From assembly GCA_951406725.2 (NCBI GenBank), contig OX597833.1:26908001-26972000 (forward strand): a stretch of 64,000 nt of DNA, in the 5' to 3' direction. Below the pieces are notes generated by a model that saw only the letters and a program-made list of their open reading frames with translations, had not been told where the DNA came from and did no database searches. The stretch comes from Octopus vulgaris. Taxonomy: Eukaryota. The translations under genes were made by a program, and so were the position numbers. The stretch's first letter is position 1. Each line of letters begins with the position of its first letter. Of the stretch, positions 1 through 64,000 are shown one piece after another.

Positions 1-242
1 TGCCTCTGTCCGTGGTTTAGGAGTGCCAAGTATTTTTTCTTAACATTGGGTGCACAACTAAAAGAGTCTTGTTCCACTGCGATAAGGTCCTTTCTATTGG
101 ACTTTCTTCTCTTTCTGAAGAAGAGCGTTGCTCGAAACGTTAAACCATTTTCCTTTCCTTTCTGAGCGTCTGCTAATAGTTTACATATACCACGTCCTCA
201 CGTTCTTGTTTTTTTGTGTTCGTTGTTCTTTTTCGGATGTAC

Positions 243-245
<3 letters not shown>
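1..245 (+). mobile_element. PLE-type 3' terminal (pseudo-LTR-like) fragment ending at a (TATG)n tract
   Basis: Contains a minimal hammerhead at 112-144, then a T-rich tail resembling other PLE tails in the window, abutting a microsatellite. Confidence 0.55.
112..144 (+). ncRNA. Minimal type I hammerhead ribozyme, canonical core
   Basis: TTT-CTGAAGA-A-GAGC(GTT)GCTC-GAAA-CG-TT-AAA; palindromic stem III ACGT, GUU triplet, stem I only 3 bp. Confidence 0.65.
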
Positions 246-304
<59 letters not shown>

Positions 305-995
305 TGTATGTATGTATGTATGTATGTATGTATGCATAAATATAAATTTATGCATGTATATCTATGATTAAGTGTACTTGTGTGTATGTACGAGTGTGTG
401 TGTTTATATGTGCGTGTGTTTCTGTGTGCCTGCTTGTCTCTTTACATATGTATACACAGGACTACAAGTATGTACATGCAATTTATTTCCCTTTACCTTT
501 GTATCGTTACTGATTTTATCGAAGTCATTGTTGTTTGCCTATCATCAATTTGTGATGGCAATACAATAAAATGCTTTCGGCTGTTACAACATTGTCAGTT
601 AATGTTGCTCTTACCGTTGTTGCTGTCGTTGTTGTTGCTGCAACGTAGCTAGCTTCAGAAGCAGTGTGTAGTATGATTGCTCTTAATTCTCAGAAAGAAG
701 TAGCAATGGTGTCTTGTATTTTCTTGCTTTTGTTGTGGTGCTGTATTTGACTGAAATTGGCGGTAATAATTCAGGATTCTGTACATTTAATGACAATGTT
801 TGCTATTTAATTTTTACCCTCCACCTTCTCTTTTTGTTTTTCACTCCCCTTCCTCTCAGGTTTCGGACATTTCTCATGCACTTATCAGTGAAACTCGTTT
901 TGTCAAATGACAAATATACGGGTACACGCAAACTTACAGACACGCACATATATGTGTGTGTGTATAAAGGTATAATTATAGATATATATATAATA

Positions 996-1073
<78 letters not shown>

Positions 1074-1105
1074 TGTATAAATGTTAAAAGATATACATAT
1101 GTGTG

Positions 1106-1158
<53 letters not shown>

Positions 1159-2052
1159 GTGTGTACGCATATATATATATATATATATATGTTATAATCT
1201 AAACTGCGTCCTCGTGAAGCACATCTGTATATTCCATTCCCATAATCCAAAATTGCATGTTGGAGTTATAATTGTGTGAGACATGCACAAGAGTTTAAAA
1301 ACACAGGAAAATATGTTTTCCAGAGTAATTACAAGTCAGAACAGGTGACTTGAATTTGTTTTTGTTTTAGTATCATTTATTCACAATTACACATGTTTCA
1401 TTTGCTAATAGGCGTGTCCCCTATTAGCGATTCTACTTCGATAATCAAATAATACAGGATTTACATTGTTTGAAGCTTCTATATACAGCCAGTAATTAAG
1501 ATTCTTGTATATATAATGGTGGAAGCGTTTTCAGATATGGATGTAATAAACGTAAGCTCATACGCATTCAAATTCATGTGTACATGTACCTACACATACG
1601 CGTGCACACACACACACACACACACATACTTACATATATACATACACACACACATACACACAATGATGGACATTCAATATCATTCAGGAAATGCTTTTTG
1701 GCTACTTCCTTGGCAAGAACACAAAAATTTCTTATAGACAAGAGACACCCCTTCCAACACTCTCTAACACTTTGAACTCAGTAACAAACTATATTTAAGG
1801 AAGACTTCAACGAAAATCCTCCAGACCTGTTCTTGACCCCCGGACAGAAGAAAAACTGTTTTTACTTCAAATTTTTATAAATTTTTACTGATATTTGATA
1901 AGATGAGATTCATCGAAACCGCTAATATTTTGTTTAAATATTTTTTTATTAAATTCCCCCTTCAATTGAAATGTCTTAGGCTTACTTCTGTGATATTTGC
2001 ACCTCCAGATTTAATATACATATATATATGTATATACATGTGTGTGTGTGTG

Positions 2053-2837
2053 TACGAGGAGGTTCCTAAAAGTAACCTGAAACGTTCTGTTTGGGACAAG
2101 CCCGTTGTAGTACCGCAAGAAGCCATTTGATGCAACCTTAATCCACACTGCCACGTGGTACACCTTTGTTTTGCAGTGCTTCCCCCCTGTTTATCGATTT
2201 TTGCAATGGCTCAAATGAAGGAACATCATGCTTCAGTGAAATTTTGTTTTTCGCTGGGGAAAACGGCAGCCAAAACAATTCAATCTACTTACAACGCCGC
2301 TGCCATTGAGCAAAACAAGTTTACCAGTGTTCTTCATGCTTTATGAATGGTCACTTATCGCTTGAAGTCCAACCTCGTTCAGGGCGACTGTCGGCCTCCC
2401 GAACTAATGAACTGATCTTAGAGGACTGTTGCCGAACAATTGACGAACTTATTGATATGACCGCTGTGTCCTGGAGCTCCTGTCAACGAGTTTCGAGCGA
2501 GGAATTGCGAATGAATAGAATTGCAGCAAAATCTGTGTCATGAGACTGAATGCATGTCGTGAACTGAAAGAACAGTTGGAAGTTAATCCGACCCTATTTT
2601 CGAAGGTCATCACTAGTGACAAAATTGGTGCTACGGAATTTGAAGATGTGGAAGAGGTGAAGAAAAAAACGATGGAGGCGTTAAAAGGCATCACTTCGCA
2701 AGAGTTCCAGTGAAAAATGCGTCTAGACCGATGCATTTCTTGAAATGGAGAATACTTTGAAGCCGATAAAAGTATAAACTTGTAAAGCTTGGTGAATAAA
2801 ATAATATTGCAAAATTTTTTTGGGGTACCCCTTCGTA
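2053..2837 (+). mobile_element. Internally deleted, decayed mariner transposon
   Basis: TA-flanked imperfect TIRs (tacgaggaggttcctaaaag ... ttttggggtaccccttcgta). Translated pieces VKFCFSLGKTAAKT, QPRSGRLSASRT and RTIDELIDMTAVSWSSCQRVSSEELRMNRIAAK match the mariner N-terminal HTH region. A GEYFE-type C-terminus is present. Confidence 0.85.
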
Positions 2838-3779
2838 TATTCATGCACGTGGGCACAAACACAGTGTGAATTGCATGTATAGGCATAGATATTGATGTGT
2901 GTTCAGCAAAATTTTTTCTCAAACACAGAGTTCCACCTTCGATCCATTTGTTCGATACATTACGTGAATATCTTCTATCATAGCTTCACTTTAACCCCAA
3001 AACGGATGTGATATTTCACCTCTCTGATTGATTTTCACCAAACCGGAGTACCCTGAAAGATTTTTTGTTACTTGAGTAATCCGCTACAAGCATACTGACA
3101 CATTTCGCTCCCGAAATAATATTAAGAAAATATATGCTTATAGAAAATCCTCTACAACTGTAACTTTGTAGCATTTAATAAAAACATTAGTAATTTAACA
3201 CATGATATTATATCAATATTACGTAAACATATCCCAGACATCGAGCTGATGCAATCTCTGTTTACAAAAATGTATTATTAGATTTGAAAACAAATCACGA
3301 CTAAATTATACCACGAAACCGCAATTACAGAATTATTATGAAGAAAATCAGCTTCAACTAATGAATCTTCAACGAATTTACACATACAGCATCTTACCAC
3401 GGAAACGAGAATAGGATGAGAGCTGATGGAATATCGTTCAAAATTTGACCAATATTTTTAGTCTCGCTGCTATTTTCTTGTCAACAAGCAAGTGTTATAT
3501 CATGGTACAATTAGCAGTGGTCTGTGATGTGAAATATAAGAATAGCAGCCAACGTATTTCAAAGTCCGAATACTTAGTTTACTATTATGATGCATAACCA
3601 CGTGAGCCTAACATTAAAGATGAATTTACCAACTCTGGAGGATATGACGAGCTCACCAATTAAAACAAAGAATATACGCTCCAACTCTGAATGGAATATG
3701 ATACGCGGAAAATGTTCAGAAGCAAATGATTATATATATGTGTATGTATGTGTATACGCGTGCGTGTGCGGGTTTAAAT

Positions 3780-3960
3780 GCCTGAGGAGTGTTGGATAGA
3801 AGCCATTATTTCTATATCTTCGCATGAAATTCTCCTTTTGTATATATGCTTCCATATATGTTGCCTGTCTCATTTCTTTATTTGTTTCTTTCGTTGTTCA
3901 TGATATTCTTTTTGATGTTGTTCACGTTTATTTTTTGACGTCCTTTACCCATATATGCAT
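3780..3960 (+). mobile_element. PLE-like 3' tail, family 2 (related copies ~5100-5360 +, ~9200-9490 -, ~13175-13355 +)
   Basis: Shared tail atgttgcctgtctc..ttcgttgtt..gt(c/t)ctgtacccatatatgcat, always ending at TA/TATG tracts; decayed CTGAGGA..GAAA motif at 3782-3830. Confidence 0.45.
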
Positions 3961-4008
3961 GTGTATATAGATATATGTGTAGGTATGTACTTGTTATGTA
4001 TGTATATA

Positions 4009-4090
<82 letters not shown>

Positions 4091-4100
4091 TGATATATAT

Positions 4101-4691
4101 AGGGAAGCTGAAAATAGACAAAAGACGAAGGCAGGTGGAAACAAACAAACAATTGTATTAGTATGGCGCTCAGGAAATATAAATAAAACAAGTCTTTAAC
4201 GTTTCGAGCCTACGCTCTTCAACAGAAAGATACACAGAGAGAAAAAAAAACACAGAAAGAAGGAGAGAAAAAATGCGTGCAGTAACTATCGAATCAACAT
4301 GGCGATCTGATTTCGGCCAGAGGTCAAAGATCAAACATGAGACAGAGCGAAATAAGGGGAGATAATAGGGTTGATAATAGGGTTGAATGACCAGCTTTTA
4401 GTGCGTAGGAGAGGTCTGTCGTGTGTATGTATAGGGTTGGTGTATGTATTAGTATGTATTAGTATGTATACAGATTTGTGTTGTGTGTGTGTGTATGAGA
4501 GAGTATTAGTGCGTATGATAGGTCTGGACGTGCGTATGTATGGGGTTGGTGTATGTATTAGTATGTATTAGTATGTATTAGTACGTATTATATGTATAAT
4601 TGTGTGTGTGTGTGTATGAGAGAGTATAAGTCCGTATGAGAGGTCTGGACGTGTGTATGTATAGGGTTGGTGTATGTATTATATGTATTAG

Positions 4692-4700
<9 letters not shown>
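4101..4700 (-). mobile_element. PLE 3' end (family 1): pLTR with hammerhead plus internal ~110-bp GT-rich repeats
   Basis: Reverse complement of ~31230-31860, which follows a GIY-YIG ORF remnant; flanked by (TA)n on both sides. Confidence 0.8.
4193..4230 (-). ncRNA. Minimal hammerhead, A6U variant core (CUGUUGA)
   Basis: TCTTT-CTGTTGA-A-GAGC(GTAG)GCTC-GAAA-CG-TT-AAAGA on the minus strand. Confidence 0.6.
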
Positions 4701-4728
<28 letters not shown>

Positions 4729-5099
4729 CATACGCATTCATTTCAAAGTAAGTTTTATCTAAATAATTCCGATGCGACACTTATACCACTATCCTAACAC
4801 TATCTGTATTCTCCCTTTCTTCCCCTTTCTTTCTTTTTTTCTCTCCCACCTTTTCTATAATTCTTCTCCTCTCCTTCACTGCTCTCTATCTGTCCCTCTC
4901 TCTCCCTCACTCTTCCTCATACTCATTCCTCACACGTGACCAGCGGCTATCTTTCTTTCTCCTTACGCAACAAGAGACAACGCGCATTTTTGCCTGTCTC
5001 CTGTCAAAGTTGTTTCTCCAGCGTTCACCACGTCACCTCGTTATGGCTTAACAACCCTTACCGTTTGTTTTTACTGTCCTGTTTTTGTTGCCACTTTAA

Positions 5100-5360
5100 C
5101 CCTCTACAAATCCGAAATTTTATATAATTTGCTTTGCAGGAACGACTGTTATGGCGAAGATTCATCTTGTCCTAACGTTCGCAAAACGGAGTAGATAAAA
5201 CAGGCGACAGCTGATGAAGGGATCGTTCTTTATGTTGCCTGTCTCGTTTCTCTATTTGTTCCTTTCGTTGTTTGAAAAATGTTCGTTTTCCATGTTTTAT
5301 TTTTCATGTTCCCGTTTTTCACGTTGTTCACGTTTTGAGGTTCTGTACCCATATATGCAT
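5100..5360 (+). mobile_element. PLE-like 3' tail, family 2
   Basis: Similar to 9200-9490 (-) and 13175-13355 (+); preceded by a CT-rich tract and ending at a TA/TG microsatellite. Confidence 0.45.
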
Positions 5361-5944
5361 GTGTATATACATGTATATGTAGGTATGTACATGAATGTAT
5401 ATATGCATATGTATATTATTTATATTATTATAATTATATATATATACATATATATACATATATGTATGTGTATGCGTCTGAATACATACCTAAATACATA
5501 CATACATATATACATACATAAATGCTTACATATACATACATATAAACGTATACATACATCTATGTGCATATGTATATATATATATATGTATATATGTAGA
5601 TACATACAAGCACACAGATTCACACGCAAACACACACCTACACACACACTGAGACACACACACATACACACGCACACATATATATGCGTTCATATATATA
5701 TGTGGATACCCACATACACACATATATATACTACTTATGTATGTGTGTGAGCCTATCGATATGTACACGTATATCATGCAATACCGATGAGTGCCCATGG
5801 CCAGTCTACATCCCTGCTGATGTTATTCATAATAAAATATTGCTTGCTGCGTTATTATGTACCACTACGTATGTGTTTGTGTGTGAAAATAGGGTATACT
5901 AACCCAGCTCACAATTTGGCTATTTGTGTGTGTGTGTATGTGTG

Positions 5945-5992
<48 letters not shown>

Positions 5993-6943
5993 TGCGTGCG
6001 TGCATGTGTGTGGAGAGAGAGATATGAAGTATGTGAATAACGCCATTAAAATACTGTCTCTCTCGCTCAACAAAAATACTTATTTAATCTTATTTTTTAG
6101 CTCTCTCCTTTGTCACTGATATTCTCTCTCCCTCTCTCTGTTTCTCCATATCCAGCTGCTGTTTTGTTTTTCTCAGATTACTTCCATACCACGCATGAGA
6201 AACAATTAACTCTCCATTATTTCTTGTCATACTATTTCTTGTTATACTATAGTATAATCAAGCTCTCATGGACTAAGGACTAAGGAAAACGTTTCAGGCA
6301 AAACGAGAAGGAAAACGTCAAGAAGTTTCTACCTGACAGCTCACAGACTTTTAGACTATATACAGACCAGATCACCACTTTTTTTTTTTATTCTATTTTT
6401 CGCTTACTTGTCTATTAGATAATTGGCCCGTTATTTGCTATCTATTTTATTTTCTCAACGTTTTTGCTTATTCAAAGATCAAATTTATTTTCAGCTATAA
6501 CTTTAAAGCAGTTTCTTTCCTTAAAAAGTATTCAAAAGTACGTTTTTATCTTAATCAATCACATTTTCACTCTACATTCATAGCTGTTTACCTTTATCTG
6601 AACATATACGTATCTATCAAATATGTATTTTTCTAAACCTTGCCATAGGGCCAGCAATTTTGTGGGATGTGCTAAGTCGATTACGGTAACCCCCTGTACT
6701 TGAGTAGTACATCATCCTACGACCTTAAATGGATGAAAGTCAAAGTTGCCCTCAGTGAGAGTTGAACTGAGAATGTAAAGAACCGAGAGAAACGCCGCTA
6801 AGCTGTTTGACCGACGCTCGCCGCCTTCAAATATATGAGTAATGAATATGTTTAGTTTTATGCATACGTAAAGCACTTAACATCTCCAAGACATGTTATT
6901 TCACGTGTTTTCTTAAGCACACACACACACACATGAATATATA

Positions 6944-6992
<49 letters not shown>

Positions 6993-6993
6993 T

Positions 6994-7038
<45 letters not shown>

Positions 7039-7044
7039 CATAGT

Positions 7045-7232
7045 TCCTACACGCATTTTTTTCTCTCCTTGTTTCTCTCCTTGTTTCTTTTCTGTGTATC
7101 TTTCTGTCGAAGAGCGTAGGCTCGAAACGTAAAAGACTTGTTCTATTTCTATTCCTGAGCGCCATACTAATACATTTGTTTGTTTGTACTCCACCTGCCT
7201 TCGTCTTTTGTTTATTTTCGTAAACCTTCCCG

Positions 7233-7233
<1 letters not shown>
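7045..7233 (+). mobile_element. PLE family 1 pLTR fragment in (TA)n, with hammerhead at 7099-7136 (CUGUCGA core, GUA triplet)
   Basis: Homologous to 31670-31860; TCTTT-CTGTCGA-A-GAGC(GTAG)GCTC-GAAA-CG-TA-AAAGA. Confidence 0.75.
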
Positions 7234-7281
<48 letters not shown>

Positions 7282-7984
7282 AGTATAAGATCGTTATTTA
7301 AATATCGAACTTATCAAGTAGCCAGCATGGGAATAAAAACCTTCAAAGGTAATAATTATTATCAAAATTATAATTTAGTATATCTAAGAGATACCACCAC
7401 GCTTTCTATAGCAGTCCGGTGCTGTATGAACTTTTATTGTGGTTTTAGAGTCAACTTTTGGCTACTATTTCAAGCGTGGTGGTATCTCTTAGATACCCTA
7501 TATATATGAACTTTATATATATATATAATTATATATATAGCGAGAGGAAGAGAGACAGGCAGACAGATAAACAGTGACAGGTACTAAGAGACAGACAGAG
7601 AAACAGAAAGAGAGGGAGCTTAATAGCCATGATATACTTATATGTATCATCATCAACCAAGTGCCCTTTCTGCAACCGACAGTCGGCTTCTTAAGACTTC
7701 AGTTCCGCTCTGTTATGTTGTATACAAAGAATCAATCTCTTGCTTTCTGACAATTCTTTGAGGTCAGAAGTCCATCAACGACTTTGCAAGCTCGTATTTT
7801 CTTCGGCGCATTCCATTTTCCAAAATATGGCAGTGTCATGGACTTGATTTTCACCAATAGATGTGTTTGGACTTTCAGCATTTCTAGAACTGCTGCATTT
7901 GTTAACCTGTCTTTCTAATTTATTCTGTTCAATCTTCGAAAAACCCGCTTCTTAATGACATCTACCGCCTCCATTGCTCTGTAT

Positions 7985-8200
7985 ATTAGTTTCAAATTTT
8001 GGCACAAGGCCAGCAAGTTTGGGGGAGGGGTTAAGTCGATAACATCGAACCCAGTGTTCAAGTGGTACGTATTTTATCGACCTCGATTTGGTGAAAGGCA
8101 CTGTCGACATTGGCAGAACTTGAACTCTGAACAGCAAGACGGACGAAAAGCCGCTAAACACGTTACTCGGCGTGCTAGCCATTTTCAAGCTCGCCCTCTT
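7985..8200 (-). mobile_element. tRNA-derived SINE, family B (diverged)
   Basis: Matches 18721-18945: gcctttca..cga(g)gtcgataaa..gtacca..ctggg.tcgat. Confidence 0.7.
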
Positions 8201-8924
8201 AATTGTTCTGTATACTCTGCAAGATTCTGCGACGTAGAAGAAAGATCGCATAATATAATAGTTTACTATCTGCATTTTTAATGTAGCATAATGTATTTTG
8301 AATTACCAATGATGATATATATATACATGTGTGTGTGTGTTTATGTATATACATATGTTTGTGTGCATATATATATACATAGATATATACATATATATAT
8401 ATATACATACATTCTACATACACACCATGTATATATACATACATACGTACATACATACTTACATATACATATACATACATGCATACAACATACACGCATA
8501 CATACATACATACACACATTCATCAATGCGATAATTATAACAGTCGTTACAGTTACAAGTATCCGATTCACCTATGTTTTGTTGATGTTACTGTTGTTGC
8601 TGCTGTTGTTCTCATTATGTTACCGATGTAGGCTTTTAGCCCCACCCCTTCTCTAATTGAGCAGATGCATGTTCACAGATTTCTAGTCATGAATATCCTG
8701 TTTTATGTTCTGCTATTGGGCATCTAGAACTACATCATTAAACGATTTTTTCCTTGTTAAAAACATTAGAATCGGATTTGAAATGATTTAGGTTACGACA
8801 TTTTGTAGGTCAACACTTCTTACTACTGGTGTTCTTTCAGTTAACATCGCTGTTTCTGTGGTCGTTATCGTTATTGTAATTGGTATTGTTGTTATATGTA
8901 TTACTTATTTGTTGTTAATATTAT

Positions 8925-9662
8925 TCTTTTCTTTTATTCTTTTATTTGACTGCAGCCAAGCTGGAACACCGCCTTTAGTCAAGCAAATCGGCCCCAGGAC
9001 TTATACTTTGTAAGCCTAGTACTTATTCTATCGGTCTCTCTAGCCAAACCGTTAAGTGACGGGGATGTAAACAGACCAGCATCAGTTGTCAAGCGATGTT
9101 GCGGTGACAAAAACAGAACACAAACCTATACATACATACATATCTATATATCTATATATATATATATATAATCAATAAATAAAACATATGCACACATACA
9201 TACATGCACGCACCCACCTCTACATGTACACACACATACATATATGGGTACAGAACACCAAAAAACGTCGAACACAATGAGAAACGAAAACACAAACACA
9301 AAACCAAGGAACCGGACAGTTTTCTCAAACAACGAAAAAATAGAGCACAGGACAAACAACACAAGGAAAATTCCCCTTCTTCAGTCGGCATGGTTTCATC
9401 CACCCTGCGTTTCGAAAGTGAAGGCGATACGCATCTTCGATAGAAACTTTCCTTCCCGCGAAACGCAAATTAAATAAAATTTGAGATCTTATATATATAC
9501 GGTGGGCTTCTTTCAGTTTCCGTCTACAAATTCTACTCACGAGGATTTGGTCGGCCCGAGGCTATAGTAGTAGACACTTGCCCAAGGTGCCACGCAGTGG
9601 GATTGAACCCGGAACCATGTGGATTGTAAACCATCTACTTACCACACAGCCATTCTTGCGTA
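8925..9662 (-). mobile_element. tRNA-derived SINE, family A, split by a PLE tail inserted in its internal microsatellite
   Basis: Head at 9500-9662 (tggctgtgtggtaag A-box, ccgggttcaatccc B-box on minus); 3' part at 8925-9125; unrelated insert at ~9200-9490. Confidence 0.8.
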
Positions 9663-10114
9663 CATGTTATTATTGAAATTATTGTTGAGGAAGGTTTAGA
9701 TACTGCTTTCATTAATCACATCGACCACGTACACGCTCTCTATTTTGTGCTCATGCCGTTGTAGCTGTTGTCCGACATATTTGAAATGTTTCTACCACTG
9801 GCAACGTTGTGGTTGTGCTTATAGTTACTGCTTCTATTAGTTTAATTTTAATTAAACTCCTTGCTGTTGTTCTTGCTGGTACAACAGTTGATCATGATTA
9901 ATGTTTGCCGTCGTCGTCGTCATCATCGCTGTTGTTGTTGTTGTTGTTGATGTACTGCTGCTGCTGCAGCTACTTTTCATGATTTTGTTGTTTGTGCCGT
10001 AGAAAGATAATGAACCGGATGAATAATAGAAATGCATTGCTACTGTTAGGGCCGCACATTTTCCTGATGATGTAGCGATAGAAGAAAATTTCTGAGCAAT
10101 AGCGGGAGTGACAA

Positions 10115-10267
10115 AGAAGAAAGAAGAAGAAGAAGAAGAAGAAGAAGAAGAAGAAGAAGAAGAAGAAGAAGAAGAAGAAGAAGAAGAAGAAGAAGAAGAA
10201 GAAGAAGAAGAAGAAGAAGAAGAAGAAGAAGAAGAAGAAGAAGAAGAAGAAGAAGAAGAAGAAGAAG
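10115..10267. repeat. (GAA)n microsatellite, about 50 units
   Basis: Read directly; source of the spurious poly-E and poly-L ORFs. Confidence 0.98.
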
Positions 10268-11361
10268 CGACGTCAATGACAAGAACAATAAGAAACGAGA
10301 TGTCAGAAATATTTTTTATAGATATTCATTTATTGAAATCTGTTAATTACGCGTTGATGAGCTTATTGATTAAGACGGTTCTGGAATAATTTCTGTAGCC
10401 ATGCGACGGCATGTACAGGTATACTTCCCTTTATAATTATTCAAACTAAGTACAGCCAATATATTCTCAGTGGATATTCTTTCTTATTAATCATTTCTCA
10501 GACCCCGATATAGTAACCTAGCTCTACAGGATGTTTTTCATATTCCATTTTAACGAATCTTTCTTGTTTTTTAGCACATGACCCCAAGTATTAAAATATG
10601 CAATGAAAACATATAATCTAAATACAATCTACATATAATCTACATATAATCTGCAGGGTCATTGACTGGTTACGACAAGGTCACTTGTTCCGGCAGTTAT
10701 TCTATATATCTCCGGTGGGTTGAATTTCTGCTGTCTATAGCGGTAGAGAGTCCATCATTGACAAGACCAAGCAAGATCTTCGAAATCACATGAACTGGTG
10801 GTCTCGATGCTGGAGGTGACGGGGATTTATCTCCCTGCTAAAGATATAAACAAGAGCGCATTTGACACCAAAACCAATATGAGAGTTTCTCTCATGGCAA
10901 CTACTGCAGTATAGCTTGTTCTTACGGAACATCCATGATTCAGTGGGGATAAATATTACTTCTTGGTATTAAAACTGCCTTTATCGTTAACAAATGTAAT
11001 CTACTTTTCTTGTTTTAACAATGATTTGTTTCTGCATAAGCGTTATTTCTAAATTTACACTGGTGTGACTTTCTTAAACTCCATTATTCTAATTCTATGC
11101 ACCATATTAACTATATATTCTGTGATTATCTCGATATGATAATAGACGATGTAAATGTCTAAGCATTTTATATCACATAGAGAGAGGCGGAGAGACTGTA
11201 AAAAAGGTGGGTTACAGTGAGAGTAAGAGTTGATAAAAGAACGCTGAAATTTTTAAAATGCAGAGGTGGGAGGATGATAAAGATTATAAAAGCTACGTAG
11301 TGGATAGACGGCAAATACATAAAATACGCACAAATAGACACACACAAACACGTCCACACAT

Positions 11362-11399
<38 letters not shown>

Positions 11400-11700
11400 G
11401 TGCAGCCACAGTTTATATAGTTCGATGAACAGTTGGTAGGAAGAAGTAAAGGAGCAGATGTCAGTGCACGTTTGTATGTTTATGTATTTGTCTCAATTTA
11501 AATTAATAACCATTTTACACAACGTCAACTGACGTGTTAAATCATGTTTTCAGTTAACTTCATTCAGGAAGGAAGGAATATATTTGCCTTCCAGAGCGAC
11601 ACTCACACGTACGTGTGCTCACATTTGATAATAGCCAATACAAATGCTTGTCAGTTGGTTTACATAGCAGAGAGAGAGATAGGGAAATATTCAAAGCAAC

Positions 11701-11742
<42 letters not shown>

Positions 11743-12309
11743 TTGATCCATAAAGCAGCGATCTAAAAGAATCGTCAGTACCCCTGGCACACTGCATAGC
11801 CGCATTTTGTCTGTCTTTATGTCACCGGAGTCAACTTTGTCTTTCATCCTTTCGCGATCAATAGAATACATACCACCAGTTAAGCTCTGGGGTTGATGTA
11901 ATCCACTTAGCCCATCCCCTGAAATTGCAGGCCTTCTTTCAAAATTTTAAACCAATATAACACCTCCATGTAGAGTTCCTAATAACTTACGGAAAATACG
12001 TACTACTTTGTGCACGGCAGAGATCTGTTTTCGATGAAGTAGATTGCAATTATGTTGATAAAATTAAGGAAAATATAAACATATGTATTGCTAATATTTA
12101 ATTATATTTTACGATACTGAATTTTTTCTTTTCAAAAATTAATATCTATTTCATCATATTCCCCAGGCACTTAGAGATTTCATGACAGCTAAATTATAAT
12201 TAATGTTGGTGATGCGTATTACATGATGTTAGCCAACAAACGGAAAATATACAACCGTACTCATCCGCTTCCTGGCAGATATCGCTCGAGAATGTGTGTG
12301 TGTGTGTAA

Positions 12310-12310
<1 letters not shown>

Positions 12311-12397
<87 letters not shown>
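12311..12397. repeat. (TAGA)n microsatellite (also ~14368-14468, 19232-19333, 30232-30443)
   Basis: Read directly. Confidence 0.97.
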
Positions 12398-12529
12398 GTG
12401 AATGCATGCACGGATGAGAGAGAAAAAGAAAGACAGGTCCCTGTACGTGTATATATGAGTGATTGAATTGATGTATTTATGTACAGAACTGTATGAAGCC
12501 ATATATATAAATATCTTTTGCATACATAT

Positions 12530-12570
<41 letters not shown>

Positions 12571-12571
<1 letters not shown>

Positions 12572-12841
12572 GTGGTCTGATCAATAAGTATCCGGACTGT
12601 TACCAAGGTAACGAAGCTGAAGCACGCAGAGTTTAACCGCGTCGCACAAATTGTCTTTGAAATCTGCTGTGCATGCGCACTGCTTTAACGTTCTAGATCA
12701 CATCCGCTGTTTACAGCACTGCTTGGAAGAAAATGAGCTAGAACGTTAAAACTTCATGCACCTGCTCAGCAACATTCAAGATCAATATGTGCCCAGCGGC
12801 TTTACTCTGCGTGCTTTAACTTCGTTACTATGGCAACAGTC
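12571..12841. mobile_element. Palindromic mariner-type MITE lacking its right outer TIR
   Basis: Starts cgtggtctgatcaataagtatccggactg (mariner-like TIR). Long imperfect inverted arms gactgttaccaaggtaacgaagctgaagcacgcagagt / actctgcgtgctttaacttcgttactatggcaacagtc, and ttaacgttctag / ctagaacgttaa. Confidence 0.7.
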
Positions 12842-13351
12842 ATCACCTCGGGCACAATGCATAGCCTCATCTCCATGACGGTAATATAATCTTTTTTATG
12901 AAGGCAAAGAGAAGAAACAATGAGTCAACACGACTAGGATTAACTATATACGCGTTTAGAGATTAGAGTGATTTAAATTGTACTTACTTCTCTCTTCAGC
13001 ATAGTATTTCCAATTATAAAATTTGAAAGTGCTAGGGTTAAATATGCTCAAAATGGAGCGATATCATGTAACAGATATCCAACCAACACTTCCAAAATGT
13101 ACACAGCCGAATGTGAATACACAATTCAAACTCTATACCGACGTGTATTTATATATATATACGTATATATACGTATCGGAGTAGATGAAACGGGGACAAC
13201 TGATGAAGGGGGATATTCTTTATGTTCCATGTCTCGTTCCTCTGTTTGTTCTTTTTTTTTTTCGTTGTTCGTAAAAAAGTTCGTTTTCTATGTTTTCGTT
13301 TCTCATTGTGTTTAACGTTTTTTTTTTCTTTTGATGACCTGTACCCATATA

Positions 13352-13391
<40 letters not shown>

Positions 13392-13526
13392 TATATATGT
13401 AGATATGTACATATATGTATGTATTTATGTATATATGCATATATCTATATACTATTTATATTTTTATATGATCGAACGCCACGCATCCTTTTCCAAGTAA
13501 GTTTTATCTATATGTGTATATATATG

Positions 13527-13607
<81 letters not shown>

Positions 13608-13610
<3 letters not shown>

Positions 13611-13985
13611 CGTGGTCGTGTGGTAAGAAGCGTGCTCGCCAACCACATGTGGGCAAGTGTCTGCCATTATGGCCTTGGGCCGACCAAAGTATTTTGAGTT
13701 GATTTGGTAGACTGAAACAGAATGAACCCCGTCATACATATATATATATATACATAAATGTGTTTGTGTGTGTGTGTGTCTTTATGTATGTGTTTGTTCT
13801 CCATCATTGCTTAACAACCAGCGTATGTTCGATTACGTCCCCGTAACTTGGCGTTGCGGCCACTAAGTGAGGGATAGAATAATTACCAGATTTAAAAGAT
13901 ATAAGTCCTGGTGTCGATCTGTTCGACTAAACTCCTCGAAGGAAGTGCCCCAGCATGGTCACAGTCGAATGACTGAAAAGAAATG
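13608..13985 (+). mobile_element. SINE family A (diverged)
   Basis: tRNA-like head, internal TA/GT tract, conserved 3' ataagtcctgg.gtcgat...ccagcatgg.cacagtc..atgactgaaa. Confidence 0.8.
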
Positions 13986-14041
13986 CGGTGCTCCAACATG
14001 TCCCTAGCCTGAAGCCGGTAAAACAATTAAAGAATATACCT

Positions 14042-14118
<77 letters not shown>

Positions 14119-14372
14119 CACATATACGGTTGTATGCATACATATTACATATATGCATGGGTGTGGTTGTGGGTGCATATATTCTATTTATTCGTTCAAC
14201 AGTTTTAGTGCTGGAGCACGTATATCAAAAATGTTATATATATATATATGTACATGCATGCGCATATACTCTAATGTTTTAATATATACATAATTGCAAC
14301 TATATATATATCTGGAGAGAAAGAGAAACAGCAGACAGACGACAGACAGAGACACAGAGACAGAGGGATAGG

Positions 14373-14466
<94 letters not shown>

Positions 14467-14469
<3 letters not shown>

Positions 14470-14527
14470 GTTGGGGGGACAAACACAGATACACAAAAAT
14501 ATACACACACATACATATATATATATA

Positions 14528-14566
<39 letters not shown>

Positions 14567-14712
14567 GACGGGCTTCTTTCAGTTTCCGTCTACCAAATCC
14601 ACTCACAAAGCATTGGTCGGCCCGAGGCTATAGTAGAAGACACTTGCCCAACGTGCCACGCAGTGGGCTGAACCCGGAACCATGTGGTTGGTAAGCAAAC
14701 TACTTACTACAC
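14467..14712 (-). mobile_element. SINE family A, 5' part
   Basis: Near-consensus acgacgggcttctttcagtttccgtctaccaaatccactcacaa...gacacttgccca..tgccacgcagtggg. Confidence 0.85.
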
Positions 14713-16148
14713 ACGTGCTCCTACACCTACGTCCAAAACATTTATTTTCCTAATTGCAACATTTGCCTTAGCATTGAGTGCTCTAAAATGTGAAGGCTCT
14801 AGAAGCTTTCGTAAAGCAATAAGAAAACTTCTGAGTAATATGACGGAAACAATATGCGTGTGTGCATGTGTGTGTGCGTATGTATGTGTGTTTGTATGTG
14901 TGTATACATGTGCATTTGTGTGTGCGTGTGTATCAATGGGTGTGTAGTCGTAGGTATGGGTGGGCGGGTAAGAAGCTTTACAACCTTGTGATTTGCGTCC
15001 CACTGCGCGGCACTTTTGGCAACTGTCTTCTACCTATAATTGCGCGCAGACCAATGAGGTGTTAGTAAATTTGGGAGATAGAAACTGTGGGAGATAGAAA
15101 CCCGTCGTATATTTGCGTATATGTGTGTTTGGCCACCGCTCCGTTTGGCAATCGGTGTTGGTTTGCTTAGGTAACTTAACAGTTTGTCGAACGAATTTGT
15201 TGAAATAAGTACAAGATTTAAGCGGTCCACCAGCGATGCCGCAGTCCAATGACCAAAATTCGTCAAAGATACAAGATACGCTTAGTTTGAAATCTGCATA
15301 TATCGATTACATTGCTTCCAGTATATTTGGGTGAATGGTTGTATACAGAATTTAATAATTCCTCGCAAGGTACGACCACTATCGTGACACTGGAGCAATA
15401 AGATAGAGTTTTATATTGAACGATGTAATTAAATGCGTGCGTGCGCGCGTATGTGTGTAACGATGTACATAAGCATGTCATATAAACATGTCTGCCTTGT
15501 TCTATATGTGTAATTAATTCATACATTGAAACATGCATACATACATACATACATACATACATACATACATACATACATACATACATACATACAAACGTGT
15601 GTGGGCGTGAACACGTTTGCATGTTTAAGAAGGTTGAGATTGAATGATTGTGATGCTGACAAGGTGTGATGGAATGACTAATGAGCGAAATAGATGAGTG
15701 TGAAATATTGAATATTGTGCATCAAACTATAAATCACAATTTAATAACCGAAGATCAAAATTTCAAGAAATTTTGTGAACGCATCTTATGTGTGTATGTG
15801 TTTGTGTGTAAGGTCGAGATTCACATCGGAATTATTCGTAGTCAATGGCACTTTATTCCAGATATTTCCATATTCATACATTATCTGAAAGGTTTCTAAA
15901 CATAACTGAATATACGTCGCAGATGTCAAGAAATGCATGCCAGAACAAAACCACTCAGTTGAATTCAACAAGTAGATTTAAATGCAAGAATTTCAGCTAC
16001 CTGCACTTCCTTTATTTCCAAATATTTTGGATTAGCTGGTATTATTCGAGGTATCTTTTCTTTTTCTAATCATGTTATACAATTCTAGACGCTTTGTGTT
16101 TCTAATTTCAAGGATAATCTCAATTAATCTGTTTGTCAAGTTCATACG

Positions 16149-16190
<42 letters not shown>

Positions 16191-16340
16191 TGTATATATG
16201 TGATACGGTCATATATATTTTATTTATGCTAACTTTTTTCTCTAACGTATCTTAACTCAAACATATTGTTGAAGATATATAGATAGATACCAAAATATTG
16301 TGAGTGGATTTGGTAAAAGGAAAGTAAACAAAGCCCTATG

Positions 16341-16373
<33 letters not shown>

Positions 16374-16709
16374 CTTACATACACTTGTGTTTATATATAT
16401 ATATACAAACACACGTACATACACACACACGCACGCACACACACACACACACACACACATAGATTTAGAATCGACTCTAATAATGTAAACAATATTGATG
16501 GCAAATATGTAATGTTTTCTTCAAACACTTTTAGGATGCAGTATTTTTCCAAGGAAAATCTGTTTAAAAGTAGAGTGTTATAAAAGCGAAACAGTGTTTC
16601 GTTGTTATAACACCCTGAGAGAGGGGAAGGGAGAGAGAGAGTGAGAGAGAGAGAGTGTGAGAGAGTAAAAGGGATAAGTTTTATATATATATACATATAT
16701 ATATTTAGC

Positions 16710-16870
16710 CGCAGAAGAAGCTGTGTGGTAAGTAGCTTGCTTACCAATCATATGGTTCTGGGTTCAGTCCCACTGCGTAAGTGACTTGGGTAAGTGTCTT
16801 CTACAATTGCCTCGAGCCAACCAAAGCTTTGTGAGTGGATTTGCTATATGGAAACTGAAAGAAGCCCGTC

Positions 16871-16875
<5 letters not shown>
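16710..16875 (+). mobile_element. SINE family A head
   Basis: gctgtgtggtaagtagcttgcttaccaa...gggttcagtcccactgcgt...gaagcccgtcgta. Confidence 0.85.
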
Positions 16876-16926
<51 letters not shown>

Positions 16927-17257
16927 ATATCAACAATAGTGATAAGAAGGATTATGACGAAGTTGCATAACAATTCTTATATACACAAATTTACATAGAC
17001 CTTACTATTGATAAATATGATATATATATCAAATGAGCGAAACATAACAGTATTCACGAGAATTTTTTTACTAATCTCACCGATAGTTTCCACCCATCTT
17101 TCATCGATTCATCACAGCTACCGATGCTGATGCATCCCGTCAGGTGACTTTTCAAAAGGTAACTCGTTGAATTAACTCGGTTTACCCTGGTTCGATTTTA
17201 CAGCACGTCGTTATTTGCCTCTACGAATTTTACAACAGGCTTCGTGGTTTCACAGGA

Positions 17258-17299
<42 letters not shown>

Positions 17300-17300
<1 letters not shown>

Positions 17301-17457
17301 CACGCATTTTTTCTCTCCTTCTTTCTGTGTTTTTCTCTCTCCGTGTATCTTTCTGTTGAAGAGCGTAGGCTCGAAACGTTAAAGACTTGTTTTATTTATA
17401 TTTCCTGAGCGCCATACTAATACAATTGTTCGTTTGTTTTCCACCTATATATTCCCG

Positions 17458-17458
<1 letters not shown>
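17300..17458 (+). mobile_element. PLE family 1 pLTR fragment in (TA)n, with hammerhead at 17348-17385
   Basis: Near-identical to 31675-31860 apart from an internal deletion; TA tracts on both sides. Confidence 0.8.
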
Positions 17459-17554
<96 letters not shown>

Positions 17555-18054
17555 CGTACATAGGTTTCAATGCGTGCATGTATATTTGCATGTACTTATA
17601 CACATGTATACCCACAATTGCATAAAAATACAGGACTCTATAAATTACGTACGTACCTAGTTCTTTTCATATGCATATATACATCCATTATCTCTTTTAA
17701 ACAATACATTACCTAGCTAGTTTTAAATCATGCAATATATTCTTTCACCATTGAAATTGTTATAAATTCCTCGTTCAAGTTCTACACCCTCTTATCTGCT
17801 TATTTAACGTAACATACATCATTATATTTAATTGTTTAGAATGAGTTGGCTGTTTGTTCCCTGTTGAGGATGTTTCTTTTGTTTGTTTTCCTTTTTTTTT
17901 TCCTTTTTTTTTCTTGTCACAGATAATGGTGGATGTGACTATGTTAGTTTCAGTATACGTGTATGTAGAGAAAGAACAATGTGTGTGAGTGTGTAAATTA
18001 TTAAGGTGGATATTTGCAATTTACAACCGAAAGGCAACATATATTATATATATT

Positions 18055-18706
<652 letters not shown>

Positions 18707-18720
18707 TATATATATATATA

Positions 18721-18945
18721 TATTTCTTTATTGCCCACAAGGAGCTAAACATAGAGGGGACAAACAAAGGGATTAAGTCGATTATATCGACCCCAGTGCG
18801 TAACTGGTACTTTATTTATCGACCCTGAAAGGATGAAAGGCAAGGTCGACCTCGGCGGAATTTGAACTCAGAACGTAACGGCAGACGAAATACGGCTACG
18901 CATTTCGCCCGGCGTGCTAACGTTTCTGCCAGCTCGCCAGCTGCC
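18721..18945 (-). mobile_element. tRNA-derived SINE family B, young full-length copy
   Basis: Minus strand reads ggcgagctggcagaaacgttagcacgccgggcgaaatg...ctgagttcaaattccgccgaggtcgaccttgcctttcatcctttcagggtcgataaataaagtaccag. Confidence 0.85.
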
Positions 18946-18951
18946 AGCGTC

Positions 18952-19031
<80 letters not shown>

Positions 19032-19231
19032 GTGTGCATACGTTTGTGAGTCTGTGTTTAGTACCCCAAATAAGAGTATGTATATGAGAGGGAGAGTAGA
19101 ATAGAAAATGAAAAAGCAAAATCAACATTTAAGTTACATAGAGAATATAAACAAATAACATGTCTAAATATATTTGTTTATAATCAAATATATAAATACA
19201 CATACACATGCACACACACACACACACACAT

Positions 19232-19334
<103 letters not shown>

Positions 19335-19459
19335 TAAACTCACACCTATTCACAAATTTTTGGACGAGTACAGTTCGTCGTCTTTTAAACTCAATTTATT
19401 TCGTTTTGCTTAAGTGTTTATCATATTACTATTATTGCTTGTCACATTAGTGATAGTGA

Positions 19460-20254
19460 GTAGCAGAATCGCTAACACGTCCAACTAAATGCTTCCCAGC
19501 ATTTCTTCCTCCGCCTCTTTATAATCTGTGCTCAAATACTGCGGAGCTGGATTTCGCTTTGCTTTATCTCGGTGTCAATACAATAAATACCAGTTGGGCA
19601 CCAGCGTCGACGTAACCGAATGGCGCAGCACCATATTCCATAAAACTGCTGTTCTTGTAACTAAGTTTGCAACCATAAGACGATAAGCTATCAGCACTGT
19701 TAGCACGTTGGACAAACTGCTCCACGTCTTTTCTTCCGGCTCTTTACATTGCGAGTTCAAAAGCTGCCGTGGTCAACATAGCTTTTCATCCTTTCGAAGT
19801 CTATAAAATTAGTACCTGTAGATGTAATCGAGTACCCGGCTCCTAACATTTTAGGCACTGAGCCTATAATAGTAAAAAACTTATTTTCATTATTGCTAAA
19901 GCGGCAACTTGACAGAATCGTTAGAACATGGCACAAAGTGCCGTGCGGTATTTCTTCCGACATTTTAAATCTCGGCATCCGTCTTCGGCTTCACCTTTCC
20001 TCCTTTGGGTTTCGATAAACGTGTCGCTATTCTTGTTCAAGCTATTGCTATTCACGGAACCCTATACACAAAATTGCTGGCCTTGTGACAAAATTTGACA
20101 TTTTGTCTGTTTTTACGTTGGGAGTTCAGATTCTGCTGCAGTCGATTTTGCCTTTCAAATCTTTTGAAGTCGATAAAATTAGTACCAGTTGATTTTGGTA
20201 TCAACTTGACTGACTTAATACCTCCCCTAAATTTTCAAGCATATAGCCGAAAGG

Positions 20255-20308
<54 letters not shown>

Positions 20309-20315
20309 GTTATTA

Positions 20316-20372
<57 letters not shown>

Positions 20373-20552
20373 GTCGGTGAGCTGGCAGAATCGTTTGCAA
20401 ACTCGCCGAGGTCGACTTTGGCTTTCATACCTTCGGGGTCGATAAATTAAGTATCAGTGAAACAATGAGGTCGATGTAATCGACTTAATCCCCTTCCCGC
20501 AAATTCCAAGCCTTGTGCCTATATTAGAGCATTATTGTTGTTGTTGATGTTG

Positions 20553-20601
<49 letters not shown>

Positions 20602-21050
20602 GGTAGCACGCTGGACGAATTGCTTAGCGGTATTTCGTCTGCCGTTACGTTCTGAGTTCAAATTCCGCCGAAGTCCACTTTACCTTTCATCCTTTCGGGG
20701 TCGATGAATTAAGTACCAGTTATGCACTGGGGTCGATTTAATCGACTTAATACCTATGTCTGTCCTTGTTTGTCCCCTCTATGTTTAGCCCCTTGTGGGT
20801 AATAAAGAAATAGGTATTTCACCCGTCACTACGTTCTGAGTTGAAATTCCATCGAGGTTGACTTGGCTTTTCAGCGTTTCGGGATAGATAAAATAAGTAC
20901 CAGATGAAAACTGCTGCTCTTTTCGCAAAATTTGAAATAATTATTATTATTGTTATTTTTAAGGCATCCTCCAGGGATCGATAAATTAGGTACCAGTTGA
21001 GCACTGGAGTCGATGTGATCGAGTATCCCCCTCCCCCACAAGATCCAGTT
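19460..21050 (+). mobile_element. Cluster of 7 or more same-orientation family B SINE copies/fragments interspersed with (ATT)n
   Basis: Repeated gcagaatcgttag...gctttcatcctttcg..gtcgataaa..agtaccag blocks; (ATT)n at 20257-20372 and 20557-20600. Confidence 0.75.
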
Positions 21051-21264
21051 CTTGTTTCAGTCATTTGACTGCGGCCATGCTGGAGCACCGCCTGTAGTCG
21101 AGCAAATCGACCACGGGACTTATTCTTTGTAAGCCTAGTACTTATTCTAACGGTTCTTTTACCGATCGGCTAAGTGGGTCATAATCACACCAGCATCGGT
21201 TGTCAAGCAATGCTAGGGGGACAAACACAGACACACAAACAAACACACACACACACAAACATAC

Positions 21265-21334
<70 letters not shown>

Positions 21335-21490
21335 GACAGTCTTCTGTCAGTTTCCGTCTACCAAATCCACTCACAAGGCTTTAGTCAGCCCGAGGCTATA
21401 GGAAACGACACTTGCCCAGGGTGCCACGCAGTGTGACTGAACCCGGAACCACGTGGTTGGTAAGCAAGCTACTTACCACACAGCCACTCG
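21050..21490 (-). mobile_element. SINE family A, full length
   Basis: Head, internal CA/TA tract and 3' part are all present. Confidence 0.85.
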
Positions 21491-21954
21491 TACGCCAATT
21501 ATTATTCATGTTTAGTTGTTATTGGTATTGTTACTCTTATGCTGGCACTGTTACTGCTACTGATTTTGTTGCCATTAACACTGTTGTTCTTGTTTCTGCT
21601 GTTATAGAGTCTGTAGTTGTGAATCAAATTGTTTCAATCATTCCGGATGTTGCTGGGAGCGGGCAGGGTTGGGGAAAATAACACCAAACTGTATATTTTC
21701 CTCTTCTTTCCTTTTCTTTTAAGTCTTTTAAAATAATATTTTCATTTCCAGCATTTTCGAAAATAATTGTTTATTCAATGAAATAAGTAACTCGAGATTC
21801 TACTTAAGAATAATGTGCAATAACTGAAACGAATTAATGATAATTGTAATGTTACTACTGCTATTTCAACTATACTACTACTGCTGCTACTACCACTGCT
21901 ACTACTACTTCTAATTATAGAAATAATAACAAACTTATGGGAGCTATATGTAAT

Positions 21955-22165
21955 AATGATTTCAAAATTTAGCACAAGGCCAAAAATTTTGGAGGAGGAG
22001 TAAGTCGGTTACATTGATTCCAGTACTAGATTAGTTTGTATTTTATCGACCTCGAAAGGATGAAAGGCAAAGTCGACCTCAGTGGAATTTGAACTGAGAA
22101 CGTAAAGTTGGGCGAAAAAACAAAGCATTTTGTCCGGCGTGTTAACGCTTCTGCCATCTCGCCGT
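21955..22165 (-). mobile_element. SINE family B
   Basis: ttttatcgacctcgaaaggatgaaaggcaaagtcgacctc..ggaatttgaactgagaacgtaa. Confidence 0.8.
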
Positions 22166-22168
22166 CTA

Positions 22169-22432
<264 letters not shown>

Positions 22433-25189
22433 GATGATGATGATGATGATGATGAGGAGGAGGAGGAGGAGGAGGAGGAGAATGATGATGGTGATAAACT
22501 TTTCTAATATGGGCATCAGTGGGCTAAACATTTGAGGGAAAGTGACAATCGATCACAGTGCGCGACTGGTACTTATTTCATTAACATCGAAAGGATGGAA
22601 GGCAAAGTCAACATCGGAAGGCTGAGGCGACTCCCATGAACAATTGGCTTACGTTTAAGTGACCATTTCTTCATAAGCCCGATATAGATTATCACTCCCA
22701 CCTTCGCAAAAATATATTGATGGAATTAGTGCCACTTCCGCTAGATAATGAGATGATAAAATTGATTTTGCATCATATAAATTCTTCTTCCTTCACCATT
22801 GTATTTGAAAAGTTGAAAATGTTGGAAGCCGTTTCAATGTTAAGAAGCATGCTGATTTTTCCATCTCCTTTACCGCATCTATAAGGAACACTTTATTAAG
22901 GGACGCAGTACGTTTAAACGGGATAAAACTTCACAACATTATACGATTAAATTCTATCACCCAGTTAAATACTCACAACAATAACTTATACAGGATTAAA
23001 TAAAGTATTAGCATAAAAGATAGGAGAAATCAGCATTGAAGGGAAGATTAAACATAGAATCCAGATGAAATATTAACAAAAAGAAGGTGTTTTATAACTA
23101 CACATCTGTAAACACTGAAAATTATAAAACAAAAACAGAATTTACTTTAAGCAACAGATTAAAAAGGTGTAACACACGAGAAATATGATATTCTTAAAAG
23201 CTCTCATTTGAAAATAACCCATAAAAAATTCTATAGTAAAATCAATAAAAATAATCGTAAAACAATAAAAAGTAATATGATACCCCACTCAACGAACATT
23301 AGAAACATTTTTTGAAATCAGTTTTTGTAACAAAGCCAATAGTTAGCTGGAGGGTCCGTAGCAACAAGAGAAAGTGAAAAGCCATTGCCATGAAGCATTT
23401 CAAGATCTGATTAAACGAGGCAAACAGACCAGTCGGGAGCATGATTTGAAACACTACAGCGCGGAGACAGCACAAGACCTGGAAAGATGTTCTGTCCACA
23501 AATAAACTCAAGGCTAAAGAATTATGAAGAGTCGAGGTGCTAGTCGATTAAACTGCTCCCGGTATTTGACTGGTACTTTATCCACAGAAACGGTGCAAAG
23601 TAAATTTTACCTCAGTTGGATTTGACCAAATGTAGTGCAAGATATTTTGTGCAGCGCTCAACCTATTCATTTACTCTGTCACCCTTTCAAACGTGTTGGT
23701 TATGATAAAATAATATTGATAAATGATAAAATAATGATAGTGATAAACTAACATTAAGAAAGTTTAAAATGTTACTTTTAAATTCTCATATATTTATAAG
23801 CTAAAATCAGACACTTCAAAGTGAAAGAAGAAAAATACTGAGAAATTTAAAATTCAATTTTAAAAGTCTGTTCACTGATAGCATAAATGTTTATATAATA
23901 ATCTGCAATATTTCTGGTGATGACGTGTAAGTGTTAGCATGTTGACATTTGGAATTCAATAAATTCGTATCACGATTATTAGTCTCACAGCCAACTTTTA
24001 ATAAAACAGAGTAAAATTTTATGAACTAAAAGTCTAGCATGCTTAATGTATATTTTTTAAATTAAATTTTACTTCAAAATACATTTGCTGTTGTTTTGAG
24101 ATTTTGTTTAACCCATGAACAGTCCATGTTCAAAAGTCGTTTAGAACTATAACGTTACAGTGTCCTTTGTCTATTAAGAAACTATCATAATTTGGTAAAG
24201 ATTTAACCTCTATTTATAGCTGACTCAATCATCACGTTAGGTTAAGTTTTGCCTCGTGTTGATGCTGTAATTAAGTGAATACAATGGTTTATAAAATAGG
24301 TCTCAAGAAAACACGTTTCGATTGGGGTTAATTGTACAACTATGGGTATGCAGGGATTTTGAGAAATACCCCACGGAGGGAGGACCATTCCCTGCATAGT
24401 TACGGGCTGTCCCTTGGCAAAGCATAGCATCCGTGGCGAAGTCATGGGACTGCAGCATGGTGAATTGTGAAGAGGTAGTTGAAGAGCTCAACTGAGTCAA
24501 CAGTGCTTCTTACATTGATGCTGAGCGGAGGAATCCAAGAAGATCAATGATCAGGAACACTAATCTCTACCAAGAGAGTAATTGGAGCGCATCCTTAGGG
24601 GTTGCGTCGGTTGTCGTGAATGATTCACTATGACTCAAGCTCTCAATTCAGATTCGTAATAATGGAATTGGATGTCGACAGAGAGTCATGGGAATCATTG
24701 AAAGCAGTGAAACTAATTCTAACTAATTGTACAAGTGATTGTCTCGAAACCCAGCATTGGCCTACTACTTTGGTTACCTACCCTTGGAAGATATAAGGCA
24801 GGGTTCACCTCGCTTAGTTTTCCATATGAAGGGAAATCTAAAAATAATTTTTTCCGAGCGGAACTGGAAAACCTTCGTTTGCTCGTCCGAACACTTAAAG
24901 CTTCATTTCTGTAATGAGAACGAATTTTTGCTGATTCTATTGCTGAAAAAACTTTTTGCGAATTCATACAGAATGCAGTGTTTGACATGAGTCTCATCAA
25001 AATTCATTTTAAAAGAGTAAAATCGCTTCAAATCTAATATAGTATAATATAATCTCCAAAGAAAGACGAAACATCAGACTGTAAACATTAATGTTTATTT
25101 TAGAGTACCTACCTAAAAGTAACATCAAAGTAATCACGCCAAACTTGGGGCAGGAATTCCTTTCCAGCCAAAGATATATATTGGCTTTT

Positions 25190-25407
25190 ATTTTATCTTT
25201 TACAAATTTCAGTCATTAGACTATGGTCATCCTGGGGCACCGCCGTGAGCAATTTTAGTAGAACTAATCGACCCCTAACATATTTTATTTTTAAGCCTGA
25301 CACTTATTTTATCTATTTTTTGCCGAACCGCTAAGTTACACGGTCGTAAACACACCAACGCCGGTTGCCAAGCGGTGATGCGGAACAAAAACGGGCACAA
25401 ACACAAA

Positions 25408-25441
<34 letters not shown>

Positions 25442-25610
25442 TGTATGTATATGTATACGTGAGGCTTCTTTCATTTTCCCTCTACCAAATCCACTCACAA
25501 ATCTTTGGTCAGCCCTAGGTAGAAGACACTTGCTCAAGGTGTCACGCAGTGGGACTGAATCTGGAACCATGCCATTTGGGAAACAAACTTCTTATCGCAC
25601 AGCCACGCCA
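25190..25610 (-). mobile_element. SINE family A (diverged)
   Basis: Head at 25455-25610, 3' part at 25190-25400. Confidence 0.8.
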
Positions 25611-26619
25611 GCAACGAAAATGCTTCGACATCGCCTACGAGTATCGAACGCTGCATCTACTGCAAACCGTTTAGCCGTACTTAAATAGTAAACTATTCAA
25701 CAGTTTTATAATTTTATTTGGTTTTATATTCAAATCAAAACTCTTGATTTGGTTGAAAATATGATTCAATGGTTAATAGTGATGTTTTAAGCATTTTTAA
25801 ATATATTCCACTCATATTTTTCAATTTCTTTTCTTTTCCGTTTGTTTTCTAGATTTTCTTTGTTTTGTATTTCGTTTTCATTTTTCCAGATAAGTGAACA
25901 TTAACGGAAGTGCCTCATTGTGAACTAACACGCATGAAAAAAAACAGTGTTGCAAAACAAAATGTAAAGAAAAAATATGAAACGAGACGAAACGAAGCGA
26001 AAACTAACTAAAATAACTGTTGTTAGCACTCAGTGGTATGATTCCAAGAACTAAATACCTAAACAAAAGAATCAATGCAAAACTAACGTGACTAATGAAA
26101 ATGCAGGTTGAAGAATGAATTCAATAATGTATGAATGTTTCTTTCTTGCACAGAAAACCAAAATAAAAACTATAAATATACTAATATGAAATAAAATACA
26201 ACAGAGAATTTTAACTTTTTGGTATGAAAGAGTGAAAAAAATTATATTCTTACCGTAAGATCTTTTGTGAAGGAACGAAAAATGAAGGAGTTGGTGAAGA
26301 AGAACAAACGAAAAATAAAAAATAAAATTTGGAAAGACCTATCTTAATTAGATGCTTGCTCAGATGCTTCCCTTTCAATAATTCTTAATAATGACCCACA
26401 TCAGTTCTTTTGTGTTTTTATGTTGGTGTGTAGAGGGTGGAGGTGCAGGATATTGCAGTTACTGATTGATCAGCTACAGAAGTTCAAAAAGAGAAAATAG
26501 CCAACGAAAGGACTTCATTAACGAGCCAATAGCAAAGCGATTAAGCAGTTGCTTCAATCTACTAGACGTAACAACCAAATATCTTTCAAAGTGCATTCTG
26601 CCACCTTGCAAGAGGAAGA

Positions 26620-26660
<41 letters not shown>

Positions 26661-26918
26661 CCGTGGTAAATAAGAAAACAAAGAAAATCAAATCGACATA
26701 AAATGTTTACGGACGAAACAGCTGTTAAACTACAACAGCAAGAAAACTGAATCACATAAAAAATTTGTTATTGCTTTTCCAAATCTCCCCTGCTTAAGTA
26801 GAGCTATGATTAATGGTGTTCGGACACGTGACCGTCTCGTGTTTTTGTTTCTACGTATGATTTATGTATAAATATATGCCCATATATATATACATACATA
26901 CATACATATATACATAGT

Positions 26919-27009
<91 letters not shown>

Positions 27010-27638
27010 GACTGAAGTCACTGTCGAAATACTTCTGTTACTTGACGAAGATTAAGGTGCTGCTGCTAGTAGATGGAGCCACCCTATAGTGACTTTCTAG
27101 TTGGCATTTTCATCAACGTCAGAAAAACAAAATACAATGTCTGCTCCTTGTTAGAGTTGAGATCAGATTGTAAACATTTCATTTGCTTCTCACTTCCGTA
27201 GGCAGGGGGGAAATAGAAAATGAAAAGCAATCGTAAACAGAATTTTAACGTACTTTTATAGAAGGAACTTCAGCCACAAATGAACTGACGTAACTGCTGT
27301 AGTACACTACCTACACACCAACAATATATAATGGATGTTCGTTGGTCTCGACGATGATTATTCAGCTATTCGAGCGATTGAACTACTTGTTCACTATATT
27401 TCGCAGCTGCATATTTTGTTCATTCACGTGAATCCTGAAAGTAATTCTTATGGTGGAACAAGCATATGACGATGCTGAACATCTTAACGCCTAAAACAGT
27501 CCATGCGGCGTATTTCCCCACCGAATTTCGCTCTCAAAGTTTGGATCAACCTAAGACTATAATAAAAGACATTCTCTCAAAAGATCATACTGTGTAATCT
27601 AACCAGCATCATGTCATTGAAAGTCACGATATCTACAC

Positions 27639-27927
27639 CAGCGGCTTCCAAACTTTTTCAAGCTGCCTCCGCCTTGGCACCCAGGTCACATTCCTAGCGC
27701 CCCTTTTTCCCAATCACCACCACAAACATAGACCACTTTCTACAGCAAATTCAAAACACCTGTATTACATAATTTAAATTTAACCTAATTAACGCATTAA
27801 TTTGGAGTTTTTTACATCCATTGCTTCCTTTTTAGCTACTCCATTATCACCTCACTTTTTTCAATATGCCTTGGATCATTCTACCTCCCCCCCAAGGGGA
27901 CAGTAACTCCCACTTTGGGAACCACTG
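27639..27927. mobile_element. hAT (Charlie-like) MITE
   Basis: TIRs cagcggcttccaaac / ctttgggaaccactg; 8-bp TSD atctacac / atttacac. Confidence 0.85.
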
Positions 27928-29890
27928 ATTTACACACTACATTACTTCTGACACAATATCCCCCCACACAAACACACACATATATACACGCACAATAGGC
28001 ACACATTTACCTATGATTCACTCCTCACTTTTAACTACATATCCTCACCTTCTAGCTACCAGCGGAGTTCATTAAAAGAGAGACAAGAAATACGCTTTGC
28101 TGTTTATGTGGCTTCAGGTTTCATCCTACTGCGTAGTACTTTGGGGAAGTGGAATCTAGCAGCGTCTATGATAGACGGGTGCCCAGTGAGTGGAAATTTA
28201 CACATGGAAATCAGGTTGGTGAAAAATAGATTGGTTAGAAACTCCGAGTTGTAGCCACTTAAGTTAACAACTGCTTAATCACGAATATAAGCTCCATACG
28301 TTGTACTAAGTTTCTATACAAACATGTTATTCATGCGTGTATTTTGACAAAATATGTAAACATGAGCGAGAAAACCGATAAAACGACTTTGGAACGAAAT
28401 CTCTTGTGATATTTGTTCCCTTCGAGTTACTCAAACAATTCATTGTTACTCTAATCTTCAGAAATAGAGAACAAGTGAGTGGTACGTTGGAAACATACAA
28501 TCGAGGAAGCCGTTACCACATGACACAAGAAAGGTGTTTCTAATACTTGCACAAAACACCGATTTCTATAAAATGGTTATTGTAACTTGAAGTGGCCTCA
28601 GTTAAAAGCTGGTGCCTATTCAAGCGGATGAGAAATTCTTTAGCTGTTTGGTTGAGCTGCAATAAAATAGCTGGCCAATCTCCCTCAAATCACTCCCTTA
28701 ATGACAATTGGATGAAGCGAAAGACATATTAAATAACATAGTATGATAGTAGAATCTGAGGAACTAATGTTCTGTGCCTGTAAATTGTAAAACAGCTACT
28801 TGTAACTGTATAGTAATTTGCATACTCTGAGGAAAATAACAAGCAAGTCATTAACCCTTCATCGGAGGCAGAAGTAATTCTTATCGGTTTTATTTGATAT
28901 ATAAGTTAGGATTGAACAAACACTGTTTGTTCATAGATGGACACAGTCAGATTTAATTACAGGCCTAATCAATAACGAAAAAAAAACAAAAAAATATATT
29001 TATCTTTATTTATTTTATTTTATTTTATTTTTTATCGTGAGTGACAGGAATGTCAACATTGAGTCCTTTCAGGTTAGAACTTGGAAATCATGGAAGAAAC
29101 AGCAACACTGAAGAACTAATCAATGCAATGCAAACATTTTTGACATGCTCTTTCCTTTCCATAACTTGTCCATATGTTGTGTACGGGCTTGTTTGAATTT
29201 TACGATTTGTTCGTATTGACAAGTGATTTGTTTTTGTTTCTTTTTCTTTTTAGTGTAAGGTGTCCAGTTCACGGCCTCCACAGCCTCCACCTTGTCTCTT
29301 TGAGTCCCGGACCGATGAACTGGCTAAACTCATCCTTACTGACCATGATTACGGAAGCGCTGGCTGGTCCTTATCAATATTTGTTACATTTCCTGCACAT
29401 CTGAGTGTGTTCATCTAGAAGTGGGATGTAGTCGATAAAGTTCATCTCTGCAGTGTGCTGACACTTATTTTATCAATTCCAACTGTGATGAATGGTAATG
29501 TAGAGCTAAGGGGATACAAAACTCAATTTGACCGTCTAACGTGTTTACCACAAATCTTGCCACAGTGAAATCAAATTAGGTACCTTTCGATCAAAGCTTT
29601 GACAGAATGGTCACCAACTGGAAAAGCTTAATGACCCAGTGACCCATTCTTCGAGAATGAGGCGGGATCATGCACAAGAACAGCAACCCACAGAATTCTT
29701 TATTGGTTTGAGCTTTGTGCAAAGTAATGGCTAAGAAAATTTTAAAAAAAACATAGTGACCCAAATACCTAATCTTCGACTGACAGACGCTGACTTAATT
29801 ATTATTCTTTCCAATTAATTATGCGCCGATATTTATTTTATATTCCTCCATTTATGAAAAATCTAATAACTGATAATCATCCCCACGTCC

Positions 29891-29941
<51 letters not shown>

Positions 29942-30231
29942 TTCTCTTTATTCTTTCACCCTATTCTCCCCCTTACCTTTTACTTTTTCACCGTATTTTG
30001 ACACAAACTTTCCCGCTCTGTTTCATCCCCTCCCCAACTACTCCGTCCACAACTAACAACTTACTAAATGTCAAAGTATTACGAATACTTTCTCGTTTAT
30101 CTCTTTAGATATTGAGGTTTATTAGATTTATTTGGCCTGAAGTGTTAATTGGATAAACATCATATATTTATACATGTATCTATGTATGTATTTATATATA
30201 TATGTATGTGTGTATGTCTGTATGCATACAT

Positions 30232-30274
<43 letters not shown>

Positions 30275-30275
30275 T

Positions 30276-30339
<64 letters not shown>

Positions 30340-30340
30340 G

Positions 30341-30443
<103 letters not shown>

Positions 30444-30591
30444 TGTAGTTATTATCAGGATAAACACAGACGGATATATTTCGATATTGACTGTATGGAT
30501 AGATGCAGGGAGACATATTTACTAGCTATTCGGACATTACACCTTTTTTATTTTTACTACTGTCTGCAGATAGTCATTGAACTGTATGTGC

Positions 30592-30627
<36 letters not shown>

Positions 30628-30646
30628 GGGACCCGTATATATATAT

Positions 30647-31454
30647 AAACGGGACGCCGCTTGGCTGACCGGTTCGCGGAACACCTTCGTGACATCCACC
30701 TTGCGAACGACACACCGGTCTCACGCCATTTCCGCTCCACCGGTCACTCCTTGCAACACCTATCTGTGTTCGGTTTGTCCTTACACAGAGGCCATCCGGA
30801 TTCCCGTTTGCGCCGTGAACAGGAATTAATCTTCTCTCTTCGCTCTTATACGCCATTTGGTCTCAACTCTCCCCCCTCCTCATCTAACCCCCTCTCCCCC
30901 TCCTCACCTATCCTTTCTCCCCCCGACCCCTACTTCTTCAGTCCTTCATCCTTTCACCCCTACTCCCCTTCCCTTCTTCCCTCTTCCCTCTTCCCCTTCC
31001 CTCTGCTCCCTCACTCCCTCTCTCCCCTTCTCTCTCCCCCTCTCCCTCTTTCCTCCTTCATCCCCCTCATCCCCTTCCTTCTCCCCCATCCTCTCCTCTC
31101 CCCCCTTCTCCTCCCCCTCTTCTTCCCCTCCCCTTCTCCCCCCTCTTCTCCCCCTCCCCCTCTTCTCCTCACTACACCACATGACTTTACACATCACATC
31201 ACATATGATGTGCCATACTAATACACACACCAACTAATACATACTAATACGTACTAATACATACTAGTACATACTAATACTTACACCAACCCTATACATA
31301 CACACGTCCAGACCCGCATACGCACTTATATACTCTCTCACACACACACACAGACACCTATACATACCAATACGAACTAATACATACTAATACATACTAA
31401 TACATACACCAACCCCATACATACGCACGTCCAGACCAATCTTACGCACTAATA

Positions 31455-31491
<37 letters not shown>

Positions 31492-31860
31492 ATACATACT
31501 AATACATACACCAACCCTATACATACACACATCCAGACCCCTCCCACGCACTTTTAGCTGGTCCCTCAACCCTTTTATCAACCCTATTATCTCCCCTTAT
31601 TTCGCTCTCGCGTCTCATGTTTGATCTTTGACCTCTGGCCGAAATCAGATCGCCATGTTGATTCGTTAGCTACTGCACGCATTTTTTTCTCTCCTTCTTT
31701 CTGTGTTTTTCTCTCTCTGTGTATCTTTCTGTTGAAGAGCGTAGGCTCGAAACGTTAAAGACTTGTTTTATTTATATTTCCTGAGCGCCATACTAATACA
31801 ATTGTTCGTTTGTTTTCCACCTGCCTTCGTCTTTTGTTTATTTTCATAAAGCCTCCCGTT
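30647..31860 (+). mobile_element. 5'-truncated Penelope-like retroelement (family 1): GIY-YIG C-terminus, CT/CA-rich spacer, pLTR with hammerhead
   Basis: Frame from 30649 reads TGRRLADRFAEHLRDIHLANDTPVSRHFRSTGHSLQHLSVFGL...RLRREQELIFSLRSYTPFGLN, a typical PLE endonuclease end; hammerhead at 31724-31761; (TA)n on both sides. Confidence 0.88.
31724..31761 (+). ncRNA. Minimal hammerhead, A6U variant
   Basis: TCTTT-CTGTTGA-A-GAGC(GTAG)GCTC-GAAA-CG-TT-AAAGA. Confidence 0.62.
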
Positions 31861-31870
31861 ATATATATAT

Positions 31871-31942
<72 letters not shown>

Positions 31943-32095
31943 CTGTGTGTGTGTGTGTTTCTTTATTCTATTATACTTTTACATGTTTCAGCCCTAAAGC
32001 TGCGGCCATGATGACGTATGTGTGTGTGTTTGGACTGTGTGATCAGACATAGTAATTACATGGTAATGTGATAAGCAGATACCGTGTGCAGCTTT

Positions 32096-32139
<44 letters not shown>

Positions 32140-33408
32140 GATATATTGTAGAGATATGGTGACTAGATAAACGAAAAGGCCATGTAGGTAGCTACTGAAT
32201 AGATGCGGTGTGTACATGGTGACCAGAAATTCAGACGATGAAGACAGGATACTTACTGATAACAGAATGAAGATGCTGCCAATAGAAATAGATATATGTT
32301 GTGTAGATTGTGTAAATATTTGGGCTGAAAAAATGCACGTATAAACAAAGTGTGTATATGTTAAGTGGATAAACGCACTTTAGATTTGAACTTTTTAAGT
32401 AGGCAGGGTTTGTAGACTGCGAATGCCTATAGAGTGGCATTGTGTTAAGAATTACAGTGCCTACGTGACCATTAACTGCATCTACATTTACGGTATTTGG
32501 ATATCAACAGTACAGATATACAGAGTAGAGATAGTAACAGGATAGACAGATAGGTATAGGTTATAGCGATAAAAACAGCAGGATAGAGGCTTTTGTGTGT
32601 GTATATGTGTGTGCGTACAGATGGGGAGTGGAGAGAGACAGGGAGAGAAAGAGAAAGACAGAGAGAGAGAGAGAGATTTCAGAAACAGGTTCAATTAAAA
32701 AGCGAATATACATCTAGACAAATTGAAGTGAGAAAATATAGAGACAGCCATAACAGAAATGCATAAATAAAACGCATAATGAAATATCGATTATTGTTAT
32801 TATATACTGTATCAGACAAATGTATAATTCTGTTACATCGGTCTGAACCTGTACACAAATGATTTATAAAACTACCTTCAACAAATCTTTTAATTCGCTA
32901 TTGGCATGTTCTCAACTTAGCCATGAATTATTACGTTGTTGCATGTGAATCTAGAAACAGCACACAAGCAGTTGCAAGGGGACTATCGAAAATTTCAAAG
33001 CTGATGAATTCTATTCGAGGTCAAACACTTTCAGTGTTAATTACAAAATCGCCTTTGCCCTAAGTAGTTATTGCTCCCACAGCCAGTAGTGGTCTCAGAG
33101 AGCCATTTGACTGAATACTACAGAATAAAGAAAAGAATAGGAATATTTACAAAGAATAAATGAAATCTAGAATGCAGAATGTGAAAAAGCACAATGCCAG
33201 CAATTTTGACTGAAGAGGAAAGATGATTACATCGAATTCAGTGGTCAACTGGTACCTATCTTATCGATCCTTAAAGTCGACCCGAGCGGAATTTGACACT
33301 AAAACATACTGCTTAGAGAAATGTCGCTAAGCATTTTGTCCAATGCGCCAACGACCATGCCAGTTTGCCAGTCATTTAATAATGATAACAATAATAACCA
33401 AAAATAAC

Positions 33409-33740
33409 CATGGCTCAGTGGTTAGAGCATCGAACTTACGATTGTGATGTTGTGAGCTCGAATCCTGGACCGGGCTGCGTGTTGTGTTCTTGAGCAAGAC
33501 ACTTTATTTCACATTACTCCAGTTCACTCAGCTATAGAAATTAGTTGCGACGTCACAAGGTGCCAAGCTGTATAGGCCGTTGCCTTTCCCTTGGATAACA
33601 TTGGTGGCGTGGAGAGGGGAGGCGGGTACGCATGGGCGACTGCTGGTCTTCCATAAACAACCTTTCCCGGACTTGTGCTTGGGAGAGTAACTTTCTAGGG
33701 GCAATCCCATGGTCTGTGTCGTGACCGAAGGGGGTCTCAG
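33409..33740 (+). mobile_element. tRNA-derived SINE family C
   Basis: tggctcagtggttagagc A-box, gagctcgaatcc B-box, ttgtgttcttgagcaagacacttta core; homologous to 58903-59222. Confidence 0.85.
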
Positions 33741-34409
33741 AATAACCAAACAGAGTATGCAGGTAGTTTTGTCATTTGATCGTGAATATCGGATCATCCC
33801 GTACATAATGCGGTTTTTTTATACTTTTTTTATCTTTCAAAACTAAGATAAACAAAGTTCTTTTTTAATCTAAGGTATGCTGTCTTTCATTTTCTACAAT
33901 GCTCTTCCGTCTATATATACATATATACACACGTAAACACACACATAAAGGCACACACTATATATATACATTATTAAAATGCTAAGGGAACAGAGATTTT
34001 TCACGTCCATAATTTTATTTAACAGTTATTCACAGCATGTTTAATAGACCTTCGCCATTTTCAATTGCATCGACAGCACACTATTGGTTATGTAAACTAG
34101 CATCATGATCGGTGCAGTTTGATTTGGGTCCTTACCCTCGCCATTTCGAAGTAAAACTGAAAGAATCAACAAACTGAATGAATAAAGGGTTTTGTGGGAG
34201 GTATGGGTGCCCCTATTGATAGTTGAAGGAATTTTGATCTTTCAGACGAGACCCATCAAGTTGCTAATTAATAAAATCGATATATTCTCTTTTAGATAAA
34301 GATAACGAATTTGGGAACCGCTGTAGATAACAAATCTCAACCATGTCAATATTACCGATCTCAGAAGCCCTGCAAAATCCATGCGTACAGTCGTTTCCTT
34401 CTCCATGCC

Positions 34410-35592
34410 CAATCAATATATATAAAAACTTACATCTCTTTATGATATTTACCGGTTGGTTATTTCTAGAAAATGAATGCTTTAAGCGAAGCTAATCTTT
34501 TTGTCTGTCTGTCTGTGTGTTTCCCTAAAGCTTGAGAACTACACAACCAATTTCATTCAAATTTTACACATGCCTTACTTAGGGTCCGGGGAGTATCATC
34601 GGCAAAAGATTTTTTAACGCTTTGCCTAGGGTGAGCCCACAGTAATATCATATCTTCTCCACAATGATTCCCTAAAACTTGAGAAATACACAACCAATTT
34701 CATTCACATTTTACACATGCCTTACTTAGGGTCCATGTAGATTCATGGGGAAAGAAATGTTCAACTCTTGCCTAGCGCGAGCCCATAGCAATATCATATC
34801 TTCTCCACTATTTCAGTATTACGTGTTAAAAGTGAAACAAAAACATCTCTCTTTTTTATATCAGATACTTTCACTTTAACAATAAAAATTAGAGATAATA
34901 ATAACAATTGAATTACATATAGCAAGTAATAATTAAAATCAAACTAAAGTATAATATAATAATTAAATCGTAACATAACAATTAAAAGTAAAAATAGCAA
35001 TTGGAATAAAATTGCATCAATGACTTGAACTTGAATAAGTGGTTTCACATGGATGGGAATAAATTAAATATAAAATAAAAGTGCAGAAATGGAATAGTCC
35101 AGATGGAGCTGTGCACATACCCTTTACCACGGCTTTTACATTAGATTATCTGCTAATTAGCTAGCATCAAGTATCTATATGAAGTTTGGCTGTATGTAAT
35201 GTCTGTTTTCTCGAACAGCCGCTTCTACTGAGTACTGCAGTTGGTTTATTTCTTATCCATAAAGGACTATAACTTTAACTGAGTACTGCTTTTTGATTCA
35301 CCGTAAGTTTTGTTGTTATTATTATTACTATTTAGCTATTGTTATCACGTTTGTTGGTTCCTCGTAAGGGAAGCGTTGTTGTGTTTGCATTTGTTAAATA
35401 ATTGTAAACCGTAGCCCTTCCTCCTTGGGAGATGGAGCTTTGGTTATTGTTTAAAAATTGAATTGTGTCTCTGTTTGGGGAAATTGACAATATTTTCACC
35501 GTTTATACGGAAGAATTTTTGTTAAAATTTCTTCGATAGAAGAAAGTCCAAAAATGAATTTCGCTGCAGACGTCAGCGGGCGCGAACTTATT
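34410..35592 (+). mobile_element. Non-autonomous Helitron-like element with an internal ~150-bp duplication
   Basis: TC(A)ATATATATAAAA-like start; (TGTC)n then gagaactacacaaccaatttcattcaaattttacacatg twice (~34521 and ~34670); candidate 3' hairpin cgctg-cagacgt-cagcg at 35562-35578; homologous to ~55850-56145 (-). Boundaries uncertain. Confidence 0.5.
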
Positions 35593-36379
35593 AAATTTAA
35601 AAAGTACAAACCTATTTCGGATTTATCACCGACAAAGACGGTGAATCTAGGATAACACCACTAAACGAAATAAAAAATTAAATTAAAAAAAAGACTATTG
35701 TCTATAAAGTATACAATGTAGAGAAAAAAAGAAGTTTCGGTCAGCTAACCCGTCGTCCAACTATAATACGTTAAAGACAAATTACAAGAAGGATATGTCG
35801 TTTTTTTCGTTTTCTTTCTTGGATTCATTCTAAAAAACAGAAATATTTATGGTGTCAACCGTACAACCACTGGTAATTGATAAACTACATCTTCACATTC
35901 GATTTGGCAAAGTTATTCGACTGGATAGCTTTATTTTACTTTGAAAATGAATCATGATCGAGTAATCATAACCCTAACGCACGATAACATAAAACAATGT
36001 ATGCAAACTTACATTAGATTACGAAGATGATTAATTTCTCTGTAACAGTAAATCGTCTGAGACCAATTGAAGTTGATGAAATTGCACGTGCGTACAAGAC
36101 CACTTGCAAGAAGGAGAGTCTTCTTAATCAAGTTGCACTGTGAGTAAATAGTGTTTTAAAGCAGCATCCATTATCAGAGACCACTCACTTGAGACCAAAA
36201 TTGCCAGCATAACGGCCGATACAGTGCGCTGTATACGCATGCGTGCACCCGCGAATGTGACTTTACCGTACATGTCTAGACAGGTATTGCCAAGCTACCG
36301 GCATTGTATATTCTAAGGCAATGCACATGAGAATTGCGTATGCATACAAATAACCACTACGATTATTTTTTGGTGTAAA

Positions 36380-36485
36380 AAATTTCTAAAATTGTTGGCG
36401 ATGTGCCACTCTATTGCAGAAAAAAATTTCGATGCCTTCGCAGTCCCCGAAAATCGCTTCGCGGACCCCAGGTTGAGAACCACTG
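36380..36485. mobile_element. Right end of a hAT-type MITE
   Basis: Ends cgcggaccccaggttgagaaccactg; matching left end not found. Confidence 0.5.
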
Positions 36486-37674
36486 GGTATGTGGCTTTGA
36501 TTGCAGTGATAATTAGGTTGCAAGGTGGATTGTGATAGAGAGGAGTTTTGGAGAAATTTATATTGATTAAATTTGGGGTTATGTTATTGTTTAGTATACT
36601 CGTATAACTTTGTTTAAATGTGTCCGCTTCAGGTTATGTGATTTTCTTTTTATTTTAATTCACAAAAAAGGATATACGTAGGTAGAGGAAATTTTGTGAT
36701 GAGCCGATTAATTCCAGTAAAAATAAACAGCTGAAACTACTGGCGCTGATCAAAAATTTTCCTGTGTCTCCTTACATTATTTTGTGGCACACTAAATTAC
36801 CTATATGAGAGTATCTCTCAAGTCTGATAACGCAGTATTTGGTATTCTAACAATACATCCACGTTAAGTTGGATATGCAGATTACCTCTTGGAAGTAATA
36901 TTGCTTCCGTAGTTAATAATTATTTTTTGATAAGCCTGCTGGCTATTTGCAATATCCATGTCTTTAAAAATGCTGATTTTCTATGTATCGTAGCAGCGGG
37001 ATTTGACTGGCATGCAATCACCGGACGCTTCCCACTGATGATTTCCTGTAGAATGAAATCACGTGATATGGGGTTTCTGTCGCCCATGACAAACGATTCT
37101 CATCTGCTTTCATGCACCAAGCGCCTACATGAGCGGACCTCTCAAGGCTAATAATGCAGTGTTCTAGCAAGACACCTATGCTAAGTTGGATATAAAGATT
37201 GCCTTTTGATATGAATATCGTTTCTCTCGCTAATAATTAATTTTTAATATCAGGAAAAGCTAACTCTTTTATCTTTTTGTGCCATTCTTCTGGTAAAAAT
37301 AAATATTAAACTATTTGATAGAATTCTGTATATGTTTTCTTGTATGAGGCTTTTCCTTGACCTGGACTTCTTCAGCTGTGCCCTTTGTGATTGAGGATTC
37401 GTATCTTTACCTCCCAAAGTAGGGACCTAATTTGAATGTTGCTGCTCACAATTCAAATCGAACTGGAGTCCGTTTACTTTACATTCTACTTTTTAGCACT
37501 GTTATAACATTATCAAGTATTAACATTGATTATGAAGTTCGCTTTACACCACCATGGTTTCCAGTTGCGACACATTATGCAACATCTTCAACAAGTGTCT
37601 TTTAGAATTGACTTGCACTGGTAAATTCTTTATGAATGAAATTTGTAGGAAGAAACTGTGCAGGATCTCATCGG

Positions 37675-37705
<31 letters not shown>

Positions 37706-37945
37706 TGTATGTATGTATGTATGTATGTATATAACCTGAACATCGTAAATCGGCAAAATTAGTACACGCCTTGAAAATAAGTCCTGGGATCAACATGATC
37801 GACTATAATCCCCACCAGTATAGCCGCAGTTCCTGACAATATACATACATTCATATATATATATATATATATATACATACATACATACACGCATACATAC
37901 ATACATACATAAATACATACATACATACATACATACATACATACA

Positions 37946-37979
<34 letters not shown>

Positions 37980-38024
37980 CATACATACATACATACATAT
38001 ATATGTATGTATTAGGCAAACACT

Positions 38025-38172
38025 ATGCAAATATTCTTTTAAAAAACTTTTCTTTTAATTTTTCCAAAATATAATTGTTTTCCATACTTACAGCTGAAAA
38101 AGTCTTAATGATTGAAACCGGTACTGAAATGTTTTTTAGAAAAATATTTTAACATTTTCTCTCTTGACTTTT

Positions 38173-38175
<3 letters not shown>
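38025..38175 (+). mobile_element. Family 3 hammerhead-bearing tail (decayed hammerhead at 38091-38126)
   Basis: Homologous to 55355-55505; CAG-CTGAAAA-AGTCT(TAA)TGATT-GAAA-CCGG-TA-CTG; ends at CT/TA tract. Confidence 0.7.
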
Positions 38176-38226
<51 letters not shown>

Positions 38227-38274
38227 TAAATATATATATATACACATATATATATATATATAATATTAATTAGA

Positions 38275-38416
<142 letters not shown>

Positions 38417-39531
38417 TGTATGTATGTGTGTATACACACACGAACAAACTCTCCTTCTGCTGGTTGTTTTTAAATGTGTATTGCATCTGCAGCTGATCGC
38501 CCAATCATTTCAGCTAACAAACTCTGGCAATGTAATCTGGGTCATCACTGAAAGTTATTGAAAAAGAAATACGTGACCGACCAAAATAAATATCCATTTT
38601 GTATCATTTCAATTCAGTCTTCCTTATCAATTTTATCCAATAATTAAAAAAAAAAGGAAGAAAAAAGATAGAATTTTTCGTTAAGAATATTCTTTCCATA
38701 TTTTCTTTTATTATAGTAAGTTATTTTTGACGTTCCTATCAAAGTAAAATATACTTTAAAAAAACATATAACATATAATAATCAAGCCTTTTTTCATTAC
38801 GTTTTATCTATTTACTTTCAGCTATATTTCAAAAGAACTTATTCCAAAGTTGGATATCTCATATAAGTTTAATTGGGTTTAAATTAGACATACGTTGTTG
38901 GTCCATGTGCTATTCACTTGTTTATTTATTGATTTATTTATTTACTTATTTATTGTTATTGACTATATATGGGGGTAAAATTAAAATGGAATAAATTGAT
39001 GCAATGTAGGGGGAAAAAGTAGAACGTTTCGGTTTCAGGCTTCTCTTTATTTTCTAAACTTTATTGAACTACTTCTTTCATATTCATATATCAATGGCTT
39101 TAATACCTTTAATTCAGATTTTCATTTTTCTCACTCGATCAGTGTGATATAATGTGTACACAAATATCTGAAGAGTGAATAAACACCGTCGTTGTTTAAA
39201 GATTTATTTTTGGAAGCAAAATGAAGTCATTTGGTACATTTAAGTCGATCACACAGATAAAGGAGTATAAAGCAGAATCAGTATTTACTTTTGACATGTC
39301 TGTGTACATAGCAAATATATTAGGCTTTAAAAAATCCCCATTGATACTTGTACCTTTTGAAAAATATAATTCAAGAATATTGATATGCACAATTACGAGT
39401 AATACAAGAAATAGGATCGATATATTAATTACCAGTGAAACACTGAAGTCGACGTAATCGACTAGTCCAATCCCACCAAAATTTCAAGCCTTGTTCTTCT
39501 AGTAGAAAGGATTATTATTATTATTATTATT

Positions 39532-40088
39532 GAGTGAGAGAACAGTGCATGCCATCAAAGTTACACTGGGGTAAAATATACGAAGCCCAGTATACCCATC
39601 ATAACTACCCGTCTTATGAGGGTACACTAGGCACATGCATCACAACCATATGTGCGCTACATGGTGATCTCATATAAAGATAAACAGCACATGACCTTGC
39701 AGGTGGGGCCAAGTTAGAATTTTCTTCTGGTCGAGTAACCCATCCCGCTCAAAAGTTACCTGGATAAGGGTTGTTTAAGGATGTTGAACGAACCACCCAT
39801 GTTTCCAGAGGTGAATTATCCAAACCTCCAAGAATTCCTTTCAACACATGGCTATGATGCTCCCCCACTAATTCTGCTCGTGGTCAGAGATGCACATATC
39901 GTCAGCCACTAAGGGACATGCTCAACTGATTAAGGTCAAACAACTGGCGAGCAAATCTGTGGTATTGAGCAGAATATTTGCTGTAACCCATCTTTTATAC
40001 CAAGACAAAACAATGTACATGATAACACTTCCAATCAGTTAAGCTCAGAAGCCATGAGAGCCACTGTCTGGTATTGTATTAGGGCATT
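39532..40088 (-). mobile_element. ~560-bp non-coding interspersed element inserted in (ATT)n
   Basis: Bounded on both sides by ATT repeats; partial second copy at 22309-22432 is also next to (AAT)n. Orientation inferred. Confidence 0.7.
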
Positions 40089-40098
40089 TATTTATTAC

Positions 40099-40171
<73 letters not shown>

Positions 40172-40184
40172 AAATGCCTTAAAA

Positions 40185-40690
40185 TGCGGTGAGCTGGCAG
40201 AATCGTTACCAACTCGGACGCAATCCTCAGCAGCACTGAGTTCGACTTTGCCTTGTATCTTTTCGGAATCGATAAAGTAAGGACCGGTTCAACACCGGCT
40301 TTGATGTAATCGCCTATCTCCGTTCCCTAAAATTTCAGGTTTTGTGCCTATTATAGAGAAAGGATTATTAAATGCCTTACGACATTTCTCCCGATCCTAT
40401 ATGCGGTTAAATAAAATCTCATGCTTTCCTTCTACTGCCGTTCTGGTGAAGTTATAAACCATTAGTAACAATGAGCATTAAGGTGGCGTGCTGGCAGTAT
40501 CGTTAGTAGGGTGAAGTGCTTAGCGGCATTTCGTCCGATTTTACGTTTTGAGTTCAAATTCCGCCGAGGTCGACTTTGCCTTTCATATTTCGGGGTCAAT
40601 AAAATAAGTATCAGTTGAACACTGGGCTCGATATAACTGCCCCCGTCTCCAAAATTGCTGGCCTTGTGTCAAAATTTGAAATCATTATTA
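40185..40690 (+). mobile_element. Two family B SINEs
   Basis: Heads gcggtgagctggcagaatcgtta (40186) and ggtggcgtgctggcagtatcgttag (40481). Confidence 0.8.
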
Positions 40691-40843
40691 ATAGGGATTA
40701 CTTCTTTCAAATTTTCAGCGACACAACCTTCTAAGAACAATCTGTTTTGAGAAGCCAGTATCCGGGGAACTTCAAAATAAGGAGTTACAATTGATAATAA
40801 ATATGTGTGTGCATATATGTACACTCATATAAGTGTGAGCGTG

Positions 40844-40922
<79 letters not shown>

Positions 40923-41447
40923 TTATATATATATATACATATATATACACACATATATATACACATATATATATATGTATGTGCGTGCATGTATTTATTG
41001 TGCTTGTCTGCATGTGAGTATACATAAATACGATAAATACGTTCATACATACGTGCACACATGCATAGGTGCACAAAAAACACATCTAACTGCAACAACC
41101 TCTCTAATGAATCTTTTGAAAGTTTCTTTAAAATTTCTATTAAGAACAGATAACTTCTTAAGTTAACAAAGAACATGCCGAAAGCCATGCCCGTCCCTAC
41201 CACCGATGACACAATTAAACACACGTAAACCTCTCACCTTCTATTATTATTTTTTTTTTTCTATTTGATGTTGGCTTAGTTCCTTGCGATCGATTCTTTA
41301 ATTAGATCCCAGAACCTATTGATAAGAAATATAGTAATTGAATTTTTCATGTTTTATTTCCTTTATATATTTTTTCTTTTGTTCGTAAATATTTTGCTAA
41401 ATTTCACACGGACATACATATACACGGTCTCATATATATTAAGGTAC

Positions 41448-41478
<31 letters not shown>

Positions 41479-42285
41479 TGTATGTATGTATGTATGTATG
41501 TATGTATGTATGTATGTATGTATGTATGAATGTGTGTGTGTATGTATGTGTGTATGTGTGTATGTATGTATGTAAGTATGTGCGTGTGTATGTATGTATA
41601 TATACATGCATGTCTATACATATATACGTACATGAATAAGTATATTATGTATATGCATGTGTATATATATGTGCGTATATATGTGTATACGTATGTTTTT
41701 GTATAGTATACATGTGTATACACGCATGTATATGTGTGTATATGTGTATATGTTTTTTTTTCTATTTTAGGTGGTCGTTGTGATGATGATGGTCTACAAA
41801 GGATTAAAATTAAAACCAATTTTCTGATCTTTGAATCGCATCAAATTAAATTTAATGAGGAAATGAATATGAAGCGGTGGTGGAGATGCTCGTGTGTGAA
41901 AAAAAACTCATAATGATTATGATAAGGACGAAGGAGAGGAGATGGAGTAGGAGAAGTGGTAGGAGGACGTGTTGGTGTTAGCGTGATATTGCTGAAACGG
42001 TAATGGTGGTTATATTTGGCAGTGTGCTAATGTAGTAGTGAGAGTGTAATAGTAGTCGTATTATGATAGTGACTATCGGATATTACTGGAGATAGTGGCG
42101 ATAGAGGTAGTTGTGTAACATTGGTAATAGTGTTGAAAGTGGACAGCAATACTAGAATGCATCATTGCAGTCACCTGTATAACGGATCCGTTGCATTTCT
42201 GAAGCTTTTTGTGCAATAAGTGGAATACCGTAATGCGAACCCTATTTTCCACTAATTTTCACGTTACATGCAAACCAACGAACAG

Positions 42286-42402
42286 GCATCGGATACAGGC
42301 ATCCAGCAACAGGACCTCCGTAATGCATTAATGGACCGTGAAGTCTGGCGTGCCATAATAAATTCCATTGTCTCGACCACGGTCGAACAATGATGATGAA
42401 TG
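42286..42402 (+). mobile_element. RTE-clade LINE 3' end
   Basis: Translates DTGIQQQDLRNALMDREVWRAIINSIVSTTVEQ*, followed by a (TGA)n tail; DR..WR is typical of the RTE C-terminus. Confidence 0.7.
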
Positions 42403-42795
42403 AACATGGAATTGAATGGGTAAATACGTTTGGTGGTACCGAATTCCACTTGACAACAAAATTTCCAGAAAGATGCCAATTCCGTAACGCCATTATGGAG
42501 ATTTCTGCTTCCCATCGTCAGCATTTTTTTTTTTTAAGTTCACAAATTTTTAGGGCTACTTTACTTGATTTTAAAAACTTTAGTACAGAAAACGGAAATA
42601 AAAGTCAGATTTAATCTCTGCAATAATTTGAATTCCGAACCTAAATCAAAACATACTGTTGTCGTTATAACGAACCCTCATTTGCAGTGAGAAGAGTAGT
42701 GGATTGGCGGAATCCATGCCACCACCCTCCGTGTCGCCAATGCAAACGATGCAATATCACAACTGGTAATATATTTTATCGAACTCACTAAGAAT

Positions 42796-42895
42796 NNNNN
42801 NNNNNNNNNNNNNNNNNNNNNNNNNNNNNNNNNNNNNNNNNNNNNNNNNNNNNNNNNNNNNNNNNNNNNNNNNNNNNNNNNNNNNNNNNNNNNNN
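42796..42895. other. Assembly gap (100 N)
   Basis: Read directly. Confidence 1.
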
Positions 42896-42977
42896 TAACT
42901 ACATATGAAGTATCACTACAAAAATATAGATACCCATTTTACCAACTGGAATGAGACCATTGATAAACTACTAAATA

Positions 42978-44030
42978 CAGGCTGAGTAAAAAGTAAGCAG
43001 CGTTTGAACCATGAAATTCATAACAATATATTTCAACAATGCGAAAATTCTATTCATCAAAACTTATTTTGATGAATAGAATTTTCGCATTACAATCATT
43101 ACAATCAACACATTTTTGCCAACGAGTTACATGTTTGTTTATTTCGGTAAGATAAAATCTGAAGGTCTGGAGCTGATGAACTCTTTGAACGCTCTTTCAG
43201 CATTGGTTTGAACTGCATCTCTCGCAGGAAACTGTCACAGTGCTTGAAAGAGTAATAGTCGGTAGGAGAAAGGTCTGGGGAATAACCTGGCAGGAGAAGA
43301 ACTTCGTAGCCAAGTTCCATCAATTTCTGAAGCTTCATTAGTGAACCGAGTGGTCGAGCATTGTCATGAAGTATGATATGATTAGTTCTCTTCTGTCGAC
43401 CAGTCTTAGATGGAGGAGTAGCAGTTCGTTCATTTTGGCCATTTAATGGCAATGTTTCTGCAGTAATGGTTCTTCCGGGTTTTAAGAAGTTATAGTGAAT
43501 GAGTCCTGCAGCATACCACCAAACAGTCACCAAAACCTTCCTTTTGAAGAGCTCGCATTCAGGGAAGGATTTTGGTGCTTCATTTTGGTCCAACCATTGC
43601 GAAGAACGATTTTTATTATTGTACATAATCCACTTTTCATCGCAAGTTACAATACGATCGAGAAATGGATCGGTCTGGTTAAGGAGAAGCGACGAGTAAA
43701 TTTCATTCAAATCGTGTGATACCCATTTGTCGAGCATTTTTGATTTTTCCATCGCATGCAAATTGCTGCAGGCAGTTTTCTGGCTAACTTGAAGTTCTTT
43801 TGCCAGTTCTCGGGTGGTTTACGTGAATATTTCTCATTGAGAGTCTTTAATTGACCGTCATCGATGACGTTTAAAGGATTTTCGAACTGACTACTTACTG
43901 GTCTTTTCCTCAACAAACGTTTCGCTGATATCGCGAGCAGTTTCAGTTGCTTTACGTCCTTTATTGAAAGTAAAGTTGCTCGAATATCGCGTTTTGACTT
44001 TTTCATTTTAGATTATTGTAACGATGGTGA
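42978..44030 (-). pseudogene. Mariner (Hsmar1/cecropia-like) transposase pseudogene with one TIR
   Basis: WVSHDL, PFLDRIVTCDEKWIMYNN, KVLVTVWWYAAGLIHYNFLKPG, ILHDNARP, YSPDLSPTDYY motifs with frameshifts; TA plus TIR caggctgagtaaaaagtaagc at 42976. Confidence 0.95.
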
Positions 44031-44179
44031 ACAAAATATCATTGTTAATCTATTGATACAATTGAGAAAGTCTATGTCTGTATTATCAGACAATTGCAAA
44101 AAAAACTGTTTAAAAAATTCAAAACTCTGCAAAAACCTGGTACAAATTCTTCATGGTTCAAAACGTTGCTTGCTTTTTA

Positions 44180-45120
44180 CTCAACCTGATAGTATAAATC
44201 CAAATATTCAGTTTACAGTGGAATACAGCAAAGAACAATTCCAATTTCTAGATACTTTATTTTTTAAAAGTCAACAATCAAATTGTAACCGATATTTGTC
44301 ATAAACTAACGGACTCGAAGCAATATCTTCTGTTTAGTTCATGCTACTTGAAACACATCAAAAGAAACATTCCTTTTGATTTAGCGAAAAGGATTTGAAC
44401 AATAGTGTTTGATGCAAATACTCGGGACCATCGACTTGAACAACGCTAGTCGAGAGACACTTTCCACTCTCACTTATAGAATTAAATGTGTCAAGAAAAT
44501 AGGCATAAAAATTCGAAGGGAAACAAAACGAGGCCCCAGACCTCAAAGTAAAAATACTGCCTTGTATATCAACACACAACCCTAGAAACAATGAGGCATA
44601 CAACACCATTATTTAAAATCTATCAATGCTTAGTAGGGATTGAAAGATTAACCCCATTCTACATACACATAAATACCAAATGTAAAAAAAAAAACACAAA
44701 TCACTAAAAAATCTACTGATAGATGCAACGGAATCAATAGTTAAAAACTGCAGACGTCCAAATTGTACAACATGCCTCAATCTACCGAAGGTTTCGGAAT
44801 TCCATTTCAAAAAAAGGACAGGGATTCACAATAAAGACCAATTTCACTTGTAAATCCGAAAATCTAATGTATGTGATAAATTGTTCAGGTTGTGGATACA
44901 ACTATATCAGCCAAACAAGGATGTCACTTAGAACTTCACGGCATGTCAGATCCGTTTCCCAAGTTATAGTCAGATACCATTGAGTCAACACACAGAGAGA
45001 TGTTCAGGATAACTCCTACCAAACTTCATAGTTTTTCCAATTAACAATTTTTATACAAGAAAGATTAAATAACAAACATATATTTATTGAAAAATACAAA
45101 CGACGCCAGAATATGAACGC
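44180..45120 (+). pseudogene. Decayed PLE (Neptune-like): RT thumb, Cys-rich linker and GIY-YIG
   Basis: SINPNIQFTVEYSKEQFQFLD; TDSKQYLLFSSC..HIKRNIPF; CRRPNCTTC; FTCKSENLMYVINCSGCGYNYISQT; many stops and frameshifts. Confidence 0.85.
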
Positions 45121-45734
45121 AGAGCCAATTTTGTTTTTTGTAAATATTTTTATTCATGAACGCGCTAAGCACATGCAACCACCGCTTTCTTCGCACATTC
45201 AAATTCTACCACAAATCCAAATGCCTAAACTACTACACAGTATATTTCCACAATACCCTTTAGTTAATTCCTAGTAATCTCATAAATTTATAAATCCTTA
45301 TCTGATCCCTCCTTCAGACTTGAAGATCATAATCATTTAATTATATATACGTATGTATGTATGTATGTATGTATTTATGTATGTATGTATGTATGTATGT
45401 ATGTATGTATGTATGTATCTATTTATCTCTCTATCTATCTACCTATCTATCTATCTATGTATGCGTGGTATATGTACATATCTGTGCAGGTGGGATAATA
45501 CATATGGATACACGTATTCATATGTGCGTGTATGTACATATATGTATGTATATATGATATATATATACGCGTACGTATATATATTTGAATGTGGCTAGGG
45601 ACAGGGCAGGGCGGTGGGGGTGTTACTGTTGCATTTAGCCCCAGGCGAACATCAACGTCACCAGAAAGGCTTGACACCATCACGGCGTCCTCTATCCTGC
45701 AAAGGGAGATCATCCACCGAAGAAGCAGAAGCCA

Positions 45735-45779
45735 CATACGGACCCAGGTTTCGAGGTGTTTGCCTCTCATCAACGTATG
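45735..45779 (-). ncRNA. Type I hammerhead ribozyme (UUGAUGA core)
   Basis: CATACG-TTGATGA-GAGG(CAAACA)CCTC-GAAA-CC(TG)GG-TC-CGTATG. Confidence 0.75.
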
Positions 45780-45987
45780 GTAGGCACCGCCCTTCGACGA
45801 ACGACTCTCTGTGCAGGATATTTATATAAAGATTTTCACGTAAATACATTTACTGGTGCAGGATATTTATATAAAGATTTTCACGTAAATACATTTACTG
45901 ATTTTCGAAATCAGTAAATGTATTTACGTGAAAATCTTTATATAAATATCCTGCACAGAAAGTCGTTCGTCGAAGGGCGGTGCCTAC

Positions 45988-46032
45988 CATACGTTGACGA
46001 GAGGCAAACACCTCGAAACCTGGGTCCGTATG
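45988..46032 (+). ncRNA. Type I hammerhead ribozyme (UUGACGA core)
   Basis: CATACG-TTGACGA-GAGG(CAAACA)CCTC-GAAA-CC(TG)GG-TC-CGTATG. Confidence 0.75.
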
Positions 46033-46269
46033 TGGCTTCCGCTTCTTCGGTGGATGATCTCCCTTTGCAGGATAGAGGACGCCGTGATGGTGTCAAGCCT
46101 TTCTGGTGACGTTGATGTTCGCCTGGGGCTAAATGCAACAGTAACACCCCCACCGCCCTGCCCTGTCCCTAGCCACATTCAAATGGCTAATGTCCCTTTT
46201 GTTATGGAGCAGTTACTGTCTATATCTCGTTTAGAGAATTATTATTGCTATATATATATATATATATAA

Positions 46270-46359
<90 letters not shown>

Positions 46360-46374
46360 ACATACATACATATA

Positions 46375-46406
<32 letters not shown>

Positions 46407-46639
46407 ATGATATCTATGTATGTGTCTTTGTGCATGTATTTGTCTCTTCATCACCGTTGATGTTTTTACGTCCCTGTAACGTAGCAGTTCCGCAAAATAC
46501 ACGATAGAAATAGAACTAGGCTTTAAGAAAATAAGTCCTGGGGTGGATTTGTTTGACTAAAAGCTTCCAAAGCATGGCCGTACTGAAACAAGTCGTTCTT
46601 CCCATCCCCAATATACCTGCATATATGTGTGTCTTTGTG

Positions 46640-46675
<36 letters not shown>

Positions 46676-46943
46676 GAGAAAGAAAGAAAGAAACAAACAA
46701 ACAAACAAACAAACAAACAAACAAAGAAACAAAGAAACAAAGAAAGAGAGAAAGAAAGAGACTTTGACAGATAGACAATCAGACAGAAGAGGTGCAATAT
46801 TTTCAAATACATTCATACAATCAGAACCGCTAATACAACGGCTTTTATAAACATTATTTTGCTTTAATAAATATCTACTCTACTACGTTCCTACTTCGCT
46901 TTTCTAGGGGAGAGGATTTTCCACAATTACCTTTCTTCTTCAT

Positions 46944-47011
<68 letters not shown>

Positions 47012-47149
47012 CATCATCATCATTATTATTGTTATTATTGCCTTTGTTAATGTTGTCATTTTATTATTACCTTTATGTGCGAGTGTATATATATATAAAT
47101 ACATACATATATATACACTCATACACATACAAGTATGTATGTGTGAAGA

Positions 47150-47760
47150 ATTCTAGTGATGTCGTTATTCTGGCTGGCAGCTTACGAAACTAAAAAACTT
47201 GTACGAATTAGCGACATTTACATTAATGTCTTAAACCAAAACATCATGCAAAAATCCAGAAAACCAAATGCAAATAATTACGAGGATATCAACAGCAAAT
47301 ATGAGTTCATATTCAGGCAAAAATTTGATAAAGAAATACAACCTGAATCCTACATAATTTGTAAGGATTATAAAGAAAATTTCACTTCTAACTCCAGTTT
47401 GAAACTTATTAAGCCTAATGTGCACGAGCATAAAATGGTCAGTAAATATATTACAAGCAGAATTACAATAAAAGTTGGAAATTGACTCGTGTACGATAGT
47501 GGAATAGCAGTAGAAATGTAGCATTTAAAAGAAAATGCCGTCACTCAGTTTAACATTTAGCACTCTTCTACAAATTCTCCACACAGGGTAATGGGATTTT
47601 TAGAAAGATATTTTGTATTATAAAAGATACTATTATTGATATTTTAACTCATCAGAAAATCCTTGCAATTTGGCAAGTTAATTGCATGGGTGAAATTTAC
47701 CAGTGAACCATATACTATCAACATGGGTGGACAAGATGACGCAGAAATTTACACGCTCAC
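47150..47760 (+). pseudogene. Decayed PLE reverse transcriptase (Naiad-like)
   Basis: AAYETKKL, YIICKDYKENFTSNSSLKLIKP, VSKYI, RKSLQFG..AWVK and INMGGQDDAEI resemble the ADKTRNLY / LKDHKENF..NP..RLINP / TMGSYDGAE motifs. Confidence 0.7.
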
Positions 47761-48440
47761 GATATAATACACCTAAGATATACTTAGATATTTTCTTAGT
47801 CAAGTCAATTCTCACAGAGGCTGATGAAAACATGCAACAGCCACTACATCAACGAGTACGGTAAGCTTATTGTGAGTGGTGGACGACTAAGCCGATCCTA
47901 GTGGGTTTGTTTCGAAAGGTGTGTGCAAGAGTGCAAGAGCACCCAACAGTACGAAATAGCAGCCTGTCAAATGTGTATGAGCTCCCTGTGTACCAACAAC
48001 ACCCATATCCTTAGAGAGGTTTGGGCGTCATCATGGTGACTATTGAGAACGATTTAAGTTGAAATGTGATTTATTCGCGCTTATATTCGAAACATTTGTC
48101 ATAGAATTTTTCTGTGAAGACGCCACGGCTATCTTAGTTACTCTTACCGAAAACATGCGAGAAACCATCAGAGAAGACTAAAGGTTTCTGCCTTATTTAG
48201 GCACAGACACAGAAATTTTACAGCAAAATGTATGAAAATCTTATGCATGCCAACAAGAATATTATTTCTCAAAGTCTTAGAAACGTAAGCCAGTGAAATT
48301 ATAATATATGATAGACCAGCTAATTACTAACGTTAAACCTCGGAGAATACTGGCTTCAAAGAGATTACTTTTATAGCCATGAATTTGCGTTATCAAGTAG
48401 TAGTAGAAACAAACAAACACACACACACACACACACATAT

Positions 48441-48472
<32 letters not shown>

Positions 48473-48784
48473 GCGTGCGTGTGTGTGTCTCAAATCAAAT
48501 ATTGTGCCCCGTTATGCCTGAAAGTTAGCAGTTAATAAAGCAGAGATCTATAAAATAAATGGCTTTAATGGTTCTGATATTCAAAGTGTTGATTTTGCAT
48601 TCCGGATCTTGACAACTAGTCTGATTTTATGTCATACATATGTGTGCATGTATGAGTGTGTGTGTGTGTGTGTGTCTGTGTGTTTGTGTGTGTTAAACTG
48701 TATTTGCATTCCAACACAGCTCTATCATAAACTCAAACCGCAACACGCCCCCCACCACCGCTATTCTTAGATATAGAGGTGTGA

Positions 48785-49290
48785 CTCCTTTCGGTCATGA
48801 ATGACCATGAGATTGCACCTAGAAAGTTACCCTCAGAGACACAAGTCTGGGCAAGGCTGTTCATGGAAGACTAGCGGTCGCCCACGCATAACAACTTCCC
48901 CTCTCCACGCCACCGATGTTATCTAAAGGAAAGGCAAAGGCCGATACAGCTTGGCACCACTGACGTCGCAGCTCATTTATTAACGTGCAAGTGGTTGAGC
49001 ACTCCACAGACAAGTGTACCCTTAACGTAGTTCTCGGGGAGATTCAGCGTGACACAGAGTGTGACAAGGCTGGCCCTTTGAAATACAGGTACAACAGAAA
49101 TAGGAAGAAATAGTGAGAGAAATTGTGGTGAAAGAGTACAGCAGGGTTCACCACCACTCTCTGCTGGAGCCTCGTAGAGCTTTAGGTGTTTTCACTCAAT
49201 AAAAACCCACAATACCCGGTCTGGGAATCGAAACCGCGATCCTACGACCGCGAGTCCGCTGCCCCAACCACTGGGCCATTGCGCCTCCAC
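48785..49290 (-). mobile_element. Family D tRNA SINE (48980-49290) joined to a family C 3' part (48785-48975)
   Basis: Minus-strand head ggaggcgcaatggcccagtggttggggcagcggactcgcggtcgtaggatcgcggtttcgattccc; downstream part matches ~33545-33735. Confidence 0.8.
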
Positions 49291-50981
49291 AGATATAGAG
49301 TAGTAACTAGTAATAACACGTAACACAGCGGTTTACAAACAGACAAATTATTACATCTGCATGATCATAATGAATGTCCTTATACATACAAAATATCTTT
49401 AGTGAAATCCCTTCATAGACGAGATTTAAAGTTTTCATTCAATAGACGAGGGCGTGATGTGAGGTAAGACGTTTGACCCCAAACCACATTGGCCTGGATT
49501 CAGTCCTATGGTGTGACAAGTGTCTTGTACTGCAGTACTACAGGCTTGTGAATGGAACTGAAAGATTGATGGAACTGAAGATTCCAGGTTGATGGAACTG
49601 AAAGAAACCCGCCGTATATGTGTGTGCTTCTATTGCGTGTCTTTGTGTTTCTGCCCGCCCCACCTCTCCACTGCTAGACAACTGGTTTTAGTTTCAGTCC
49701 CTTTAACTTAGCATTTCAACAAAAGGAACCGACAAAATGGGTACCAGGATTAAAAAGAAAAAAAAACAAGTTCTGGAGTTACTTTATAAAACCTTCAAGG
49801 CGGTACTCCAGCATGGCCGCATTCCAAACTTTAAAACAACTAAAAGATAAAAAATAAATTGAATAAGGAAATTTCACACGTAAAACAAATACAACAGTGG
49901 ATGCCCAATGTATGTATAGAATAGAACAAAGAGAAACGTAAAACATATTGACACCACAGATACTGCAGTTTACGTTTCATACTGAAAGTAAAACCGAACA
50001 TGTGTCGGCTGTGGTGAAAATTATCAATGACGTGGTACATGTCAAGTTCTGAACCTGCATTGGGCGGGAAGTCATCTGCCAACAGGAAGTACCTTGTGAC
50101 AATTGATTTTACTCTCGAATTGGCATGGAATCTCTTGAGACTGAAAAACTTTGCAACCAGGACGAAACCGGTTGCAATCTATTCAAATATCTCTTTTTGG
50201 GTACCAAACTAATTCTGGTGATATATGAATAGTGTGTGTACGTGTGTGTGTATCTGTGTGTGGGGGTGGGTGTGGGTGTAGGTGTGGTGTGTGCGTGCGT
50301 GTTTGTGCGTGTGTTTGTGTGAACGCGAGCTTAGAAATATATACCGAGGCATACTAGTACATACATACACACACACACTCACGCAACGAGTCATACAGAT
50401 ATAGGCTCCGTGTGAGTGATTTCCAGACAGAATCAGAATCGGAATATGAAGCCAAAGATGCCGAACGTACAACATAAAAGATTCAATATTTCTAAAATCA
50501 ATAATTCCATATACATAATTACACCTTGGCATACACCTTACATTCAAAATATGTGACACAATTTTCCTTGTTGCCATGCTTTCTTTGCTCAGATCACACT
50601 GTTCTCTTCTTTTATCAGAAATGAATATCTTGCAGCATATTATTGTCTTCATTTATGGTCTGAGTTCACAACATCTAATCATGTTCTTTGTCCGCTTTCA
50701 TCTTTCTTACTTTATTTTATTTTATTTCATTTTATTTTATTTTTTTCTCTTGCAGATGAAAATGAAATAAGCTACAAGTCAGCAAAGTCATGGCAGTGTG
50801 ATTAAGACATTTATTTGGCAACCAAGTTATTGTACTACCAACCAGTACATCCGGTTATTGAAGAAATTTGTTTCCCGACCACAAGGTTCAGAGTTCTGTT
50901 ATACTGCGTGGCACCTTAGACAAGTGTTTTCTATTATAGACTTGGGCTGACCAAAGACTTGATTTAGTAGAAAGAAGCCCG

Positions 50982-51480
50982 TCTCTATATATAAAACTGA
51001 AATGCGTTTTTACTGCTTGGATCGCTTTCAATGTCACTACGTCCCGTCCGATTCGCTCCAAAATTTACAGGGACATGTAGAATGAGGTGACGATGCCCGT
51101 GGGCTACCTTAGAAATCCCTATCTTAAAAGGTGTGGTTGCTAGAGGCCATCTTCCTCACTCACGCTATTTCCTACATTCTCCCCTAACTCCCCTTCATAT
51201 ATATAACTTTGACAATTCACTCCCGTTATTTAACGTATGTGTCTTCCTCAACTCACTCTCGCTATTTCCTCTCTTCCAAGAACATTTTCCCTCACTCTAT
51301 CTCTTAGCTTCCCATAACTTTCACTTATGTATCTGTCTGCATTCATACAGAGAAACAAATATTCCATCGCCATCGCCACCGCTTTCTATTGTCTACCTGT
51401 CAACGCGCCCATCGACCAAATACAAACAGAACACACCAACGAGCGTTTATATATATGTGTGTGTGTTCTATATATAAATA
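50982..51480 (+). mobile_element. Helitron-like 5' fragment
   Basis: Begins tctctatatataaaactga, followed by ccgattcgctccaaaatttacagggacatg, like the 56145 (-) copy. Confidence 0.45.
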
Positions 51481-51609
51481 TGTATACATAATGTATATAT
51501 ACAAAGTGTATATAACTGTATTTATGTATATTAAACTTTTTCATACTTTTTGATAGTTACGTAAAGGGAACTGGTTGCTTCTTTACACTTTTTGGGTGCA
51601 ACTTAGGTG

Positions 51610-52985
51610 CGAGACAGATAATTTTCTCTGTTAATTACGTAACCAACAGGGGTCTAACAGGGGGAAATTATGCTTAAACATGAGCGCAGCGCATGTGAAC
51701 ATCCGACGTGCTTTGAGTCGGGAGAAGAATTGAGCTGACGCAGACGTGTTGCAAACAAGGGATTACACGTGCAGAACAGAGGTGCATGAGTGCAATAGGG
51801 CTTGCTAGGCTGAAATACAGTGTACAGTATTGAATATGCCAGTGATTAATGCAGTAAGGTTGAGGCTGCCAGCCAGTGCTTGAGCTATTATATGCCTCGG
51901 TCGTGCAGGAACAAAAGTGTGGCATGCTGGCGCGTTGTAAGGGACAAACAACTTCCTCTATGTATGCGTGACCGACCTAGGGTCTTACAGAGATGAGTTG
52001 TGTTTACAAGGGCACATTGAGCATGGAAAACAAGCGAGAAAGGCATGTGTGGCGTATGAATGTGACAGAGATAGCATTTGTGTGTGTATTAACTATGTGT
52101 GTTCGTGTGTGCGACAGAAGTACAAACAAGGTGTATGCGGGCAAAACAAAATACAGCGCATAGGAAAAGTCTCTCAGGGTATTTCAGACAAGATGGAGTT
52201 AATTTACCAGTTCGTAGTAAAGTACATAATAGCAGTTCGTTCTGTAACAGGATGTTCGGATCACAAGTGCAGATGCCGGTTGAACACATGTCGTGTAGCG
52301 GTTGTGGCTTCAATGCTGTGCCAGGTTACATTGGTACAGAAGATCTCGCAGGTAGTGCTGTGCTGTTAACCTCGGTGAAAATCATAACAGCGTGAAAGCT
52401 AAACCTGAATGAGTGCTATGTACATATTAGTGTTGCTGGAGATGAAGGCGACGGAGATGGAGACGACGTGAAGGTGAAGGACGACGATGTTGATGGCGAC
52501 GGCAGAGAAAGGCGACGTTGAGATGAAGGCGTCGGTGGCGTTGCTGGTGTATGTTAGTGTCATCATTGGCTGGAGCAGGAACATGACTGGCTGGTCTGGT
52601 CGTCTGTCGCTGGAACTGGAACATGGTTGAGTAAGCTCTGTGTGGATGAAGACTGCGGCGGATTGATTGGTTCAGACTAGGTAGAAACTAGATTTTAGCT
52701 AAGTGTTCAATGGTCTATGACCAGAACTCAGGAAACTTGGTTGAGTGTTCTATGGTCTATGACCAGAACTCGGGAAACTTGGTTGAGTGTTCTATGGTCT
52801 ATGACCAGAACTCGGGAAACTTGGTTGAGTGTTCTATGGTCTATGACCAGAACTCGGGAAACTTGCTTGAGTCTTCATCTTATAAAATGTGGCACCAGTA
52901 GACCCAAATGAAATCGGGTTATATTAACCAAAATGTGAAAAGGGGTCTAAATGGGGCTGGAAGGGGATTAAAATTTAAAGGAGCG
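51610..52985 (-). mobile_element. GC/CpG-rich ~1.35-kb insert, possibly a solo LTR
   Basis: Composition shift relative to the flanks, TATA-like ttttataag on minus at ~52880, internal tandem repeats, no long ORF. Termini and TSD not established. Confidence 0.4.
52703..52872. repeat. 42-bp minisatellite, 4 copies
   Basis: Unit agtgttctatggtctatgaccagaactcgggaaacttggttg; copies nearly identical. Confidence 0.95.
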
Positions 52986-53561
52986 GGTGTTTAGCAATTC
53001 TCTGTTACATCAAGCTAAAAAATTAGCGCCAGCCTTTTAATCGTCAATGTGTTGCCGTCCATGATGAAGAAGTTTTGAATGATTGCCATCGTGAGTCTTC
53101 TGTCGTGAGAAAGAATCAATTCAAAACTTGGTTTTTAGGGATTTTCTTTTACATCAAGTTCAAAATTTTACGCCAGCCGTTGAACTGTCAATACGTTGCT
53201 GTCCGTCGTTAAGAAATGCCAGCCATGGTGACTCTACTATCCTCAAATTCTATCCCTTCAAACTTTGGTTTCCAATATTTTATTATTTTTATTCAGCTCG
53301 CAAGTTCGTCTGTCCCTTTTAAATGTTAGTGTTTTGCAGTCTGCCTTGAAGCAGACCTTTCTGTTGTTACTGCCTGACATTTATGATTGATCTTTCTAAA
53401 TATTTTATTTCTCAACTTACTCAAGATCTTTTGTTGTTTATAAATGGGAGAGAGATAGATAAAGATAGAGAGTAAGAGAAAGCGAGGGAGAGTCCGAGAG
53501 AAAGGAAGAGTAAGAGAGTGGGAAAGTGAGACAGAAAGGAGAGAGAAACAAAGACGGAGAA

Positions 53562-53860
53562 TCATCATCATGATCATCATCATCGTTTAACGTCCGTTGG
53601 ACAGTTTGACAGGGTTCTGGGAAGCCAGGAGGCTGCACCAGGCTCCAGTCTGATCTGGCAGTGTTTCTACAGGTGGATGCCCTTCCTAACGCCAACCATT
53701 CTGTGAGCGTAGTGGGTGCTTTTTTCGTGTCGCCGGCACAGGTGCCAAGGGGGCTGGCAGCGGCCGCTATCGGTTGGTGCTTTTTACGTGCCACCAGCAC
53801 AGAAGCCAGTCAAGGCGGCGCTGCAATCCGCCACGTTCGGATGGTGCTTTTTACGTGCTG
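53562..53860 (-). mobile_element. RTE-related SINE fragment with (GAT)n tail
   Basis: ggatgcccttcctaacgccaacc (reverse complement GGTTGGCGTTAGGAAGGGCATCC, an RTE-associated motif); internal ggtgcttttacgtg repeats. Confidence 0.65.
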
Positions 53861-54018
53861 AAAGGAAGCAACAGAAAGTAACAACCACACTCTTACGCGC
53901 GCGTAAAGCGGGTCACCTTCAGCTAGTATATATATACCAGCGACAACTACGAGTTTCCCCTTGTTATTTACATCCATTTTCTTCTACTATATATATATAC
54001 ATATATATATATATACAT

Positions 54019-54082
<64 letters not shown>

Positions 54083-54713
54083 GGAAAGGTGTACGAAAAT
54101 AAACAAAAGATACACAGAAAAAAAAACAAGGAGAGAAAAAATGCGTGTAGGAGCTAACGATCTATCATATATGTATATGTATTTCTATGTATGTATGTAT
54201 GTATGTATGTATGTATGTATGTATGTATCTACATACATAGACACATACATGCATACATATCTATATCAATATATACGACGTTCTTCTTTCCGTCATCTAA
54301 ATCCACTCACAAGGCTCTGCTCGGCCCGAGGCTATAGTAGGAGACACTTGCCTAAACCCATAACCATGTGATTAGGAAGCAAGCTTCTGACCCCACAGTT
54401 ACGTCTGCGCCTGTATATATATATATATATATATATAAAAGATTTAATGTTTATGACATATTTCTACTTCTAAAGGCAAATTTACTTTAGTTCTCGTTGA
54501 AGAAAACGTATCTCTTATGGTAAAAATGTGGAAAAACAATTATATCTGTACAGATTCCCGGATGCGTTTCTTACTCTTTAGTCTTTATCGAAGTGAAATA
54601 CCGAAGAGAGGCAACTCTGCACTGAATAAATTAGAGCCGTATTATTATTTGATTGACCGCGACGCATCCACATCCAAGTAAGTCTATATATATATATATA
54701 TATATATATATGG

Positions 54714-55505
54714 AAAAAAGTCAAAATAGAAAATGCTAAAATTATTTTATAAAAAACATTTCAGTACCGGTTTTAGTCATTGTGACTTTTTCAACTGATT
54801 TTCAATTAAACAATTAAATGTAGAAAAATCAAGAGAAAAGTTTTTTTAAAAGAATATTTGTATAATGTTCAAATACAGGTAGCATTTTCCTTGTTTCTGC
54901 CTGCCTCTGTCTCTCTTGTTTACTCTTCTGGGTTCGAGGTCGTTGTGAATTCTTGGTAGGGAAGAAGAACAATAGAAGAATAAAAAGAAGAAGGATGAGG
55001 ATAACACCTACGCAAATTTCATAAACAACACATTCAAAAGAAATATTTTTATGAACTGAACAACTGTGGGTTAGCGCAGCTGACAATTCAACATACTACT
55101 CTCATGGCACTCCCATATTCTTCTTCTTCTTCTTCTTCTTCTTCTTCTTCTTCTTCTTCTTCTTCTTCTTCTTCTTCTTCTTCTTCTTCTTCTTTTCTTC
55201 TTCTTCTTCTTCCTCTTCTTTTTCTTCTTCTTCTTCTTCTCTTCTTCTTCTTCCTTACCAAGAATTCAAAACGTCCTGGAACCCACAAGAGTAAACAAGA
55301 GAGACAGAGGTAGGTAGAAACAAGTAAAATGCCTCTTGTATTTGAAAACTATACAACTATTCTTTTAAAAAACTTTTCATTTCATTTTTCTAAATTTAAT
55401 TGTTTAATTGAAAAACAGTTGAAAATGTCACAATGACTGAAACCGGTACTGAAATGTTTTTTATAAAATAATTTTAGCATTTTCTATCTTGACTTTTTTT
55501 TTCAT
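54714..55505. repeat. Inverted pair (~250-bp arms, ~290-bp spacer containing (TTC)n) of family 3 hammerhead tails
   Basis: ~54714-54965 is the diverged reverse complement of ~55250-55503; hammerheads at 54762-54797 (-) and 55416-55451 (+). Confidence 0.88.
55416..55451 (+). ncRNA. Minimal hammerhead, U3-A8 variant
   Basis: CAG-TTGAAAA-TGTCA(CAA)TGACT-GAAA-CCGG-TA-CTG; ACCGGT palindrome, GUA triplet; first stem II pair mismatched. Confidence 0.62.
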
Positions 55506-55533
55506 ATATATCAACTCGTGTGTTCCTTTTCAT

Positions 55534-55646
<113 letters not shown>

Positions 55647-55762
55647 TATACATGCATAAATATATATATATATACAAATATAGAAAGATATAAATCTATA
55701 CATGTATTATATATACATGTATAGATGTATATGTTTGTATATATGTGTTTATGTATGTCTAC

Positions 55763-55815
<53 letters not shown>

Positions 55816-55849
55816 ATGTGTGTGTGTGTACATAGTGAAACTAATAGAA

Positions 55850-56145
55850 ATGAAACTATTAAAACTGAAACTATTGAAAGTGAAAGCATATGATAGTGAA
55901 ATTATTATATCACGTTACAACAGGGATGTCGTTTCATTTTTCACATACAATACCGAAACATTGTAAGAGATTGCTCCGGGCTCGCATTAGGCAAGAAGTT
56001 GAAACGTTTTGGGGTCATGGACATGTGTAAGGCACGTGTAAAATTTGAATTAATACGGTTGGGTAGTTCTCGAGTTTTAGTGAAGCACACATACACACAG
56101 ACAGCAGGCAGACAGACAGACATTCTCAGTTTTATATGTATAGAT
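55850..56145 (-). mobile_element. Helitron-like 5' fragment
   Basis: Minus strand starts TCTATACATATAAAACTGAG, then (TGTC)n; homologous to ~34500-34890. Confidence 0.6.
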
Positions 56146-56549
56146 GCCAATTAAAGTGAATACAGAAATTGATACAGTTGCATATTCATATTTCTGTTTA
56201 TTTTTTGTTTTTTACAATTAATTATACAGCATAATTGGTTTAGATATGACCAATTATGAAACAATTTTACTCTGTAATTAACCGTAAAAATAAAAATAAA
56301 AATAATGCAGATACACCAGCCTCTGTATTCATTGGAATTATCTTGGATTTACCCTCCCTAAAATATTCATAATCCAGTGAATCGAAGCCAGGATTTACCC
56401 ATCTGATAAAGTACATCGGGATAGCTCACCCTAAGTAAGCCTAGGTGCTCATAATTACTGGTTGCGGTTAACCTGAACTCGGATTATAGTACGTACCCGG
56501 ATTATAGTACGTGCCTGTACGTACCCGTCTGGATAATTTATCCCTATAT

Positions 56550-56945
56550 AGGCGCAGGAGTGGCTGTGTGGTAAGTAGCTTGCTTACCAGCCACATGGCT
56601 TCGGGCTCATTCCCACTGCGTGGCACCTTGGACAAGTGTCTTCCTCTATAACCTCGGGACGACCAAAGCCTTGTGAAAGAAGCCCGTCGTATATATTTAT
56701 ATATAGATGTATGTCTGTGTATATGTTTGTGTGTCTGTGTTTTCCCATCTCCCCCCAAATCGCTTGACAACCGATGGGTGTGTGTTTACGTCCCCGTAAA
56801 TTAGCGGTTCTGCAAAAAAGACCGATAGAATAAGTACTAGGCCTCCAAAGAATAAGTCCTGGGGTCAATTTACTCGAGTAAAGGCGGTGCTCCAGCATGG
56901 CCGCAGTCAAATGACTGAAACAAGTAAAAGAGTTAAAGAGAGATA
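56550..56945 (+). mobile_element. SINE family A, near full length
   Basis: ggcgcaggagtggctgtgtggtaagtagc ... ccagcatggccgcagtcaaatgactgaaacaagtaaaagag. Confidence 0.88.
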
Positions 56946-57285
56946 TATTCATCGTGTGTGTGTGTGTGTGTGTGTCTGTGTGTGTGTTTGTGTGCGTGTA
57001 TGCTCGAGTGTGCACGCGCATGCGTGTGTGTGTTTGTGTGCGTGTATGCTCGAGTGTGCACGCGCATGCGTGTGTGTGTCTTTGTGTCTGTGTTCGTCCC
57101 CAACATTTCTTGGCATTCAAAGTTAATGTGTTTACATCCCAGTAACTTTGCTGTTCAGCCAAAGAAACGAACAACATATGAATCAGGCTTTAAAAAAATG
57201 AGTACCCGAATCGGTTCGTTCGATGAATATTCTTCAATGCGGCTCTCTAGCAGAGTCGCTGTCTAATGAGTGAAACAAGTAACGC

Positions 57286-57414
<129 letters not shown>

Positions 57415-57421
57415 ATGTATG

Positions 57422-57455
<34 letters not shown>

Positions 57456-57949
57456 TTGCTGTAATGATATATTGCTTTATGTCATGTTTCATTGCTTCAT
57501 GAAATTGCTTACTTTGTCCCAGACATGTCAAATGGAACGGATCCATAGGTGTGGATGTGTGTATACCCATAAATGCGTACAAGTATGTGTGATGTTATGT
57601 GCATATATATGTGTGTATATAGACATCTGTGAATATTTTCATTTGGGTAAATATTACATGTGTTTTGTATGTCTTGCTATTTACATACGCTAATGTGCGT
57701 AGAGGCATAAGCGCAAGGACGAAAAATAGTGCAGCAGAGTGTGTCTGTAACTATACTTAAGCGTATGTTGTGATATATATGTGTGTGAGTGTGTGTGTGT
57801 GCGTATGTGTGTGCGTGAGTGTATGTATGTATGTGTATATATGAATACATATAGTGATATATATGGTGGAGTGGGTGGAAGTGTGTGTTTATGCACGTGT
57901 ATACGTATGCATGTAAGTATATGTATGTGTGTGTATGTATATATTTTGA

Positions 57950-58135
57950 TAGATCGCTAGCCACGACACGTTCATTATTTTCTCTCCTTGTTTCTTTCTG
58001 TGTTCCTTTCTGTGGAAGAGCGTAGGCTCGAAACGTTAAAGACTCTCTCACTTCCTGAGCGTTATACTAGTACATCTGTTTGTTGTCTACACAGCTGTCT
58101 TCGTCTTTTGTTTTTTTTTTTGTGAATTCTCCACC
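57950..58135 (+). mobile_element. PLE family 1-related pLTR fragment, with hammerhead at 58006-58041 (CUGUGGA core)
   Basis: CTTT-CTGTGGA-A-GAGC(GTAG)GCTC-GAAA-CG-TT-AAAG; flanks diverged from 31670-31860. Confidence 0.72.
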
Positions 58136-58167
<32 letters not shown>

Positions 58168-58902
58168 TGTATGTATGTATGTATGTATGTATATACATAT
58201 GGAGATATACATTGTGGAGCGGCGAAAGTGTGTGTTTATGTACGTGTATACGTATGTATATAACTATACATAAGTGTGTGTATGTAAATATAAGTATATG
58301 TATGTATATATGTTTGTGAGCCTGTATGTGTGTTTATATGCGTGTGATGATATATGTATGTATATATGTGTATATGCACATGTATATAAGAGTATCTTGT
58401 CATATATGTGAGTACAATAGCCACTAAAAGATTTACGACCAACAAAAGCCCCTGACCGAGTTAGCCGGAATCACTGGTCCCTTGAATCACAGCGTGATAC
58501 TAGAATGGTAGGACATTTATCAAAGATTCTAATGACATCTATTTAACTCTCGTATGGGAGCGTGTGTGTGTACACAGGGCAGCAAGTGTACTTACTAACG
58601 CAAATAATGTTTTAATTTATTGTATGTTTTATTTCTATTTTTATTTTTCGTTTCTTTTTTTCTTAATTTTTTCCCTGGTTTGTCAATAAAGCTGCAACGG
58701 AAACCGTCCTTCACCATTCTTCTCTAACGGCTTAAACATACTGTTACTAACAACATGCTATATTAAAATCGAGTGAAACAGAATTTATACAACGAGATAT
58801 CCCTTATAACGTAACCTTAGAGATGCGTCTGCACAGACGTATGTACCACAACAAGTCGTACAGTGTTCCACTCGCTAGGGGTAGATGCAAGAGGTGTGTG
58901 AA

Positions 58903-59222
58903 GGCGCATGGCTCATTGGTTAGAGCATCCATCTCACAGTCATCAGGTAAGGATTTCGATTCTCACAACGGGTTGTGTGTTGTGTTCTTGAGCAAGACAC
59001 TTTATTTCACGTTGCTCCAGTTCACTCACCTGTAGGAAATGAGTTGCGACGTCACAGGTGCCAAGCTGTATCGGCCTTTGCCTTTCCCTCGGATAATAAT
59101 GGTGGCGGGGAGAGGGGAGGCTGGTATGCATGGGCAACTGCTGGTCTTGCATAATCAACCTTGCCTAGGAGGGAAACTTTCTAGGTACAATCCCATGGTA
59201 ATTCATGACCGAAGGGGGTCTT
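58903..59222 (+). mobile_element. SINE family C
   Basis: Homologous to 33409-33740. Confidence 0.85.
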
Positions 59223-59252
59223 TACCTTTTATCTTTTACATATATATATATA

Positions 59253-59287
<35 letters not shown>

Positions 59288-59295
59288 GATAAAAG

Positions 59296-59331
<36 letters not shown>

Positions 59332-59548
59332 CAATAATAAATCTCTGAGCGAGATATAAACAGTAACTGCTCTATAACATAAGGGGGATCAGCCATCTGA
59401 ATGTGGTTGGGACAGGGCGGGGTGGTGGGGGTGTTACTGATGCATTTAGCCCCAGGCGATCATCAACGTCACCAGAAGGGCTGACACCATCTCGGTGTCC
59501 TTGCCAGCCTGCAAAGGGAGATCAGCCTCCCCGAAGATACGGATACTA

Positions 59549-59591
59549 CATACGGACCGGTTTCGAGGTATTTGCCTCTTATCAACGCATG
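59549..59591 (-). ncRNA. Minimal type I hammerhead, U3-A8 variant
   Basis: CATGCG-TTGATAA-GAGG(CAAATA)CCTC-GAAA-CCGG-TC-CGTATG. Confidence 0.8.
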
Positions 59592-59906
59592 GTAAGCACC
59601 GTTCTTCGTTGAGGACTTCCTCTACAGGCTGGATATATATGGATTTTCACAGTAACCACAGTCACTGATGTAGAAAAACCGTTCGACAACAATAATAAAT
59701 CTCTGAGCGAGATATAAACAGTAACTGCTCTATAACATAAGGAGGATCAGCCATCTAAATGTGGCTAGGGACAGGGCGGGTGGTGGGGGTGTTACTGATG
59801 CATTTAGCCCCAGGCGATCATCAACATCACCAGAAGGGCTGACACCATCTCGGTGTCCTTGCCAGCCTGCAAAGGGAGATCAGCCTCCCCGAAGATACGG
59901 ATACTA

Positions 59907-59949
59907 CATACGGACCGGTTTCGAGGTATTTGCCTCTTATCAACGCATG
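59907..59949 (-). ncRNA. Minimal type I hammerhead, U3-A8 variant (second copy)
   Basis: Identical to 59549-59591, 358 bp away. Confidence 0.8.
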
Positions 59950-59966
59950 GTAAGCACCGTTCTTCG

Positions 59967-60275
59967 TTGTAAGCCATTAAAGAAACACACAAAAGCCGTT
60001 CGATTCATTTCAACATTTAAGTTTAATTTGTCAAAATATTTTCGTCGCTTTAAGACTGCGACCTGTTCACTGACAAAAATCCGTGCTGCAGCAGTGAACA
60101 GGTCGCGGTCTTAAAGCGACGAAAATATTTTGACAAATTAAACTTAAATGTTGAAGTGAATCGAACGGCTTTTGTGTGTTTCTTAAATGGCTTACAAACA
60201 CCTTCCACGCTGCAATTGTTTTCGTTTCAGCACACGATCTCAGATCAAATCACTTGCTATGCAAGTACATCTCCG

Positions 60276-60278
<3 letters not shown>
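59967..60278. repeat. Fold-back insert (arms ~106 bp) of a family 5 hammerhead element
   Basis: 59967-60072 is the reverse complement of 60092-60197 with about 3 differences; the right arm continues to the (TA)n at 60278. Confidence 0.93.
60027..60077 (-). ncRNA. Minimal type I hammerhead, G3-C8 variant
   Basis: TTTGTCA-GTGAACA-G-GTCGC(AGTCTTAAA)GCGAC-GAAA-ATAT-TT-TGACAAA; 7-bp stem I, AATATT palindrome, UUU triplet. Confidence 0.75.
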
Positions 60279-60336
<58 letters not shown>

Positions 60337-61972
60337 CTAATCCCACCAAAGAGGACCAATTTCTGCGATGAGGAGACGAAATAGGACCAACAATTGTAAA
60401 CTGACGAATTCGGAATTCAACTTAAGAAGACACTGAAAGTACGACTGAAGTGGTCGAGGTGCTATGGTTTTCACAATGTTTCCTGTATAATGCAACACTT
60501 TAATGAATGATCCATAACAGACATTGGCAACATTTTCTCAAAAAGCGGGCCGCAAGAGACCTGACTCATTACCAAGATGGCCGTACCACTAAAAAAATTC
60601 AAGTTTATTTTTCGTTAGATGCGCCATTAGGTGTGCCGATGAGGTCGTCTTTACCTTTCATAATTTTGGGGTTTATAATGTAAGTACCAGTTGCTCACTG
60701 GAGTCAATGTGGTCGACTAGCTGCGTACCCCCAAAATCTCAGCCCTCGTGCCTATAGTTAAAAGAATAAAATATTATTGGCTGTAGTATTTGTAGTGTCA
60801 TTGAAGTTTCATTTTTCCTTTTTTTTCTTTTGTTAATGCATGGAGAATTTCGAATCTTACATCAAAAAAGAATTAACATTAACTTGGAACCCATGATGCA
60901 TGAAAATATGAACAAATGTCATGTGTCAATTACCAAACTAAATTTACAGATCCTAATATTGGTTAATGATGAGGCGTCTGCGTCACTATCTTCATACACA
61001 ATCTGTCGATATCTTGCATACTGCCTGTTTCACATTCCAGATGTGCCAATTGCAAATGCAATTATATTTTTTTCCCTTCAATAATTTTTCCCTGCTTTTT
61101 TTCTCTTTTTCTTATTTTATAGCGAAATCTATGTACTTCCCGAGTTTTGCAGCCCGGATCTGCCACAATATTATAAACATTATCTATATCAATATCGATT
61201 ATTAGTACACTTTTGTCAATTTAATCATGTCAAATAACATCAGGATTATTTTTGCTCTCTGTTGGTATCTCTGTATAGTCGGATTCATAATGCTTCGACA
61301 TTGTGATTTGCTAAAGAAAATGAACGTTACCATGAACACCACAGAGCCTATAACTCTAAAGTGCTAAAACTGACCGTCCAAGAATACACAGAATATATTC
61401 GTGATATTATTAAGTATATTGCAGTAGTTCATGGTGTTAGCATTGGATGCATTGATAAAATGCTTGTTAAGCATCGATAGAATATGTGTATTTCTCTAGA
61501 AAGACCACACGATGCATTTAATAGATTGCATCAATATTATTCTTTTAATGGTTTCAGTTGTTGACCCGCGGAAATGCTGGTGCACGGCTTTCAAATGATA
61601 TTGTCGATTATATCAAACCTAGAATCACTGGTGGTATTTCATCGACCACGAAAGATATTGAATGCAAAGTAACAAAAAACTATGAGAGGAGGTAATACGA
61701 CCAGACATAATTACAGCAGGCTATTTCTGTTTCGTGGTATACATACATACATACATACATATATACATGCATACATATATATACATATATATATATATAC
61801 ATATATATATATATGAAAATATATATATGTATACATATATATATTTATATATATGTATGTATGTATATGTATGTATATATATATATATATGTATGTGTGT
61901 ATATGTATGTATGTATGTATATATATATATATACATACATATATATATACATACATATATATATATATATAT

Positions 61973-62067
<95 letters not shown>

Positions 62068-62249
62068 GAGAGATAGTGGATGTAATATTATCGATAATGG
62101 CATGAAATTACGTTTGACGCTCTGGCTGATAACTGATGAGGAATTTGTGACCAGCGTTTGTTCTCCGTCGGTCTGTGCGTCTGTGCATTCAGTGCATTTA
62201 TAATGTTTTCTGTCCGTTTGTTTATTACTATACATTTTGACTTCTGAAA

Positions 62250-62280
<31 letters not shown>

Positions 62281-62459
62281 TGTATGTATGTATGTATGTA
62301 TGCATGTATGCATGTATGTATGTATGCATGTATGTATGTATGTACGTATGTATGCATGTATGTATGTATGTATGTGTATGTATGTATGTATGTATGCATG
62401 TATGTATGTATGCATGCATGTTTGTATCTATATATGTATGTACATACACATACATAAGG

Positions 62460-62780
62460 GAATGCATAGTGTTCAGTGGTTGGAGGTATTTGGTTAGCGA
62501 TCGTAAGATCGTGGGTTCGATATACGAAGCTGTGTTGTGTCCTTCAGCAAGTCACTTTACTGCACTTTGCTTTATTCCAGTTAGCTGGCAAAAATGAGTT
62601 CTACCTGTAATTAAAATGGGCCAGAATTGTCACATTTCGTGTCCCATCGAATTTCTCTGAAGACTAGGTTAACGGTACGCGTGCCTATGGAGTGTTCAGC
62701 CACTTGTACGTTAACTTCACGTGCAGGACGTTCCGGTGATCGTGTCAACTGGAACCCTCACCGTCGAAACCGACAGAATG
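62460..62780 (+). mobile_element. Diverged SINE related to family D
   Basis: gtgggttcgat B-box; aaatgggccag..ttgtcaca...gagtgttcagccacttgtacgttaa matches 48980-49090 (-). Confidence 0.65.
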
Positions 62781-63622
62781 TCGGTTAAACACACATATTC
62801 TTTCCCTCGCACATATTTCATGTTACTTGATTCGCAGTGTACCTACACTTATATATGCATGTGTATGTGTGTGTGTATGTGTGTGTGGGTGTGTGTGAAG
62901 TCACATTCCTTCTTCGTGTTGCTGATCATTCGACTGAAATCATTTTCCCAATAACAAAGCAAAGCACATTTCTCCTTTATTTCATTTTCTTCCCTCCTTC
63001 TTTCCTTTTTTCTTCTTCTGTTCACTCTCAATTATTCTACTTTCTACACATTAAATATAATTTCTTAAAATCGATGTGAACATCAAACTAATTATTGTAA
63101 CTGGTTTTTACTTTGTAATCTGTGTCGTTATTTTTCGTGCTAATTTTGAAATTGTGTCTGTGTGTGCATATATACACACACGTGCGTGTGTGTGAGTGTG
63201 TGTGTGTGTGTGTGTATACAATCAAAATAAGCAAAAGGATACCAAGAAATGCTACAGTACGACCGTTTCAAGCGCTCCATTTAATTGAACAATGCAAGCA
63301 TTACATCAATTTAAATACAGTGCTATCATCAGCTGCACAAATAGAATTTTAATCAATTGGACACATTAATACAATTTTTCTCAAATACTTTAACAAAGCA
63401 AGAAGATGGAAGAAATCCATGTTGTCGCTATTGTATCTAAGAATATATTACACTTCCAAGAAAGGCATGAAGCTTACTGGGGTTATAGCTTGTAAAGGAT
63501 TGTGGTTCATTTCTAATTTATTTGTCTTTTATCAACTACTAAATCTAAGACTAGAGAGCTGTGTCTGTTTGGAACGAAGGGCAAGAATGAGTTGACAGTT
63601 GGCTATATATATATATATATAT

Positions 63623-64000
63623 AAGAGTTATCGCCAAGCTAATATGGCAGTCAATAAATATAAGACTATAGCTGCCGTTGATTAGCTCCAAGAGGCCATC
63701 GCCTCTAGCTAGCTATATGAAACACGCACCTGTGTCCATTATAACCTTCGAACAGGGGAAGTCAGCCGCTTCCCCTTGCTGGTCAGGCATCTGCAGACAT
63801 GTTTCAAGGTAACGGCAGCTATAGTCTTATATTTATGGACTGCCATATTAGCTTGGCGATAACTGTTCATTTCCAGTACCGCTGCCGTAGTCTCCTTCAG
63901 AGAGACTTAGAAATTTATATTTCTATTTTTGAAAACCAGTGGATGTATTCCACTGAAATTAGGTAAATAACCCTTCGAACAGACGGTCAGCAGCAACGCC
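63623..64000. mobile_element. TA-anchored element with a 54-bp inverted duplication and a half hammerhead
   Basis: 63626-63679 is the reverse complement of 63811-63864 (1 mismatch); minus strand GAAA-CATG-TC at 63796-63805. Confidence 0.7.

Follow-up and report, generated by a model that had tools for sequence, protein, structure and literature searches.

A hammerhead array on the minus strand

The window, i.e. the whole stretch of 64,000 nucleotides of the Octopus vulgaris genome that was analysed (contig OX597833.1), carries on its minus strand a single arm of 358-nt tandem units, which stops at a (TA)n tract on its 3' side and meets a palindromic repeat on its 5' side (Table 1). With monomer positions counted from the predicted cut, the arm is truncated 5' at position 302 and its 3' end lies at position 225 (end type 225). 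The two copies of the unit, 59330-59611 and 59688-59969, are spaced by 358 nt and 96% identical without gaps, with five differing positions over the 225 nt they have in common. The monomer has no LTR, a GC content of 0.48 (below 50%) and a longest ATG frame of 30 aa, in keeping with the non-coding nature given to it in the original prediction. A circular fold of the monomer is predicted to be 58% paired (z -4.2; 0/40 shuffles as good).

Table 1. Features of the retrozyme locus, in positions of the window
Feature	Position	Strand	Remarks
Whole retrozyme arm	59330..59969	-	640 nt, 1.8 units
Monomer of 358 nt between the predicted cuts	59555..59912	-	non-coding; stable self-paired circle in silico
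Upstream type I hammerhead with extended stem I	59901..59957	-	core UUGAUAA at 59943-59937; predicted cut 59913/59912
Downstream hammerhead, same as upstream	59543..59599	-	core at 59585-59579; predicted cut 59555/59554
PLE-type 'tail' of 43 nt	59330..59372	-	between the two fixed 3' ends of the family, monomer ~182 and ~225
(TA)n tract at the retrozyme 3' end	59299..59330	.	usual target of family A
Adjoining palindromic repeat	59967..60275	.	separate high-copy family outside the retrozyme unit; 3-nt overlap with the retrozyme 5' end

The two hammerheads are alike. Both have a 6-bp stem I (CAUGCG/CGUAUG, with one G-U), the core UUGAUAA, in which the 3-8 pair is U-A, a stem II GAGG/CCUC with the loop CAAAUA, then GAAA, the palindrome ACCGGU and a GUC triplet. 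The conserved core (positions 3-9, GAAA, UH), the three helices and the ends in helix I are those of a type I hammerhead. Sequence comparison thus bore out the original description of two identical minus-strand hammerheads of this type 358 nt apart with a U3-A8 core, and agrees with it on both predicted cuts.

When the 640-nt minus strand is folded as a whole, stems I and II form with pair probabilities of 0.78-1.0, and stem I extends beyond a small internal loop into a long helix. Because stem I goes on past this loop, the ribozyme has the canonical retrozyme build rather than the minimal PLE build that had been assigned to it at first; the canonical build with extended helix I and the minimal one are set apart in earlier work (PMC4209133). 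The isolated 56-nt motif folds no better than shuffled sequences (z -0.92; 37/200), and the 86-nt form with the extended stem beats them (z -2.8; 1/200).

An Rfam comparison, a genome-wide copy count and a covariation check had been suggested for these hammerheads. In the case of Rfam, no hammerhead was matched at E<=5 or at E<=10, which is a miss of the library and concerns no defining biochemical feature; the matches obtained were all of microRNA type, to hairpins and microsatellites. In the genome (2.8 Gb, 227 contigs), the 31-nt stretch from the core to GUC has 38 exact copies and a slightly degenerate hammerhead pattern has 217 matches, versus 0 for the reversed control in both cases. Ribozymes on both polarities, as in viroid-like circles, were looked for in a both-strand scan of the loci collected, and the motif was found on one strand of the unit only. 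Altogether, these are real type I hammerheads, for which self-cleavage is predicted. A further, short hammerhead-like motif (CUGAAGA...GAAACGUU, with a 3-bp stem I) lies at 114-150 of the window, in a repeat that is present at several other loci.

Dispersed copies and related families

A genome search with the monomer gave 2037 first-look candidates, the best 40 of which were at 92-100% identity. For this family, in the following called family A, 106 loci were fetched and 7 were dropped before counting, either for overlap (L022 and L026, which overlap L013) or as segmental duplicates (L021 and L149-L152), leaving 99 distinct loci; because they were chosen by the presence of a full unit or of an intact hammerhead, the set is biased towards long and well-kept copies. 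The group L148-L152 (contig C31, 12 Mb) consists of five copies of one family-A insertion with flanks in common, i.e. a segmental duplication. Arm lengths in family A range from 0.1 to 3.5 units, with 93 of 150 arms longer than one unit, and at 25 of the 99 loci, the window locus included, two whole hammerheads are found in one arm. The window element is one insertion of this dispersed non-coding family and not a local duplication, so that the 'tandem duplication' of the original prediction has to be read as an inserted copy of 1.8 units.

Three related families were compared with family A. Family B (360 nt, 78% to A, core CCGAYGA) shows 97-100% identity among its copies and is very young and probably recently active. 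Its core carries U4C, and its stem II has a U-U pair at the base; this U10.1-U11.1 mismatch and U4C, like U3-A8, are among the variants listed by Perreault et al. (2011, PMC3088659). Arrays of family B (loci L007:1906-3185, L177 and L178; contig C2 near 57.27-57.30 Mb) reach 10.9 units at 98-99% identity, some of the long ones being mosaic for haplotypes, and two large two-armed arrays of ~17 units each are in the match list. The antisense strand of the B monomer folds well too (z -4.2). Family C has a period of about 360 and the core UUGAUAA. In the tree it is attached by a long branch only, BLAST finds no match between it and A, and its kinship is one of build and motifs; an inverted copy lies at 63617-64000 and runs off the end of the window. 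Family D, with about 85% identity among copies, has the textbook core CUGAUGA, and its tail is 93% identical to that of A over 41 nt, the tail being the best-conserved part between distant families.

The hammerhead alignment comprises 28 hammerheads of these four families. Catalytic positions are invariant throughout, and 94.9% of the alignment cells pair, versus 24-48% when the structure is slid. Compensatory double changes were found in 13 of the 19 hammerhead pairs, C3-G8/U3-A8 included. The covariation score was reached in 0/500 shuffles, a control that related sequences can beat, the structure being drawn from the same sequences. Stem III is a different self-complementary sequence in each of the four families, with duplex energies of -4.6 to -11.2 kcal/mol, as expected if cleavage needs a dimer. 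Judged from these comparisons of sequence, the ribozyme is under selection.

Regarding the 3-8 pair, the 26 distinct rows of the alignment hold U-A in 13 cases, C-G in 12 and an unpaired combination in 1. Over the related families of this genome, positions 3 and 8 show C-G, U-G, U-A and C-A, and the order of these changes is not separated by the tree. It is these four pyrimidine-purine combinations within one genome that distinguish the relatives of family A from the variants of PMC3088659. A C3-A8 subfamily of A, forming one clade, has amplified (10 among the first 100 listed of the 217 matches), and an inverted two-arm copy of a further related family at 45583-46249 of the window, 85-90% identical to A and B, has the core UUGAYGA with a U3-G8 wobble. 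Thus, the element can spread without a Watson-Crick pair at 3-8, which speaks against a strict need for catalysis. The same two-arm copy has a longer stem III and, according to the tandem finder, a 45-nt duplication at its centre.

Insertion footprint and template

The 3' ends of family A arms fall near 182 in 85 cases, near 225 in 55 and elsewhere in 8 (n=148), i.e. 140 arms stop at either of two fixed positions with 43 nt between them. Inverted pairs were found at 47 loci, always with both 3' ends outward, and 41 of them combine one end of each kind. The 5' ends are scattered across the whole unit, giving variable 5' truncation and partial tandems. A TA-rich flank is present on at least one side at 66/99 loci; among the 33 loci without TA flanks, 15 show target duplications of 8-14 nt, versus 94/2000 mismatched pairs. 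In the case of the sister family B the same two-end pattern lies at 178 and 222, with 42 of 53 arms exact, and an intact RT-GIY-YIG element of the same genome has two ends 40 nt apart.

In an anole PLE, the tail is delimited by two internal RT start sites (Frangieh et al., PMC11167929), and Craig et al. describe PLEs with partial tandems and an inverted 5'-truncated copy, with a 30-40-bp tail at one end. Because the two-end pattern of family A matches both the two RT starts of the anole element and the inverted arms and tail of PLEs, it counts for PLE mobilisation, for which two fixed 3' ends 30-50 nt apart, 5' truncation, partial tandems and an inverted arm are the marks, all of them present here. 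It is very probable that the retrozyme was moved by PLE machinery. The assignment to PLE-mobilised non-LTR retrozymes, already put forward in the original prediction, is supported by the fixed ends, the inverted arms and the target duplications.

With Schistosoma Cercyon (PMC4209133) and anole Poseidon (PMC11167929), family A has in common two internal 3' ends, inverted 5'-truncated arms and microsatellite targets, and the pLTR hammerheads of these PLEs are likewise type I, with palindromic stem III and, in Cercyon, U3-A8. In contrast to them, family A has no ORF, an extended helix I and a repeat unit that makes up the whole element. Metazoan non-LTR retrozymes (Cervera and de la Pena 2020, PMC7229834) are, like family A, non-coding tandem units (170-400 nt) with one type I hammerhead each, in PLE-bearing genomes, with a 6-bp helix I, a 4-bp helix II and a short palindromic helix III; a GC content below 50%, a self-paired monomer and, where present, target duplications of >4 bp are also found in both. 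Their circles have been shown in coral, mussel and axolotl (PMC7229834; review PMC7761336), in mussel with retrozymes of 350-390 nt (PMC7229834). Family A differs in its U3-A8 core, and its cleavage and circles are predicted. The available text of PMC7229834 names PLEs solely as candidate partners and describes neither two fixed 3' ends nor inverted arms.

The insertions would be best explained by the following steps. A minus-strand transcript would run across two units, and a monomer would be released only from arms with two whole hammerheads. These would pair their palindromic stems III and cut after GUC as a dimer, and a host ligase, as suggested by published retrozymes, would close the monomer. 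As read from the DNA footprint, a PLE endonuclease would then nick an AT-rich or (TA)n site, and the PLE RT would start at two internal points 43 nt apart and far from the cut, one per arm, copying backwards through the junction for 0.1-3.5 units (to 10.9 in the sister family). The two 5'-truncated products would be joined head to head, or one would be left alone. With moderate confidence, we thus describe the element as a non-LTR retrozyme that is mobilised in trans by a PLE, with predicted self-cleavage as a dimer and a likely circular monomer as template.

Several observations bear on this template. The cut site is crossed by 122 of 148 arms, and the 5' end lies exactly at the cut in 0/142 arms; therefore, the RT did not simply run once along a linear monomer that had been cut. 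A pile-up of 5' ends at the cut was considered as a sign of cleavage in vivo and rejected (12/142 in a 17-nt window vs ~7 if even). Units diverge by 1.7% in tandem and 1.5% between arms, compared to 5.3% between loci, and rare variants are in common in 21/271 tandem and 23/249 between-arm comparisons, compared to 52/9219 between loci. Likewise, 167 of 203 A units are nearer to their own locus than to 90% of the other loci; the same test is weak in B (78/138). No exact inherited inversion junction was found among the 47 insertions and no common 5' flank among 50 single-arm loci. Two junctions of the 47 are near-shared, within 3 nt; they belong to different subfamilies and were taken as chance. 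The adjoining palindromic family differs in this respect, its central junction being the same in its copies. Altogether, these data speak for one monomer that was copied repeatedly, a circle being the simplest case.

Private variants were also followed at the level of single units. Variants private to a locus and present in all units and both arms amount to 5 cases (2 in A, 3 in B), single-unit private variants to 54/62 in A and 48/62 in B (102/124), and blocks confined to one arm to 10, the reference having 8 units and the two longest B arrays being perhaps counted incompletely. The single-unit variants and one-arm blocks point to DNA-level duplication after insertion. No variant in this test marks terminal versus inner units. 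One all-unit variant has 7 matches in the genome, 5 in its own array and 2 at a locus of another haplotype, and the genome-wide search found it in no other array of its own haplotype. A second candidate for a private variant was discarded as a subfamily marker (737 genome matches).

Overall, we consider a circular template rather likely. It is less likely that a PLE-mobilised repeat was copied from uncut linear multimers, or with the RT jumping from one linear monomer to the next, and that later DNA duplication made the arrays longer, with a hammerhead that is weak or serves only for 5' trimming, and no circle. In vitro, the anole PLE works mainly from uncut RNA and has no need of hammerhead cleavage (PMC11167929); reading through the cut is also expected from uncut RNA, the C3-A8 and U3-G8 subfamilies have spread, and variant blocks within one arm as well as mosaic arrays are consistent with such a route. 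However, it would lead one to expect inherited junctions, flanks or unit-specific differences, none of which was found. Daughters should also shorten, yet arrays to 10.9 units at 98-99% identity exist, and the preservation of the palindromic stem III and the other helices by compensatory change speaks against it as well. Alternatives to a circle may be jumps of the RT between templates, multimers that start at an internal promoter and stay uncut, and duplication of DNA at a later time.

Starting from the circular monomer, a wider picture can be proposed, more tentatively: the families might be the record of a PLE RT copying a ribozyme-made circle round and round from two internal starts, one per arm. 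They might then be long-lived RNA parasites with a conserved tail of their own, unrelated to the pLTR of the host PLE, in which the 3-8 pair has drifted among C-G, U-G, U-A and C-A. If true, rolling-circle retrotransposition of an animal retrozyme would be testable in vitro with the intact PLE ORFs and the 99%-identical sister family, and family A offers a test bed for the question whether the retrozyme template is a circle. No RNA run with the unit was listed among 24 runs. Contigs from four runs guessed to be RNA (X1, X5, X9 and X10, from four studies with two organism labels) cover parts of the unit, and the longest (313 nt) spans the cut site with near identity; such contigs may be DNA, give no strand, ends, level or circularity, and carry no weight here.

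Partner elements and neighbouring repeats

An RT plus GIY-YIG ORF flanked by the unit was searched for, and none was continuous with the unit among the loci analysed. A search for the GIY-YIG family gave 148 matches among 150 scored, and intact PLE ORFs are present in the genome; in the PLE families sampled, they have no sequence in common with the unit. As far as these sequences indicate, the retrozyme unit is non-autonomous.

One intact PLE (L074:244-5460, contig C6) is young and has many near-identical copies. A 479-aa upstream frame overlaps its 781-aa RT-GIY-YIG frame, and its 504-bp direct repeats contain a U3-A8 hammerhead. We call this element Neptune-like, a label given from its zinc-finger linker and TA targets, not from a tree. 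At least two autonomous PLE families of this genome have U3-A8 hammerheads in their pLTRs, and the variant is common among the unrelated PLE hammerheads of the genome. The 3' end of another PLE family (L003:400-1130) has the hammerhead core UUGAAAA and the same ACCGGU palindrome, and a relative with CUGAAAA lies at ~38070-38190 of the window. Within the window there are also a decayed PLE RT-EN fragment (44188-45051, 30% to the L074 protein) and, at ~43100-43818, what is presumably a mariner-like transposase fragment, labelled from a translated motif.

In view of these elements, the unit could be the pseudo-LTR of an autonomous PLE outside the sample, with the loci as its 5'-truncated remains, which we consider improbable. 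Every insertion mark is of PLE type, PLE pLTRs of the same genome carry U3-A8 hammerheads, Xenopus retrozymes match pLTRs (bioRxiv 10.64898/2026.07.22.740005), and the 99 loci were chosen for an intact hammerhead or full unit. Against this, long arms run 5' into further units, never into a 3' UTR or an ORF. PLE fragments were detected by tblastn with PLE proteins near 8 of 104 loci, and the 7 that were inspected are set apart by (TA)n or other repeats. The unit also has no likeness to 30 GIY-YIG loci, 10 full ORF loci and the 3' regions at 45 PLE ORF ends. An ordinary PLE pLTR, with copies always attached to an RT ORF, was the case that the original prediction had named against itself; no RT ORF is attached at the loci analysed. 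A hammerhead-like motif that arose by chance in a satellite or local tandem duplication, with which the poor fold of the 56-nt motif alone and the lack of an Rfam hammerhead match would agree, is refuted by the 217 matches, i.e. hundreds of dispersed copies, by their fixed arm ends and target duplications, and by four-family covariation with invariant catalytic positions.

For animal retrozymes in general, Li, Clavereau and Pollet (bioRxiv 10.64898/2026.07.22.740005) use their co-occurrence with PLEs and their homology to pLTRs to argue for a non-autonomous derivation from PLEs; of nine Xenopus retrozyme dimers in their preprint, one was cleaved in vitro and eight were not. The partner class, the similar unit lengths and the mostly short arrays are common to their elements and family A. 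The available text of the preprint samples no mollusc and has 0 occurrences of 'tail', whereas in octopus there is an insertion footprint and no pLTR homology was found.

Regarding novelty, the original prediction had suggested that the family, with its variant core, may be undescribed. The core itself is not new: U3-A8 is a natural hammerhead variant active in vitro (Perreault et al. 2011, PMC3088659), has about 1,300 occurrences in Schistosoma, where it is known from the Cercyon PLE hammerheads (PMC4209133), and is common in the PLEs of this genome. The kind of element, an animal retrozyme, is also in print, and it is family A itself that may well be unnamed. No octopus hammerhead or retrozyme is described in the literature searched; repeat databases or hammerhead lists in supplements, for instance those of PMC7229834, PMC4209133 and PMC13282606, may already include family A. 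The words 'hammerhead', 'ribozyme' and 'retrozyme' do not occur in the main text of PMC13282606, an annotation of octopus repeats from 2026. Searches based on CUGANGA or Rfam miss whole retrozyme families. The useful part is the insertion anatomy that ties retrozymes to the two-start mechanism of PLEs, together with the way the inverted arms divide the tail between them and with the young sister family. To the question which enzyme moves animal retrozymes, a PLE two-start tail split in this way gives an answer in the form of a mechanistic footprint. Nothing points to a host function.

The palindrome next to the retrozyme was considered as a part of it and rejected, as it forms its own family (1422 first-look candidates) and was nearby in 1 of the other first 27 loci. 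In other copies of the palindrome the left arm is ~22 nt longer, one side is extended by ~50 nt, and there are apparent target duplications of 10-13 nt; because of these features, this repeat may be PLE-mobilised too. It joins the retrozyme 5' end over CAA, with (TA)n outside both, and palindrome and retrozyme are possibly one composite insertion from two templates. To the left of the (TA)n tract, at 58890-59230, lies a very abundant SINE-like repeat, to which by far the most run contigs map.
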